Shown here: positions 1 through 64,000 of the stretch, piece by piece
How the letters are laid out: each line of letters starts with the position of its first letter
How positions within the stretch are numbered: the stretch's first letter is position 1
NCBI GenBank assembly: GCA_000004695.1
Contig: CM000150.2
Location: 4,832,001 to 4,896,000 of the forward strand
Source of the DNA: Dictyostelium discoideum
Taxonomy: Eukaryota
Length of the DNA stretch: 64,000 nucleotides
Direction: 5' to 3'
Made by a program: the position numbers and the translations under genes
The notes under the pieces: model-generated
Databases searched by the model: none
Seen by the model: only the letters and a program-made list of their open reading frames with translations
What the model was told of the DNA's origin: nothing

Positions 1-2473
1 TTTGAAGTTTTCTTTGGTGGAGCCTTTGGTTTTGATGATACAACTACATCATCATCGAAATCAGAATCTGAATCTAAACTAACCAAAGTTGATTTCTTAA
101 CGGCTGGTGTTGGTTTCTTATCTTCTTTAGCGAAAAAAGATTCAATTGGTTTTGTATTTGAAGAGGTTGTAGTAGAGGTTGAAGTTGAAGTTGTATCATC
201 AGACTTCTTTCTTTTTGAACCAGAAACATTTGAATCGGTGGTTGTTGGAATTTTAACGGTTGGTTTAACCAATTTAGTTAATGGAGCTTCTTTTGTATCT
301 TTGACAACTTTAGCAGAGATTTTCTTTGCTCTTGGAAGTGCTTTGGTTTTAGTTCTCTTTTTGAGGGATTCAGTTTGATTTTTGAGTGATTCATCATAAG
401 CATCTTGATCATCCAATGCTTTTTCCAATGCATCCAAATCTCTTTTGTAAATCTCTTGAATTGGAGTACTGAGTAAGATATCCCATTCCTTCTTTTTGGA
501 ATCTCTTTCTTCGATTAATTTTTTAACTCTTTCCAAAGTAAGACTCCATAATGGTAAAGATAATAAATAGTCATAACCTTTGGTATCATCATCTTGTTCC
601 TCTTGAGCACCATCTTTCTCTTCATCGGATGAAATTGCAGCATCTTCTTCATCGAAAGCATTCTTCTTTTTCTTTATTTTATCTCTAGCGGATTTATTAG
701 AGTTTTTGTTTATAATTCTATCAAACTTCATTTCCTTTAATTTGTTAATGAGATCAACTTTTTTAACATTTGAAATTACCAATTCCTTATTTACAACGGC
801 TAAAATGAAACGAGCTTTATTTGAAAGACGAGAATATTCTTCAGAGAGACGCTCAGAGAGGAAATCTTTTCTCATTTGATAGTGTTTGATTCTTAATGGG
901 AAGAAATGTTCTTGTAAGGCAGTGGTGGTTGCAAATCTTTGAATACGACCTTCTTCATCGAATACTACCATATTGGTTTCATTAATTGTGGAAACGAGTT
1001 TAAAAACTTTTTCAATGTTAATTTCATCGACTGGTTGAATGGTGTCAATAATGAAATGAATAGTTGATTCAGAGGAGTAGTTGGTATATGATTTAACGGT
1101 TGCTTCAGTGACTTTTTCATTATCATCATCATCATCGACTCTCTTTGATCTCTTTGTAGTGGTTGGTTTTGCTTTAGTACCTTTTCTACTAGCAGCCTTC
1201 TTTTCTTTCTCTTCTTTCTTTTTCTTTCTAGTACCTGGAGTTTCTAATTCATCCAAGAGTTCTCTATAATCTTGAGTCCAAAAACCAATTGGTAACTCTG
1301 TGATTTCAAATCTATTATCGGATAATTTTTTCCAAATACCTTTGGAAAGATATTGACCACCTTGTACTTTGGAACCTTGATTTGCTTCGATGGAACCAAG
1401 GAAACCTCTATACCATGGTTTGATTGGTTTCAATGGTTTACCATCGATTGCTAATCTCATATTTTGAATTAAATCTCTTGGATTATAATTTGGAATTGTA
1501 CTTGACCAACCTGTACCAATACCAACACAACCATTTACTAAAATCATTGGAATAACTGGAATATAGAATTTTGGTTGAACTTTTTTACCATCATCTACTA
1601 CACAAGATAGAATTGGATCATCATCGGCATGATAAACTGCTCTGGCAATATCGTTCAATCTGGTATGAATATATCTTGCACTTGAACAATCTTTACCACC
1701 TGCAATTCTAGTACCATAGGAACCTGCTGGATTTAAAAGATTGATATTATTTGAACCGACAAACTCTTGAGCCATACCAACGATGGTAGAATATAAACTT
1801 GCTTCACCATGATGATATGCAGAATGTTCAGAGACGTAACCAATCAATTGAGCTACTTTGATTTCTTTCTTTAGATTTCTCTTGAAACAAGAATAGAGTG
1901 TTTTTCTATGTGAAGTTTTTAAACCATCTACAATGTTTGGAATGGATCTTTCACAATCGGCAATAGAGAACAATACCAACTCTTTATTGATGAAATCAGA
2001 GTATGTTAATTTCTTTACACCAAATTGTTCTAAAAAAGTGCCTTCAATATGTTCTGCCATCCATTTCTTTCTATCATCAGCTCTAGACTTTGAAAATGCT
2101 AATTCAATATTATCATTGGCACCTTCATCCCATTCGAAATCGATTTTATGTCTCTCTAAATCAGAGAAATACTCTTTACCTTCACCTGGTGTACTTGTAC
2201 CCAAACCCTTGTAATATTTGACATCCCAACCTTTATCATTGGTTTCTCTCCATTTCAAAAATTCTGGCATTGTATAAAATGAAATTGGTTTTTGATTATT
2301 CTTAAAAACTTTAACAATTGGTGTAATAAATTCAACTAAAAATCCTGGCATTCTTAATAATGTTGGCCAAAAATGATGAACCATATTAATAATTAAACCT
2401 TTAATATGTGAACCATCATGATCCTATTATTTTTTTTAAAAAATAAAAAATAAATAATAATAAAATGTTAAAT

Positions 2474-2516
<43 letters not shown>

Positions 2517-4350
2517 TACTTACTTGATCAGTCATAATCATTAAATGACCATATCTTAAATCTGAAAGAGTTTCATAAACTTTACCATATTTTAAACCAA
2601 GAATTGTAACAATATTATTGATTTCATCATTATTGATAACTTTTGTACTTTGATCTCTAACATTTAATAATTTACCTTTGAGTGGGAAAGCACCATAATG
2701 ATCTTTACCAACTACAGAAATACCAGCAGTAGCTAAAGATTTAGCACTGTCACCTTCTGTTAAAATGAGTGTACAATCTTCAGATTTTGTTCCACCAGCT
2801 AAATTGGCATCATCTAATTTTGGAATTGAAACTTTACCTTTTTTACCACCACTTGATGTCGATCTTTTGAGAGCACTTTGATCTTTAAATTGTGCAAACT
2901 CGAGAATTGAAGCGACAATACCTGATTTTGAATCTAATACTCTTTTAATGAATTTTTCAGATGGTTCACAACGAGAACCAAATGAAGAGATCTTTGATGT
3001 GAGAGTTTCTTTGGTTTGACTATCGAAATGTGGGTTTTCAATTAAACAATTGACAAAGACTGATAAATGATTTTTAATGAAAGCTGGTTTAATATCTGCG
3101 GAACCTTTATTCTTTTTATTTACTTGTTCTTGAATGGCGGTAACGATATTACTAAGAGCATGAGTTACATGTGTACCACCTTTGACTGTACAAATTGAAT
3201 TTACAAAACTAACTTGATTGAATTGACTCTCCTTTGAGAGAGTGACAGCAAGTTCCCATCTATCACTAACTTTTTCATAGTAAACTTTTGGTGCATTCTC
3301 TTCATCTGGAAAATAGAGATTAATATATTTTTCAAAGGATCTAATACCCAACTCTTCGTCGTTGAGGGAAACTTTAAGTGTTGGATTACAACCGGCAATA
3401 TCATAAACACGTTTGGAGAGTAATGCAACCAAATCATCATCAAATTCAACCATACCAAAACGATCGAGTTCTGGATAAAAGGTAATCTTTGTATAATCGG
3501 TTTTATTTTGATATGAGGTGATCTTTGGATCCTCTTTGGAACGCATGTTATTAGTGAAGGTTTGTTTATACAATTTCTTTGACTTTGAATCGGCACACTC
3601 TACAATGAATTTAGTACTGAAAATATTGGCCAACTTTGCACCGAAACCATTACGACCACCAGTTAATCTCTTTTCAGAGTCATCATAATGGCTACTTGTT
3701 AAGAGATTACCAAAGATTAATTCTGGAATGTAGATTTTATGTTCACTATGAACTTGAATTGGGATACCAGCACCATCGTTTGTAACCGAGATAAATCCCT
3801 TTTCTCTATCAATTACGACCTTGATGAATTTCATATTACCTTCTCTTTGTTTATTATCGGCAGCATTTACTAAAATTTCATCGAAAATCTTATAAATACC
3901 TGGTACGAATGATACCTTTCTATGTACCATTCTTTTGTCTTCCCATACCCAAAGTTCTTCTTCTTGTCTTTCAGTGGAACCAATATAAGTATCTGGACGT
4001 AAGAGAATTTGATCGAGTAATTCTTTCTTTTGATAAATTTCTTCAATTGATTTACCTTTTTTAGCACTAGATGCAATATTTTTAAATACATTTTCATTAT
4101 CTGATGAACTTGATTTATCATCTCCACTAAAATCATCATTATCTGATTCACTTTTCTTTGATGTTGTTGATTTTTTCGTGGTACTTGTGGTTGTAGTTGT
4201 TGCTTTCTTTGCTGCTGGCTTTCTTGTTGCTGATGCTTTTTTCTTACTACCTGCTGCTGCTGGTTTCTTTGGTGCTGATTTACCTTTTTTTACTGGTGAT
4301 TCATATTCTGATCCACTACTTTCATCACTATAATCATTTTCTGAATCAGA

Positions 4351-4353
<3 letters not shown>
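1..4353 (-). CDS. top2: DNA topoisomerase II (type IIA, nuclear form), 3'-partial (C-terminus runs off the left edge). Exon 1 is 2524..4353 (610 aa, ATG at 4353..4351). The intron is 2424..2523 (GTAAGT...AATAG). Exon 2 is <1..2423.
   Basis: Minus-strand translation gives MSDSENDYSDESSGSEYESPVKKGKS... followed by the GHKL ATPase region (FDEILVNAADN, VTNDGAGIP, GGRNGFGAKLANIFS). Exon 2 continues DHDGSHIKGLIINMVHHFWPTLL...CERSIPNIVDGLK..IGYVSEHSAYHHGE..GSYGTRIAGGKD..PKFYIPVIPMILVNG, all canonical Top2 motifs. The exon-2 frame is open with no stop down to position 1, which is why the ORF finder did not list it. The A/K/S-rich N-terminal extension suggests the nuclear rather than the mitochondrial isoform. 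Confidence 0.93.

Positions 4354-4412
<59 letters not shown>
4354..4412. promoter_or_regulatory. Homopolymer dT59 (dA on the coding strand) directly abutting the top2 start codon. Comparable tracts abut many starts in this window, as is typical of this genome.
   Basis: cat + ttttt... from 4354. The ORF finder translated it as poly-Lys. Confidence 0.6.
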
Positions 4413-4421
<9 letters not shown>

Positions 4422-4980
4422 TAACAAACACAAAATTAAATTAATAAAAAAAAAAAAAAAACAAATAAAAAAAAGATAGAAATAATTATAAAAAAAAAAT
4501 TATTTGACAGAATATAAAATAAATAATAAAAAAAAAAAAAAAAATTTTTGTTATTTTTTCATTAAAAAAAAAAAAAATTTGTGAATGAAAAAGAAAAAAA
4601 AATGGCGCCAAAAATAAAAAATATTAAGAAAAATGAAAATTCTTTAAAATTAAAAACTTAAAAAACGATTAAAATAAAAAAAAAAACAACATTCGCTCTA
4701 TAATTCAAAAAAATAAAATAAAAATTAAGTTAAAATAAAAAAAACTCATTGCATTATTATTAATAATTAAAAGTTAGGTAAATCTAAAAATTATAAATAA
4801 AAAAAAAACAAATGTTTTTCTTTTGTTTATTTATTTTTTATAAATGTTTAATGTTAATCTTTCTTTTTTTTTTATTTTTTATTTTTTATTTTTTTTTTTT
4901 TTTTGAAATTCCAAATTAAGATGTTACTAAATAATCTAAAAAAAAAAACCAATAAAAATACAATTTGGAATTCTATTAAA

Positions 4981-5018
<38 letters not shown>

Positions 5019-5025
<7 letters not shown>

Positions 5026-7376
5026 TGATTTGATTTTTTTAAATAATTTAATAAAAATACATTTTCAATTTTTTCATAATCATATGAATAATTGAATGAA
5101 TCTTTTAAAAATTTAGCCAATTCAATACTACCATTTCTTTGAGATTCAGTAATGATAATTTCTTGGTATTGTTTAGTTGAAAATAGTTTTTTATAAGATG
5201 ATAATAATTGAAATCTATCATTTTGACAAGCATATTTAAAGAAAATTTTTCCTAAAGTATTTTTTATAGCCAAAACTTCGTTTCCCCCCTTTTTTTTATT
5301 TTCAGGAGTAAAAGAAATAATTCTTTTAATAATTAATTGAAAAGATATAAAATCACCTCTTTTACCAAGTTCCATTAATAAAGGTATTAATTTTGATATT
5401 GAAAAATTGAATAAAAAAAACATTGGTAATGTTGAAAGTCTAGATTCAAAACCACCTTGAAAATAATGATATAACAATGGAGGTTCATTTGAAAAACTTG
5501 GATCAATACCAAAACTACATCTACCAGATTCGATATCAGATTTCTTTGAATTCATTAACCAATGTATAATTTGATAATAATCAGGTCCAATAGAATTTGA
5601 ATCAAAATAACAACGATATAATTTATTGGATGGAGTTGATTCAACAAAGAATTTATAAGTTTCAAATGAATTATAAAGAAGAGCAGGTTGATTAATATCT
5701 GCAATTTTTAATGGTAACCAAATGTCGACTTCACGATAATGTTTTAAAAAATCATCAATATTTTTATAAATAAAAGTATATGCAGTAATTGTTAAAATCA
5801 TATTTGGCCATTCTTCAATTGATTCTATTGTTTGTTTATATTGTTTTTCATAAAATTCTTTATAATGATTTAAAATTATTAAATTAAATTTACAAGAATA
5901 AGTTATTAAATAATAAATTGGTATCATTGGTAGTGGTGATAATCTATTATAAAGATAATCAAAAACTTTAACTGATTTTGATTTACATAAACTAAAAAAT
6001 TGGATATCAATAGATTTAAATTCTTTTTCTTGTAATTCTTGATATTTATTAAACATAAACTCAATTAATTCTAATTCATCGAAAATTATTAATTCATTTA
6101 AAAGTTGTTGAATTGTAAAATTTTTAGGATTTGATGGATTTTTTAAAATTTCTTTTAAAACTATAGAAATATATTGAAATTGTAAGATTTTATCATATTT
6201 AAAATATTTAAATGGGAAAAGTAAAGAATCATGCCAAATTAATATATCTTGAAAATCTAAAACTATTGATTGGTCAATTGAAAATTGTGAGAATTTACAT
6301 TGATATTTTTTAAAATAAAATGAAATATTATCTTTATAAAAATTATTTCTTAATGATAATGATGAAAAGAAAGAGATTTCAGTCAATTCCTCTGTGAATG
6401 GTATTAAATTTAAAAATAATTTTTTAATATTTCCATTATATTCATATGAATTAAATAAGTAAATTTTAGTTGTTAAATCATTTTCATTGAATTTCATTTC
6501 ATCCAATTCATTTAATGTTAATAATGAAAAGTTTTCATTATTTACAATATTACAATTTGATTTTCTTTCAATCTCTAATAAATTGAAAACATTTTTAATT
6601 TTTAAAATTGTATAATTTGATTGTAACAATTGCAATAAATTTATATTTTCAATTTCAATTGGGTATAACCAATTTAATAATTCTGGTATCTCTTTAACTG
6701 GTTGGTCAATTTTTAATTGATTTAAAATAAAATCAATACTCGAATTAATTAAAAAAATTCTATTTTCATCATTAGTGTCACTAATATATTCTTTAAATTC
6801 AATTAATATTTCTTTCCAAAAATTATCAATATTAAAATTACTTTTTGAAATTAATTTAAATTTATCATTAATAAAATTTGAAATTTTAAATGAATTATTA
6901 ATAATTGATAATTTAAATAATTTATATAAATTATCATAATCATTTAATAATAATGATTCTTTATAATCTTTTAAATAATTATTATCATCATCATTATCAA
7001 AAAATAATTTGAAACCAGTTAAACAATCACATTTAATTAATAATTGAATACATTCATTTGATGATGGTAAAAAGTAATCTTTATAATTTTCAAATAATTC
7101 TATTAAAAATTCTAAATCTTCATTTAATTCATTATGTTTGAATATTAATTCTAAAGCTGATGGATTTCCAATTTCTTTAAAAAAGAAAAGATGTTCACTT
7201 CTTTTAACTTTTGATTTTAAAAGTGATGCATATTTATTTTTAATCATCCATTCAACACTAATAATTTCTTGATAACTATATTTATTATGTTTTGATTCAT
7301 TTTCATCTTTTATAAATCCTAATATTTTATTTAAAAGAAATTTATTTTTAAAAACTTTTGTTGTTGGATTATTCAT
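5019..7376 (-). CDS. Hypothetical N/K/F/I-rich protein of 785 aa; no recognisable domain, apparently a single exon
   Basis: Uninterrupted 2358-nt minus-strand ORF (MNNPTTKVFKNKFLLNKILGF...LNYLKKSNQI). Codon usage and length are consistent with a real Dictyostelium gene. No motif recognised by eye. Confidence 0.5.
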
Positions 7377-7905
7377 TTTTTTTATTATTATTTTTTATTA
7401 TTTTGACAATAAAAAAAAAAAAGAAAAAAAAAAAAAGAAAAAAAAAAAAAGAAAAAAAAGTAAAAAAAAACAATCAAAAAATAAAAAAAAAAACAATCCA
7501 AAAATAAAAAAAAAAAATTTGTAAATGTAAAAAAAAAAAAAATAAATAATCAAAAAGTAATTGATTGACAATCTGGGTGGGAATATTGGATATTTATTTT
7601 TTAAATTATTATTTTTTTTTTTTTTTTTTTTTTGGATATGAAAAAAAAAAAAAAAAATTAGATAATTAAAAATAAACTTAAGCAGTAAATTTAACACAAA
7701 GTTTGACTAAATTTTTTTGGTTGGTTAGTTTGTTGAGTTATATTTTTAAATTAAATTTAATTTCTAAAGTAATATCTCTGAACTTACTTGACATTGAAGG
7801 CATTTTATTGCTATTTGATGCAAAAATCTTGTGATCTGGAGGTTTTACAATTGTTATTTTTTTAGCCATTTTATGTTTAGTTATAAAAATGATTGAGATA
7901 TGAAG

Positions 7906-7941
<36 letters not shown>

Positions 7942-8356
7942 CTAACAACGAAAAAAAAAAATATAAAAAAAATAAAAATTAAAAAAATAAAAATAAAAAT
8001 ATAAAAATATTATCCGAAAAAATAAAAATATAAAAAAAAAAATTGATCATCTATTTTTGAAAAGGTTTGGGTTTCACCAAATTTTTTATTTTTTTTTTTT
8101 TTTTTTTTTTCATCATTTTTATCTTGAATTGCACAATATTTATTTATTTATTTATTTAAATATCATTTTTATAAAAATAATTTTTAAATAAATAAATATT
8201 AAGAATAAATTATTTTTATTAAATAAATCTAATATATTTTTTTTTTTTTTTTTTCCTTAACATTTTTTAATTTTAAATTTTAAATTATTATTATTTTTTT
8301 TTTATTTTAATTATTTTTTTTTTTAAAATTTATTTATTATAATGATAATATTTTTT

Positions 8357-9439
8357 TTAATGTTTTTTTTCTTTTTTTGGGATTTCAGTACCCATAGTAC
8401 CACGATGAAGTTTTTGAATGACTTCACCAGAGATTGTAGAATCAATGATTGAGGAGACATCATCAGGAGTTACATAACCATACCAGTTACCTGGTGGGAA
8501 AACCAAAACGTTACCAGCATATTTATGACCACCGACATGAGAGGTACCAAATACTTGAATTTCTTTTTCCAAAGATCTTTCTTTAATTTGATCTCTTAAT
8601 TGATCGACTAAAATTGGACCACAATAACCACAACGTTGATCTTTTTGTTTATGAGTACAAATAAAGATATATTTTCCACTCAATTGTTCAACTTGAATTT
8701 CCATTGGGAATGTTGAAAGATCAATAGTATCATTATCTTGGAAATAGGTTAAAACTTTTTCCATAGTGTTTGGAGTTAATCCAACCAATTTAACCATTTC
8801 TGGGAAAATGATTACATCTAAGCTATCCTTATTCAATGGTTGAATATCTGTTGCATTGATAATTTGATTCTTTCTTGGATTATTTTCATACTTTTTCATT
8901 ACTTGTTGAAAACTTTCTAAAAGTGGTGTAGCACTATATAATTTAGCTGGCCATTCTTCACTTGGAATACCAGTACAAATAAAATAATGTCTATGATATG
9001 TCGAAATAGAATTATTTGGTGTTTCTCTATTTGAATCTACCATTTCTGGTCTTTTTTAATTTTAAAAAATAAAAAAAAAATAAAATAAAATAAAATAAAA
9101 AAAAAATGTTAATAAATTTATAAATTTTATTTTATTTAATTTAATTTATTATTTTTAAAAAACTTACCTGCAAAAGCCACATTTTGCGATTAATTCTTCA
9201 ATATCTAATATTTGTGGTTGTTGTCTTTGACCTTTATTAACATTTGAATTAGTTGATGGTTCTGGAGCTGGTGTTGGTGTTGGTGTTGATTTTGTAGTTG
9301 GAGTATTATTTTCTTGGACGTTAAATGATGATAAATTATGATTATTATTTGAATAATATCTAAATAAAAAGGTAGTCACTGCAACTGAAAAACCAATAGT
9401 AGCAGCAAGAGTTAAAATCTTTAAATTTTCTCTACTCAT
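8357..9439 (-). CDS. Sucrase/ferredoxin-like (Apd1/Aim32-type thioredoxin-like ferredoxin) family protein, 321 aa. Exons are join(9168..9439, 8357..9050), with intron 9051..9167 (GTAAGT...AAAAAAG).
   Basis: Exon 1 reads MSRENLKILTLAATIGFSVAV...ELIAKCGFC with a phase-2 donor GCAG|GTAAGT. Exon 2 reads (R)PEMVDSNRETP...ICTHKQKDQRCGYCGP...FGTSHVGGHKYAGNVLVFPPGNWYGYV. The CxxC plus HxGGH pattern is typical of the Sucraseferredoxin-like family. Confidence 0.7.
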
Positions 9440-9837
9440 TTTTTTTTTCTGTTTTTTTTTTTTTAATTTACAAAATAATAATAATACAATAATATTTAAT
9501 TTATTTCGAATTGGAATTAAATTTTTAATTTAAAAAAAAAAAAAAAAAAAATGAAAAATGAAAAAACAAAAAAAAAAAAAAAAATAAAAAAAAATAGAAA
9601 AAAAAAACAATAATGAAAATATTATTATTATTATTTTTTTAAAATTATGGATATTTAAGTAAAAATTATTATTTTGATTAAATACTAACATTTTGATATA
9701 GGTTGAAATAAAATTGACTTGTTATGACAATAATTATTAGCTAGTAACGAGCTTACAATTTTTGTTTTAGAAAATTTTGAAACAAATGAAATCATTTTTT
9801 AAAAAAAAGTGAAAATGAAAAATAAAAAAAAAAAAGA

Positions 9838-10072
9838 AACGTTTTTAAAAAAAAAAAAAATAAAAATAAAAATAAAAAAAAAAATAAAAAAAAAATATAA
9901 AATCAACACACGAATTCAGGTCACTAATTTGTCAATAAACTATGATCATATAATTTGTTAGGATGTACAAAAATTTAAAAAAAAAAAAACGTTTCTCTTA
10001 AAGTTCTACGGAACGTTTGGAAGAAAAATCATATCTTCTGAAATCACAAAAAAAAAAAAAAATAACGTTTTT
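9838..10072. promoter_or_regulatory. Cluster of four AACGTTT motifs (two are perfect AAACGTTT palindromes) in the 5' flank of the ferredoxin-like gene and the 3' flank of the SLC4-like gene. Candidate cis element.
   Basis: gaaacgttttt (9838), aaaacgtttct (9988), ggaacgtttgg (10010), taacgttttt (10064). CpG-containing heptamers are strongly under-represented in the surrounding poly-A sequence. Confidence 0.25.
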
Positions 10073-10233
10073 TTAAAAAAAAAAAATAAAAATAAAAATA
10101 AAAATAAAAATACTTTTTCATTTCCCATCACATCTTGTTATTCAAAGATTCCATTATTTGAAAATTTAAATTCAAGATTTTTACTTTTTTAAAAAAATTG
10201 TTTAGAAAAAAAAAAAAAAAAAAAAAAATTTAA

Positions 10234-12540
10234 TTAATTATCTAATATATTTATTATAATTTTTTTAAAATATATTGGTAATAAATAATTTTTAATTGGA
10301 ATTAAAATTGTAAGAAATAATGGAAAGAATATTGTTAAATAAGGGTTTGGATAAAATGAGATAAAGCAAAATATAAGTAAACAAATGATTTGAAAAGTAG
10401 TGAATTTATGAATTTCCAATTTTGTACAATATCTAATCATATTTGAATTTGGTAGAAAAGTATTATCAGTTATTAATAATAATATTCTATACCAAAATTG
10501 ATTACCAACTGTTGCTTTCACACCTAAAAAGAAGAAAACACCATATAAAACTGGAATTGGAATATAAATTAAAATATTTGAAACCAAAAATATACAAATG
10601 AAAATTAAAAGATGAGAAAAGAAACCAGATGCACGAGTTTCTTGAACTGAAATGAAAATTTCTTTAGTTTCACCTGTTGAAGTATCGGTGAATGATTCAA
10701 TTGTAGCCAATGCTCTAACATGTAATGATGAATGTGGCAATGCTCCATGAAGCCATGGTAAACCAAGGAATGATAATACTATATTAATAAATGCAACTAT
10801 TAAAAGATCCAAATGGACACCACTCCATTTCTTTAAATTATGTGATGGTGTCGTAGCTAATGAGCATGAAATATTCTGATCTACAAAGTATAGTAATGAT
10901 AATAAGAAACCCAATGCCAAAGCTAAAAAATAAGCCCATACCGGTAACATTTTAATTTCAGTATTTAATAAATCATCTAAACCATGTGAAAAATGCTCAT
11001 CCTCCAGTGGTAAAAACACTGTCCAACGAATAGCAGATGATATTAAAACTCCTAAAAATAAAGCATAATCTGAAATTAAATTTCTAAATACACCATTGAA
11101 ATATTTTGTTTGATTAAAATTTGAAAGTTTAAAACAAATCCAAAGTGTACATAATGAAATTAGTAATGTGAAAACTGGTGTTTGATTTGTAAGTTGACAA
11201 TTATTATCACAACTATAAAGATTATCAATGAATAGAACTACTATTGGTTTTATACCATCATATAAGAATGCAATGGTAATAAAGATTGCAAATGTCTCTT
11301 CAATGAATCTTGATGAATATTTCATTAATCTACTTGCACCACTAATTGAATAAATTATTAAGAAAAACCCATTAAACAATCCAATCATTGAATATAATGA
11401 ATAAAAATCTAATCCATTCTCAATTGATATTGAATAAGTTATTTTTATAAAAATTGCCAATGGTGCTGTTGATAATAAAATCACCATTGGTTGACCTGAT
11501 AATAATGCAAATATCATACCACCAATTCCTTGAGCTATTATAGTTTTTGAAACTCCAAGTAATCCTTCAGTATTTGAATAATTTAAAACACCAAATGCAA
11601 TAGATGGTAATAAAATTGCAAAAAATAAAAATACCGTTGTTGATAATGTTTTTTGAAAACTTTTCCAATCTTTTAATCCATCTTTCCAATCTGATTTATA
11701 AATTTCAAAATCATATCTATATTTAATATCATTAATTAAATATTTAAAATTAAGTTTTGAATTTTCTTTATTATTAATATTAGTATCATCATTAATATCA
11801 TCATCATCATCATCATTATCATAATTTTCATGATCTAATCCATTTGAAACACTTTCAAGTGGTTTTAAAGATTCATTGTTTTGTTCTTTATAATTATTAT
11901 TATTCTTTATTGGCGGAATTAATTTTCTTTCAAATTGATTTTCATTATCATTTTCAATATTATTTAAAAATGTAACAAATGATTCGATAACTTCTTGTTT
12001 ATTTCTTGCTTGATGTAATTGATATTGAACTGATGGGTAAGAAATTGCTGATGAAAATGATTTTGCAATCTCTTCACTTGATTTACTTTGTTGAATTTGT
12101 GTTGGTCCAACAATTAATATTAAATATTCTAAATTATTTTTATTATTATTATTATTATTTTCATTATTATTATTATTATTATTTAATCTATAAAAACAAT
12201 ATGCATTTTCTTTTATATTATCTAGTGAACACCATAATATTAAATATTTTTCAATTTTAATATATTCTTTTAAACTATTTTTATTATCATTATTAAATAT
12301 ATTTGTTTTAAAAATATCCCTATTATTAATTTGATTTTTATTTTTATTTTTTATAAAATCATTAATTACATTATCATATAAAAAATATACAATATCAACA
12401 AGAGATTGTTGTTGTTGTTCGTTTGATTCTTGTTCAAAAAAGTATAAACAATCTTTTGATTGTTCTAAATCTAATTTTGACCTAGTATCTAACTTCCAAT
12501 TGATTGGTGAATGTTGAATATTTTTTTTTTCCACCAACAT
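10234..12540 (-). CDS. SLC4/BOR-family anion (bicarbonate/borate) transporter-like membrane protein, 768 aa, with an Asn-rich N-terminal extension of about 300 aa
   Basis: Single 2307-nt ORF with ATG at 12540..12538. The C-terminal 470 aa is polytopic membrane sequence. LLGVSKTIIAQGIGGMIFALLSGQPMVILLSTAPL and ...LPWLHGALPHSSLHVRALA... match conserved HCO3-transporter/Band3/BOR1 core segments. Confidence 0.72.
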   Translation of the reverse strand: MLVEKKNIQHSPINWKLDTRSKLDLEQSKDCLYFFEQESNEQQQQSLVDIVYFLYDNVINDFIKNKNKNQINNRDIFKTNIFNNDNKNSLKEYIKIEKYLILWCSLDNIKENAYCFYRLNNNNNNNENNNNNNKNNLEYLILIVGPTQIQQSKSSEEIAKSFSSAISYPSVQYQLHQARNKQEVIESFVTFLNNIENDNENQFERKLIPPIKNNNNYKEQNNESLKPLESVSNGLDHENYDNDDDDDDINDDTNINNKENSKLNFKYLINDIKYRYDFEIYKSDWKDGLKDWKSFQKTLSTTVFLFFAILLPSIAFGVLNYSNTEGLLGVSKTIIAQGIGGMIFALLSGQPMVILLSTAPLAIFIKITYSISIENGLDFYSLYSMIGLFNGFFLIIYSISGASRLMKYSSRFIEETFAIFITIAFLYDGIKPIVVLFIDNLYSCDNNCQLTNQTPVFTLLISLCTLWICFKLSNFNQTKYFNGVFRNLISDYALFLGVLISSAIRWTVFLPLEDEHFSHGLDDLLNTEIKMLPVWAYFLALALGFLLSLLYFVDQNISCSLATTPSHNLKKWSGVHLDLLIVAFINIVLSFLGLPWLHGALPHSSLHVRALATIESFTDTSTGETKEIFISVQETRASGFFSHLLIFICIFLVSNILIYIPIPVLYGVFFFLGVKATVGNQFWYRILLLITDNTFLPNSNMIRYCTKLEIHKFTTFQIICLLIFCFISFYPNPYLTIFFPLFLTILIPIKNYLLPIYFKKIIINILDN

Positions 12541-12849
12541 TTTCTAATGATTTTTTTTTTTTTTATTCCTATTTTGTATATCTATTTTTAAAAAAAAAAA
12601 AAATAAAAAAATAAATTTTAAAATGGTGGGTAAAAAATTTGTCAAAAGTGTCAATACTAAAAAATAATAAAAAAAAATAAAAAAAATCATTTTGAGATTC
12701 GTTTTTTAATTTTTAGTTGTCTAAAAAAAAAAATAAAAAAAAATAAAAAAATAAAAAAATATTATGCCAAATTTCCTCGTTTATTGTCCGAAAATGAAAA
12801 ATTGTTTAATTTATATTTTTTTTGGTGGTTAAATGTTTATGTTTTTTAA

Positions 12850-12892
<43 letters not shown>

Positions 12893-13007
12893 ATAATAAT
12901 TGGTAAAAAAATAAAAAAAAAAAAGTAGGATAAAATGTTTGTGGTGTTTAATAACACTTTTTTTTTTTTTTTTTATTTTACACTCAATTTTTTTAAAAAT
13001 TAAAATT

Positions 13008-13418
13008 TTAAGCACGTTCACCTCTGATACGTCTTGCTAATTGAATATCTTTAACCATGATAGTAACACGTTTGGCATGAATTGCACATAAATTAGTATC
13101 TTCAAATAGACCGACCAAGTATGCTTCAGTTGCTTCTTGGAGAGCTTCAATTGCAGCAGCTTGGAAACGAAGATCAGTTTTAAATTCTTGTGCTATTTCT
13201 CTTACTAAACGTTGAAATGGTAACTTTTTAATTAAAAGATCAGATGATTTTTGATATCTACGGATTTCTCTAAGTGCAACAGTACCTGGTCTGAAACGAT
13301 GGGTCTTCTTTAAAACTTCATTAACAGGTTTACTTGGAAATGATGATTTTGAACTTAAATGTTTTCTTGGAACTTTAGCACCTGTTGATTTTCTAGCTGT
13401 TTGTTTTGTACGGGCCAC
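13008..13418 (-). CDS. Histone H3 variant (136 aa), intronless
   Basis: [58 protein letters not shown]...ERA shows the H3 fold and signature motifs. The N-tail carries a lineage-specific insertion between the K27 and K36 equivalents. This is one of the Dictyostelium H3a/H3b-type variants. Confidence 0.95.
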
Positions 13419-14005
13419 TGTAAATTAAATAAAAATAATAAATTAGTAATCTTTTTTAAAATAATTTCTTTTTTTTTTTTTTTTTTTTTGATTTTACTTT
13501 TTAAAACTTAAAGATGGAAATTTAAATCAAATAATTTGAATGAGTGTAGGATTGGTGTGTGTGGATAATTAAAAAAAAAAATATTATTATTTATATTGAA
13601 TATGGGTGTTAGATTTTATTATTAAAAATTTGGAAATTAAAAAAATAGGGAAAAAAAATAGTTTTTTAAATATTTCCTTTTTTATTAATTCAAGATTGTT
13701 TTGAAAAAAAAAAATAATATATAAAATTATAATAATTAAAAATAAAATAAACATTACTATTTTGAAATTGAAAAATAAAATCTATAAAAATAACTTTAGA
13801 GAATTTAATTATTATTAATATTTTTGATTTTAAAAATAAAAATATAATTAAAGAAATCAAATAGAAATGAAATTAAACAAAAAAATAAAAAGAGATAGAT
13901 ATCCAATCAAAAGTTTTTGAAAAGAAATTGGTTTTTTGTGTGGTGTTAAAAAACACCTTTGGAGTGGTTACACTCTATTTGGTTCAATTGAAATTTGTAA
14001 TAATT

Positions 14006-14416
14006 TTAAGCACGTTCACCTCTGATACGTCTGGCTAATTGAATATCCTTAACCATGATAGTGACACGTTTAGCGTGGATGGCACATAAATTGGTATCTT
14101 CAAAGAGACCAACCAAGTAAGCTTCTGAGGCTTCTTGAAGAGCTTGGATGGCAGCAGCTTGGAAACGAAGATCGGTTTTGAATTCTTGTGCGATTTCTCT
14201 AACTAAACGTTGGAATGGTAACTTCTTGATTAAGAGTTCAGATGACTTTTGGTATCTACGGATTTCTCTAAGTGCGACAGTACCTGGTCTGAAACGATGG
14301 GTCTTCTTTAAACCTTGGGTTGATGGAAAAGATTTTTGAGAAGATTTGTTACCCAAATGTTTTCTTGGTACTTTAGCACCAGTTGATTTTCTAGCGGTTT
14401 GTTTTGTACGGGCCAC
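14006..14416 (-). CDS. Histone H3 variant (136 aa), a tandem paralog of 13008..13418
   Basis: [62 protein letters not shown]...ERA. It has the same orientation as the first copy and lies 1 kb upstream. It differs in the tail insert and at many synonymous sites. Confidence 0.95.
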
Positions 14417-15142
14417 TATAAATATTTTAAAATTTTTTAATATTAGTATACATATTTTATTTTATAACACTCATTTGTTTTTTTTTTTATTATTATTGAA
14501 TTATTGATTATTTAATTTTATTTTATTATTGTTTTTTATTGTTTTTTTTTTTTTTAATTCTTACTCTTAAATTAAAATTGAGAATGTGAAATATATAATA
14601 TAAAGGAAATAATTATTTTCAATCGAGTGTAGTGTAAGTTTTTTTGTTATGAATGATAAAAATTTCAAATTTTTTTTTTATATGGCGTGGAGCCGTTGAA
14701 TTTCATAGGTGATGTTAATTTTTTTGCATATAAAAATTTTTTTTTTTTTGATTTTTACCTTTCAAACTGTTTTCAAATTTTTAAAAAAATAAAAAAAAAA
14801 AATTTGGCGCCCTGATATTTTAAACACAATTTGAAAATGTGAAAGTAACTGTTTAAATTTTTTTTTTTTTAAAAAAAAATCCTTAAATGGTTATTTTGAA
14901 TATATTTTTAATTTTCATTCATTTTCTTTGAAAAAAATAAATAAAACCAAAAATAAATAAAAGAAATGAAATGAAATTTTATTTATTGTTTTTTCCAAAC
15001 TCAATAATTATTTCTTAAAAAGTTAATTGTTATTCAATAATTTAAATTTAAAGTTAAAATAATCTTTTATTTTTATTTTTATTTTTTTTTATTTTTTTTT
15101 ATTTTTTGTTGTTTAGATAAAGAGTAGTTTTGATTTCCTAAA

Positions 15143-15656
15143 TTACTTAAAATTTGGGAGTGGGGTAGTAAAAGTTCTTTTAATTTGATATGGTTGGAAT
15201 GTTTGTTGTTGTTGCTGTTGTTGTTGTGTGTTATGTTGAATATGAATTTGTTGTTGAGTATTTATACTATTAGTAGTATTATTATTACTACTACTACTAC
15301 AACTATTAACACTGTTATTACAATTGAGAGAAAGATTACTAATTTGATGTTGTAATTGATTTTGTTGTTGTTGTTGTAATTGTTGATTCATGATATTGAT
15401 TCTACTTTGAGTTTCAAAGTTTTCTTTATCTAATAAAAGTTTCTCTCTTTGATTAATTTGTTGTTCTCTCAAGAGTAAATGTTGTTCTTTAACTTGGAGA
15501 TCTCTTTCAATATCTGATAATTTCTTTTCTTTAATCTTTAAATCTTCATCCATTTGTTTTAAACCTTGATAATAGATATTTAATTTTCTTTCTTTAACTT
15601 TAAATGAAATAAAAGAATATCCTAATAATTCATTTACATTTGGTCTTGATTTTGGC

Positions 15657-15689
<33 letters not shown>

Positions 15690-16042
15690 GAGACATGATT
15701 AATAAAAAGGATATATTAAGTAAATAAAAAAAAAAAAATAATATTAATAATAATTTACTTACATCAACATTAATCATTAAAGAGATAACTTTTGAAAGAT
15801 GTTCAGAATATTGTGATGGAATTGGGTTATATCTACCAACTTGAATTTTACTTGTTAATTGAGCTTGATTTGTTGCTTCAAATGGTGGTGATAATGTTGC
15901 CATTTCATAAATTAAACAACCAACTGACCAAACATCTGATCTTTCATTATATTTAAGTCCATGAATTTGTTCCTATGATAATGATAAAAAAAAAAAAATA
16001 ATAATAATTATAAAATTAGAATTGATTTTTAAAATAATAATA

Positions 16043-16098
<56 letters not shown>

Positions 16099-16761
16099 AT
16101 ATATACTTACAGGACTCATATAATATGGAGTACCAACAAAAGTATGAGCATAAAGTGATTCATTTAAAATTTTAGCTAAACCAAAATCACCCAATTTAAT
16201 ATTTTTATTTTCATCTAAAAATAAATTACCTGGTTTAATATCTCTATGTAAAATTACACCATCTTTTCTATTATGAATTTCTTGAAGTGCTGATAAAATT
16301 TGAAGTAATGTTCTCCAAATTACTTCTTCATCCATATATGTTCTAAAATAAATAAAAAAAAATAAAAAAAAAAAAAAAGAAATAAAAATAAAAAATAATT
16401 AATAAATTTAATTTAATTTAATTTAAATATTAAAATATTAAAAATTTTTATTATCATACCTTTCATTTCTACATTTTTTAATAAGTTGTGATAAATCACC
16501 ACCAGAACAATGTTCCATGATAATATATAATCTTGAAGATGGTTTATCAATGATTCTGTCATAATATCTAACAATATTTTGATGTTTTAATTTTTGAAGG
16601 ATATTAACTTCATTCACTAATAATTGTTTCTCTTTTTCTTGCATATTTTCATAACAAATTTCTTTCCAAACTAAAACTCTTCCATCTTCTTTTCTTTTGA
16701 TCTTTGAAACAACACCAAATGACCCTTTTCCTAATGCACCTAATATTTCATATTGATCCAT
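15143..16761 (-). CDS. nek2: NIMA-related kinase Nek2, 418 aa. Exons are join(16460..16761, 16111..16342, 15763..15972, 15143..15655). Introns are 16343..16459, 15973..16110 (contains an A49 tract) and 15656..15762.
   Basis: [24 protein letters not shown]...[14 protein letters not shown]...[11 protein letters not shown]...[42 protein letters not shown]..., then a C-terminal coiled-coil and a Q-rich tail. All donors are GTATGA/GTAAGT. Exon phases are 2/0/0 and check out arithmetically (1257 nt). Confidence 0.92.
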
Positions 16762-17684
16762 AATAAAATTTTAATTTTTATTATATTTTTATTTTTTTTA
16801 TTTTTATATTTTTATTTTATTTTGATTAATTAATTTATTTATTTATTTAAATATTTGAGTGCCAAAAAAAAAAAAAAAAAAAAAAGAATGAAAAAAAAAA
16901 AAAAAAAAAAAAGCAATATAAAAAATTGACAATAAAATTATTTTTTTTTTTTAAAAAAAAAGGGGGGAAAAATCACTGTTTTTGGTCGTTTTTAATCCAA
17001 TATCTTTTTAAAAAAAATATCAATCTATAAACTATCGATTCCCATTTTGTTTTTATATATATATATTTTTTCCTTTTTTTTTTTTTTTTTTTTTTTCTTT
17101 CTTTCTTTCTTTCTTTCTTTTTTTTAACTTAAATGGTAATGCAATAAAAAAAGAAAATTAAACCAAATTCTCATTTTTTTTTTTTTTTTTTTTTTTTAAT
17201 ATTAAATTTTTATAAAAAAAAACAACAAAAATAAATTTATTTATTTTATTATCATTATTTACAATACTGGTTAAAAAAAAAAAAAAAAAAAAAAATCCTC
17301 TTTGGTTAAACAGAAATGTTAACTAAAAAAAAAAAAAAAAAAAAAAAAAAACGGTAAATTGTTTTTTTTATTGACCAATTTATTTATTATTTTTAAATAC
17401 TAAATTATTTATTTATTTATTTATTTTTATTTCTAATTAATTTACATTAAAATTTATTTAATTTAAAAATAGAAAAAAAAAAACAAATTAAAAAAAAAAA
17501 TAAAAAAATAAAAAAAAAAAAATAAAAAAAAAAATAAAAAAAAAAAAAATTATGTGATTGATTGTAACAAAATATGAAAAAATTTCAAAAAAATGAAAAA
17601 TTTATGAAAAAAAGCCGCATGCGTTTGACAAAAATTTTTTTTTTTTTTTTTGTCAGTTTTCGATAATTTAGCTCACTACATAAA

Positions 17685-18344
17685 ATGGAAAAGTATGTCA
17701 TTTATTACATTGAGATATCATGTATCTCTATTATTTTCATCATTTATCCATGTCAATCCATTATCAATCTTATCAATCTTTATCAATCTTTATCAAACCT
17801 TAAACTAACATTATTTATTTTTTAGGATTTACTCAAAAGGTGTCGTTTTAGGTTACAGAAGGTAAGTGGATATAATTATAGGTTATGAAATAAAATATCA
17901 ATCCCAATCAAATTATAAAGACAACAAAACAAAAGCAAAAGAGGATAGAGGAGAGAGCTTATAGAAAAGAGAAAAGAGAGAGAGGATTTTACAAAGAGGA
18001 GGGAGAGAGGATTGATTATAGAAAGTAAAGAGAGAGGATATTAATTCAAACCTACTTTTTTTTATATTAGATCACAAGCTACTCAATACCCAAACATCAG
18101 TTTAATCAAAATTGAAGGTGTTGTCTCACGTGAAGATTCAACTTTTTATTTAGGTAAAAAAGTCTGTTTAGTCAGCAAAGTTTCCAAATCAGCCAAAAAC
18201 CCAACTGGTCACAAAATTTCATGGGGTAAGATTTGCAAAACCCACGGTAGTTCAGGTGTTGTCCAAGCTCGTTTCGCCAGAAACCTCCCACCAAAAGCTA
18301 TGGGTGCCCCAGTCAGAGTTATGTTATACCCATCAAACATCTAA
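17685..18344 (+). CDS. rpl35a: 60S ribosomal protein L35a (eL33), 105 aa. Exons are join(17685..17692, 17826..17861, 18071..18344).
   Basis: ATGGAAAA|GTATGT forms an 8-nt first exon. Exon 2 reads (K)IYSKGVVLGYRR. Exon 3 reads SQATQYPNISLIKIEGVVSREDSTFYLGKKVCLVSKVSKSAKNPTGHKISWGKICKTHGSSGVVQARFARNLPPKAMGAPVRVMLYPSNI*. This aligns along its length with eukaryotic RPL35A (KIEGV...FYLGKR...GNSG.VRAKF..NLP). Confidence 0.88.
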
Positions 18345-19385
18345 ATAAATCTTTAAAACGAAAAAAAAAATTATTTGAAAAAAACACCTTTATCTATCTC
18401 TTTTTTTTTTACAGATAAATTTATACTATTCAATTTTATTTATAATTTTTTTTTGTTATGGTTTTTAAAAATTATCTATAAATGTATATATAAATATTTT
18501 ATTTTAAAAATTGTCTATATGATATATTTATATAGTTAATTCCATTTGTAAATTCCGATTTCTTTAATCACCATTAATAAATTAATTTAGTAATTTGTAA
18601 AGTATAAATGTAATGGTTGGAATGTATTAAATATTTTTTTATTTTTTTTTATTTTATTTTAAAATATCCAATAATTTCTGAAATTCAGGGAGTAGATATA
18701 TATATATATATATATTTATAAATATCGATTAGTTGAAATTTTATTCAAATTATTTAAAATGTTTTTTACAGATATTACCAACATTTTTTTTTTTTTTTTT
18801 TAAAAAAAAAAAATAAATAAAAATGAAAATAATAAAAAATTTTAAAGATTTCCTACTCATTGGAGGTGTGTGTGTTTGAGCATGTGTTTATTATTTTTTC
18901 AAATTATTTTGTATGAGTTTTTAAAATAATTTTTTATTTTATTTTTTTTTTATTTTTTTACTAATTGCAATTTTGTAAAAATTTGTGTTAGTTTATTATT
19001 ATTTTTATTATTATATTTAATTTGTAGTATGTGACAGTGGTAAATGGGGGTTAATTTCCATTATAATTTATTTGTGAAAGAAAAAATAAAATCGTTAGGT
19101 ACTTTATCTGATCACAAACTACGTAATAAATATTTACTTTTTAATACATATCATAATTTGAATTTATTTTTAATTATTTTTATTAATATTTTTTTTTTTA
19201 TACACACTAAATCTCTCTCTCAAACCAAAAATTTTTTTTTTTTTTTTTTGATAACATATTAAAAAAACTAAAAAAAAAAAAAAAATATAAATAGAACTTT
19301 TTTTTTCCCTTCATTTTCATTAACCAAAAAAAAACAATTAACTATTAAACAAAAAAAATCAAAAAATCAAAATAATTTTTACAAA

Positions 19386-19959
19386 ATGAAAGTTTTAAAT
19401 ATATCATTTTTAGTTTTAATAATATTTTTTATTACACCATTAATTTTTTCTCAAGAATCAACTGCTCCACATTTCTTTTTTGTAAGTTTTAATTATTATT
19501 TCAATTTTTAATTTCTTTTTTCTAAACAAAATTTTTAATTTTCCAAAAAAAAAAAAAATATATAAATATATATTTTTATATAATCATAATTTTTAGGGAT
19601 CATTGGTAATTACACGTAAAGATCATTCAACTAATCAAATAAAAGCATTGGTATTGAATTTAAATTCTGGAACATTAATTAATTCTGATCATACAAGATT
19701 CCAAGTTTCAAAAGAAGATCTTGATAAGGTTGTAGAATTATTAAAGAAATTAGATATTTCAGGTGGTTCGTTAGATTTAAGAGATTCATCTTTACCATCT
19801 CAATATGATTATTTCATGGCAAATACTCAATTTGGAAAATCAATCATTTGGCAAGATGGTACTGAAGGTGATAATGAAATTCTTACTGAAGTTGAGGGTT
19901 ATTTCGATTCCTTTGCATCACAAAAGAATGCTGAAAATATTTTAAGAGGTGGATATTAA
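19386..19959 (+). CDS. Small secreted protein, 152 aa, with a signal peptide and no recognisable domain. Exons are join(19386..19481, 19597..19959).
   Basis: Exon 1 is MKVLNISFLVLIIFFITPLIFSQESTAPHFFF, a classic signal peptide, then the donor GTAAGT. The acceptor is TTTTTAG|GGATCA. Exon 2 is GSLVITRKDHSTNQIKALVLNLNSG...ENILRGGY*. The ORF-track start at 19603 is a TTG, not a real start. Confidence 0.6.
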
Positions 19960-20184
19960 AGTTTTAAACTTTAATATTAATTTATTTTTTAATTAATTAT
20001 TTTATTTATAAAAAAAAAAAAAAAAAAAAAAATCATTTATATTTAATATATCAGTTACCATCACTTATCATCGCTTAACATTACAATAAAATAAAAATAA
20101 AAATAAAATAAAATAAAATTTATTTGAAAAATAAATTCAAATTTTTTTAATATGTACATTTTTTTTTTTTTATTTTTTTTTTTT

Positions 20185-20947
20185 TTAAGATTGAGATAAT
20201 TGTTGAAAATTAGTTTTAATTTGTTTTGAAAATTGATTTGAAATGAATAATAATTGTCCATTTGGTAAATAACTATTTAATAGTAATAGTATTTCATCTG
20301 ATCTTGGTAAAATATCCATTGGATTTATAGTTTTAGTTATTGTAGTTTTAAAAATATCAACAATTGCATTACTGAATAATGTTAAAAAGTTTGAAGCTAA
20401 TAATCTATTTTCATCATCTTCACATACGATTGTAAAACATACTCTATACATATAAATAAATATTAGAATATTTTTCATTTTTTTTATTTTTTTTTTCAAA
20501 AAAATCTAAAATTTACCCTAATATTTTTTTCCATATACAATATTTTGAAGTTGTTACATAAATTGAAGGATCATTTAAATTATCATCATTTTTTAAATAA
20601 TTATTTATTTGTTTATTTGGTATAATTCTAAAAATACCTTCTTTTGAACTATTTTCACCTCTAATATCAGTGAAATTTACATTGTTTCTTTGAGAATAAG
20701 AGAATGCCCAATCAGGAAATTGTTTTTCATCTGGTTTGGTATTTTCACATTGAAATTTGAATGAATAATCTTTAATAACTTTTTCAATAATTGAATTTTG
20801 TCTCTTTATAAAATCTTTATTATTCCCTTCTGATGTATAAAATTGTGATAAATAAACAATTGGTTGTTGTTGTGGCTGTTGTTGTTGTGGTTGTTGTTGT
20901 TGAAAATTTGTATTGTCAATTGAATGGATTATAAAAGCATATACCAT
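20185..20947 (-). CDS. Hypothetical 229-aa protein with a short polyQ run. Exons are join(20517..20947, 20185..20443).
   Basis: MVYAFIIHSIDNTNFQQQQPQQQQ...SKYCIWKKIL(G)VCFTIVCEDDENRLLASNFLTLFSNAIVDIF...QQLSQS*. Phase-2 donor TTAGG|GTAAAT and acceptor TGTATAG|AGTATG. The two ORF-track pieces join in frame. No family assigned. Confidence 0.5.
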
Positions 20948-21211
20948 TATATGTTTACTAATATATAAAACCCTGTGAATATTTACAATTACTGGGATCT
21001 GGATTCCAAAAACAAAAAAAATAAAAAAAAAATAAAAAATTGAAAAAAAAAAAAAAATAAAAAAATAAAAAAAAAATAAAAAAAAAAGTTTTAATTTTTT
21101 ATTTTATTTTATTTTATTAGTTGATAAGTTTGTGTATAAAAATAAACCATAGTTATTAATAATAAACCACAATTAATAATTCTGGTATTTACACATGTAT
21201 GTATTATTAGG

Positions 21212-21244
<33 letters not shown>

Positions 21245-21470
21245 TTAATAAAAAATAAATTATTAATTCTTTTTTTAAAAAAAAAAAAAAAAAAAAATCT
21301 TTAATTTCGTTTTCACCCCAAACACCTTTGCATTAAAATTAAAATAAAAATAAAAATAAAAATAAAAATAAAAAAAAAAAAAAAAAAAACTATCACACCA
21401 AAAATTTCTCTTATAGTTTCATTAAAAAAAAAAAAGAAAAGATCAACAACTATAAAACATTTACACAAAT

Positions 21471-22063
21471 ATGTCAGATAAATTAAAAAGTAATAAGAAG
21501 TTAGAAGGAGAAACCTTTATGAAAGAGGGTGATAAATTGTAAAGAAAACCAATCATTTTTTTACTCCTCCAAAAAAACATATTACATTATATTAATTTTT
21601 TTTATTATTAAAATTTATTATTATTATTATATTTTAGATCAAAAACAAATATATTCAGATGGAAGGCAGATTGGGATAGTGCAGCACTTGCATATGAAAA
21701 AGCTGGTATGTTTGTTTTTTTTTACCCTTTTCCATTTATAATTTATTTTTAGGATTTAGTTATTCTAACATTATTATTATTGTTTTTTTTTTTATAAATA
21801 AAGCTAATGCATTTAGAAGTGCAAAAATATATGATAGTGCAAAATATTGTTTCCTTAGATTATCATTATGTCAAACTCATATGGATGTTTATTATTTAGC
21901 AGCTAAAAGTATGGAAAATGCATCAGCAATGGCAAAGGAATTAAAAGAGACTCAAGAATGTGCAAATTTATTATTAGAATCATGTAAACTCTATAGAACA
22001 AATGGTAATAGTTTTCAAGCTGCTGATACAATGACAAAAGCTGCAAAGTATTTATTTTATCTT

Positions 22064-22117
<54 letters not shown>

Positions 22118-22871
22118 ATTTATAAACCTAATTCAAATTCTAATTTTTATTTGTTTATTTGTTTATATTATAGATTATTAGAAGATATAGATTTAAATCA
22201 AACAATTAAATTATTAACAGATGCATGTGAATTATTTGAATTGGATGATAAGGATCATTTTTCAGGTGATACATTTAAACAAACTATATCAATGTTATTA
22301 AAGCATAAGAAATATACAGAAGCAGTTGACTTAATGATTTTACAAAATAGAGTATTTGTTAAATTGGAACAAAATCATGATCTTCATAAATCATGTCTTA
22401 GTGTTATCACCATTTCATTAGCAACTGATGATATTGTTGCATCAAAGAAATATTATGAACAATTTTTAGATTATCCAAGTTTTATTCACAGTCAAGAGGG
22501 TACAACTGCTCAAGAATTAATTACTGCTTTTGATAATCATGATGTAGATGGTGTAAAGAAAATCGTTTCAAGACATATTTTCAATTTCTTGGATAATCAA
22601 GTATGTTATTATTATTATTTTTTTATTTTCTATAATTCTAAATTTTCAAATTGTCTTATTATTTATTTTATTTTTTTTATATTTTTTTTTTTTAATATTA
22701 TAGGTTGCCAAGATTGCAAAGAATTTATCTATCTCAAAAGATTCTCTTAATCCAACTATTAATTCAACAGCTCCACAACAACAATATAGCAATACTACTA
22801 CCACCACCACAAATAACACTAACAACAATAATCCTACTAGTCAACAAGATGATGATGAAGATGTCCTTTAA
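21471..22871 (+). CDS. Gamma-soluble NSF attachment protein (gamma-SNAP), 324 aa. Exons are join(21471..21538, 21638..21705, 21804..22047, 22174..22600, 22704..22871).
   Basis: The spliced product MSDKLKSNKKLEGETFMKEGDKLSKTNIFRWKADWDSAALAYEKAANAFRSAKIYDSAKYCFLRLSLCQTHMDVYYLAAKSMENASAMAKEL...TMTKAAKLLEDIDLNQTIKLLTDACELFELDD...FLDNQVAKIAKNLSI... is collinear with metazoan gamma-SNAP (KINEGLEHL..FLKWKPDYDSAASEYGKAA...AKAYEQAGMMLKEM...YMDNDYAKLGLSL). Donors are GTAAAG/GTATGT/GTATTT/GTATGT and phases were verified by arithmetic. Confidence 0.85.
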
Positions 22872-22886
22872 ATTCAAAGTAATAAT

Positions 22887-22918
<32 letters not shown>

Positions 22919-24011
22919 AATTAGAAGTTCACATATTTTCATATTTTTAAAATCTATTTTTATTTTTTTAAAAGTTTTATTTCAATTCAATATTTTACAA
23001 TAAAAATAAAAAAAAAAAGAAAATACATAGATATTAATTAAAATATAATATAATAAGATCTTTTTTTTAAAATTGGAAATCTCTTTGTGTTTGAATTAGA
23101 ATTTTGAATAATAAATTTTTTTTTTTAATTTTAACAAATCATCTAATATATTTAAGAAAATTTTAATATATTTTTTTCTCTCAAGTGTTCCCACCAAAAA
23201 CACCCAAATGAGCACTCAAATGGCTACCTAAATAATGACAACCCAACCAATTTGAGTTGCTCGCTTTTAATTAACTCCATACACTGTTTTACATGTTATT
23301 TTGACAACAGTTGTGGGTTTATTATTTCCAATTTTAATAGCTACCTTGTAAACGATAAATTCACCATTAAAAAATTTCTTTAAGTTTTCAACTTTTTATG
23401 TAATATAATTCCATTCGTTATCCCCAATTTATCTAAATGTTTCTGTAAATATAGGGCCATCTCCATTCATTTTGGCATTTTTACCAACCACTGCCACTTT
23501 GTTAAGTGTTACTACTACTTCTGCCACAACTAGATTATTCAATATTCTTTTTACCCAACACCGTCTAGATAAATTATGTTATATTGAAAACCATTTACAC
23601 ACAGGGTTGAATGATAATCACCTGCTTAAACTTAAATAATAATTATTTTTATTAAATTTTGCTTTCTTTTTCATTTTCTTCAATTGTATTATCTGAAGCT
23701 GTAGTGGTTGTAGTGGTAGTAGTTGAAGTGGTTGTAGATGTTGTTGTAGATGTATTATCTTTATCTTGTTGAGTTGAAGATTTTTAATCCATATTCATTT
23801 TATTATATGTTGTAAAATTAAATTGATGTGTTGGGTGAAAAATATATTGGATTTGCAAGTTTTCATTTTTTTTTTTTTCATTTTTTTTTTTTCTTGGAGA
23901 AATTTTTTTTTTTTTAAAATTACAACAATGGTTTATTTTTATTTTTATTTTAATTATTTTTAGTTTTCTATGATTTTTTATATAATAAATTAAATAGTAG
24001 AAAATATATTT

Positions 24012-24057
<46 letters not shown>

Positions 24058-24091
24058 GTTTTTTTTGATTTTCTTTTTTTGATATTACCTT

Positions 24092-24685
24092 CTATCTCTT
24101 CATTGGAGGTGCAGGTGCTTGACGAGCACCAACTGGTGGAGGAGCCTTGAAAGATGGTGGAGCTGGTTTACTGGCAACTGGTGGTGGGGCTTTGAAAGAT
24201 GGTGGAGCTGGTTTACTGGCAACTGGTGGTGGAGCTTTAAAAGATGGTGGAGCTGGTTTACTGGCAACTGGTGGTGGGGCTTTAAAAGATGGTGGAGCTG
24301 GTTTACTGGCAACTGGTGGAGGTGGTGAAGCAGTATTTTTGGCAATTAATGGTGGTGGAGGCTTCTTCAAAGGTGAGGAAGTTGGTGGAGCAGGAGCTGG
24401 TGATTGCTTGGCAATTAATGGTGGTGGACCTCCTGCCTTTTTCAAACCACCTGGTGATGGTGTAAACATACCCATTGGTGGACCTCCCATTCCCGGTCTT
24501 GGCATTCCGCCTCCGCCACCTCCGCCAGATTTATCAGCTTGTAAAACTGGCTTTGATTTATCTACTGTTACAGTTTTTTTTAATTTTGCACCTTTTTGAA
24601 TTGAATTTAATAATGCACCTCTTTCAGCTGTTTTAGGTGGGGCTGGGGCCACTGGAGCTGGTGGTGGTGGTGGTGGTGGTGGCAT
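24092..24685 (-). CDS. Verprolin/WIP-like proline-rich WH2-domain protein (197 aa as drawn; the 3' end may be incomplete)
   Basis: MPPPPPPPPAPVAPAPPKTAERGALLNSIQKGAKLKKTVTVDKSKPVLQ closely mirrors the N-terminus of WIP/verprolin (MPVPPPPAPPPPP...GRNALLSDISKGKKLKKTVTNDRSAPIL), which is a WH2 actin-binding motif. A G-rich linker follows, then four perfect 15-aa repeats PPPVASKPAPPSFKA (45-nt units, 24148..24330). A TAG stop lies at 24092..24094. Confidence 0.7.
   Translation of the reverse strand: MPPPPPPPPAPVAPAPPKTAERGALLNSIQKGAKLKKTVTVDKSKPVLQADKSGGGGGGGMPRPGMGGPPMGMFTPSPGGLKKAGGPPPLIAKQSPAPAPPTSSPLKKPPPPLIAKNTASPPPPVASKPAPPSFKAPPPVASKPAPPSFKAPPPVASKPAPPSFKAPPPVASKPAPPSFKAPPPVGARQAPAPPMKR
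24148..24330. repeat. Four tandem 45-bp coding repeats (minus-strand peptide unit PPPVASKPAPPSFKA) in the WIP-like gene
   Basis: ggtggagctggtttactggcaactggtggtgg(g/a)gcttt(g/a)aaagat recurs at 45-nt period with only two wobble substitutions. Confidence 0.9.
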
Positions 24686-25326
24686 AGTTTTTTTTTAAAA
24701 ATTTATAAAATATAAAAAATGTCTAAACTAAATTTAAAATTATTTATTTTTATTTATTTGTATATATAAATAAATAAAAAATTATCTTTTTAATATTAAA
24801 AATTAAAATATTGATTTATATTTGGATTTTTTTTTTTTTTATAAATGTAAAAAGAAAAAAAAAATTTAATAAAAAAAAAAATTGATTGCTTTTTTTTTTT
24901 TTTTATAATAAAATTTGGTAATTAAGATATTTTTGGTGCGTGATTATTTGAAAAAAAAAAAAAAAAAAATCCAAAAAAAAAAAAAAAAAAATCCCAAAGA
25001 AAAAAAAAAATCAATTTAATAAATGTTTAAATCCATTATTTAAATAATTAACCCAAAAAAAAAGAGTTATATTTAGAAAAAAAAATAGTTTTTGACAATT
25101 GTATAAAAAAAAAAATAAATTGGATTTAAACATTTTTAAAAGTTTTACCACTTTTTGTTTCAAAACTTCTCAAAGGCAAACTATCCAAAAATAATTTTAT
25201 GAGTATAAAAAATAAATAAATATTTGTATATAATGATTAATTTTTGCAAATAACAAATTTTTTTTTTATTTATTTTTATTTTGATATGTTTAATAATAAA
25301 TAATAAATAATAAAAATAAATTATGA

Positions 25327-28262
<2,936 letters not shown>

Positions 28263-28700
28263 ATGGATATGACTTTGTTTTTTTTTTTTTCTTTTTTTTG
28301 TTTTTTTTTTTTTATTTTTTTTTTTTTTTTTGTCTGTGCCTGTTGTTAATAAAGTTGGTTTTAAAAAAAAAAATAAAAAAAAATAAAAAAAAAATTAATA
28401 AGGTTAAAATTTAAAAAAAAAAAATAAAAAAAAAATAAAATAAAAAATAAAAAAAAAAAAAACAAATAAAAAAAAATAAAAAAAAAAAAAAAAAATAAAA
28501 AATAAAATAAAATAAAAAAAAAAAATATTTTTAAAAAAAAATTTGGAATAAAAATAGAAAATTAATTAAAAAATTAATGCAACATTTTATTAATACCTTC
28601 ACATTTTAGAAATATCAACTGTTGACATTTAAATTTGTCACCAATCAAAAAAAAAAAAAAATTTAATATTTATAAAAAAATTAATAATTAAAGTAAACTA

Positions 28701-28731
<31 letters not shown>

Positions 28732-29585
28732 TTGATTTTTATTTTTTATTTAAACAGTTGAATAAATATTAAATTAAAATTATTGTTTATAATTTAAGTT
28801 ATTTTATTAATTTGATGATGGAAAATAACAATTTAAATATCTCTTTTATCTGTGAAATTCTGCTGGAAAATTAATTTGCGATACCTCATTTAAACCTATA
28901 AAAAATCCATATAATTAAATGGCCCTATATTTATATAACTTTGATGAATGAATTAATTTATTTTGGACAAAAAATTAAAAACATTTAATAACCTAAAAAT
29001 TTAATAAACTAAGAATTTATTATTTTTTTTTTTTTTCATTCTTTTTCATTTTCTTATTTTTATTATTTTAATTTGACGCATTATCACACCATCACAAAGG
29101 GGGGTCTTGTTTAATAATATTATTTTTTTTTTCTTTTTTTCTTTTTTATTTTTTTTTTTTATTGTTTTTTTTTTTTTATTTTTATTTTTATTTTTATTTT
29201 TATTTATTTTTTTTTTTTTTTATAATTTTTTTTTTTTTATTTTTTTTTTATATTTTTTTTTTCTTTGTTAAGTGAAAATTGAAAAAAAGAAAGTAAAAAA
29301 AAAAAAATAAAAACAAAAAAAAAAAAAAAAAAAGGTGATAAGTCTTTTTTTTATTATTATAATTTTTTTTTTTTTAAAAATATATATTTATATACACATT
29401 ATATAAAAAGGTAAATATCATACATCAATAATCTATTATATCATATCGACATTATTTAAATAGTTTAAACTATTCTTTACACATATTTTAAACTCGAGCG
29501 ATAGTAAATATTTATTTGTGTGTATTTTAAAAAAAAAAAATGAAAAATGCTCAAAAAAAAAAAAATTAATTATTTTTACAATTTT

Positions 29586-29652
29586 TTATTTTATTTTATT
29601 TTATTTTATTTTATTTTATTTTATTTTATTTTATTTTATTTTATTTTATTTT
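29586..29652. repeat. (TTTTA)n pentanucleotide microsatellite of about 13 units, in the 2.1-kb divergent intergenic region between the E3-ligase and NPC1-like genes
   Basis: attttattttattttatttt... seen directly. Confidence 0.9.
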
Positions 29653-30032
29653 TTTATTATTATTTTATTCATTCACAATTTTATTTATTTTCATTTTTTT
29701 TTATTTTATTTTATTTTGTTACTATAATTGTATCATTAAACAATAAAATATTTAAATAATTATATATATGGGAAATTAGGTTTTATCAATTTTCAAAAAT
29801 AAAAAAATAAAAAAATAAAAAAATAAAAAAATATATAAATATAATAATAATAAATAATAATACAACTTAATATCATAACCATAATCGTAGATTGTGCCAA
29901 TCACAACGACACAAAGTGTCATTTTATTTTTAATTTTTATTTTTTTTAATTTTTTTTTTTTTTTTTTTTTTTCAATAATCCATTTCGTGCATGGCAAAAT
30001 AAAGGGGTTGTTGTTCCCAATAATAATCTTCA

Positions 30033-30085
<53 letters not shown>

Positions 30086-30382
30086 TAAAATTGTTTTGAC
30101 TTTTCAGTTGATTGAGATATTTTTGATTCGCACAAAAAAAGAAAATAAAAAAATATAAAAAAATAAAAAAAAATAAAAAAAAATAAAAATACTAATTTTT
30201 TTTTTTTTTTTTTTTATTCGGGTTCAAAATTTTTTTTTTTTTTTCAAAGTTTACATATAACAAATAACAACAACAATACATTTTACATATATATTTAGAA
30301 TATTCAAAATTTCTTATCGATACCCTTTATATATATACAGTTTTACAATATTGTTGTAAAATTAAGTCAGATACAAACAAGA

Positions 30383-30620
30383 ATGAATATAAATCAAATT
30401 ATGTCTCTTTTTGTTTGTTTTTGTTTATTTTCGTCAATATACTTAATAAATACTGTTCATTCACAAGGACCTTTCCCATATAATACTACTGAGGGTTGTT
30501 CGATGAATGGTTTAAATGCAAGTTATATTGAAAGTGGTCTTTATCCACCTGTAAGTAGAGGAGAATAAAATAAAATAAAATAAAATAATTTTGTTAATTT
30601 TTTTAAGCAAAAAGTATTAA

Positions 30621-30658
<38 letters not shown>

Positions 30659-33600
30659 TATCATAATCAAATTTTAGCTCCAGGTACATGCCAATATTCA
30701 CATCCAGAATATTCAGAAACATCATGTTGTACAAATGGTCAAACACTTGTTTTATTATCAAACATGGTAATGGGATCTGCAGTATTTGCACGTTGTCCAG
30801 CATGTTTATTTAATGTATGGGATTTGTGGTGTGCATCATCATGTTCACCATATCAACAATCATTTATGGTACCAACAAGTATCGATAGTAAAACAGGACA
30901 AATCTTAAGCGTTGATTTCGTCATTCATCCCGATTACGCTTGGGGTTTATATAATTCATGTAGTGGTGTAAATTCAGATGGTGCACCACCTTTTGGTACA
31001 ATTTTTCATACACCTCAAGATTTTTTTAGTGGTATCTTTGCACTTAATCCAGCATTTTCAATCAATTGGGTTTTCAATGAAACAGGTTATATAAGTCCAA
31101 CTGCTCCATGCGCTGAATCTTGTTCATGTGATCAATGTGGTGATGCTTGTGGTCCACCACCTACTGTTGGTGAAATTGGTTTATTTAATAATTCTTTACC
31201 ACAAACTTATTTGTTTAATCATGAGTAAGTAGTATTTTTTTTTAAAAAAAAAAAAAAAAATCAAATGATTATCATTTTTAAATACTAAATTTAATTTTTT
31301 TTTTATTTATTTAATTAGAATTCCATTTTTATCAGTTTGGATGATTTGGACATTTATTATGTTTACATTAGTTTTAACATATGGTACTAGTATGGGATTA
31401 GTTTTATTTGGAAATGTAAAGTTTTTCGATTCAACTAAAGTAAAAGTAATAGCATCATTAGTTTTATCAATTTCATTTATTAGTGCAATTTTAATTCCAT
31501 TCATTTCTGGTAAAGTACCACTTCATGATAGTTCATGTCAATGGAAAATGCCATCCGATCAACTTTGGAATTGTTCATTAGCTTTGGGTGTTGGAATTTA
31601 TGAGCTTATTACTTTTATTTTCTTATTTGTCATCTCAATTGTTATCATTGTTCTTTATCATATTGGTTCAAATAATCGTCCAATTCCAGGTTCCTCTTCA
31701 AATGCCTCAGTTGTATATGATGCATTAATTTCTTCCAATAGTAGTAATAATGATAATAGTAATAGCAATAACAATGAACAACAACAACAACAACCATCAA
31801 CAATTATTCAAAGATTCTTTTATTGGTATGGTCATAAAGTTGCATCAAAACCACTTATTGTAATTTTAATTTGTATTATAATAACAGCAGGTTTAGGTAT
31901 TGGTATTATAAAATTAGAAATTGAACAAGATCCAGTAAAATTATGGGTTGCACCAGATAGTAGAGCAGCATTAGATAAAACTTATTTCGATAATAATTTT
32001 GGACCATTTTATCGTGTTGAACAAATTATTATAACACCAAAGAATCAAACTAAATATCCAACAGTTATAGAATATGATTTATTATTGGAATTATTTGAAA
32101 TCGAATTATCATTAATGAGTTTAGAGGCAGAATATGAAGGAGAATTGATTACATTGGATTCACTTTGTTTCAAACCAACAAAACGTGGTTGTTTAATTGA
32201 AAGTACATCTGGTTTATGGCAAAGAAATATTAGTAAACTTAATTATACCCAATCAGAGGAAGGTGTTTTAACCTATTATGAAAATTGTCAATCGAGCTTA
32301 CTTCAACCAGATTGTATGGATTCAGTGGGAGCACCAGTTCAACCAAGAGTGGTCTTGGGTGGTTGGGAGAATAATAATTCCTCTGCTGCATCTGCTTTTG
32401 TTGTTACCTTCCTTTTAAATAATCCAACCGATATGGTAAATACCGCCATGGCATGGGAACAAGTTTGGTTGGATCATATCTCTGCCATTGCTGCCACTTC
32501 TGAAATTTTCGATATCACATATAGTGCCGAGCGTTCAGTTCAAGATGAGTTATCACGTGAAGGTAATGCCGATATTCCAACTATTCTAATCTCTTATTTC
32601 GTTATGTTCTTCTATGTCTCCCTTTCATTGGGTAGTTACTATCCATTCCCAACTCGTTTCCTCTCATTATTTGTCCGTTCGCGTTTTGCACTTGGTTTTT
32701 GTGGTATCATCATTGTAGCTGCCTCCATCGTCATTAGTGTTGGTGTTTGTAGTATGGCAAATTTAAAGGCAACCTTAATCATTTCCGAAGTAATTCCATT
32801 CCTTGTATTAGCAATTGGTGTGGATAATATTTTCATCATTGTTAATACCTTTGAATCATTACATGTCGTTCGTTATGATCCACATACTCGTGCTGCTATC
32901 CTTCCAACCTCTGAAGATTCATTAGCTCGTACCCTCGCAAAAGTTGGTCCATCAATTGCTTTAGCATCACTCAGCGAATCATTGGCTTTCCTATTGGGTT
33001 CATTAACAAAAATGCCAGCAGTTCAAGCATTCTCTTACTATGCAGCATTGGCAATTTTCGTTGACTTTTTATTACAGGTTAGTGCATTCTCTGCCCTATT
33101 GGTTTTGGATTCTAAACGTGCCTCCTCAAGACGTATCGATTGTTTACCATGTATTGCATTGGAGGATGGTGATAACTCTGATATGGAAGATGATGATGAT
33201 GAAGAAAATGAAAAATTACCATTTGCACGTGCCGACATTAATGCAAACTTTAAAAATTCTCAACCAACCTATTCCACTTCATCATCACCAAAGAAAACTA
33301 CCCTCCTTCAAGTTGTCTTCAAAAAATTCTATGCTCCCTTTTTATTACATCCAATCACAAAGATGTTGGTTATCATTTTCTTTGTTGGTTTATTGTTGAC
33401 TGGTATAAACTTTGCCTTCCAAGTCTCGATTGGTTTAGATCAACGTGTTGCCTTACCAAGTAATTCTTATCTTCAAGGTTATTTCAATAATATGGCCAAT
33501 CTTTTGGAGGTAGGTCCACCATTTTATATCGTTATCAAAGGTGATTACAATTATACCGATTTTGAATCACAAAATAAACTTTGTACAATGGGTGGTTGTG

Positions 33601-34613
33601 ATAAAGATTCAATTGTCAATGTATTCAATAATGCACCATTCATCAATAAAGGTATTTCAAGTTGGTTGGATGATTATATTAGTTTTGCTCAAGCCCAAGG
33701 TTCTTGTTGTCTCAAATATCCAAATGGTAGCATTTGTTACAATGGTGCCGACCCTTCCTGTGCACCATGTTTCTCAAATAATGCACAAGGTCGTCCAGAT
33801 CCACAATCATTCATACAATATTTACCATTCTTTTTGAATGTATCAAATACTGCCAGTTGTCCATTGGCTGGTTTGGCTTACACAAGTGATGCTCATATCG
33901 TCAATGGCACTATTGTTGCCTCAAGATTCGATGGTTATCATACAACTCTTAGAACTCAAGATGATTATATCAATGCAGTTCAAACCGCTTATTATTTGGC
34001 CGATAATTCCGATCTCGATGTAGAGGTTTATTCAATCATTTATGTTTACTTTGATCAATATCTAACAATCAAGAGTGTAGCAATAATGGATATCCTTTTG
34101 GCATTGGGTGGTGTATTTATTGTTTGTCTCATTTTACTATTGAATCCATTGGTTTCTTTCTTGGTTGTAATTTCCGTTGGTATGATTTGTGTCGATTTAT
34201 TAGGTATCATGGCATTATGGAACATCTCTTTGAATGCAGTTTCCGTTGTAAACGTTGTTATGGCCATTGGTATTGGTATCGAGTTTTGTGTTCACATTGC
34301 TTCAACCTTTATCAATGCTCCAAAACATTTCTCAAGAGATCAAAAAGCAAAATATGCCGTCACTGAGATGGGTAGTTCCATCATTAGTGGTATCTTTATC
34401 ACAAAATTATTGGGTGTCGTGGTTTTAGGTTTCTCAACTTCAGAAATTTTCACTGTTTATTACTTTAGAATGTATCTCAGTATAGTTTTCTTGGGTGGTT
34501 TACATGGTTTAGTTTTCTTACCAGTATTATTATCTTTATTTGGAACTGATACCCTTCAATTAGATCGTCTTTGTAAATCTAAAAAAAATAGTTATTCACT
34601 TAATGATGAATAA
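30383..34613 (+). CDS. Niemann-Pick C1 (NPC1)-like sterol-sensing-domain transporter, 1342 aa. Exons are join(30383..30550, 30659..31224, 31319..34613).
   Basis: A signal peptide (MNINQIMSLFVCFCLFSSIYLINTVHS) is followed by a Cys-rich NPC1 N-terminal domain (CQYSHPEYSETSCCTNGQ...ARCPACLFNVWDLWCASSCSPYQ). A sterol-sensing domain follows (SYFVMFFYVSLSLG...GVDNIFIIVNTFESL...PSIALASLSESLAFLLGSLTKMPAVQAFSYYAALAIFVDFLLQVSAFSALLVLD) and then a second patched-like transmembrane bundle. Donors are CCT|GTAAGT and GA|GTAAGT and the frames were checked. Confidence 0.9.
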
Positions 34614-34678
34614 AAAAAAAAAAGTAAAAAAAAAAATAGTTATTCACTTAATGATGAATAAATAAAAAAAAGTAAAAA
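34583..34678. repeat. Tandem duplication of about 48 bp spanning the NPC1-like stop codon (aaaaaatagttattcacttaatgatgaataa...agtaaaaa, twice)
   Basis: Two near-identical copies back to back. The first contains the TAA stop at 34611..34613 and the second differs by one inserted 'at'. Confidence 0.85.
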
Positions 34679-34798
34679 AAAAAAAAAAATAATAAAGATT
34701 TGTATAGAATAATTTTGAAAAAAAAAGATCATCAAAAAAAATCAAGATTTAATTTTTAATTTTATTTCTCTCAAGGTCAAATTTCATATTTTTTATTT

Positions 34799-34829
<31 letters not shown>

Positions 34830-34949
34830 GTTATTTTCAAATTTTTGAAAAAAAAAAAAAAAACCACCGTGTTATAATTTTTAATTTTTTATTTTTTATT
34901 TTTTTTTAATTTTTTTTTTGATTTGTCAGTGTCATATAATGATGTAAAA

Positions 34950-40568
<5,619 letters not shown>

Positions 40569-41092
40569 TAAAAATATTAAAAAATGAAAAAAATTATTAT
40601 TAATTAATATAATAATAAAAAATAAAATAATATTTAGTTTTTATTACTTTAATATTCAAAACTAAAAAATGAATAAATAAAAATTCTTCTTTTTAATTTT
40701 TTTAACTAATTTATTCAAAATTTTTTTAGTTTTCCAAAATATATTTTCCTCTTTGGCAATATCTATTCATATCTTTTTTTTACAGATAAAAAACTTTTTT
40801 TTTCTAATATCTAATAAATTTAGTTATATTTTTTTTTTTTTTTTTAAGAATTGAAGTTTCCCTCTTTGAAATTTTTTTTTTTTTCTTTATAGGAAAATAA
40901 ATTTTAAAAGGAAGGAAAAAATTGATTTTTAATTTTTTTTTTACAGAAATAAATGTGGAATAATCACATGTTTTTATTTAAAATAAGTAAATTGTTTGTT
41001 TTTAAATATTTGAATTTGAAACTTTAAAGTAATTAGATTTTTTTTCTTTTTTTTTTTTTTATTTTTAATACAATATACACAAGAATAATTTA

Positions 41093-41133
<41 letters not shown>

Positions 41134-41136
41134 AAA

Positions 41137-42835
41137 TTAATTTAGAGATAAGAATTTGACTCGGATAAATTGATTTCCTTGAATTTTTTGTCCATCAAGA
41201 TTTTGTTGAGCTAAAATTGCATTTTCTGCATTATTAAAAGATATGAAACATTTTGTTTTGTTACTATTTGGATTTATATTTATCTATTTTATAAAATGAT
41301 AATAATTAGTAACCAATTTGAAAGAAAAAAAAAAAAAAAAAAAAAAAAGGTAAATTCCAAATAAAACACTTACATTTATACTTTTTAAATCTCCATATTT
41401 TGAAAAAATCTGGATTAAATTTGAATATTCTAAACTTCCTTTAAATGTGCAAACCAAAATTGAAACTGAATTATTATTTATAGTTTTAGTATATTTTGGT
41501 GAGGATGGTGGTGATTGTTGTTGCGGTTGTTGTGGTTGTTGAGGTTGGTATTGTTGTGCGTATACAATTGGTTGTTGTGGTTGTGGAATATGATGATGAT
41601 GATGATAATAATATGATGTTGCTGTTGGATATACGTAATAATTTTGATCAGTTGGTTGCCATGAATAACTTTGTTGTGGGGAAGTGGAATGTAATTCCCC
41701 ATTTGTTGAGTAAACACCATTTGAATAATGATCATAATAATTATTTGAGTATGAATTTGAATTATATTCCTAATTTTAAAAAAAAAAAAAAAAAAAAAAA
41801 TTAATATTAAAATTAAAATTAATAGATAATCTATTTAAACTAAGAGAATATATTAAATATTTACTTGTGATGCATAATAACCTTGATATGGCTCACCTTG
41901 ATAAACATATGAATATTGTGGTGGTGGAGGAATTGATGGTAATGGTGGTTGTGGAATTGATTGTGGTGGTTGTGGAATTGATATTGGTTGTATTGATTGT
42001 TGCTGCTGTTGTTGTAGTTGTTGAGATGATTGATTATTATTATATTTTTGTGGTTGTGGAGATGATGGACGTTGAGGTTGATTTGGAGAAGATGAACGAT
42101 TTGGAATATTTGTTAAAGAAGAAATTGAGTTAGTTGTGGGACTTGGTGTTAAAGAAGATGTTGATGATATAGATGAATTTGATAATGATAAATAAGGAAT
42201 TTGAATTGATTGTTTTTTACCATTAGGTGCATACTTAACTATTTTTTTTTAAAGAAAATATATACATATATACGTACATATTAATATTTGTTTTTTTTTT
42301 TAAGGAATATAAAATAAAATAATATCTTACCAACTAAAGGAGTTTCACCTAAAATTAAAGAACCAGACATTGATTGTAAAGCATTTGTTGAATAATGAAT
42401 ATTTGAGAATTTAATAACGCCGGCTCTCTTACTTTTTCCACTACTGGCATCAATTAAAACTTGAGCCTCAATAACTTCACCAAATTGAGAGAATGTTGAG
42501 TTTAAAATTGCATCAGTAATTGTTGGTGATAATACTCTAACATAAAGAGTATTTGATGGATCTCTTTGTTGTTCAGTTTGGGATGGTGAAGTAGTTGCAC
42601 CACCATTTGAATCTGGTACACAACAACTAATACCACCATTTCCATTGTTACCTACAAATGGAGACACTGGTGGTGAATTTGATGGTTTCGATAATTTACA
42701 TAAAAGTGTCTTATATCCAACTTGATATCTATTCATATTTTTAATTGCTTCACAAGCATTTTCTGGATTTAAAAATCTTACAAATCTATTTAAAATATAT
42801 TATAATTAATATTTTGGATTTTTTTTTTTTTTTTT

Positions 42836-42878
<43 letters not shown>

Positions 42879-43021
42879 TCATACCCATATCCTAAGCTAT
42901 TTCCAGTTTTAATATTAACCATAACTTTTGTATTTACAATTTCTCCAAATTGTTCAAATAGATCATATAATTCTATATTTTTTTATTTATTTAATTATTT
43001 ATTTTTTGGTGATTAAATAAT

Positions 43022-43067
<46 letters not shown>

Positions 43068-43220
43068 ATTAATAAATGAAAAATATTATTTTATTTAAAA
43101 TTCAAGAGTATTACCTTTTTCTGAAAAATTACATGGTAAATATTTTACAAAAACATTACAAATATCAACTTCGGAATCTAATTCAAATTCTTGACTTATT
43201 GGTTCAACTTCCATTTTCAT
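41137..43220 (-). CDS. ELAV/CELF-like RNA-binding protein with three RRMs, 521 aa. Exons are join(43115..43220, 42885..42972, 42331..42785, 41865..42238, 41374..41769, 41137..41283).
   Basis: RRM1 carries RNP2 NVFVKYLP and RNP1 LGYGFVRF. RRM2 carries LYVRVL and RAGVIKF and ends ...LGETPLVVKYA, the ELAV/CELF-type linker. A P/Q-rich spacer follows. RRM3 is SILVCTF...KCFISFNNAENAILAQQNLDGQKIQGNQFIRVKF. All six exons and their phases were checked by coordinate arithmetic (1566 nt). Confidence 0.85.
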
Positions 43221-43338
43221 TTTTTTTTTTTTTTTATTTTAAAATTTTATTTTAGGTTTCGGATTGAGGGTGTGAACTTTAATATTTTTTTATTTTAATA
43301 TTTTTTTTTTTTTTTCTTTAAATGAAAAGTTAATAATA

Positions 43339-43377
<39 letters not shown>

Positions 43378-44291
43378 CTTATAAAAAAAAATAAAATTAA
43401 TTATAATAATACAAAATGGTTTTTTTATTTTTGTTTTGGTGATGTGTTGTGAAAATGAAAGTGAAAATAATTTTTTTTTTTTTGTTTTTCAAAAAAGAAA
43501 AATAAAGTAAATGTGATTATAATCACAAAAAAAAAAAAAATAAAAATAAAAAAAAAAATAAAAAAAAAAAATTAAAATAATAATAGTTTGATTGGCGAAT
43601 GAAAAATATTTTAAAAAATCTAAAATTCTGTGCAAAGTGTATTTTTATTATTTTGATTATTTTGAAATGATTGAAAATTTTTAATTGGTTTTATTTATTC
43701 GATTGGCAAAAAAAAAAAATAAAAAAAAAAATATAAAAAAAAATAAAAAAATAAAAAATAAAAAAAATAGAAAAAAATAATGGTTATTGGTTTGGATATG
43801 GACTTATATGAATTAAAAATCTGACAGACGATCACCCTTTTTTTTCCAACCAATCAAATGACCAATTAACCATAATCAAAAGAAAAATATCTTAAAACCG
43901 ACAAAGACATTCGACAAAAAAAAAAATATGAAAAATAAAAAATAAAAAAAATAAAGTAAAAAAAAAAAAAAACTGCAAAAAATCCAAAAAAACGATACTT
44001 GCAAAACAAAAAAAAAAAAAATAAAATAAAATGTAATGACCGTTATGGGAGAGAAAAGGTATTTTTTTTATGGTGCACAGAAATATTATTGTTCGTTTCT
44101 AAACAGATTTAAAAAAAACCAAAATTTACCCTAACACTTAATTAATTAATTAATTAATTAATTAAATTATTTTATAGATTTCTGATATATTTGGAATATG
44201 GTTTTGAAATGATTATTATAATTGATTTAATAAAAAATGTAAATGGTTTTTTCTAAACAATTTTTTACTTTTTTTATTTTTTTTTCAATTT

Positions 44292-44349
<58 letters not shown>

Positions 44350-45040
44350 TTATTTGATTATGGTGAATGTTGTTTAATTATTTTTTATTTTTTTTTAAAA
44401 TAGGTTTTTTTTTTTTATAGTTTTTTTTTTTTTTATTTTTTTTTTAAAAAAAAAAAAATAATAACAAAAAATTAAATAAAATAAATTGTTTGAATTGGAA
44501 AGGGTTTTAAATATTTTTTAATATTTTTTTAATAATTTTTTTTTTTTTTAAAAAAAATGATTGCCACAGGAATCGAATAACCATATTTACTAAATTGTCA
44601 ATTCGATCGGTTATAATTTTTGTGAAAAAAATGAAAAAAAAAAAATATATACATGCAATCTATGTTTCGAATCAAGATTCCAAAAAAAAAAAAAAAAAAA
44701 AAAAATATGAAAATAAATATCCGAGGTTTTTTTAACGAAACACAAATAACATGAAAACAAATCTAAGAATTAAAACCTCCAAAAACCCTTTTACGTATTG
44801 GTATCTCTACTTTTTGTGATAAATAAGTTGATCGCATATATTTTTAATTAAAAAAAAAAAAAAATTTTAAAAAAAAATAATACATATGACTTTTACTTTT
44901 TTGGATTTACTATGCACAAAGTTATTGATTAACTTTAAAATGGTTGGTTATTTTAATTATGTGATAGTTTTGTTATTGAATTTTATTTTGTTTTTATTTT
45001 TATTTTAGTTATTTTCTTTCTTTTTTTTATTTTATTTTAT

Positions 45041-45071
<31 letters not shown>

Positions 45072-45793
45072 TTCTATCCTTATAAATTTTGTTTTTTTTT
45101 TTTTTTTTTTTTTTTAATTATTTATTTGAAATTATTTTTTATTTTATTTAAATGATTGTTTTAAAATGAAATGAAATAATTTTATTTTCCTTATGTCAAA
45201 AAAAATTTTTTTTTTTTAAAATTAAAAAAAAAAAAATAAAACCCACGAAAATGTATTTTGATTGTTTTGGGGCATTTATTTTAAGATACATGACCTATTT
45301 TTGGCACCAAATTTTTTTTTTTACAAAAATAGTTTTTTTTCAAAAAAAAAAGACGAAAATTTTAAAATTGGGTTAATGCCCGCATGAATATTTAAAAACA
45401 AAAAATTGCGCCAATTCGATTAACAAGATAATAGGCCCGCCAACTATGTGAATGATATCTCACACCACGAGATTAATAAAAATTTGTGTGAATTTTAGAT
45501 TTATTAAAAAAACCAAAAATAAAAAAATCAAAAAAACGAAAGTGCTAATAATATGAACCAATCAAATTTGGTCTTATTTTATATATCTAAATTTTTATTA
45601 TAAATATTTACTTTTATGATGTTTTTTGGATATTGATCACGGTATAATGGTGAATTAATTATCTATAATTGTAATACGAAGGGTTTGATGTAATTATTAT
45701 TTGTGGTGATGATTTAAGCTAATTATAGTTTTTTTTTTTTTTTTTTTTATAATTATAATAATTATTATTATTATTTTTTTTTGAAAATTAAAT

Positions 45794-45827
<34 letters not shown>

Positions 45828-45854
45828 ATTTATAAAAAAAAAAGTGAAGATAAG

Positions 45855-45903
<49 letters not shown>

Positions 45904-46600
45904 AAAAAAACTTACCCAAACATTACATTACGAATAATAAATTTTCTATTATTGATTTTAAAATCATTTAATACTATTTGAACCTTAACGAGAGAGAGGG
46001 GGTGCATTCTTAATTAATTCAATCCTTTTTTTTAACTTGCACTGACGTTCTGGGATGTTAATAATAGAGTGCAGAATTAATTTAATTTTATTTTATTTTT
46101 TTTTTAATTTTTTTTTTTTTTTGTGAAATTTTTTATTTTAATCATTTCGTGATGGGTAAAAAAAAAAAAAACCACCATCAAAACGACTGTATAACAACAC
46201 AATGAGATAGATTTAATTAAACAAAAAAGCCAAAATTAAACAACGGTTTTTTCCTGGGGAATCTTTCAAAGGGTAAATCTATTAATATGTTTTTTTTTTT
46301 TTCAAACTTTTTTTTTAAATTTATTCCAGAAGATCTACATATTTGCCTTTATTAAGAATAAGAATCAAAAGAAGAGTTTTTTTTATTTTATTAATAAAAA
46401 TAATTTCGGTGGGTGTGGGTTGATATAAAAAAAAAATTAAATATTAAAATTTAAAACTGAACCACATTTTTTATTTGAAAAAAAAAAATATCTTGTGGGT
46501 AATACGATTTTGGATATCATGGTGTTATTACTTTGATTATTAAAGATAAGATTTTAATCTCGTCTAAAAATTTTTTTTTTTTGTTTTTTTTATCTGTTTC

Positions 46601-46888
46601 TTATAATAAAATTGGAAATAAAAAAGATATATTTTTTTTTTAAAAAAAATAAAAAAAACACAAAAAACAAAATAAAAAAAAAAACATATTGCAATATTAA
46701 AATCTTAATCTTTCACTGGTTGAATTTTTACTTTTTTTTTTTACTTTTAAAAATTCAACCAGTGAAAGACACGCTCACTTTAAAAATAATTATATAACAA
46801 CAAGATAAATGGTGAGTTTAATTAAAGATTTTATTTTTTTTTTTGGTTTTTTTTTTTTTTTTTTTATAATAAAATTGGAAATAAAAAG
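46601..46888. repeat. Pair of 25-bp direct repeats TTATAATAAAATTGGAAATAAAAAG (46601..46625 and 46864..46888) flanking the hairpin; each is preceded by a poly-T tract
   Basis: Exact 25/25 match 263 bp apart, seen directly. Confidence 0.8.
46710..46768. repeat. Perfect 21-bp inverted repeat (ctttcactggttgaattttta / taaaaattcaaccagtgaaag) with a 17-nt T-rich loop: a stable hairpin in an otherwise gene-free interval
   Basis: The reverse complement of 46710..46730 equals 46748..46768 exactly. G/C-containing perfect palindromes of this length are rare in this AT-rich background. Confidence 0.85.
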
Positions 46889-46999
46889 AAGTATTTTTTA
46901 AAATTAAGGTGATATTAAAAATAAACAAAGATATTAAATTGTTTATTGTTTTTTTTTATTAGTTTGTTAATTTATAGATTTATCTATAGTTAAATTATA

Positions 47000-48597
47000 T
47001 TAAACATCAATTGGTTCTTGAATTTCATCAGTTTGAATTGGTTCTTCTTTTGGTGGAGTTGATGGTAAAGTTGATGACAAATGATCAGTATTCATATCAC
47101 TTTTATCAATTTCTCTTTGTTCAGTATGATTGAATTTACATTTTGGATTTGTACACTCTTTACCAAACTATACATAAAAAAAATAAAAAAAAGGAAAAAT
47201 AAAAAGTTTAAAAATTAGTACCCTTTTGATTGGTTGATTGGTTGATTGGTTGATTGGTTGATTGATTGATTGATTTTTTAATAAAAGATACTTACTTTAC
47301 AATCAGGTATTGGTTGTTCAACAGAATGATGAGCAAAAGTACAATTTGGAGTAACGCAATTTAAACCATAGAGACAAGGTTTACCATGACCGAATGGGCA
47401 AGCTTTACCCATATTACAACTTGTACCGAATTTACAAGCTGGTGGTGGGTGATAAAATCCACAACCAGTCTTTTTATTTGGACAAGCAAAACCATTTCTG
47501 CATGGAATTTCGTTCATTGCTGGTGGTGTAGCAACTGGTGCAGTGGGTCTTTGTGGATGATTATAAACACAATCTACATTTGTACAATTAATTCCAAATT
47601 TACATGGAATTGATGGATGAATATATAAACATTTATCGCCATATGTGCAATTTGGGAATAACCTATACATATTGTTTTTCATTTTTTTAAAAAACATATT
47701 AATAAATTAATTTCAATTTTCTTTTTTTAATTTCTAAAAAATATTATTATGTTTCCATATGAAAAGATTGAAATATAAAATTAATACTTACAAACATTGA
47801 GTTGTTGGATGGTGATATATACAAGCTTCAGCATTTCTACATAATGGCCAATATGAACATCTTTCTTTTTTTGATTTTTTCGGTGAAACTAAATCCAAGG
47901 GTATATTAACTGGATCATCAGTTGTATCATTGATTGTATTACTTTTATCGATTTCATCATCATCATCTCTATTTATATTTTTTCTTTTCTTTGATCCTGT
48001 ATTTATATCATTCATTGTAATTGTAAAATTTGGTTGTTGTTTATTATTACTATTATTACCATTCTTTCTATTACTATTATTATTATTATTATTATTATTA
48101 TTATGTTTATCTTTTTTTATAAAATCTTTTTTACCATTACTATAGGTATTATTGCTACTATTGTTACTATTATTATTATTGTTATCAATATCATAATGAG
48201 AATCATTTAAAGATTCTTCAGTCATTGGCACTCTAACATTTTTTGTATCTTCAGCAGCTTGTTTTACTGCATTTAAAATTAATCTTTGGGTTGGTGGTTT
48301 CTTTGCGGTTTGTTGTTGTTGTTGTTGCATAGTGGTATCGTTGATTTGTTTTTGTTTGTTAATGGATTCAAAATATGATGGTATATAATTCCAAAGCCAT
48401 CCGGCAAATTCACCTGCTTTATCAATACCAATGAAATCTGATAAATCATTTGCCATCTCTTCTTTGGTTTTATTATTTCTTACCATAACTGATATATACT
48501 CTGTTAAAATATTATCACACTCTAAATAATTCTTTACTTCATTTTGAATTGTATCCACGATCTCTGGTGTATAATTATATCCACCTAATGTTGTCAT
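47000..48597 (-). CDS. ZC3H14/Nab2-like nuclear poly(A)-binding CCCH zinc-finger protein, 446 aa. Exons are join(47792..48597, 47296..47662, 47000..47167).
   Basis: The N-terminal PWI-like domain (MTTLGGYNYTPEIVDTIQNEVKNYLECDNILTEYISVMVRNNKTKEEMANDLSDFIG..AGWLWN) parallels ZC3H14/Nab2. There is then a Q/N-rich low-complexity middle. Tandem CX5CX4-5CX3H fingers follow (CSYWPLCRNAEACIYHH; CTYGDKCLYIH; CKFGINCTNVDCVYNH; ...; CKFGKECTNPKCKFNH, which spans the last intron). Confidence 0.8.
47221..47275. repeat. (TTGATTGG)5(TTGA)4 compound microsatellite inside intron 2 of the ZC3H14-like gene
   Basis: ttgattggttgattggttgattggttgattggttgattgattgattgatt seen directly. A G/C-containing octamer repeat is unusual in these introns. 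Confidence 0.9.
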
Positions 48598-48914
48598 TTC
48601 TTTTTCTTTTTTTTTTTTTTTTTTTTTTGCTACTAAATGTTTTTTATTTTTCTTTTTTTTCTATTATAAAAAAATAAAAATAAAATAAAAACGTTTTTTA
48701 ATTAAATAATAATATAACGAATGATTTATATTTAAAATAAACTAATCTGAATTGTTGAAAAAAAAAAAAAAAAAGTGTTTGTGTGTGGGATATTGTGGAA
48801 ATACAAAAAATAAAAAAAAATATAAAAAAAAATATAAAAAAAAAAAAATAAAAATAAAAATTTAAAAAAAGAGAAAATTCAAAAAAAAAAAAAAAAAAAA
48901 AAAAAAAAACAAAA

Positions 48915-48965
<51 letters not shown>

Positions 48966-49216
48966 AATAAATTAATAAATAAATAACGAACGATTATTTT
49001 GACCATCTTTTTTTTTTTACTCTTTTTTTACTTAACATTTATTTTTTTTTGTTTATTATTTTATTTTTTATTTTTTTTTTTTTATTTTTTTTTGGATTAA
49101 AATTTTTAATTTTTTTTTTTTTTTTAATTTTTTTTTTTTTTGAATTTTTTAAATTTTTCATTTTTTGTTCAAATATCACACTCACAGTAATCACCCACAT
49201 ACATATATATAAAATC

Positions 49217-49761
49217 ATGGAAAATAGATTAACCACTAGCTCAATTGTCACTAGACCATTAACCCCAAGATATCCAGTTATTATTAAAGATCCAACAAAT
49301 AAGGATGTTATATCTAACTTTAGATTAGGTGATCATTTCTTAGCTTTAGGTGTTACAACCATCCTTACATCTGGTTATTACTATTCAACTTGTAAGTAAT
49401 ATGACACATCCCCCCTGTCTACTTTAATTAATTTAGTAGTTATCTAATTTAATTAATAAACTTTTATCAATTTATTATTATTATTATTATCATTATTATT
49501 ATTGAAATTACAATAAATTATGATTGACAATTATCCAAATTTTATTTTCTATGGAAAATAAAATAATAATAATCATAATAATAATCAAAAGATCTTCATA
49601 AACCATCAACTATTTTATGGGGTGCATTTATTTTACCAACTATGTACGTTTTAAGTGGTGAACGTGTTTCACAAAGATTAAAGGGTGTACAAGAAAATCA
49701 AAAAGATTGTGCTAAATATGGTATTGAATTCACTCAAAATATAACTCCATACAATTTATAA
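49217..49761 (+). CDS. Small two-transmembrane-segment protein of 114 aa, possibly a mitochondrial inner-membrane protein; unassigned. Exons are join(49217..49391, 49592..49761).
   Basis: MENRLTTSSIVTRPLTPRYPVIIKDPTNKDVISNFRLGDHFLALGVTTILTSGYYYST | YLHKPSTILWGAFILPTMYVLSGERVSQRLKGVQENQKDCAKYGIEFTQNITPYNL*. The donor is T|GTAAGT (phase 1) and the acceptor CAAAAG|ATC. Confidence 0.55.
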
Positions 49762-50132
49762 ATTACAATACAGAAAAAAAAAAATAGTAATAATAATAAT
49801 ATAAAAAAAAAAAAAAAAAAATTTCAAGTAAATAATATAAAACATAATTGGTATAATAGCATAAAAAGGAAGAAAGAAGAAAAAAAAAAAAAGAAGAAAT
49901 CGAATATAAACAAAACTATTTTTTTATAGTTTTTTTTTTTTTTTTTTAATTAATTTTAAATAAACTTTTTTTTTTATAAAAAAAAAAAATAAACGAACGA
50001 AATAGTTTTTTTTTTTTTTTTTTTTCATTTTTTATTTTTATTTTTACTTTCCTTTTTTTTTTTTTTTTTTTAACCATAACTTACGGTCTAAACAAAATAA
50101 TAATATATACAGATAAATAAAAAAAAAAAAAA

Positions 50133-50733
50133 ATGGAAAATAATGAAGTAGAAATGAATTTCGAGGATAAAAGATACCAAAGTATCCAAGAAGCAGAAAA
50201 AAAAGTTTTAGAAATGGCAAAAGTTCAACTTTTTAATAGTTTTGAATCTTTAAAAGATAAAGCAAATGAGATTACAAAATTATTTGATGATTGTGTACCA
50301 ACAATACCAACAAATAATCCTCAAATTTATACTTTGGTTACAGTTTTAAATTTATTACTTAAAAATGAATTATCAACTTTTATTGTAAGTTTTTTTTTTA
50401 AAAAAAAAAAAAAAAAAATAATAATAATGAATATTAATAGTTTTTTTAATAATTTTTAAAAAATAGGATTCAAGAAAATCAGTTTGTTTAAATGGTAATA
50501 CATTATTGAATGAAATGAAATCATTTAAAGTTGAACAAGTTAGCTTTCATTGTTATTCATTATTAAAAGGATATTTTGAAAATGTTCAAGATGATGTTTT
50601 AAATTGTGATTTTGTTTATGAAGAGATTGAAAAGTATGGTCAAATTGCAATTGATCTTTATGAATGGATCGATTCAAACTTCACAATAATATCTGTTAAA
50701 TATAGTGAAGATATTTATGATGAAGAAATGTAA
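50133..50733 (+). CDS. Hypothetical 172-aa protein. Exons are join(50133..50384, 50467..50733).
   Basis: MENNEVEMNFEDKRYQSIQEAEKKVLEMAK...NELSTFI | DSRKSVCLNGNTLLNEMKSFKVEQVSFHCYSLLKGYFENVQDD...IYDEEM*. The donor is ATT|GTAAGT (phase 0) and the acceptor AAATAG|GAT. Confidence 0.5.
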
Positions 50734-50825
50734 TATTAATTAATAAAAAAAAAAAAGAAATATTAAAAAAAAGAAATATTATTAAAAAACTATAATTATA
50801 TTTGTTTTTGTTTTAAAAATTAAAT

Positions 50826-52265
50826 TTATTTTTCATCAATTGATTGATTTTCATTTTCTTTATTGTTTGATTGTTTTGCAGATTTCTTTTCTTCTAAAGT
50901 TTTATAATATTCCATACTTTGATCATAGAATTGATTTGGATGATTAATTAATTTTGTTAAAGTATTATTTGGATGAAGAAAATTGAAATGTTTTGTACAA
51001 GCTACATTTGGAGAAGTTTTGGTTGCTTCAAGGATTTGAATTCTTTGGAAATCATCAATACCTAAATCCAAGAGTTTTTGTTCCAATCTCTCTAAACTTT
51101 GTATATAAGGACAACCATGAACTAGTTTATCACCATTGTGAGGTGATTTTGAGATGATTCTAGGACAAGAGTATGGTGAATAATTTGTGGATTTACCTTC
51201 TAACCCATAGTTATGACGAATGTTATAAAGATATTCCTTATCGAAATCAGTGTTTGAAACTCTCTTTGAGAAGGCAATTCTCCAAAAGTTGATAGCTTCA
51301 TCATAGGGTAAACCAATACCCTTTAAAAAAGTTCCAAATTGTAAACGACCTTCATATTTAAGTGAACTAGTCTCAACCAATGAATCATACATTACCCTCA
51401 TACACATTGGGAAAGATGTCTTTGATAATGGTGATACATCTTCCTTTCTAATATGTTTGGTATTTCCAAGTTGTGGTTTATTTGTACCATCACCTGCTTT
51501 TGGTAAGGTTGTAAAGAATTGAATTAACTCTGGAAACTCTTCTTTTATACGAGTTTTATCGGCTTTAATACGATCCAATGCAAAGTTCATATAGTTTTTA
51601 AATGTATGTATAACCATATCTTTAAAATTTGAAATATATATATATGCTTCACCTTTAATAATAATTGCTTTCTTTGTATCAATTAATTTTGGTATATCTT
51701 GAAATGGTAACTTTTAAAATAAATATTATTAAATAAATTGTTCATTAATACCATCATCATCATCATCATCATCACACCCACCACAACAACCATCACCAAT
51801 AATAATAAATAAACAAATTAAATTAAAATACTTACTTTATAGAAATGAGTATTATTTACTTCATTTAAATTTAAATTTGCCTTCTTTACTAAATAACCTA
51901 AATCATCTTGATATTGTTCATATTCTTCTTGTGAAACTGGTGACCAACCAAATCCTTTGAATGATGATATTATTGTTGTTAAATCTGATTGATTTAATCT
52001 ATTTGCTAATAATATTGACTCTGTTGTGATAAACCAATTCCTATCAGTCGAGTCACACATTGCCAATCTAAGACAATAATGTGATAATTCATCTTTAATC
52101 TTAAATTGTTCATCTTTAGTTGAGCCTAAAAATCTGCTTGATAAATTACGAAAATCTTCATTATCCTTACTTGTATTGGATTTTTGTGCTGAAAGTGTAT
52201 CTTTTAATTTTGATACCTCATTTAATACTAAAAAACAATAATTTAAATAATATTAAAGAATTTTA

Positions 52266-52296
<31 letters not shown>

Positions 52297-52472
52297 TTTA
52301 TTAAGAAATTATTATTGAATTTGGGTTGATACTTACAATTAAATCTATCTATACAATAGTTTTCAATTTGCGACATATTGCAATTGAAATCTGGAACATT
52401 TATATATAATAAACTACAAGCATCATTTGATGTAGATGTTTGGCTATTTGTTTTTTTACCTGCTCTTAACAT
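50826..52472 (-). CDS. DNA primase large subunit (PRIM2/PriL), 470 aa. Exons are join(52337..52472, 51836..52227, 50826..51710).
   Basis: The N-terminal region (...SLLYINVPDFNCNMSQIENYCIDRFN / LLNEVSKL...HYCLRLAMCDSTDRNWFITTE...) is collinear with PRIM2. The C-terminal Fe-S domain carries the four cluster cysteines in their conserved contexts: TSFPMCMR, YSPYSCPRII, HGCPYI, VACTKHF. Donors are T|GTAAGT and AAA|GTAAGT. Intron 2 contains a (GATGAT)n tract. Confidence 0.88.
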
Positions 52473-52513
52473 TCTCTTTTTAATTAAGTATTATTGGATT
52501 AAAATAAAAAATG

Positions 52514-52544
<31 letters not shown>

Positions 52545-52549
52545 TTTTC

Positions 52550-52587
<38 letters not shown>

Positions 52588-53045
52588 GCCACCCGAAACA
52601 TATTATTTATATTTTTAAATTTATTTTTGTTTTTTTAATTTATTTTTTTATTTATTTAATATCATTATTTTTATTTTTTTTTTTTTTCAATCTATCACCC
52701 AAATCAATACAATGAAAAAATATTGGCAATAATTTTTATAAACAAAAAAAAAAAAAAGAACAAATGGTATTTATTTGGAAAAAAAAAAAAAAATTTTAAA
52801 AAAAAAAAAAAAACTTTACATGAATATGAAATTTGGATCAAAATGGCTATGAAGTTTCAAAATTTGTCGAAAAAAAAAAAAATTAAAAAAAAAAAAATTT
52901 TCATTTTTTTTTGAATTTTTTGAAAAAAAAAAAAAAAAAATGAAAAATTAAAAAAAAAAAAAAAAAGAACAGATAGTCTCCACCAAACGATATTTATATA
53001 CATCCAATATATTTTTATATATTGAATTAAAATTTTAAAAAAAGA

Positions 53046-54981
53046 ATGTCAAACAAGGTATTAATGATTGATGGTGATCGTATCAGTGGTAATGAAGTTA
53101 GAGCACAAAATGGTAAATAATTCAACTTTTTTTTTTTTCTTTTCTTCAACCACAATATTAATTTTTTTTTCTTTAAAACACCCACAACCAACATTTTGAA
53201 TAAATTTTCTTTTTTATTTATTTTTCAACTACAAAAACAATCATAAATAATATTTTAATTAACTTTAAATCAAATATAATGAAAAATCAAACAATAATAT
53301 GAAAAATCAAACAATAATCATTGTCAATTATTATTATTTTTTTACATAAATTTTTATTTTTTTATTTTTTTATTTTTTTATTTTTTTTAATAATTTTATA
53401 GTTTTAGCAGTTACAGCAATTGCAAATATAGTTAAAACATCATTTGGACCAATTGGTTTAGATAAAATGTTAATTGATAATATTGGATCAATTGTTGTTA
53501 CCAATGATGGTGCAACCATTTTACAAAAGATTGATATAGAACATCCAGCAGCAAAGATTTTAGTACAATTATCAGAATTGCAAGATCAAGAAGTTGGTGA
53601 TGGTACAACTACAGTTGTAATTTTAGCAGCAGAATTATTGAAACGTGCCAATGAATTGGTAGCACGTAAAGTACATCCAACAGTTATTATTAGTGGTTTT
53701 AGATTAGCATGTACAGAAGCAATCAAATATATCAACGAAACATTAGCAGTTAAAGTTGAAACCTTACCAAAGGATTTCATTGTAAACATTGCCAAGACAT
53801 CAATGTCATCAAAGACCATCAATGACGATAGTGATTTCTTTTCAAAGATTGTCATTGAGGCAATCACTCGTGTGAAAACCATCGATTACAAAGGTGACGT
53901 AAAATATCCAATCAATGCCATCAACATTTTGAAAGCCCACGGAAAGAGTGCAAAAGAGAGTACCCTCGTCGAAGGTTATGCCCTCAATTGTACAGTCGCT
54001 TCCGAAGGTATGCCAAAACGTATTCAAGGTGCTAAAATCGCATTTTTAGATTTCAATTTAGCAAAGACCAAAATGAAATTGGGTCAAAAGGTTGTCGTAA
54101 CCAATGTAAATGATCTCGAAGCAATCAGAGATAGAGAGAATGACATTGTAAAGGAACGTATCTCACTTATCATTAAATCTGGTGCAAATGTTGTACTCAC
54201 CACCAAAGGTATCGATGATTTATGTTTGAAATACTTTGTTGAAGCTGGTTGTATGGCCGTTCGTCGTTGTAAAAAAGAAGATCTTAAACGTATCGCCAAA
54301 TCATGTGGTGGTACAGTCTTAATCACACTTGCAAATCTCGAGGGTGAAGAATCATTTGATACCACCGCCTTGGGTATTGCCGATGAAGTTGTTCAAGATA
54401 GATTGGCCGATGATGAATTAATCATTGTCAAAAACTCAAATAAGAAATCAGCTTCAATCATTCTTCGTGGTGCCAATGAATTAATGTTGGATGAAATGGA
54501 ACGTTCCATTCATGACTCTCTCTGTATCGTAAAGAGAACTTTAGAATCTGGAACCATTGTTCCAGGTGGTGGTGCAGTTGAATCTGCCCTCTCTATCTAT
54601 CTCGATAATATTGCCGCCACAATGGGTAGTCGTAAACAATTAGCAATCTCTGAATTTGCTGAATCCCTCTTGGTTGTACCAAAACAATTGGCTGTAAATG
54701 CTGCTCTTGATGCCTCTGATTTAGTTTCAAAATTAAAAGCCTATCATCATGCCGCTCAAACTGATCCATCAAAGAAATCTTACGCATACTCTGGTCTCGA
54801 TTTATTCAATAACAAAGTTAGAAATAATTTAGAGGCTGGTGTTTTAGAACCTGCCATTGCCAAAATCAAATGTATCAAATTTGCAACTGAAAGCGCTATC
54901 ACCATCCTTCGTATCGATGATAAAATCACTCTTAATCCAAGAGAACAACAAGGTGGTGATCATGAAGGTCATGGACATTAA
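53046..54981 (+). CDS. tcp1: T-complex protein 1 subunit alpha (CCT1/TCP-1 alpha), 548 aa. Exons are join(53046..53112, 53402..54981).
   Basis: MSNKVLMIDGDRISGNEVRAQN(V)LAVTAIANIVKTSFGPIGLDKMLIDNIGSIVVTNDGATILQKIDIEHPAAKILVQLSELQDQEVGDGTTTVVILAAELL...GGGAVE... is near-identical in motif order to TCP-1 alpha (MEGPLSVFGDRSTGETIRSQNVMAAASIANIVKSSLGPVGLDKML...). The donor is G|GTAAAT (phase 1). Confidence 0.92.
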
Positions 54982-55450
54982 AAAAAAAAAAAAAAATAAA
55001 AAAATAAAAAAAAAAAAAAATAAAAAATAATATGATAACAAAAAAAAAAAAAAATATTAAAAAAAAAATAAAAAAAAAAAATTAAATAAATAAAAAAATA
55101 AACATAAATATGTATACCATTTTTTATTATTTTTTTTTTTATTATATTTTTTCTAATGATTTAAATGAATTAAGGGAACACTGTTTTTTTTTTTTTTAAT
55201 CATAAAATTAAACCACCATGTTTAAGTGTCAAAAATATCTTTTTTTATTTTTTATTTTTATTTTTTTTTTATTTTTTTTTTTCAAATATAAAAAATTCCG
55301 ACTTTTTTTTTTATTTTTTTTTTTTTTTTTCTTCAATTTTTTATTACACACAACCAATTTAAAAAAAAAAAAAAAAAGAAACAAAAAAAAAAAAAAAAAG
55401 AAATTTATTTATTTTTTTATTTTTTGTTTTAAGCATGTATCAAAAAAGAT

Positions 55451-55669
55451 ATGGATTTGGATTATAGTAGTGACAATTCGAGATTAGTAGCTGACAACCA
55501 AAACAATAAAACCAACACAAAAAATCAATCACAGCTATCTACATCTTCACAAATACCACAAACATCACAATCATATCAACAACAACAACAACACAATCAA
55601 CAACAACAACAACAACAACAACAAAAACAAAACTCACGACCTTCAAGCCCAAAAACGATTCAAGCAAAG

Positions 55670-55733
<64 letters not shown>

Positions 55734-56027
55734 GAGCAACAATATCTCACCCTCCAACATCCCAATCAAATGAAGATCTTTCAAGCTCTGCAGAGATTCA
55801 CCACGATGATTCGGCACAATTAAATTCTAATATATTTGAGAATTTAGGCTTCGTTATTGATATTACTATAAATTTAAAGAGGAAGATGGAATTGGTTAAA
55901 ATAATTAAAAAAAATGGAGGCAAAAGTTGTTATTCTTGTACAAAGGTATGTTTTTATTATTATTTTATTACTTTTTTTTTTTTTTTTTTAACAACACTAA
56001 TCTTTTATTATTATTATTATTTTATTA

Positions 56028-56062
<35 letters not shown>

Positions 56063-56742
56063 GCTACTCACTTAATTACAACTAAACAAGGGTATCTAGA
56101 AAAAACACAAAAAGTAACACAAGCAATATCACTAGGTATACCTATTTTAGTAAAAGAGTATGTTCATTATTGTGCTTTTAAAAAGGAATTACTCGGAGTA
56201 GAAAATTATTTGGTTTCTTCTTTAATTTTGGTATGTTTATTTTTTTTATTCTCATATTTATTATTTTCCTTTTTAATTTCTGACTTTTTTTTTTTATTTT
56301 TTTTATACCTTAATATAGAATCCCACATCTACAACATTAAATAGTTCTCAAGATTTAATTGAAAAACCAAATGAAGAGGAACCTCAAAATGGAACAATCA
56401 ATGAACAACCAATAGCAATGACAATCGATAATACTTTGGAAAGTAATAAACCAATAGAAACAATACAGCCTTCATCTTTAGAAAAACAGGAACCAAAAGA
56501 AACTGAATTACAAACACAACAACAGCCACAAACAGAGTTAAAATCAGAATTAGAACCACAACAACTTCAATTAATACAAGAAAAAGATAAAAATATAAAC
56601 AATTTATCAATTGATTCAAATCATATGGATACATCGAAAATAGAAGCAGGCAATAATATTTCAAATCAAACCCAATCGAATATTATAAGCTCTGTAGTTC
56701 AAACAATTGAACCTCTTAAAGAATGTAACAAGATCGATCTTG

Positions 56743-56835
<93 letters not shown>

Positions 56836-57926
56836 GTAGTAGTAATAATAAAAATAAAAATAATGTAGATGAAGCACAAGAAGGATTAAATATAAATAGT
56901 GTAATGGATGTTCATTTAACATCATCGACATCATCAACTTTATCATCATCAGATAATCAAGACAATGAATTATTGAGAGATGAGGGTACAACACCTAAAT
57001 CTAAAAAGAAATTCTCACAAAAAAAGAATCATCTTTTAAATTTAAAGAAAAGTTATCAAGATCCAGAGATTATAGCACACTCAAGACCAAGAAAAAGTAG
57101 TGGTGGTGTTTCTTTGGTAGAGGCACTATCAGATCATGCAAATTATATTTCAAATTTAGATGGTTTTAAATATTATGCCAGAGCTAATAAGAGTAGTCTA
57201 AATAGTAATGCTACTACATCAGGAGGCAATAATAGATCAATCAAATTAAACGAGTATAAATATGATGATGAAGAGGAAGATGAAGAAGATGAGGATGAAG
57301 AAGATGAAGAAGAGGATGAAGAAGAGGAGGAGGAGGAGGAGGAGGAAGAAGAAGATTATGATGATGAGGATTTAAATGATGAGGAAAGTGATGAAGATGA
57401 TTTTGATAGTGATGAAGATGTTTCAAGATTTATTAAAGGAAAGTTATTACAAAAACAACAGAAAATCTATAAAGATTTAGAAAGATTCGAGCATTCTCGT
57501 CAGCAGCAACATCATCACCACCAATCAAGTCAAGTCAATAGTTCAAAACCAAGATCTAGATCACATTCTAGAGATTATATCGAAAGTGAAATTGCCAAAT
57601 ATCTCCTCAATAATAGTGAGAAACAAATACCTTTATCACCAACAAAGAAGAGATCATTATCAAATCAATTTCACCAAGATGGAGGTAATAATACCACCGA
57701 TGGTAACTTGTTTAATAATTTTAGTACCAATGGAGGAGGTAATAGAACAAATATTGATGATTCCATAAAACAATCAATATTGGAATCACCATCATCATCA
57801 TCACTCAAATCTAGTAAAAGTAAAAAATCAAAAAAACCATTCTTACCTCCACTTTCGACATTAGTTCATATCTTAGTTACTTTTATCATTCTTAGTGCAT
57901 TTTTTATGTCTTTACCCTCAAATTAA
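55451..57926 (+). CDS. BRCT-domain protein of about 756 aa with Q/N-rich and D/E-rich tracts and a C-terminal hydrophobic (possibly tail-anchor) segment. Exons are join(55451..55945, 56063..56230, 56319..57926).
   Basis: BRCT hallmarks span exons 1-2: FENLGFVIDITI...LVKIIKKNGGKSCYSCTK | ATHLITTKQGYLEKTQKVTQAISLGIPILVKEYVHYCAF. A poly-N run follows, then an acidic block (DDEEEDEEDEDEEDEEEDEEEEEEEEEEEEDYDDEDLNDEESDEDDFDSDED). The C-terminus ...KKPFLPPLSTLVHILVTFIILSAFFMSLPSN* is strongly hydrophobic. Donors are AAG|GTATGT and TTG|GTATGT, both phase 0. Confidence 0.7.
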
Positions 57927-57941
57927 AAATGTAAAATTAAT

Positions 57942-57987
<46 letters not shown>

Positions 57988-58351
57988 AAAAAAAAAAAAT
58001 ATCCACATATAACCAATAAAAAAAAATCTCTTTCCCCAAATTAAATATCTTTTTTTATCACATTATTTTAATTTATTTTTTTTTTATTTTTTTTATTTTT
58101 TTATTTTTTTATTTTTTGGTTTTGAGGACAGGAAAAGTGCGTTGAAATTTATTTTTGATTTTTTTTTTTTTTTTTAGTTTTTTTTTTTTTAGTTTTTTTT
58201 TTTTTTTTATTTTCTTTTCGTTGAATTTAATAACCAATCAAAAAAACAAAACAATTTAGTAATATATAATAAATAAAATATAATAAATTAAATATAATAA
58301 ATAAAATATAAAAGGAAAAGAAAAAAAAAAAAAAAATTAAAAAATTAAAAA

Positions 58352-59216
58352 ATGGGAAACCAACAAAGTTCTGGAATTGAAGGATCAAAACCAATTTCAG
58401 CATTTTATTATAATAATATTAGTACAGTGATATCAAGGGATGGATTTTATTTTTTTAATAATCAAAGTCAAAGATTTGAATCATCTAAAAGACCAATTAC
58501 ATTTGTAATTTATGATGAAGAAGGAAATCAATTTATAACAGGAGAAGATGATTTTTTCATTCGTTTATATAATGAAGATGGTACATATATTAAACAATTA
58601 CCAAATTTACAATCAAATATAACAACAGATGTAATTGCAATTTCACATCAAGATTTTATTCGTGTTTTATTTCCAATTAGAAATATTGATTTCCATCAAA
58701 TAAATTCAAATTCAAATAATAGTAATACAATGTTATTATCAGGTGGTATGGATGGAACAATTAGATTATGGCAAGTTGAAACAGGTAGTTTATTAGCAGT
58801 ATATAATCAAGATATTTCAAAAGTAACCATGAATGGTATTATCGATACAACATCAGCAGGAATTACAGCATTAACATTTGATCCAACCAATTTATTAGTT
58901 ATATCTGGTACATCCGATGGTATAGTTCGTAAACATTCACTAAGAGAACGTGTTATAATGGGTACTTTTATTGGTCATAGTAGAGGTGCAATTTTAAATT
59001 TATTACTCACAAAACATGGTCATCTTTTATCATCTTCAATGGATAGAACTATAAGACTTTGGGATATTGATTCAGGTAAACAAATAACTGGTTGTAAATA
59101 TTTCTCTCAAACTATGGTTTATGATCATCATAGAGATATTGTTTTCGCTGCTTCTGATACTGGTACAATAGCTGTAATTCAAATTGTTAAAGATTTAAAT
59201 AATTCTTGTATGTATA

Positions 59217-59257
<41 letters not shown>

Positions 59258-59611
59258 TTTATATAATTGATTAACTTTTTTTTATTTATTTTTTATTCAT
59301 AGGGTCATTAAAAAAGATAAAAGTATTAGATTTAAAGAAACCAGCGATTTTACATTTACATTATAATACATATGTTGATCAATTAACGGTTACATCAATT
59401 GAAACTAATATTGCAAGTGTTCAAAATGCAACAGGTATACCATTTGAATCTGTTGAAAATGATTATAAAAAACAAGTTAATCTTGTTCAAGGATTATGGG
59501 AAACAACAAATAATAGATTAACAATTACACCTTCACAATCTAATAATTCTTTAGCAAAATCACAATCAATTAATAATCAATTAAATCAATCAACAACATC
59601 AACAATCAATC

Positions 59612-59677
<66 letters not shown>

Positions 59678-59741
59678 ATGAAGATGAGTTTGAAGATGAA
59701 TATATTGATAACCAAATAAAAGAAAAACAACAACAACTACT

Positions 59742-59775
<34 letters not shown>

Positions 59776-62529
59776 AATGAAGAAGAACCAATTGAAGATT
59801 ATATATTTTCAAATGAAATTTCAAGTGAATTAACAGAAGAATTTATTCAATTATCAATTGAAGAATTAAAAAATATAAAATTAACAAATATGATTGAAAA
59901 TACATTAAATAGTGATCAAATGATATTAATTGATAGGTTAAAACAATTGGAATTTTTAGGTAATGAATTATTTGAACATCAAAGTTCACAAGAGGAAAAA
60001 GAATATAATGAAGCAAGAAAGTTAAAATATGTAAATGGTTTAACACAATTCCAAGATTCAATTGAGGAAATGTCAGAAGATTATGTATCTTGTATGAGAA
60101 TGTTAATTAAAACCAATGATGCTGATATTGTATTAGATACTGATAATTGCAAAGATATTAAAATCAGATCATTGGAACAAAAGAGAATGGAAATTCTTGA
60201 ACGTCATCGTTTAGAGTTGGAACAATTCCAAGGGGAAGTTGATAGGGAGCTATCGGTATTCTCTGATCAACAATTACCATTGATAACAAAGAAAGTTGCA
60301 AATGAATGTTTTGAAAATAAAAAGAGATTATTAAATTCTCAAGAATCAATTGAAAAATCAATTCAAACTTATCTATCAAATACTTTTCCAGCTGTTAATC
60401 AACGTTATCATTTGGGTCCATTAATTTCAGAGAATTCAACAACAGTTTTTCGTGCTTTCGATTGTAAATCTTTAATTCCAGTTGCTGTTAAAGTTTTACC
60501 ACCTGTAGCTTTAAATATACCTGTACATGAAAATTTAACAAAAGTTTATCAAGTTTGTCAAACACCACAATCAATCTATGTCATTATGGAACCTTCAACT
60601 ACAAGTTTAAAACCATTAGTTGAATCAATGGATCAACATCAATTACCAATTTCAATGGTAATTTCAATTATGAAACAACTTTTACAATGTCTTTTATTTT
60701 TACATTCATCAAGTTTAGTTTATCGTGATTTAAATCCATCAAGAGTTTTATTAACTACCACCACCACCACTGCTAATGATGATGTTGATTGTGAACTACA
60801 ACAACAACAACAACAACAAGTAAAAGTTAAATTAACTCATTTTGGTATAATGAGATCATTACAAGGTAATGTTGATTCAGAACCAGCTGAAGATGGTATG
60901 ATTTATGGTTCACCAGAAATTTTTGGTAGAGTAATTAATACTGAATCCGATATTTGGTCTTTGGGTGTAATTTTCATTTATCTTTTACAAACAAAACAAG
61001 AAAGAACAAAACCATTATTCCATGGCCACAATAATAAATCTGTAATTGAAAGTATTGTTAAAATCGTTGGTAGACCTTTCCAAAAGGATATTGATAGAAT
61101 GATTGCAAATGGTAATATGACATCTGATGCAATTCAATTACTTCAATATGCAGCAAGTTTACCTGTACCATTTGAAGATTCTATTGATAATTTAAGATCA
61201 CATTGTTCATTAGCTTCTGATTCCGCTTTGGATCTTTTAACTCAAATGTTACAATTTGTACCACATAAAAGAATTTCAATTGAACAAGCTTTATCTCATC
61301 CATTCATTTTAAATTTACCAAAACAACAACAACAACAACAACAACAAAAACAACAACAACAACAGCAACAACAACAACAACAAGAAATAATCCCTAAAGA
61401 TGATTCCTTAACAGATATTAGTAGTAATAAACAAGAAACTGTAGTTTATGATGCTAATATTCAAATTAATCAAGAGGATTTAATTTCTAAAATAAAAGAG
61501 AATGAAATTCAAAAAGAAATTGATTTCAAAGAAAATCAAATTAATGAAGAAATTAAAGAAGATGTTAAGGAGGAGATAGAAGAAGATATTAAAGAAGAAA
61601 TCAAAGAAGAAATCAAAGAAGAAAGTAAAGAGGTTCAAGAAGAGGCTAAAGAGGAGATTAAAGAAGAAATCCAAATAGAGACACAAGAAGTTAAAGAGGA
61701 GATTAAAGAAGAAGTCCAAGTGGAGATTAAGGAGGAGAAGATTAAAGAGGAGATTAAAGAGGAGATTAAAGAAGAAACTCAGGAGGAGATTAAAGAAGAA
61801 AATAAAGATGAAATCCAAGAGACAATTAAAGAAGAGGTTCAAGTAGAGATTAAAGAGGAAATAAAAGAAGAAACTCAAGAGGAGATAAAAGAAATTCTAA
61901 ATGAAGTCCAAGTTAAAGAAGAGGTCAAAGAAGAAATCCAAGAAGAAGTTAGTCAAGAAACCCTAAGTGAAATCCAAGAAGAAGTTAAAGAAGAAATCCA
62001 AGAAGATATAAAAGAAGAAGTTAAAGAAGAAATCCAAAATGAAATCAGAGAAGAAATCCAAAATGAAATCAGAGAAGAAATCAAAGAAGAAATCAAAAAA
62101 GTTAGTGAAGAAATTCAAAATGAAATCCAAGAAGAAGTTAAAGAAGAAATCCAAAATGAAATCCAAGAAGAACAACAAGATACAATTAAGGAAGAAATCC
62201 AAGAAATTAAACAAGAAATAATTTCCGAAAGAGATACAAATCAAGAAGGAGAAATTAGTGATACAATTGTTTCAGATTCGAAAGAAGCAGACTCTATAAT
62301 AGAAGGACCAGTTACTTTAGAAAGGGATAATAAAAATGCAAGTGATCATGATGATGAGCAACAATTTGTAGAGGAAGAAATTGAAGTAGAGGAAGAAATT
62401 GAAGTAGAGGAGGAGATTGAAGTAGAAGAAGAAATTGAAGTGGAGGAGGAGATTGAAGTAGAAGAGGAGATTGAAGTAGAAGAAGAAATTCAAGTAGAAG
62501 ATGATACCGATAAATCAAATGATTTTTAA
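58352..62529 (+). CDS. N-myristoylatable WD40-repeat protein of about 1360 aa with a central Q-rich linker, a degenerate protein-kinase (pseudokinase) domain and a C-terminal acidic EIKEE/EEEIEV repeat region. Exons are join(58352..59207, 59303..62529).
   Basis: The start is MGNQQSSG, with Gly2 in an N-myristoylation context. WD repeats are present (GGMDGTIRLWQV, GTSDGIVRKH, SSMDRTIRLWDI, ASDTGTIAV). The phase-1 donor is T|GTATGT and the acceptor TTCATAG|GG. The kinase-like region has the beta3 Lys (PVAVKVL), but the catalytic loop is YRDLNPSR (HRDLKPEN expected) and the activation-loop motif is HFG instead of DFG. SPE and DIWSLGVIF are present. Confidence 0.8.
62371..62500. repeat. Seven tandem 18-bp repeats (gaggaagaaattgaagta, peptide EEEIEV) at the 3' end of the WD40-pseudokinase gene. 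They are preceded by about 700 bp of degenerate EIKEE-type repeats (61540..62230).
   Basis: Direct observation. The units alternate only in synonymous g/a positions. Confidence 0.9.
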
Positions 62530-62628
62530 GAAAACATTTATAAAATAAAAAATAAATGTTAAGATGATTGGTTTTTTTTTTTTTTTCTATATACAAAATT
62601 TTTTTTTTTTTTTTTATTATTACTTTTT

Positions 62629-63040
62629 TTATTTCTTTACAGTTGGTGTCGAACCTATATAATTAAAATCATCATCAAAACAATCATTTAAAATTGATTC
62701 ATGGTCTTGTCCAGATTTACTTTTTGCCCTCACTAAAAATAAATATTAAATTAGTTTTTAAAAAAAAAAATAATAATAATAATAATAATAAAAATAATAA
62801 TAACTTACATTCATGAAAATCATTCATTGATTTTAATTCTTCTTCACCTTGTTTAAGAAGGTTTTCAATTGTTTCGAAATCTTTTTGGTGAATTTCTTTA
62901 TTTGATCTAAATTTTAATTTAATATATGATTCCATCATCATTTGATTCTGATATTTTGGACACCTTTTTGCTGAATATAAACATCTTTTATATAAATCTA
63001 AAACAAGTCTTTTATTTTCTTTTATAATTTTAGATGACAT
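62629..63040 (-). CDS. LYR-motif (Complex1_LYR/LYRM family) small protein, 111 aa. Exons are join(62809..63040, 62629..62732).
   Basis: MSSKIIKENKRLVLDLYKRCLYSAKRCPKYQNQMMMESYIKLKFRSNKEIHQKDFETIENLLKQGEEELKSMNDFHE | LRAKSKSGQDHESILNDCFDDDFNYIGSTPTVKK*. The L-Y-K...F pattern resembles LYRM4/ISD11-like proteins. The donor is T|GTAAGT. Confidence 0.6.
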
Positions 63041-63305
63041 TTCTGTTTTTGCTTCTGTTGCAACACGTTTTTTTTTTTTTTTTTTTGGAAATGATAAATG
63101 TCACAAAATTTTTTATTTTTTTTTTTTTTTTAATTTTTTTTATTTTTTTTTATTTTTTTATTTTTAATTCCCTTTTTTTTAATTACAAATTTAAATTATA
63201 TTAAAATTATCACTATTGGCTATGAATTTTAAAGAATAAATAATAATAATAATTATATATATTAAATAATTTTTTTATTTTTCATTCAATAACTATTTTA
63301 TAAAA

Positions 63306-63311
63306 TGACTA

Positions 63312-63381
<70 letters not shown>

Positions 63382-63779
63382 TATCACTAGTAATAATAGT
63401 AGTGGTGGCGGTGGTAGTGGTAGTGGTGGATCAAACTTTGGATTTGGATGGGTATCATCATTTAGTGATCAATTGAATCAAATTAAAGATGTTATGACAT
63501 CAGAGGGTGGTTATGGTGAAGAATATGATGATGATAGAGATGAAGGTGAAGAAGAGGACGAAGTATTTGTTTTAAGAGCAGAGGCATTAAAGTATAAACA
63601 AGATATAACTCAATTAGAACAAAGAATTTTAGAGTTTGAACAAAGGGAAGTAAACATTTCAAAAGAATATTCTTTAATTTTAAAAGAGAAAAATAATGAA
63701 ATCTCTGATTTAAAATCAATAAATGAAAATTTAAAATCTTCTTTAATTTCACCAAAACAACAACAATTAGCTCTTGATG

Positions 63780-63866
<87 letters not shown>

Positions 63867-64000
63867 CAACAAATAATGTAGATATTAAAAAGGATCAACA
63901 ACAATTCACAAAACATGATAATGAATCATTAGGTATACCATTGGATGATGATGATTTTACAACTGGTGTCGGAGGTAAAGATGATAATAACAATAATAAT
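63306..64000 (+). CDS. 5'-partial view of a gene encoding an N-rich, acidic, coiled-coil protein (continues beyond the window)
   Basis: MTSNNNNN...SNFGFGWVSSFSDQLNQIKDVMTSEGGYGEEYDDDRDEGEEEDEVFVLRAEALKYKQDITQLEQRILEFEQREVNISKEYSLILKEKNNEISDLKSINENLKSS... The frame is open to position 64000. The antisense poly-Y ORF 63492..63872 is spurious. Confidence 0.55.

Follow-up and report, generated by a model that had tools for sequence, protein, structure and literature searches.

A probable extended 5' cis-regulatory domain with a divergent lncRNA upstream of the Dictyostelium discoideum RRM gene DDB_G0270436

The longest non-coding interval in a 64,000-nucleotide stretch of the Dictyostelium discoideum AX4 genome (chr1:4,832,001-4,896,000, hereafter "the window") is probably an extended 5' cis-regulatory domain of the RRM gene DDB_G0270436, with a lncRNA that diverges from the gene and a promoter active in both directions. 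According to this model, a core promoter at 43221-43444 would fire the RRM mRNA leftwards (minus strand) and the 852-nt lncRNA DDB_G3971541 rightwards (43445-44297, plus strand). It would be followed by ~1.5 kb of further cis-regulatory DNA (44300-45760), in which short blocks held at the level of primary sequence, probably transcription-factor sites including CCAAT boxes, would lie between poly(dA:dT) tracts of variable length. One of these blocks, at 45410-45740, would act as a distal enhancer or as a second, unannotated promoter, and the last ~1.2 kb (45760-46999) would be nearly unconstrained spacer at the 3' flank of the neighboring ZC3H14-like gene. Promoter and enhancer roles, like the identity of the factors that might bind, are proposed here from position and sequence, while a cis-regulatory effect on DDB_G0270436 is suggested by the strong regulation of that gene and by a gap that stays with it across species.

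An oversized gap that accompanies the RRM gene

The interval lies upstream of DDB_G0270436, whose ATG is at 43220 on the minus strand, and downstream of DDB_G0270816, a ZC3H14-like gene with its stop codon at 47000-47002. These bounds (43221-46999), proposed in an earlier note made from the sequence alone, are confirmed both by the sequence and by the published coordinates of the two flanking genes, on which the window-to-chromosome offset of 4,832,000 was also verified, placing the interval at AX4 chr1:4,875,221-4,878,999. The earlier description of the interval as atypically long and gene-free is borne out as well, as, at 3764 nt, it exceeds every other non-coding gap in the window (2189 nt for the next longest and 0.6-1.3 kb for the others). 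In the compact genome of D. discoideum, the average spacer is ~700 bp (Rosengarten et al. 2017). The mean G+C content of the interval, 16.6%, is inside the 11-22% range of the other gaps in the window.

A large gap also precedes the RRM orthologue in more distant dictyostelids, measuring at least 4.2 kb in D. purpureum, 4.6 kb in P. violaceum, 2.9 kb in T. lacteum, 5.2 kb in H. album, and 6.8 kb in C. fasciculata, and no other spacer within ~20 kb comes near it in size in any species checked. In four of these five species the upstream neighbor of the RRM orthologue is an NPC1-like gene and not ZC3H14. The gap goes with the RRM gene, whatever the upstream neighbor, and has been kept through rearrangement. 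The invariant sequence blocks described below find nothing beyond chance in any of the five species by blastn and best-match searches. As these blocks are unrecognizable in D. purpureum and beyond, deep conservation is a matter of gap length only, and conservation of sequence is detectable only within the D. discoideum/citrinum/firmibasis clade.

Two further observations concern the gaps of the other species. An excess of C over G on the RRM-sense strand is consistent in the gaps of all six species compared. In T. lacteum, an mRNA contig that runs without interruption into the region of the RRM ATG has a 5' UTR of 122 nt and does not extend into the gap, which speaks against a far-upstream 5' exon of the RRM mRNA.

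The expression of DDB_G0270436 is strongly dynamic: RPKM is 29 at the outset (0 h), rises to 106 (6 h), drops to 47 (8 h), climbs to 220 (10 h), and is down to 8 by 22 h, a course seen with both types of library. Expression of its neighbor DDB_G0270816 is flat over development. The RRM gene was also selected in a study of dedifferentiation as one that is strongly induced at an early stage (PMC7190356). Mapped cis-regulatory regions are very few in the compact dictyostelid genomes, and a region of 3-7 kb attached to one RNA-binding-protein gene across the sampled dictyostelid lineages offers a ready-made test case, which could reveal how complex temporal control is encoded (in this case expression peaks at both 6 h and 10 h, together with induction in dedifferentiation), and whether Dictyostelium lncRNAs matter in cis.

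Two classes of regulatory DNA provide a context for this arrangement, the multi-element developmental promoters of Dictyostelium and the conserved non-coding elements or "gene deserts" that flank animal regulators. As in those systems, a dynamically regulated gene is preceded by an overlong non-coding region, which holds clustered blocks under purifying selection and has stayed with the gene through rearrangement. Unlike animal gene deserts, the region spans kilobases rather than hundreds of kilobases, its sequence conservation is limited to very close relatives, and its regulatory role is an interpretation. A stronger version of the comparison, in which the oversized gap would be an ancestral, selectively maintained regulatory landscape, a miniature "gene desert," with 45410-45740 as a new clade-specific element of the ultraconserved type, is offered tentatively and seems on balance somewhat doubtful.

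The divergent lncRNA and the putative proximal promoter

The transcript that occupies the gene-proximal part of the interval is already known. In an RNA-seq catalogue of 621 intergenic lncRNA models in D. discoideum, DDB_G3971541 (CUFF_3777_1/CUFF_694_1; Files S4 and S6) is listed as an unspliced, single-exon, intergenic transcript of 852 nt at chr1:4875445-4876297 (+), corresponding to 43445-44297 on the plus strand of the window, and it is the only lncRNA listed in the interval and likewise in the whole window (Rosengarten et al. 2017, G3). Transcript evidence here consists of the published tables of this catalogue, which give model coordinates and strand and not raw reads, so that low-level transcripts may occur elsewhere in the interval.

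The model is divergent from the RRM gene and lies wholly within the spacer, without a tiling path to either neighbor; it is 50% A, and ATG-initiated ORFs on its transcribed strand reach at most 32 amino acids, below 150 nt, in keeping with an intergenic lncRNA. In its length (852 nt versus a median of 628 nt), single exon, G+C content (16.8% versus a median of 17%), and lack of an ORF of 150 nt or more, it resembles the other lncRNAs of the catalogue, while differing in that the model covers just 23% of the interval in which it is found, leaving outside it both the block at 45410-45740 and three of the four G/C-richer islands pointed out in the earlier note. An AATAAA is present at 44229, and the model stops where a T55 homopolymer starts (44294-44348, plus strand). 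Because this run limits read mapping, the true 3' end of the lncRNA is uncertain.

The segment at 43221-43444 would, by its position, represent a bidirectional core promoter that serves the minus-strand RRM mRNA and the plus-strand lncRNA. Twin TA-rich motifs in it, AAAAGTTAATAATACAA (43325-43341) and TTAATTATAATAATACAAAA (43397-43416), flank a T36 run; neither motif differs among the six aligned genomes, and the intervening T-run is of variable length. A second T-run, on the plus strand, separates the TATA-like motif from the start of the lncRNA, which lies ~30 nt downstream of the invariant TATA-like motif and T-run and 225 nt upstream of the RRM ATG on the opposite strand.

In yeast and mammals, bidirectional promoters have been described as a source of divergent, promoter-upstream non-coding transcription. 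The arrangement here is similar in that a lncRNA on the opposite strand starts 225 nt upstream of an ATG, with mirror-image TA-rich motifs between the two starts; it is dissimilar in that the abundance of the lncRNA is not correlated with that of the mRNA (Spearman -0.10), and simple coupling through a shared promoter is therefore not evident. Bidirectional promoter activity has been rejected as a general driver of Dictyostelium lncRNAs (Rosengarten et al. 2017).

Conserved blocks without coding or RNA-structure signal

The interval contains no coding sequence. No stop-free segment of at least 30 codons reaches a codon-usage score of 5, and no ORF of at least 25 codons stays open and in frame across the four aligned genomes. 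When the ORFs in the gaps of other species were listed and the longest of them compared with Pfam, nothing scored above cut-off, and the sole tblastx signal among the gaps of six species is exon 1 of the RRM gene. A hidden protein gene in the interval, the alternative that the earlier note had set against its own reading, is rejected on these tests, and none was found in the orthologous gaps; the absence of any coding-like ORF of 60 aa or more, as that note maintained, is upheld.

Within the D. discoideum clade, the interval is collinear, unannotated, and 3.5-3.8 kb long in D. citrinum, D. firmibasis, D. cf. discoideum, and the D. discoideum strains. Conservation at G/C sites is 0.55-0.69 in the proximal 2.5 kb (43221-45760), as compared with 0.08-0.38 in other spacers, 0.22-0.50 in introns, and 0.75-0.96 in exons, so that the blocks in this part come close to exons in their conservation. 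In the distal part (45761-46999) it falls to 0.31, the level of an ordinary spacer. Fifty-nucleotide windows with a four-way identity of at least 0.8 make up 17% of the interval versus 0-8% of six other spacers, and invariant runs of 20-33 nt with several G/C are concentrated in it, while mean four-way identity over the whole interval (0.58) is slightly above that of most other spacers (0.48-0.56).

The conserved blocks begin inside the lncRNA. The first of these (43587-43720) has a four-way identity of 0.88 at 43600-43699, with invariant runs of 30 and 21 nt, and three invariant CCAAT-box sites (GATTGG/AATTGG) that are conserved in six genomes, at 43591, 43684, and 43702. Another CCAAT box, the invariant CCAACCAATCAAAT (43846-43859, plus strand), adjoins the first G/C-richer island and is kept across the aligned genomes; ctgacagacgatcaccc, just upstream of it, varies between species. 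In the 3' part of the lncRNA, the alignment delimits a block at 44028-44125 (TGTAATGACCGTTATGG ... AAACAGATTTAAAAAAAACCAAA), which includes a minus-strand CCCATAA match whose CCC is unconserved. Beyond the lncRNA, the block at 44735-44845 (four-way identity 0.84-0.90) includes two invariant runs, one of 33 nt (AACACAAATAACATGAAAACAAATCTAAGAATT) and one of 26 nt, and that at 45236-45300 (0.88 at 45250-45299) contains ACCCACGAA, a string described as DUSE-like that does not match the DUSE consensus. A second copy of ACCCATGA is found within this block in D. citrinum and D. firmibasis.

The best-conserved block spans ~330 nt at 45410-45740, with a four-way identity of 0.72-0.92 and, for the segment 45201-45760, a G/C-site conservation of 0.69. 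It contains an invariant CCAAT box, AACCAATCAAATTT (45556-45569), TATA-like TTTTATATATCTAA/TATAAATA (45575-45610), and an invariant GGTTTGATGTAATTATTATTTGTGG, a content that makes it a candidate distal regulatory module or unannotated promoter. RNAalifold found compensatory changes at 0 of 86 pairs in this block, with a covariation term of +4.08, and a sliding consensus-fold scan with column shuffles across the interval returned weak energies only. With neither a preserved ORF nor covariation, the constraint acts on the sequence itself and not on coding or RNA folding; these are conserved non-coding segments whose conservation, above the local neutral level, is explained by neither RNA structure nor coding. 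Motif counts over the whole interval are suggestive only, CCAAT boxes numbering 13 as against 9.2 +/- 2.8 expected after adjustment for base composition (P = 0.11, not significant) and TTCGAT accounting for 4 of the 29 matches in the window.

Could such a pattern arise in an inert spacer, its length and its blocks being due to infrequent mutation, recent divergence, and the aligning of A/T sequence of low complexity, and the lncRNA being transcriptional noise from a bidirectional promoter? Mean identity barely above that of other spacers, islands that are not unusual, a median lncRNA abundance of ~1 RPKM in the catalogue (Rosengarten et al. 2017), and lncRNA abundance uncorrelated with that of neighbors would all agree with this explanation. 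It is nonetheless improbable, as G/C sites in the proximal 2.5 kb are conserved about twice as strongly as those of identically aligned introns and other spacers, while the distal 1.2 kb of the interval scores no higher than a spacer. Invariant runs of this length and G/C content are concentrated here, and the same gene has an oversized upstream gap in six taxa, representing all dictyostelid lineages sampled, in genomes that are otherwise compact.

A less remote alternative, although one to which only a minor share of confidence is given, takes 45410-45740 as the promoter, the 5' part, or both, of a second and so far unannotated non-coding RNA made by Pol II, the gap being kept by a positionally conserved lncRNA locus that accompanies the RRM gene throughout Dictyostelia. 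The order of elements in the block is promoter-like, a CCAAT box being followed ~20-50 nt on by TATA-like elements and T-runs, and its continuous conservation over ~330 nt with few indels is unlike that of scattered short sites. The region at 45900-46500 has 20-24% G+C, above the 13% reported for untranscribed spacers (Rosengarten et al. 2017), and both the movement of the gap with the RRM gene through rearrangement and the C>G skew of the RRM-sense strand in the gaps of six species can be cited for this alternative as well. Against this stand the single lncRNA of the curated catalogue, weak conservation downstream of the block on either strand, the lack of structural covariation, and the T. 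lacteum contig that ends short of the gap. An extended cis-regulatory domain of DDB_G0270436, in which the block would serve as distal enhancer or promoter, is the preferred explanation.

G/C-richer islands and the distal part of the interval

Another explanation, put forward in the earlier note, reads each of the four G/C-richer islands as a small stable RNA gene (for a Class I RNA, an snRNA, or a snoRNA of the box C/D or H/ACA type), driven by a DUSE promoter and terminated by a T-run. The islands are real, all four being present where the note placed them with a G+C content of 28-36%. Their unusual character is not confirmed, as 50-nt islands of at least 28% G+C occur at 3.2/kb here versus 1.4-5.7/kb in other gaps. 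Their conservation across species is divided, with parts of islands 1-3 conserved and island 4 (45990-46070) poorly so.

The signals expected of such genes fare no better. The supposed Pol III terminator context at island 1 is one T-run among many, and the proposed DUSE-like string, AAACCCACGAAA, has an extra G and does not match CCCAYAA. Exact CCCAYAA matches in the interval are limited to two, both on the minus strand; that at 44043-44049 loses its CCC in D. citrinum and D. firmibasis, and that at 46493-46499 is not alignable. Over the whole window, 12 matches are seen versus 13.1 expected by chance.

Searches with models of known RNA families were likewise negative. At gathering thresholds, Rfam gave no match in the whole window or in five orthologous loci, a result that includes the snRNAs, SRP RNA, RNase P/MRP RNA, and other curated families, and at E values up to 10 the interval yielded only weak, chance-level matches below threshold. 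ARAGORN found no tRNA genes in the window and nine loci. H/ACA snoRNAs, a class covered solely by the Rfam models, gave no match. For box C/D snoRNAs, no pair of box C (RUGAUGA) and box D (CUGA) 45-140 nt apart is present on either strand of the interval, and the best Rfam match of this type, sn2317, scores 18.9 bits versus a gathering score of 50. The Rfam scan was among the checks that the earlier note had suggested for its proposal.

Class I RNAs are 42-65 nt long, with a terminal stem, an 11-nt motif next to the 5' stem, and a DUSE ~60 nt upstream (Kjellin et al. 2021, PMC7919456). The 11-nt motif (CCUUACAGCAA-like) has no match with up to two mismatches within 43221-46999, and six matches are found elsewhere in the window versus 9.9 expected. 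No stem-closed candidate of 42-65 nt emerged from the Rfam and alignment-fold scans. In being intergenic, slightly G/C-richer than its surroundings, and near T-runs, the interval resembles the loci of Class I and other DUSE-driven non-coding RNAs, from which it differs in lacking the 11-nt motif, a DUSE ~60 nt upstream, a match to an Rfam covariance model, and, in the Rfam and alignment-fold scans, a terminal-stem candidate (PMC7919456).

No test, whether of Rfam families, tRNA genes, the Class I motif, box C/D pairs, or DUSE promoters, favors small stable RNA genes in the islands. Their reality, the conservation of some of them, the resemblance of the conserved ACCCACGAA to a DUSE, and the commonness of T-runs can be cited for such genes. 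Set against these are the negative family and motif searches, exact DUSE matches that are unconserved and at chance frequency, a T11 run ~60 nt beyond the DUSE-like string that would halt Pol III at once, and the absence of compensatory pairs in the best-conserved block, which together make this explanation very unlikely. The broader idea of a candidate non-coding RNA locus survives in the form of lncRNA DDB_G3971541, which spans island 1, and fails for small stable RNAs. G/C-richer islands are common in Dictyostelium spacers and alone are no sign of small RNA genes; here they would simply be information-bearing segments of regulatory DNA.

The weakly constrained distal part delimited by the alignment (45761-46999), which includes island 4 and forms the 3' flank of the ZC3H14-like gene, contains a structure of a different kind. 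A near-perfect 23-bp hairpin at 46708-46770 (MFE -32.4 kcal/mol, z -8.45) is as stable as expected of a microRNA precursor. It does not correspond to a miRNA of Liao et al. 2018, its arm sequence being missing from their miRNA supplement, and the Rfam model mir-4679 scores 29 bits on it versus a gathering score of 88. The hairpin is confined to D. cf. discoideum and the strains of D. discoideum, being absent in D. citrinum and D. firmibasis, and is flanked by a direct repeat, TATAATAAAATTGGAAATAAAAA, at 46602 and 46865; it is probably a lineage-specific insertion.

The interval and its flanking genes

The window has a G+C content of 23%, and its genes are dictyostelid. The genes flanking the non-coding interval at 43221–46999 were identified by protein search and exact cluster look-up as DDB_G0270816, which is ZC3H14-like, and DDB_G0270436, an RRM gene whose spliced model of 521 aa has the same length as XP_646802.1. 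The full-length spliced RRM protein retrieved 124 homologues, near-identical D. discoideum entries among them; its exon 3 (42284–42799, minus strand, 172 aa) found no match as a lone protein query, a short query of the kind that a word index can miss. Published coordinates of the two genes, chr1:4873137-4875220 (−) for DDB_G0270436 and chr1:4879000-4880597 (−) for DDB_G0270816 (Rosengarten et al. 2017 File S6, PMC5295588), fit window positions 41137–43220 and 47000–48597, and the window is therefore AX4 chr1:4,832,001-4,896,000. With both genes on the minus strand, the interval is 5′ of the RRM gene and 3′ of its ZC3H14-like neighbor.

The earlier note's description of this interval as atypically long and gene-free holds. 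By a codon-usage criterion its 3764 nt form the longest non-coding gap of the window, the next longest being 2189 nt and the others 0.6–1.3 kb. No plausible ORF was found in it: its stop-free segments of at least 30 codons all score below 5 for codon usage, where the first exon of the adjoining RRM gene scores 15.7, and no ORF of at least 25 codons is open and in frame across four aligned genomes. Elsewhere in the window, a repetitive proline-rich coding sequence at 24090–24690 (minus strand; tandem units of ~60 nt, ~53% G/C in one ORF) is a sharp, markedly G/C-rich outlier in composition, and two histone H3-like ORFs are adjacent at 13011–13424 and 14009–14461 (minus strand).

Small stable RNAs and a divergent lncRNA

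Four G/C-richer islands in the interval (43811–43860, 44560–44620, 45240–45500, and 45990–46070) had been proposed as sites of small stable RNA genes. The islands are present, at 28–36% G+C, but are not special relative to other gaps of the window, in which island density is 1.4–5.7 per kb compared with 3.2 per kb here; the mean G+C of the interval, 16.6%, is also inside their range. Every test for small stable RNA genes was negative. Rfam gave zero matches across the window at gathering scores and only five weak ones in the interval at E up to 10, three of them to one A/T-rich hairpin. No tRNAs were found, a search of the interval for the 11-nt motif of Class I RNAs (defining features in PMC7919456), allowing up to two mismatches, yielded nothing, and a box C and box D pair is absent from both of its strands. 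The DUSE promoter element CCCAYAA has 12 matches in the window, where chance predicts 13.1, and its two copies inside the interval are not kept in D. citrinum or D. firmibasis; the supposedly DUSE-like AAACCCACGAAA, ~60 nt downstream of which lies a T11 run, is no DUSE match. Having failed every test, the reading of the islands as small stable RNA genes is highly improbable.

A long non-coding RNA is, however, already known. Rosengarten et al. (File S4, PMC5295588) list a single curated lncRNA model in this interval, CUFF_3777_1 / DDB_G3971541 at chr1:4875445-4876297 (+), a single exon of 852 nt at window positions 43445–44297 (plus strand); adjacent entries of the list are outside the window. 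The first of the four islands is inside this lncRNA, and the other three are outside it. Transcription of the lncRNA diverges from that of the RRM gene, with its start 225 nt upstream of the RRM ATG. Its sequence features fit the model: an invariant TTAATTATAATAATACAAAA motif and then a T-run precede the start, the longest ORF is 32 aa, AATAAA occurs at 44229, and the transcribed strand has an A content of 50% and a G+C content of 16.8%, where the class median is 17% and untranscribed spacers have 13% (Rosengarten et al. 2017, PMC5295588). A T55 run, which also limits read mapping, marks the end of the model. Abundance of the lncRNA does not correlate with that of either neighbor gene (Spearman −0.10 and −0.15).

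Conservation in close and distant relatives

In two further D. discoideum strains, D. cf. discoideum, D. citrinum, and D. firmibasis, gene order is the same and an unannotated, collinear gap of 3.5–3.8 kb is retained, with pairwise identities to AX4 of 0.96–0.997 in the strains, 0.93 in D. cf. discoideum, 0.82 in D. citrinum, and 0.76 in D. firmibasis. In a four-way alignment that sets AX4 beside another D. discoideum strain, D. citrinum, and D. firmibasis, identity reaches 0.84–0.92 in several blocks of the interval (43600–43700, 44650–44850, 45250–45300, and 45450–45750), compared with 0.8–0.9 in flanking exons and 0.2–0.45 in introns. Mean identity of the interval, 0.58, is only slightly higher than the 0.23–0.56 of six other spacers aligned alike; 17% of its 50-nt windows nevertheless reach 0.8 identity, against 0–8% in those spacers, and invariant runs of 20–33 nt are concentrated in it. 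Conservation at G/C sites, which sidesteps the trivial alignment of A/T runs, is 0.57 in the lncRNA (43445–44297), 0.55 at 44298–45200, 0.69 at 45201–45760, and 0.31 at 45761–46999, compared with 0.08–0.38 in other spacers and 0.75–0.96 in exons. Constraint thus falls on the 2.5 kb adjoining the RRM gene; the remaining, distal 1.2 kb resembles ordinary spacer. At 45236–45260, a single ACCCACGAA in D. discoideum corresponds to a tandem ACCCACGAA-ACCCATGA(A/G) in D. citrinum and D. firmibasis, which could be a repeated factor site.

Orthologous loci of five more taxa were retrieved with the full-length RRM protein. In all five, the RRM orthologue is preceded by a spacer far larger than any other in ~20 kb (the others are 0.07–1.3 kb): at least 4.2 kb in D. 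purpureum (locus L006, 1–4189, bounded by the contig end), 4.6 kb in P. violaceum (L007, 4719–9331), 2.9 kb in T. lacteum (L009, 7094–10000), 5.2 kb in H. album (L011, 4769–10000), and 6.8 kb in C. fasciculata (L012, 3224–10000). The only content of the H. album gap is a dubious 108-aa model stretched over 4.8 kb (L011, 4921–9754, minus strand), which is very probably spurious. An NPC1-like gene is the upstream neighbor in P. violaceum, H. album, and C. fasciculata, with one more gene between it and the gap in T. lacteum; in D. discoideum and D. purpureum it lies on the opposite side, downstream of the RRM gene. Gap and RRM gene were therefore kept together through a rearrangement, moving as a unit. 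The distant gaps have no Rfam matches, no tRNAs, and no nucleotide similarity to the D. discoideum blocks, their longest ORFs show no Pfam domain above cut-off, and tblastx among gaps found no mutual similarity except RRM exon 1, the positive control. Deep conservation thus extends to the presence of the gap and its size but not to its sequence. That the interval is merely inert spacer, as its modest mean identity might suggest, is improbable, fitting poorly with both the G/C-site gradient and the recurrent gap.

On the RRM-sense strand, C outweighs G in all six gaps, 43221–46999 included (in C. fasciculata, C 22.4% and G 12.5%). The D. purpureum RRM model (L006, 4190–7890), whose ATG aligns with that of D. 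discoideum, takes 3.7 kb for 505 aa, which implies unusually long introns or a model error. A T. lacteum transcript contig, which follows the genome without interruption from a start 122 nt before the ATG, gives no support to a far-upstream 5′ exon of the RRM mRNA.

A candidate regulatory domain

Consensus folding across the interval gave weak energies, with no window convincingly set apart from column shuffles. In the best block, 45400–45745, RNAalifold predicted 86 pairs, none with a compensatory change, the covariation term was positive (+4.08), and substitutions break pairs more often than they preserve them. Together with the lack of ORFs, these results point to constraint on primary sequence, as would be expected of protein-binding DNA. 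Invariant CCAAT boxes occur as AACCAATCAAAT at 43848 and 45556 and as GATTGG at 43591 and 43702, and twin invariant TAATAATACAA motifs are found in the putative bidirectional promoter. With composition allowed for, CCAAT enrichment is not significant (13 compared with 9.2 ± 2.8), and NF-Y at these boxes is a lead only; in the study that selected the RRM gene, the transcription factors showing early induction in dedifferentiation include nfyA (Nichols et al. 2020, PMC7190356).

DDB_G0270436 is strongly regulated. Its RPKM in 2-h steps from 0 to 24 h is 29, 25, 66, 106, 47, 220, 77, 40, 32, 20, 18, 8, and 23, with the same two peaks in poly(A) libraries; the ZC3H14-like neighbor is steady at 24–51. 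The RRM gene was among the candidate regulators disrupted in a focused screen of genes strongly induced early in dedifferentiation, with a knockout close to wild type (Nichols et al. 2020, PMC7190356).

The simplest account is that the interval is probably an extended regulatory domain of the RRM gene. Such a domain would comprise a bidirectional promoter with the divergent lncRNA already catalogued, another 1.5 kb of conserved modules, and an unconstrained distal spacer. In the main rival, 45410–45740 would mark a second, unannotated Pol II non-coding transcript, and a positionally conserved lncRNA would explain the deep conservation of the gap; this explanation is considered unlikely, if less so than inert spacer. 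Features of both kinds, conserved regulatory blocks and divergent lncRNAs, are already known. Neither clade-level conserved blocks at the RRM locus nor an oversized non-coding gap accompanying the RRM gene in every dictyostelid checked was found in the literature searched, and the blocks and the recurrent RRM-linked gap constitute a modest but testable finding.

A near-perfect 23-bp hairpin occurs 230–290 nt downstream of the ZC3H14-like stop codon (stem 46708–46770, region 46690–46790; MFE −32.4 kcal/mol, z −8.45). Its arm sequence is not in the miRNA supplement of Liao et al. 2018. The hairpin is found in the D. discoideum strains and D. cf. discoideum and is absent in D. citrinum and D. firmibasis. 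On either side of it, ~263 nt apart, are copies of a direct repeat, TATAATAAAATTGGAAATAAAAA(A)GA, at 46602–46628 and 46865–46890, whose TTGGAAAT core is likewise missing from D. citrinum and D. firmibasis; hairpin and repeat together suggest a lineage-specific insertion with duplicated flanks.

Follow-up and report, generated by a model that had tools for sequence, protein, structure and literature searches.

A perfect inverted repeat enclosed by direct repeats in the 3' flank of a ZC3H14/Nab2-like gene of Dictyostelium discoideum

The DNA analyzed in this study, hereafter the window, is a 64-kb stretch from Dictyostelium discoideum with a G+C content of about 22%. It contains a three-exon gene on the minus strand (Table 1) whose product, a tandem CCCH zinc-finger protein, is ZC3H14/Nab2-like. 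The closest relatives of this protein are four D. discoideum entries, including AX4 DDB_G0270816, which is annotated as "Zinc finger CCCH domain-containing protein 14"; the gene in the window matches the AX4 protein and the protein of strain ACTFIT equally well, which makes the window AX4-type D. discoideum DNA; the locus probably belongs to chromosome 1. The next relatives are found in D. firmibasis (87%), D. citrinum (83%), and D. purpureum (60%). Downstream of the gene is a gene-free gap of about 3.9 kb, and at its far end lies an RRM-protein gene, also on the minus strand. The inverted repeat and the direct repeats described here occupy the gene-proximal end of this gap, with the hairpin 231-291 nt downstream of the DDB_G0270816 stop codon.

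Between the stop codon and the hairpin, about 150-180 nt from the latter, is a conserved AATAAA embedded in a short palindrome. This element probably marks the 3' end of the mRNA, which would thus be reached before the hairpin. The conserved part of the gap showed no coding potential, as stops interrupt all frames, and a search for conserved structure in the adjacent conserved block found none. A 61-aa ORF spans the hairpin.

Table 1. Positions of the gene, the hairpin, the repeats, and associated features in the window
Feature	Position	Strand	Remarks
ZC3H14/Nab2-like gene, three exons	48597-47792, 47662-47296, 47167-47000	-	446-aa tandem CCCH zinc-finger product
Final exon of the ZC3H14/Nab2-like CCCH gene DDB_G0270816	47000..47167	-	stop codon TAA at 47002-47000
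9-bp palindrome AATAAACAA/TTGTTTATT with AATAAA poly(A) signal	46920..46947	-	kept in D. discoideum, D. citrinum, and D. firmibasis
Extended imperfect unit, proximal copy	46833..46899	+	alignment score 94
Direct-repeat core, gene-proximal copy	46864..46887	+	24 nt, identical to the distal copy
Repeat-bounded block of 263 bp (one repeat copy plus hairpin-bearing interior)	46625..46887		no D. firmibasis counterpart; boundaries within the repeat are arbitrary
Segment where the D. citrinum alignment breaks	46704..46867		BLAST chain otherwise continuous; least conserved part of the 3.9-kb gap
Outer A/T-rich stem of 9 bp (46698-46706 / 46825-46833)	46698..46833	+	predicted fold; encloses both other stems
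Small 7-bp stem (GCTCACT/GGTGAGT) beside the hairpin	46773..46817	+	predicted fold
Hairpin arm 2 (TAAAAATTCAACCAGTGAAAGA)	46748..46769		pairs with arm 1
Loop/spacer (CTTTTTTTTTTTACTTT on the plus strand)	46731..46747		17 nt; T-rich on the plus strand, A-rich on the gene-sense minus strand
Hairpin arm 1 (TCTTTCACTGGTTGAATTTTTA)	46709..46730		22 nt with 6 G/C; perfect complement of 46748-46769
Direct-repeat core, distal copy	46601..46624	+	24 nt, same as 46864-46887; one extra A follows
Extended imperfect unit, distal copy (T-run + TATAATAAAA... + T-run)	46570..46637	+	alignment score 94

The initial annotation of this DNA, made from the sequence alone, had described exact 21-bp arms (CTTTCACTGGTTGAATTTTTA, 46710-46730 / 46748-46768) around a 17-nt T-rich loop, and a match scan bore this out. 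The stem is in fact longer than noted, as an additional T-A pair (46709/46769) brings it to 22 bp, and on the minus strand it reaches 23 pairs, one of them G.U. Folding of the region, which had been proposed as a check, gave a stable stem on either strand: the RNA hairpin was computed at -28.2 kcal/mol for the plus strand and -29.6 to -32.4 kcal/mol for the minus strand (z-scores of -8 to -11), and the DNA hairpin at -20.8 kcal/mol (z -10). When the window was scanned for perfect inverted repeats whose loops measure 3-60 nt, this hairpin proved to be the longest in the 64 kb with a loop of up to 60 nt, and no other with arms of 12 bp or more has at least four G/C per arm; the other inverted repeats listed in the scan are A/T-only runs or contain a single G/C. 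No further matches to the arms at up to three mismatches were found in the 64-kb window beyond the two arms themselves, whereas shuffles lead one to expect no match at all.

The direct repeats on either side of the hairpin had been reported as an identical 25-mer whose copies lie 263 bp apart. The spacing holds, with 263 nt from start to start, and 24 nt are identical; the 25th base differs (A versus G), as the G is preceded by six A in copy 1 and by five in copy 2. The long T-runs that had been noted ahead of both copies are likewise present in the sequence. Each core belongs to a longer, imperfect unit of about 68 nt consisting of a T-run, TATAATAAAATTGGAAAT, an A-run, GA(A)GTAT, and a second T-run. 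Allowing a 1-nt gap, the two 68-nt units align with a score of 94, as compared with a mean of 30 and a maximum of 50 in shuffles. A low-complexity match arising by chance, which the initial annotation had named among the results that would speak against its interpretation, does not account for these repeats, as none of 100 block-shuffled windows contained a comparable local 20-mer repeat. The direct repeat is not a product of chance. Extra copies of the 24-mer at up to three mismatches were not found in the 64-kb window.

To place these features in an evolutionary context, we compared six orthologous loci, three from D. discoideum (L001, L004, and L005) and one each from D. citrinum (L003), D. 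firmibasis (L002), and D. purpureum (L006). Gene order and gap length are conserved in all of them except D. purpureum, in which synteny is broken and a different gene lies 277 bp downstream. In end-to-end alignment, the whole gap is 75.5% identical to that of D. citrinum and 70.7% identical to that of D. firmibasis. The hairpin is restricted to the four D. discoideum-type sequences, namely the window, L004, L001, and L005. At the syntenic site of D. citrinum and D. firmibasis, neither an arm-like sequence at up to four errors nor a complex inverted repeat was detected. It is within the hairpin-bearing segment that the alignment with D. citrinum breaks (Table 1): identity to that species is 0.37-0.42 over 46866-46705, as compared with 0.7-1.0 for most of 45750-43130, and 24 of 41 arm positions differ, as compared with 18% gap-wide.

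The two sister species differ from D. discoideum in distinct ways. In D. firmibasis, the flanks are collinear and meet at one repeat unit, without the intervening block; the collinear order is the stop codon, AATAAACAA..TTGTTTATT, one repeat unit, and the conserved block CGAGATTAAAATCTTATCTTTAATAATCAAAG... Consistent with this arrangement, its alignment with the window scores 218.5 when 263 bp are removed from the window, versus 197.5 when the window is left intact. In D. citrinum, both repeat units are present in degenerate form, and the block between them is equal in length, largely different in sequence, and without the hairpin; here the alignment scores 411.5 with the block intact versus 220.5 with the block removed. 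From these two patterns, it follows that the repeat-bounded block is the unit of gain or loss among species, with the caveat that a deletion between the repeats would give the same D. firmibasis picture as an insertion elsewhere. The comparison for presence or absence that had been suggested for strains thus did reveal a difference, between species rather than between strains. In the sequences compared, the interior of the block turns over fast, and the perfect palindrome is confined to D. discoideum.

Within D. discoideum, two haplotypes can be distinguished. Haplotype A is represented by the window and by L004, which is nearly identical to it and contains the perfect hairpin. Haplotype B, represented by L001 and L005, carries two changes in the arms, with the partner bases unchanged. 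The change in the middle of the arm turns a G of the gene-sense strand into A; on the plus strand, this amounts to a U in place of C opposite G, so that a G.U pair is retained on the plus strand only and an A.C combination results on the other strand. The second change abolishes the outer C-G pair, and L005 additionally lacks 2 nt from one arm, at its apical end. Folding energy falls from -29.6/-28.2 kcal/mol in the perfect hairpin to -17.8/-21.9 kcal/mol in L001 and -16.4/-19.8 kcal/mol in L005, a loss of about one third in haplotype B. As the hairpin is seen in independent assemblies, it is not an assembly artefact.

Counting substitutions only, the haplotypes differ by 4.1% across the gap, 8.2% in 46570-46900, and 4.5% (2 of 44 positions) in the arms, which indicates that the arms change at about the neutral local rate. 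The same is true of the repeat cores, about 8% of which is changed in haplotype B and which are nonetheless identical to each other in AX4. A two-sided change was found in the 7-bp side stem, where a double substitution in haplotype B converts C-G to T-A with pairing kept; adjoining this stem is a cluster of substitutions, GCGTG to ATATA, in the same haplotype. The outer 9-bp stem is invariant and therefore uninformative. Over the 9-bp, 22-bp, and 7-bp stems of the predicted plus-strand fold, there are one two-sided change, two one-sided changes, and one broken pair, and covariation across these three stems was not above that of shuffles, as 159 of 500 shuffles reached the same values. Such counts are not evidence for a selected structure.

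How, then, did this hairpin come to be there? We lean, by no great measure, toward the view that it is an unconstrained palindrome of recent origin, specific to D. discoideum and enclosed in a repeat-bounded block, and that it arose by local duplication or template switching. The block, of about 240-263 bp, lies in the 3' flank of DDB_G0270816 beyond the poly(A) signal. A duplication or templated insertion would have made the direct repeat, and an intrastrand template switch (fold-back copying, the "perfecting" of a quasi-palindrome) would then have copied about 22 nt in inverted orientation. Alternatively, a single complex replication event may have copied the repeat unit, replaced about 165 nt, and copied 22 nt by fold-back; such an event would explain at once where the alignment breaks and why both the direct and the inverted repeat are perfect. 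The timing of the repeat can be approached in a similar manner. In AX4, the cores do not differ from each other, the sequence that they enclose is about 42% diverged from D. citrinum, and the cores of haplotype B carry about 8% changes, from which we infer that the identity of the cores postdates the split from D. citrinum. A duplication, a conversion, or a templated insertion, recent and within the D. discoideum lineage, may have brought it about. Under this explanation, the hairpin appears to have no selected function at present.

Template switching is documented as a source of new hairpins, even miRNA-like ones, and as a process by which inverted repeats are homogenized and expanded (PMC10710096, PMC13100816, PMC7202029). 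A hallmark of such events is a lineage-specific perfect inverted repeat that is absent or imperfect in sister taxa, and this is what is seen at the locus. The hairpin resembles template-switch (quasi-palindrome) mutations also in its short spacer, its location in non-coding DNA, and its position beside the GCGTG/ATATA cluster, as well as in its decay by ordinary mutation in the other haplotype. It differs from them in that the 24/68-nt direct repeat needs a second step, either duplication or templated insertion. A template switch would leave one ancestral arm, which served as template, and one derived arm in which a cluster of changes matches the reverse complement of the first. No direct trace of this kind was found. 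The best alignment with D. citrinum places CCAGTTGAA...AACCACTG under the two arms, a weak match (z of about 2.4), and deletion of the loop and one arm gave no clear improvement of the D. citrinum alignment.

As for the duplication step, the sequence would also be compatible with a decayed tandem duplication with a period of 263 bp, which we regard as possible. Such a duplication is suggested by the repeat unit that heads each period, by short collinear matches between the sequence past the proximal repeat and the conserved sequence past the distal repeat, and by the contrast between a distal copy that is conserved across species and a proximal copy that evolves fast. For example, ATCTTTAATAATTAAATT..CACCAT of haplotype B matches ATCTTTAATAATCAAAGTAATAACACCAT, and ATTTTAATATT with a T-run is common to both. 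The 263-bp period has a global z of 7.3 that is driven by the repeat unit; outside the unit, z is about 3.0-3.7. What distinguishes the locus from a plain local tandem duplication is that similarity beyond the repeat unit is at the edge of what shuffles give: the best composition-weighted pair was equaled in 3 of 300 shuffles, composition-weighted local alignments were mostly non-significant, and an nhmmer profile of the conserved copy found nothing above 400 shuffles.

Other explanations have to be weighed against a young palindrome of local origin. An inverted repeat between direct repeats had been taken in the initial annotation as the footprint of a small non-autonomous mobile element or its excision scar, and one part of that proposal stands, as the block is present or absent between species: D. 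firmibasis lacks it and has a single copy of the repeat, an arrangement that would fit the "empty site" of a MITE or other non-autonomous DNA transposon as well as a deletion between the repeats. The anatomy is not that of a MITE. The inverted repeat occupies the middle of the block and not its ends, with 84 and 94 nt separating it from the direct repeats, and nothing abutting those repeats is inverted except for A-run/T-run complementarity. The duplication, 24 nt exact and 68 nt extended, is far above the usual length of target-site duplications, which are typically 2-10 bp for DNA transposons and roughly 12-16 bp for TRE elements. On these anatomical grounds, a MITE or excision scar was rejected. 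A MITE-like or retroposed relic flanked by a target-site duplication could draw on the A/T-runs adjoining the repeats and on the failure to detect a homologue of the complex part of the block elsewhere in the locus; a search of the window and the related loci for a donor copy returned T-run matches only. However, a poly(A)-tailed retrocopy would have its A-run at the opposite end, whichever strand is considered, and the equally long block of D. citrinum is largely different in sequence. Neither the arm nor the 24-mer has another copy in the 64 kb or in the six related loci (about 100 kb in total), and the 15 and 16 single-arm matches in metagenome and in bacterial and archaeal genome collections, all on unrelated contigs, are attributable to chance because none has both arms. 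TRE and DGLT elements target tRNA genes, and as a tRNA scan of the 64-kb window found none, the context of a tRNA-targeted retrotransposon was rejected as well. Taken together, a mobile origin seems to us highly improbable. A role in cis is somewhat easier to entertain, though still very unlikely. The hairpin might act as a downstream pausing or termination element, it might form a stem-loop in the ZC3H14/Nab2-like mRNA, or the repeats might be a duplicated T-run/TATA promoter driving plus-strand (antisense) transcription. The bidirectional terminator proposed at the outset finds no place here: the two neighboring genes share the minus strand and thus do not converge, the stem has no U-run directly next to it, and AATAAA lies nearer the gene. 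A hairpin terminator in general was rejected for a nuclear locus with a conserved AATAAA and same-strand neighbors; the stem is A/T-rich, with only 6 G-C pairs out of 22, and T-runs do not abut it on the plus strand and occur on the minus strand as T4 at +10 and T11 at +22. An mRNA stem-loop would be attractive in that the hairpin follows the stop codon of a poly(A)-binding-protein gene on its sense strand and displays an A11 tract in the sense-strand loop, and yeast NAB2 is autoregulated via an A26 tract in its 3' UTR. However, the AATAAA palindrome predicts that mRNAs end about 150 nt before the hairpin, and two sister species with the same gene and conserved signals lack the hairpin. The promoter variant appeals to the TATA plus oligo(dT) layout of the repeat unit on the plus strand, which is that of Dictyostelium core promoters, and to cores that have stayed identical in AX4 despite the fast-diverging block between them. 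Against this, A-runs and TATA-like motifs are ubiquitous in a 78%-AT genome, both TATATAA and the TATA plus oligo(dT) arrangement of the unit occur at the frequencies expected from composition, and the repeat units change at the neutral rate in haplotype B.

The remaining explanation concerns RNA. A structured RNA gene, which had also been put forward for this locus, is not supported, as the hairpin belongs to no Rfam family, is not conserved outside D. discoideum, shows non-significant covariation, and is absent from the miRNA catalogue. At Rfam gathering thresholds, the 64-kb window gave no match at all. A small ncRNA gene of the Class I or snRNA type would be expected to have a DUSE, [AT]CCCA[CT]AA, about 60 nt upstream, and Class I RNAs share the 11-nt motif CCTTACAGCAA. 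The count of DUSEs in the window equals chance expectation, none lies within 200 nt of the hairpin, and the nearest (46493-46500, minus strand) points away from it; the Class I motif was not found at up to one mismatch, and its two-mismatch matches are below chance and none is near the hairpin. With neither motif suitably placed, a DUSE-driven gene was rejected. A newborn hairpin-RNA gene, that is, a proto-miRNA or endogenous shRNA diced to RNAs of about 21 nt and polymorphic within D. discoideum, is unlikely, but it is the strongest of the rivals. The stem is very stable and about the length of a Dicer product, TATATAA is located 25-27 nt upstream of it on the minus strand, and one of the arm substitutions in haplotype B is G.U-compatible on the plus strand. 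On the other hand, a TATA-like motif occurs by chance in about 5% of 12-nt slots, there is no lower stem of note, and the structure is degraded in haplotype B. Permissive Rfam searches gave generic miRNA models only; the best, mir-4679 (E 0.004), reflects a weak generic likeness to miRNA precursors at 29.1 bits, and like every other match it is far under the gathering score, which for this model is 88 bits. None of the D. discoideum miRNAs in the published supplements is located on NC_007087, presumably the RefSeq record of chromosome 1, and the D. discoideum miRNAs catalogued by small-RNA sequencing do not include the hairpin. A search of PMC and bioRxiv full text with 15-mers of the arms, DDB_G0270816, and the neighboring genes returned nothing. 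The 13-mers of the arms are likewise absent from the supplements of PMC11014262 and PMC6161686, a weak negative in the case of the latter, parts of which are images.

In several respects, the hairpin does resemble the DrnB/RbdB-dependent miRNA precursors of this organism, such as ddi-mir-1176, -1177, -1179, and -7097 (PMC6161686, PMC11014262). Most D. discoideum miRNAs are intergenic, single-copy, and species-specific, as is the hairpin in the sequences compared, and only mir-1177 is conserved in D. firmibasis, so that non-conservation is compatible with function (PMC11014262). Amoebozoan miRNAs are also richer in G/C than their surroundings (PMC11014262), and the hairpin is less AT-rich than its flanks. 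Of the features by which miRNAs are recognized, it has the stable hairpin (-28 to -32 kcal/mol) but neither the imperfect duplex nor the known precursor size (PMC11014262): it contains no mismatch, where the criteria call for at least one, and its precursor would be 61-63 nt, versus 83-133 nt for the tabulated D. discoideum entries. A transcript of the hairpin would form a predicted duplex of 22-23 bp that could be cleaved by Dicer, and nothing indicates that this happens. A combination of the two ideas, in which the stem was made by template switching, AX4-type strains express it by read-through or from its own TATA and dice the product, and other haplotypes are losing it, would amount to a hairpin-RNA gene at birth; we consider this quite unlikely.

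A young palindrome with no apparent selected function at present, generated by local duplication or template switching, remains our preferred explanation. An inverted repeat with flanking direct repeats is not sufficient grounds for calling a mobile element. As it stands, the hairpin itself matters little, and the locus is one example of how the AT-rich intergenic DNA of Dictyostelium can give rise to local duplications and perfect palindromes. The hairpin would gain in importance if it proved to be a source of small RNAs. In that case, the locus would offer a concrete and datable instance of the de novo birth of a hairpin by template switching, and the hairpin would be a segregating proto-miRNA in a protist, perfect or decaying depending on the haplotype and absent in the sister species.

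Two stem-loops lie downstream of DDB_G0270816, a minus-strand gene for a ZC3H14/Nab2-like CCCH protein, and it is the small one at its poly(A) signal that is conserved, not the hairpin originally reported (46709-46769). The poly(A) signal of the gene falls inside a perfect palindrome, 53-80 nt past the stop, that D. citrinum and D. firmibasis share with the D. discoideum haplotypes.

Features of the 3' flank and of the adjoining gene-free gap (window numbering; L001 and L005 are D. discoideum assemblies, L002 is D. firmibasis)
Feature	Position	Strand	Details
Palindrome	46920-46947	minus	9 bp, perfect; 10-nt loop; arms AATAAACAA / TTGTTTATT
A-run	46946-46954		directly past the DDB_G0270816 stop, separating two AATAAA motifs; equivalents in L001, L005, L002
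Conserved block	46490-46560	minus	CGAGATTAAAATCTTATCTTTAATAATCAAAGTAATAACACCATGATATCCAAAATCG; directly distal to the direct repeat
DUSE-like octamer	46493-46500	minus	ACCCACAA
Conserved blocks in gap (examples)	45629-45726; 44730-44798; 44082-44131		sharp

The A-run is variable in length, with 9 A in the window and in the D. discoideum assembly L004, 26 in L001, 21 in L005 and 14+9 in D. firmibasis, and the equivalent position in D. citrinum is without any run of at least eight A. The gene that carries it is a homologue of a poly(A)-binding protein. In yeast, the 3' UTR of NAB2 has an A26 tract via which the gene is autoregulated. Within the CCCH gene, intron 2 holds a tandem octamer, (TTGATTGG)n, of about six copies (47218-47281) that decays into (TTGA)n.

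Comparison of the window with L001 and L005 over 42007-49000 split the assemblies labelled D. discoideum into two deeply diverged haplotype groups, A (the window and L004) and B (L001 and L005). With gaps counted, the two are 91.6% identical; their non-coding DNA differs by about 4% substitutions, and protein identity is 97%. Directly adjoining the base of the reported hairpin, at 46770-46780, the groups differ by four substitutions in six bases (GAGCGTG in A, GAATATA in B), paired with a matching change on the opposite strand of a side stem of 7 bp, where C-G becomes T-A. The cluster resembles a multi-nucleotide or template-switch event.

Elsewhere in the window, at about 13000-14420, several exact matches of 21-36 nt recur at an offset that is constant at 998 nt, and point to a direct duplication of about 1 kb; the duplicated sequence is G/C-normal and probably coding.

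A gene-free gap of 3.9 kb separates the CCCH gene from the neighbouring RRM gene and is unusually conserved over most of its length (43130-45750), with identities in 60-column windows of 0.7-1.0 against D. citrinum and 0.6-0.9 against D. firmibasis. In this interval tblastx found stops in every frame; its conserved blocks are therefore non-coding elements. The interval has no called gene in five annotated assemblies and no Rfam match. The DUSE-like octamer, which resembles the Dictyostelium small-ncRNA upstream element, is kept across the haplotypes of D. discoideum and is not conserved in D. citrinum, and the DUSE motif occurs 10 times in the whole window against 10.1 expected by chance. The block distal to the direct repeat shows conservation across all three species, lacks conserved secondary structure (RNAalifold, -2.3 kcal/mol, zero covariation) and may be a cis-regulatory DNA element.

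Follow-up and report, generated by a model that had tools for sequence, protein, structure and literature searches.

VPS15 (PIK3R4) is a myristoylated scaffold of the class III PI3K complexes, built from a pseudokinase, HEAT repeats and a WD40 module (bioRxiv 10.1101/2023.09.28.559894). It associates with the membrane, and its pseudokinase regulates its partner allosterically (bioRxiv 10.1101/2023.09.28.559894). The protein encoded by the Dictyostelium discoideum gene DDB_G0270444 has a similar parts list, as both proteins combine a WD40 propeller and a helical region with a degenerate kinase fold, and both have an N-myristoylation signal. However, the order is reversed, running from the myristoylation signal through WD40 and helix to kinase in DDB_G0270444 and through kinase and HEAT to WD40 in VPS15. 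The kinase domain of DDB_G0270444 is CMGC/CDK-like and its gatekeeper aligns to Met, in contrast to the VPS15-specific Arg. It is also missing the αC helix, whereas in VPS15 the αC residues line the myristate pocket (bioRxiv 10.1101/2023.09.28.559894). We rejected DDB_G0270444 as a VPS15 orthologue on its module order and gatekeeper, and Dictyostelium has a separate VPS15-family kinase.

Within the kinase domain the closest solved structures are those of CDK2, CDK5, Pho85, ERK2 and PRP4, with sequence identities of 22-30%. The similarity to the CDK and MAPK enzymes extends over the general fold and the C-lobe, and includes the Arg of subdomain XI and a terminal ...ALxHPF; a VGRP motif opposite LGTP after subdomain IX may mark a CMGC-type region. 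In contrast to these enzymes, DDB_G0270444 lacks the PSTAIRE/αC segment, the GxGxxG motif, the DFG Asp, the catalytic-loop Lys and Asn and the T-loop Thr/Tyr, and carries a fused helical region of ~170 aa and a WD40 propeller upstream. A bona fide CDK was rejected, as the PSTAIRE-type helix is deleted and there is no conserved T-loop Thr.

CASK and WNK are precedents for active kinases that lack canonical elements. The WNG kinases of Toxoplasma have no Gly-loop, yet are presented as kinases in the summary of one report (PMC6442604). DDB_G0270444 resembles WNG1, CASK and WNK in that the ATP site is incomplete while other parts of it are conserved. The difference is that one element is missing in each of these proteins, compared with four, a whole helix included, in the DDB_G0270444 family.

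Identity and gene structure of DDB_G0270444

We analysed a window of 64,000 nucleotides from D. discoideum contig CM000150.2. The interval 58352-62529 is the gene DDB_G0270444, kinome ID DDB0230126, named as a 'probable inactive protein kinase'. This identity was settled through the supplement of the kinome paper (Goldberg et al. 2006, PLoS Genet 2:e38), as the N-terminal ~390 aa are identical to the Table S2 sequence of DDB0230126, splice junction included. The same table classifies the protein as CMGC-Unique, 'partial kd' and inactive ('i'), gives its motifs as VAVK, YRDLNPSR and HFG and remarks that it 'lacks G52, E91 and D184', while Figure S1 of that paper gives subdomain III as 'ALNIPV'. 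In this catalogue DDB0230126 was regarded as unique to Dictyostelium. The gene, its domain content, its motifs and its predicted inactivity have therefore been public since 2006, and the call of an inactive kinase made in a preliminary description of this DNA was already known. Our literature searches found no paper on the gene beyond the kinome catalogue.

The interval is not a single open reading frame. Two exons and a 95-nt intron give a protein of 1360 aa, and the WD40 exon continues into the remainder only once the intron is spliced out. Without splicing, the first open reading frame ends at 59266, at a stop inside the intron, and the second starts only at 59890. The spliced junction, ...DLNNSWSLKKIK..., agrees with the published DDB0230126 protein. 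The reading frame begins at 58352, at the MGNQQSSG start that the preliminary description had identified. The modules follow in the order MGNQQS N-terminus, WD40 propeller, Q-rich linker, long helical region, kinase fold and acidic low-complexity tail:

58352..59207, + strand: exon 1, encoding aa 1-285 and base 1 of codon 286; N-terminus and most of the WD40 propeller
59208..59302, + strand: intron of 95 nt (GTATGT...ATAG) with an A34 run (TRF A-run 59222-59255)
59303..62529, + strand: exon 2, encoding aa 286-1360; stop codon at 62527-62529
58352..58372, + strand: MGNQQSS, predicted N-myristoylation-type N-terminus (Gly2, Ser6), with an in-frame TAA two codons upstream
58379..59451, + strand: WD40 beta-propeller region, about aa 10-335, spanning the intron; Pfam and PDB matches
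59452..59886, + strand: Q-rich, low-complexity linker with CAA/AAC arrays, aa 336-480; TRF arrays at 59591-59676 and 59726-59775
59887..60396, + strand: conserved helical region, aa 481-650, ~170 aa; helices in the AF2 model; contains R-H-x-x-E-L

The N-myristoylation pattern (PROSITE PS00008) calls for Met1-Gly2, a small or uncharged residue at position 3 and Ser, Thr or a small residue at position 6. MGNQQSS fits this pattern, making it a predicted site on sequence grounds. A start of the form MG[NQGA]xx[SGA] is present in 14 of the 19 family members with complete N-termini, the D. discoideum protein counted; in the Cavenderia protein model the MG-type motif sits internally. Among membrane signals the protein shows the myristate motif alone, with no adjacent Cys and no polybasic patch.

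The WD40 repeats noted previously were borne out by Pfam, with a score of 63.8 bits (cutoff 27) and three significant repeats, and many other beta-propeller families also matched. In the PDB the region matched the propellers of DAW1, WDR5 and PkwA, and it is 42-50% identical across the five dictyostelid orthologues compared. By eye, aa 10-335 divide into about seven segments that resemble blades, which would suggest the number of blades. The linker that follows is species-specific and gapped in all the orthologues aligned. Between the linker and the kinase lies the helical region, which was absent from the preliminary description. Its family motif R-H-x-x-E-L retains H587 in 26/29 and E590 in 27/29 members. 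The better of our two AF2 models has one continuous helix of 71 residues here, at aa 576-646.

A CDK-like fold with a remodelled active site

Pfam identified the kinase fold (Pkinase, PF00069) at aa 694-954 with 101 bits (cutoff 31.7) and an E value of 9.6e-29. The N-lobe is weak in Pfam because the match covers only profile positions 57-263 of the family. We placed the motifs using residue-level alignments to ERK2 and D. discoideum Cdk1, and obtained the following features:

60397..61317, + strand: CMGC/CDK-like pseudokinase domain, aa 651-957
60490..60492, + strand: codon of K682, the retained β3 Lys (VAVK), aligned to Cdk1 VALK; Lys in 27/29 members
60493..60540, + strand: short β3-β4 connector in place of αC, aa 683-698, VLPPVALNIPVHENLT; Cdk1 alignment and AF2
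60721..60744, + strand: catalytic loop YRDLNPSR, aa 759-766; H to Y, K168 to N and N171 to R, with Arg and Asp kept
60754..60819, + strand: low-complexity insert (T6...Q7) within the kinase domain, aa 770-791; TRF AAC array at 60794-60819
60838..60846, + strand: HFG in place of DFG, aa 798-800; ERK2 and Cdk1 alignments

In these alignments YRDLNPSR falls opposite HRDLKPxN, HFG opposite DFG, VAVK opposite VALK, SPE opposite APE and DIWSLG opposite DMWSVG, so that the earlier placement of the catalytic loop, HFG, VAVK, SPE and subdomain IX was correct. The gatekeeper aligns to Met, with YVIME opposite YLVFE of Cdk1. The closest neighbours in both sequence and structure are CMGC kinases, and in the pairwise alignment IVGRPFQKDI lies opposite VLGTPDDSIW of Cdk1 and is followed by a comparably long insert. 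The short activation segment has two conserved Glu residues, and neither a Thr nor another phospho-acceptor is conserved in it.

The alignment to Cdk1 also revealed a gap of about 13 residues opposite the PSTALRE segment, showing that the αC (PSTAIRE) region is missing. We rest this loss on the explicit alignment, as the spacing between the Lys and HRD motifs measured by regular expression in unrelated kinases was too noisy. A first AF2 model, from an alignment of four sequences, was poor (pLDDT 54.9) and was not used in the fold comparison; the model used in its place, from 20 sequences, has a pLDDT of 88.3 and a pTM of 0.77 and contains no helix between β3 and β4. With αC gone, the retained β3 Lys has no Glu91 partner. 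The Gly-loop is degenerate, with LGPLISENSTTV opposite LGEGTYGKV of Cdk1, and GxGxxG is absent from all 29 family members. The T6...Q7 insert is not found in the orthologues and forms the blocks of lowest pLDDT in the model (50-69). The degenerate Gly-loop, the αC deletion and this insert are additions to the preliminary description.

Among the features of catalytic competence the β3 Lys is thus present, and the Gly-loop, the αC Glu91, the catalytic-loop Lys and Asn and the DFG Asp are absent. The core of the preliminary description, a WD40 protein with a kinase fold that has lost its metal-binding Asn and DFG Asp and is predicted to be inactive, agrees with both Pfam and the alignments. We predict that the kinase fold is catalytically inactive.

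A family across distantly related protists

We identified about 28 relatives that contain both the helix and the pseudokinase, from Dictyostelia, other Amoebozoa, Heterolobosea, Jakobida and environmental eukaryotes. An MG start and a WD40 region are also present in most of those that are full-length. In a profile search 68 proteins passed E<=1e-30, and some 25 of these matched the helical region as well. An exact look-up of the 1360-aa sequence gave no match. In a homologue search with a 959-aa query, generic WD40 proteins dominated the matches; only three true orthologues surfaced, and neither the D. discoideum protein nor any close Dictyostelium species was among the results. A word-indexed search using the family profile of 20 sequences brought up a single fungal MAPK, which is unrelated, and no family members. 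More than 15 full-length proteins, predicted from genomes and transcriptomes that are independent of each other, have the same fused layout. The domain order previously described as unusual is a layout conserved in a protist family that is widespread. In the jakobid Andalucia the orthologue carries the transferred annotation 'putative inactive protein kinase DDB_G0270444'. On these homology matches the family is found beyond Dictyostelium, across Amoebozoa and in Discoba, and the 'CMGC-Unique' label is outdated.

The pseudokinase is the best conserved part, with 33-55% identity among the family compared with 13-36% for the helix. The degenerate motifs are conserved in the orthologues, which answers a check proposed in the preliminary description. 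Among the 29 members His occupies the DFG Asp position in 28/29 and the Gly of this motif is invariant (29/29); the β3 Lys and the catalytic-loop Arg are each kept in 27/29, and the APE Glu and the subdomain XI Arg in 29/29. The catalytic Asp position is Asp or Glu in 25/29 (Glu in five) and is replaced in four, and about ten non-amoebozoan members keep the catalytic-loop Asn. The D. discoideum protein has all four modules together with the motifs H-[FLVIM]-G-[IVL]-M-[KR] and, after β3, K-x-[LF]-P. The near-invariant His and the retention of the β3 Lys and Arg-Asp represent conservation beyond a simple loss of function, and could reflect ligand binding or unusual chemistry.

Possible functions of the DDB_G0270444 protein

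The best reading of these observations, and one we consider probable, is that the DDB_G0270444 protein is a membrane-tethered, predicted non-catalytic scaffold. N-myristoylation would place the protein on the membrane, where the propeller and a rigid, phosphorylation-independent pseudokinase would recruit partners or regulate them allosterically. The 71-residue helix may replace the missing αC or serve in dimerisation. Three parts would lie outside the core mechanism as lineage-specific low-complexity expansions, namely the Q-rich linker, the T/Q insert and the acidic EEIK/EEEIEV tail. Expansions of this kind are common in the D. discoideum genome.

A more far-reaching interpretation, which we put forward only tentatively, is that DDB_G0270444 is the model-organism member of an ancient, protist-wide and apparently undescribed family of N-myristoylatable WD40-helix-CDK-like pseudokinases, in which the remodelled pocket would be under strong purifying selection for a new, non-phosphotransfer function rather than a product of mere decay. 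We found no published account of the wider WD40-helix-pseudokinase family in our literature search. The family traits here are the deletion of the cyclin-binding αC helix and the almost invariable replacement of the DFG Asp by His. The new function might be ligand or nucleotide sensing, or the use of a helix in cis to replace the cyclin/αC unit.

A related but rather unlikely possibility is that the pseudokinase binds nucleotide without hydrolysis and acts as a switch, as in VPS15 with GTP or STRADα with ATP. Nucleotide occupancy, possibly with burial of the N-myristate, would then control anchor exposure and partner binding. The β3 Lys and a hydrophobic gatekeeper are kept, and VPS15 itself joins a pseudokinase that binds nucleotide to helical and WD40 modules and is myristoylated, with its myristate buried in the kinase N-lobe (bioRxiv 10.1101/2023.09.28.559894). 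However, phosphate binding would be weak in DDB_G0270444, because there is no Gly-loop, no αC Glu and neither metal ligand. The myristoylatable end is also ~650 residues from the kinase N-lobe, beyond the propeller and the disordered linker.

The scaffold reading counts the C-terminal tail among the lineage-specific expansions, and this part was considered separately. Residues 960-1360 are 33% Glu with a net charge of -110, and contain the following tracts:

61324..61386, + strand: second poly-Q tract, aa 960-980; TRF 61322-61383
61483..62232, + strand: degenerate EEIK/EEIQ zone of 12-bp period, aa 1013-1262, net charge -63
62371..62496, + strand: 18-bp array of six EEEIEV and one EEEIQV; TRF 7.3 copies, 87% matches

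The preliminary description was right about an acidic repeat tail, but not about seven perfect EEEIEV units, as one of the seven reads EEEIQV and the units have a mean DNA identity of 87%, with 2/21 pairs identical. The recent repeat expansion that it proposed is not supported, since the 18-bp units are imperfect and differ at synonymous sites. Could the tail instead be a selected module, such as a polyanionic tether, a helical spacer or a decoy, and not a neutral expansion? Among the variable sites of the seven 18-bp units four are synonymous and only one is non-synonymous, counts too small for a test of selection, and the Cavenderia fasciculata orthologue has an acidic tail as well, rich in E, K, I and V with EIQVEE and DEIEV strings. 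It is the only other acidic tail among the dictyostelid orthologues compared. The tail is absent from the dictyostelid orthologues P0001 and Tieghemostelium and is replaced by S/T/P-rich sequence in Acytostelium and Synstelium, and TRF reports the 12-bp array (period 12, 53 copies) as only 65% self-similar. This variability between lineages speaks against the functional polyanionic tether suggested earlier, and we regard a selected tail as doubtful.

We consider it improbable that the protein is an atypical but active enzyme, in which phosphotransfer or some other reaction that depends on nucleotide proceeds with metal coordination that is unusual or absent. The His, Lys, Arg and Asp/Glu positions have been kept over very deep divergence, the Met gatekeeper (I-M-E compared with V-F-E in Cdk1) is compatible with adenine binding, the catalytic-loop Asn is still present in ten members, and other kinases once called dead later proved to be active. 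Against this, the Gly-loop, αC with its Glu, the catalytic-loop Lys/Asn and the DFG Asp are gone or changed together, and the catalytic Asp itself varies, with replacement in four members and Glu in five. No active protein kinase is known to lack the αC helix entirely. Finally, although the separate unspliced reading frames might suggest mis-joined WD40 and kinase-like genes, or a decaying pseudogene, this is effectively refuted by the canonical 95-nt intron that restores one frame, open for 1360 codons, and by the recurrence of the fused layout in full-length proteins whose most conserved region is the pseudokinase.

This analysis adds to the 2006 annotation only the recurrence of the protein design in many protists that are distantly related. 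Social amoebae, jakobids and heteroloboseans share the helix-pseudokinase core and its active-site pattern, and most full-length members retain the whole architecture. As a genetically tractable organism, D. discoideum provides an entry point to this uncharacterised, deeply conserved pseudokinase family, which would be a natural test of the role of a CDK-like fold without its αC helix.

Gene structure and prior annotation

The gene DDB_G0270444 sits in strongly AT-rich DNA (GC 0.16-0.31) and its interval contains two ORFs rather than one, 58352-59266 and 59890-62529, in a different frame relation. The preliminary description of a myristoylatable WD40-pseudokinase fusion was essentially correct, but it had the repeat details wrong and did not mention the intron that brings these frames together in a spliced CDS of 4083 nt (1360 codons). 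MGNQQSSG is the N-terminus, as an in-frame TAA lies two codons 5' of the ATG.

Features of the gene and its neighbours
56418-57926, +: upstream neighbour, a low-complexity protein of 502 aa that contains one long run each of Asn and of D/E, its hydrophobic C-terminal segment resembling a tail anchor; no Pfam match above cutoff (best DUF5893, E 0.006)
58352-59207 and 59303-62529, +: coding segments
59208-59302, +: canonical 95-nt intron, GTATGT...ATAG
59222-59255: uninterrupted A34 run within the intron; the unspliced frame reads poly-Lys, then a stop
60208-60231 (aa 586-593): helix motif R-H-x-x-E-L-x-x-[LF], lying ~65 residues N-terminal to the kinase domain
60754-60819: T6...Q7 low-complexity insert between the catalytic loop and HFG, in no orthologue
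62717-63040, -: downstream neighbour, a LYR-motif protein matching Complex1_LYR (PF05347, E 7.5e-16); the ORF end (LLLFLLLLLL...) resembles read-through into an intron or UTR

The gene and its predicted inactivity are already known: the preliminary interpretation agrees with a published, curated prediction. Table S2 of Goldberg et al. 2006 (PMC1420674) places DDB0230126 in group CMGC, family CMGC-Unique, as a 'partial kd' with predicted activity 'i', motifs VAVK / YRDLNPSR / HFG and the comment 'lacks G52, E91 and D184'. Our spliced model is identical to the sequence printed there through the exon junction (...DLNNSWSLKKIKVLDLKK...). Figure S1 of the same paper gives subdomain III in a shortened form, 'ALNIPV', and its text reports that a 'CMGC-unique' kinase carries WD40 repeats. 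The current gene ID came from the annotation of the Andalucia godoyi orthologue, 'putative inactive protein kinase DDB_G0270444'; a search of the accessible paper library for DDB0230126 and DDB_G0270444 found no paper naming either.

The ATP site of the pseudokinase

Pfam identified three significant WD40 repeats, together with many beta-propeller families, at aa ~40-290, and Pkinase at aa 694-954 (101 bits, cutoff 31.7). The Pkinase match is limited to profile positions 57-263, and the N-lobe is therefore aberrant. The best phmmer matches among PDB sequences were ERK2 and CDK1, with '...LVYRDLNPSRVLL' opposite 'VLHRDLKPSNLLL' and 'KLTHFGIMR' opposite 'KILDFGLAR'. An explicit alignment of the kinase domains of four dictyostelids with D. 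discoideum Cdk1 agrees, so the motifs had been assigned correctly from the outset. The domain is CMGC, nearest to CDK/MAPK and outside every named family. Two further defects had been overlooked: the Gly-loop is degenerate, and 13 residues are absent exactly opposite the PSTALRE (alphaC) of Cdk1.

Motifs in the DDB_G0270444 protein and in Cdk1
Gly-loop: LGPLISENSTTV vs LGEGTYGKV
beta3 Lys: VAVK vs VALK
Catalytic loop: YRDLNPSR vs HRDLKPQN
DFG: HFG vs DFG
APE: SPE vs APE
Subdomain IX: DIWSLG vs DMWSVG

AF2 prediction from four sequences was poor (pLDDT 54.9); from a 20-sequence family alignment, aa 575-957 reached pLDDT 88.3 and pTM 0.77, the T6/Q7 insert being the sole low-confidence stretch. 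The model has a single continuous helix of 71 residues (aa 576-646), followed by beta1 to beta3 (beta3, aa 677-684) and a normal C-lobe. Only coil separates beta3 from beta4 (aa 685-699), and alphaC is therefore absent. We hypothesise that the long helix may occupy the alphaC or cyclin site. Its R-H-x-x-E-L-x-x-[LF] motif is found family-wide (His 26/29, Glu 27/29) and could provide a contact compensating for the missing alphaC.

Family distribution and conservation

The orthologue search suggested in the preliminary description yielded three real orthologues, P0001 (a EukProt dictyostelid), Tieghemostelium lacteum and Acytostelium subglobosum, the remaining matches being generic WD40 proteins. 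All three keep the MGNxxS start and VA[VI]K[VI]LPP, carry degenerate catalytic loops (YRDLSPSS, YRDLLPSK, KREITPSS) and read HLG at the DFG position. When a profile of the helix and pseudokinase region was searched exhaustively, 68 proteins reached E<=1e-30, of which ~25 matched over the helical region as well. Cluster look-ups placed relatives in Dictyostelia (Synstelium, Cavenderia), other Amoebozoa (Phalansterium, Protostelium, Mastigella, Pelomyxa), Heterolobosea (Pharyngomonas) and Jakobida (Andalucia), alongside a single MMETSP transcript and several contigs from metagenomes; animal, fungal or plant names did not occur among the 20 look-ups. Homologue searches of the large protein collection did not return the D. 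discoideum protein or close Dictyostelium species, and the word-indexed search with the family profile missed members of its own alignment, so absence there is not evidence of absence. The Cavenderia fasciculata model P0122 (XP_004354213.1) has 37 extra residues ahead of a conserved MGNNQS start, probably owing to a mis-called start. Relatives P0139 and P0127 appear misnamed, as 'flagellar motility protein MotE' (JGI fragment) and 'male germ cell-associated kinase'.

Conservation across 29 aligned family sequences, DDB_G0270444 included
MG[NQGA]xx[SGA] start: 14/19 complete N-termini
GxGxxG: 0/29
beta3 Lys: 27/29
Lys-to-beta4 connector: 12-17 residues in all
Catalytic-loop Arg: 27/29
Catalytic-loop Asp: 20/29; Glu in 5
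Catalytic-loop Asn: kept in 10, every one outside Amoebozoa
His for DFG Asp: 28/29; Gln once
G of H-x-G: 29/29
Met of G-[IVL]-M-[KR]: 28/29
APE Glu, subdomain IX Asp, subdomain XI Arg: each 29/29

The short activation segment follows the consensus H-x-G-[IVL]-M-[KR]-x-L-x-G-x-E-x-x-E-[ND]-G-x-x-[YF]-x-[AP]-P-E; across the aligned sequences no phospho-acceptor is conserved in it. Identity to the D. discoideum protein is highest in the pseudokinase (33-55%), followed by WD40 (18-50%), helix (13-36%) and linker (10-24%). In the orthologue alignment the Q-rich linker and kinase insert are found in D. discoideum only.

Four parts make up the tail (aa 960-1360): another poly-Q tract; an EEIK/EEIQ zone of 250 aa, whose net charge is -63 and whose 53 copies of a 12-bp period show only 65% matches; a spacer of 46 aa; and an 18-bp array. 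This array had been described as seven perfect EEEIEV units of recent expansion. It consists of six EEEIEV and one EEEIQV; since the units average 87% DNA identity, with 2/21 pairs identical and four synonymous variable sites to one non-synonymous, neither perfection nor recent expansion is supported. The tail is absent in P0001 and Tieghemostelium, S/T/P-rich in Acytostelium and Synstelium, and acidic and E/K/I/V-rich in Cavenderia. It is lineage-variable low-complexity sequence.

Possible function

The analysis establishes how the protein is built, that four canonical elements of the ATP site are lost, and that the remodelled domain is under strong purifying selection. We infer that the protein would act as a scaffold held by a myristoyl tether, its propeller and a pseudokinase of fixed conformation binding partners. 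The nearest functional analogue would be VPS15, which combines N-myristoylation, a pseudokinase that binds nucleotide, and helical and WD40 modules, and which regulates VPS34 allosterically (bioRxiv 10.1101/2023.09.28.559894). Membership of VPS15 itself was rejected for the D. discoideum protein: its modules run in the reverse order, its kinase resembles CMGC members and its gatekeeper is Met, whereas that of VPS15 is Arg. Given the near-invariant His and the retained Lys, the protein could instead be an enzyme of atypical kind or a switch operated by nucleotide, both less probable than the scaffold; kinases without a Gly-loop have been reported, for example WNG1 (PMC6442604). A family widespread among protists, with an alphaC-less, His-for-Asp pocket, would probably be an addition to the 2006 annotation.
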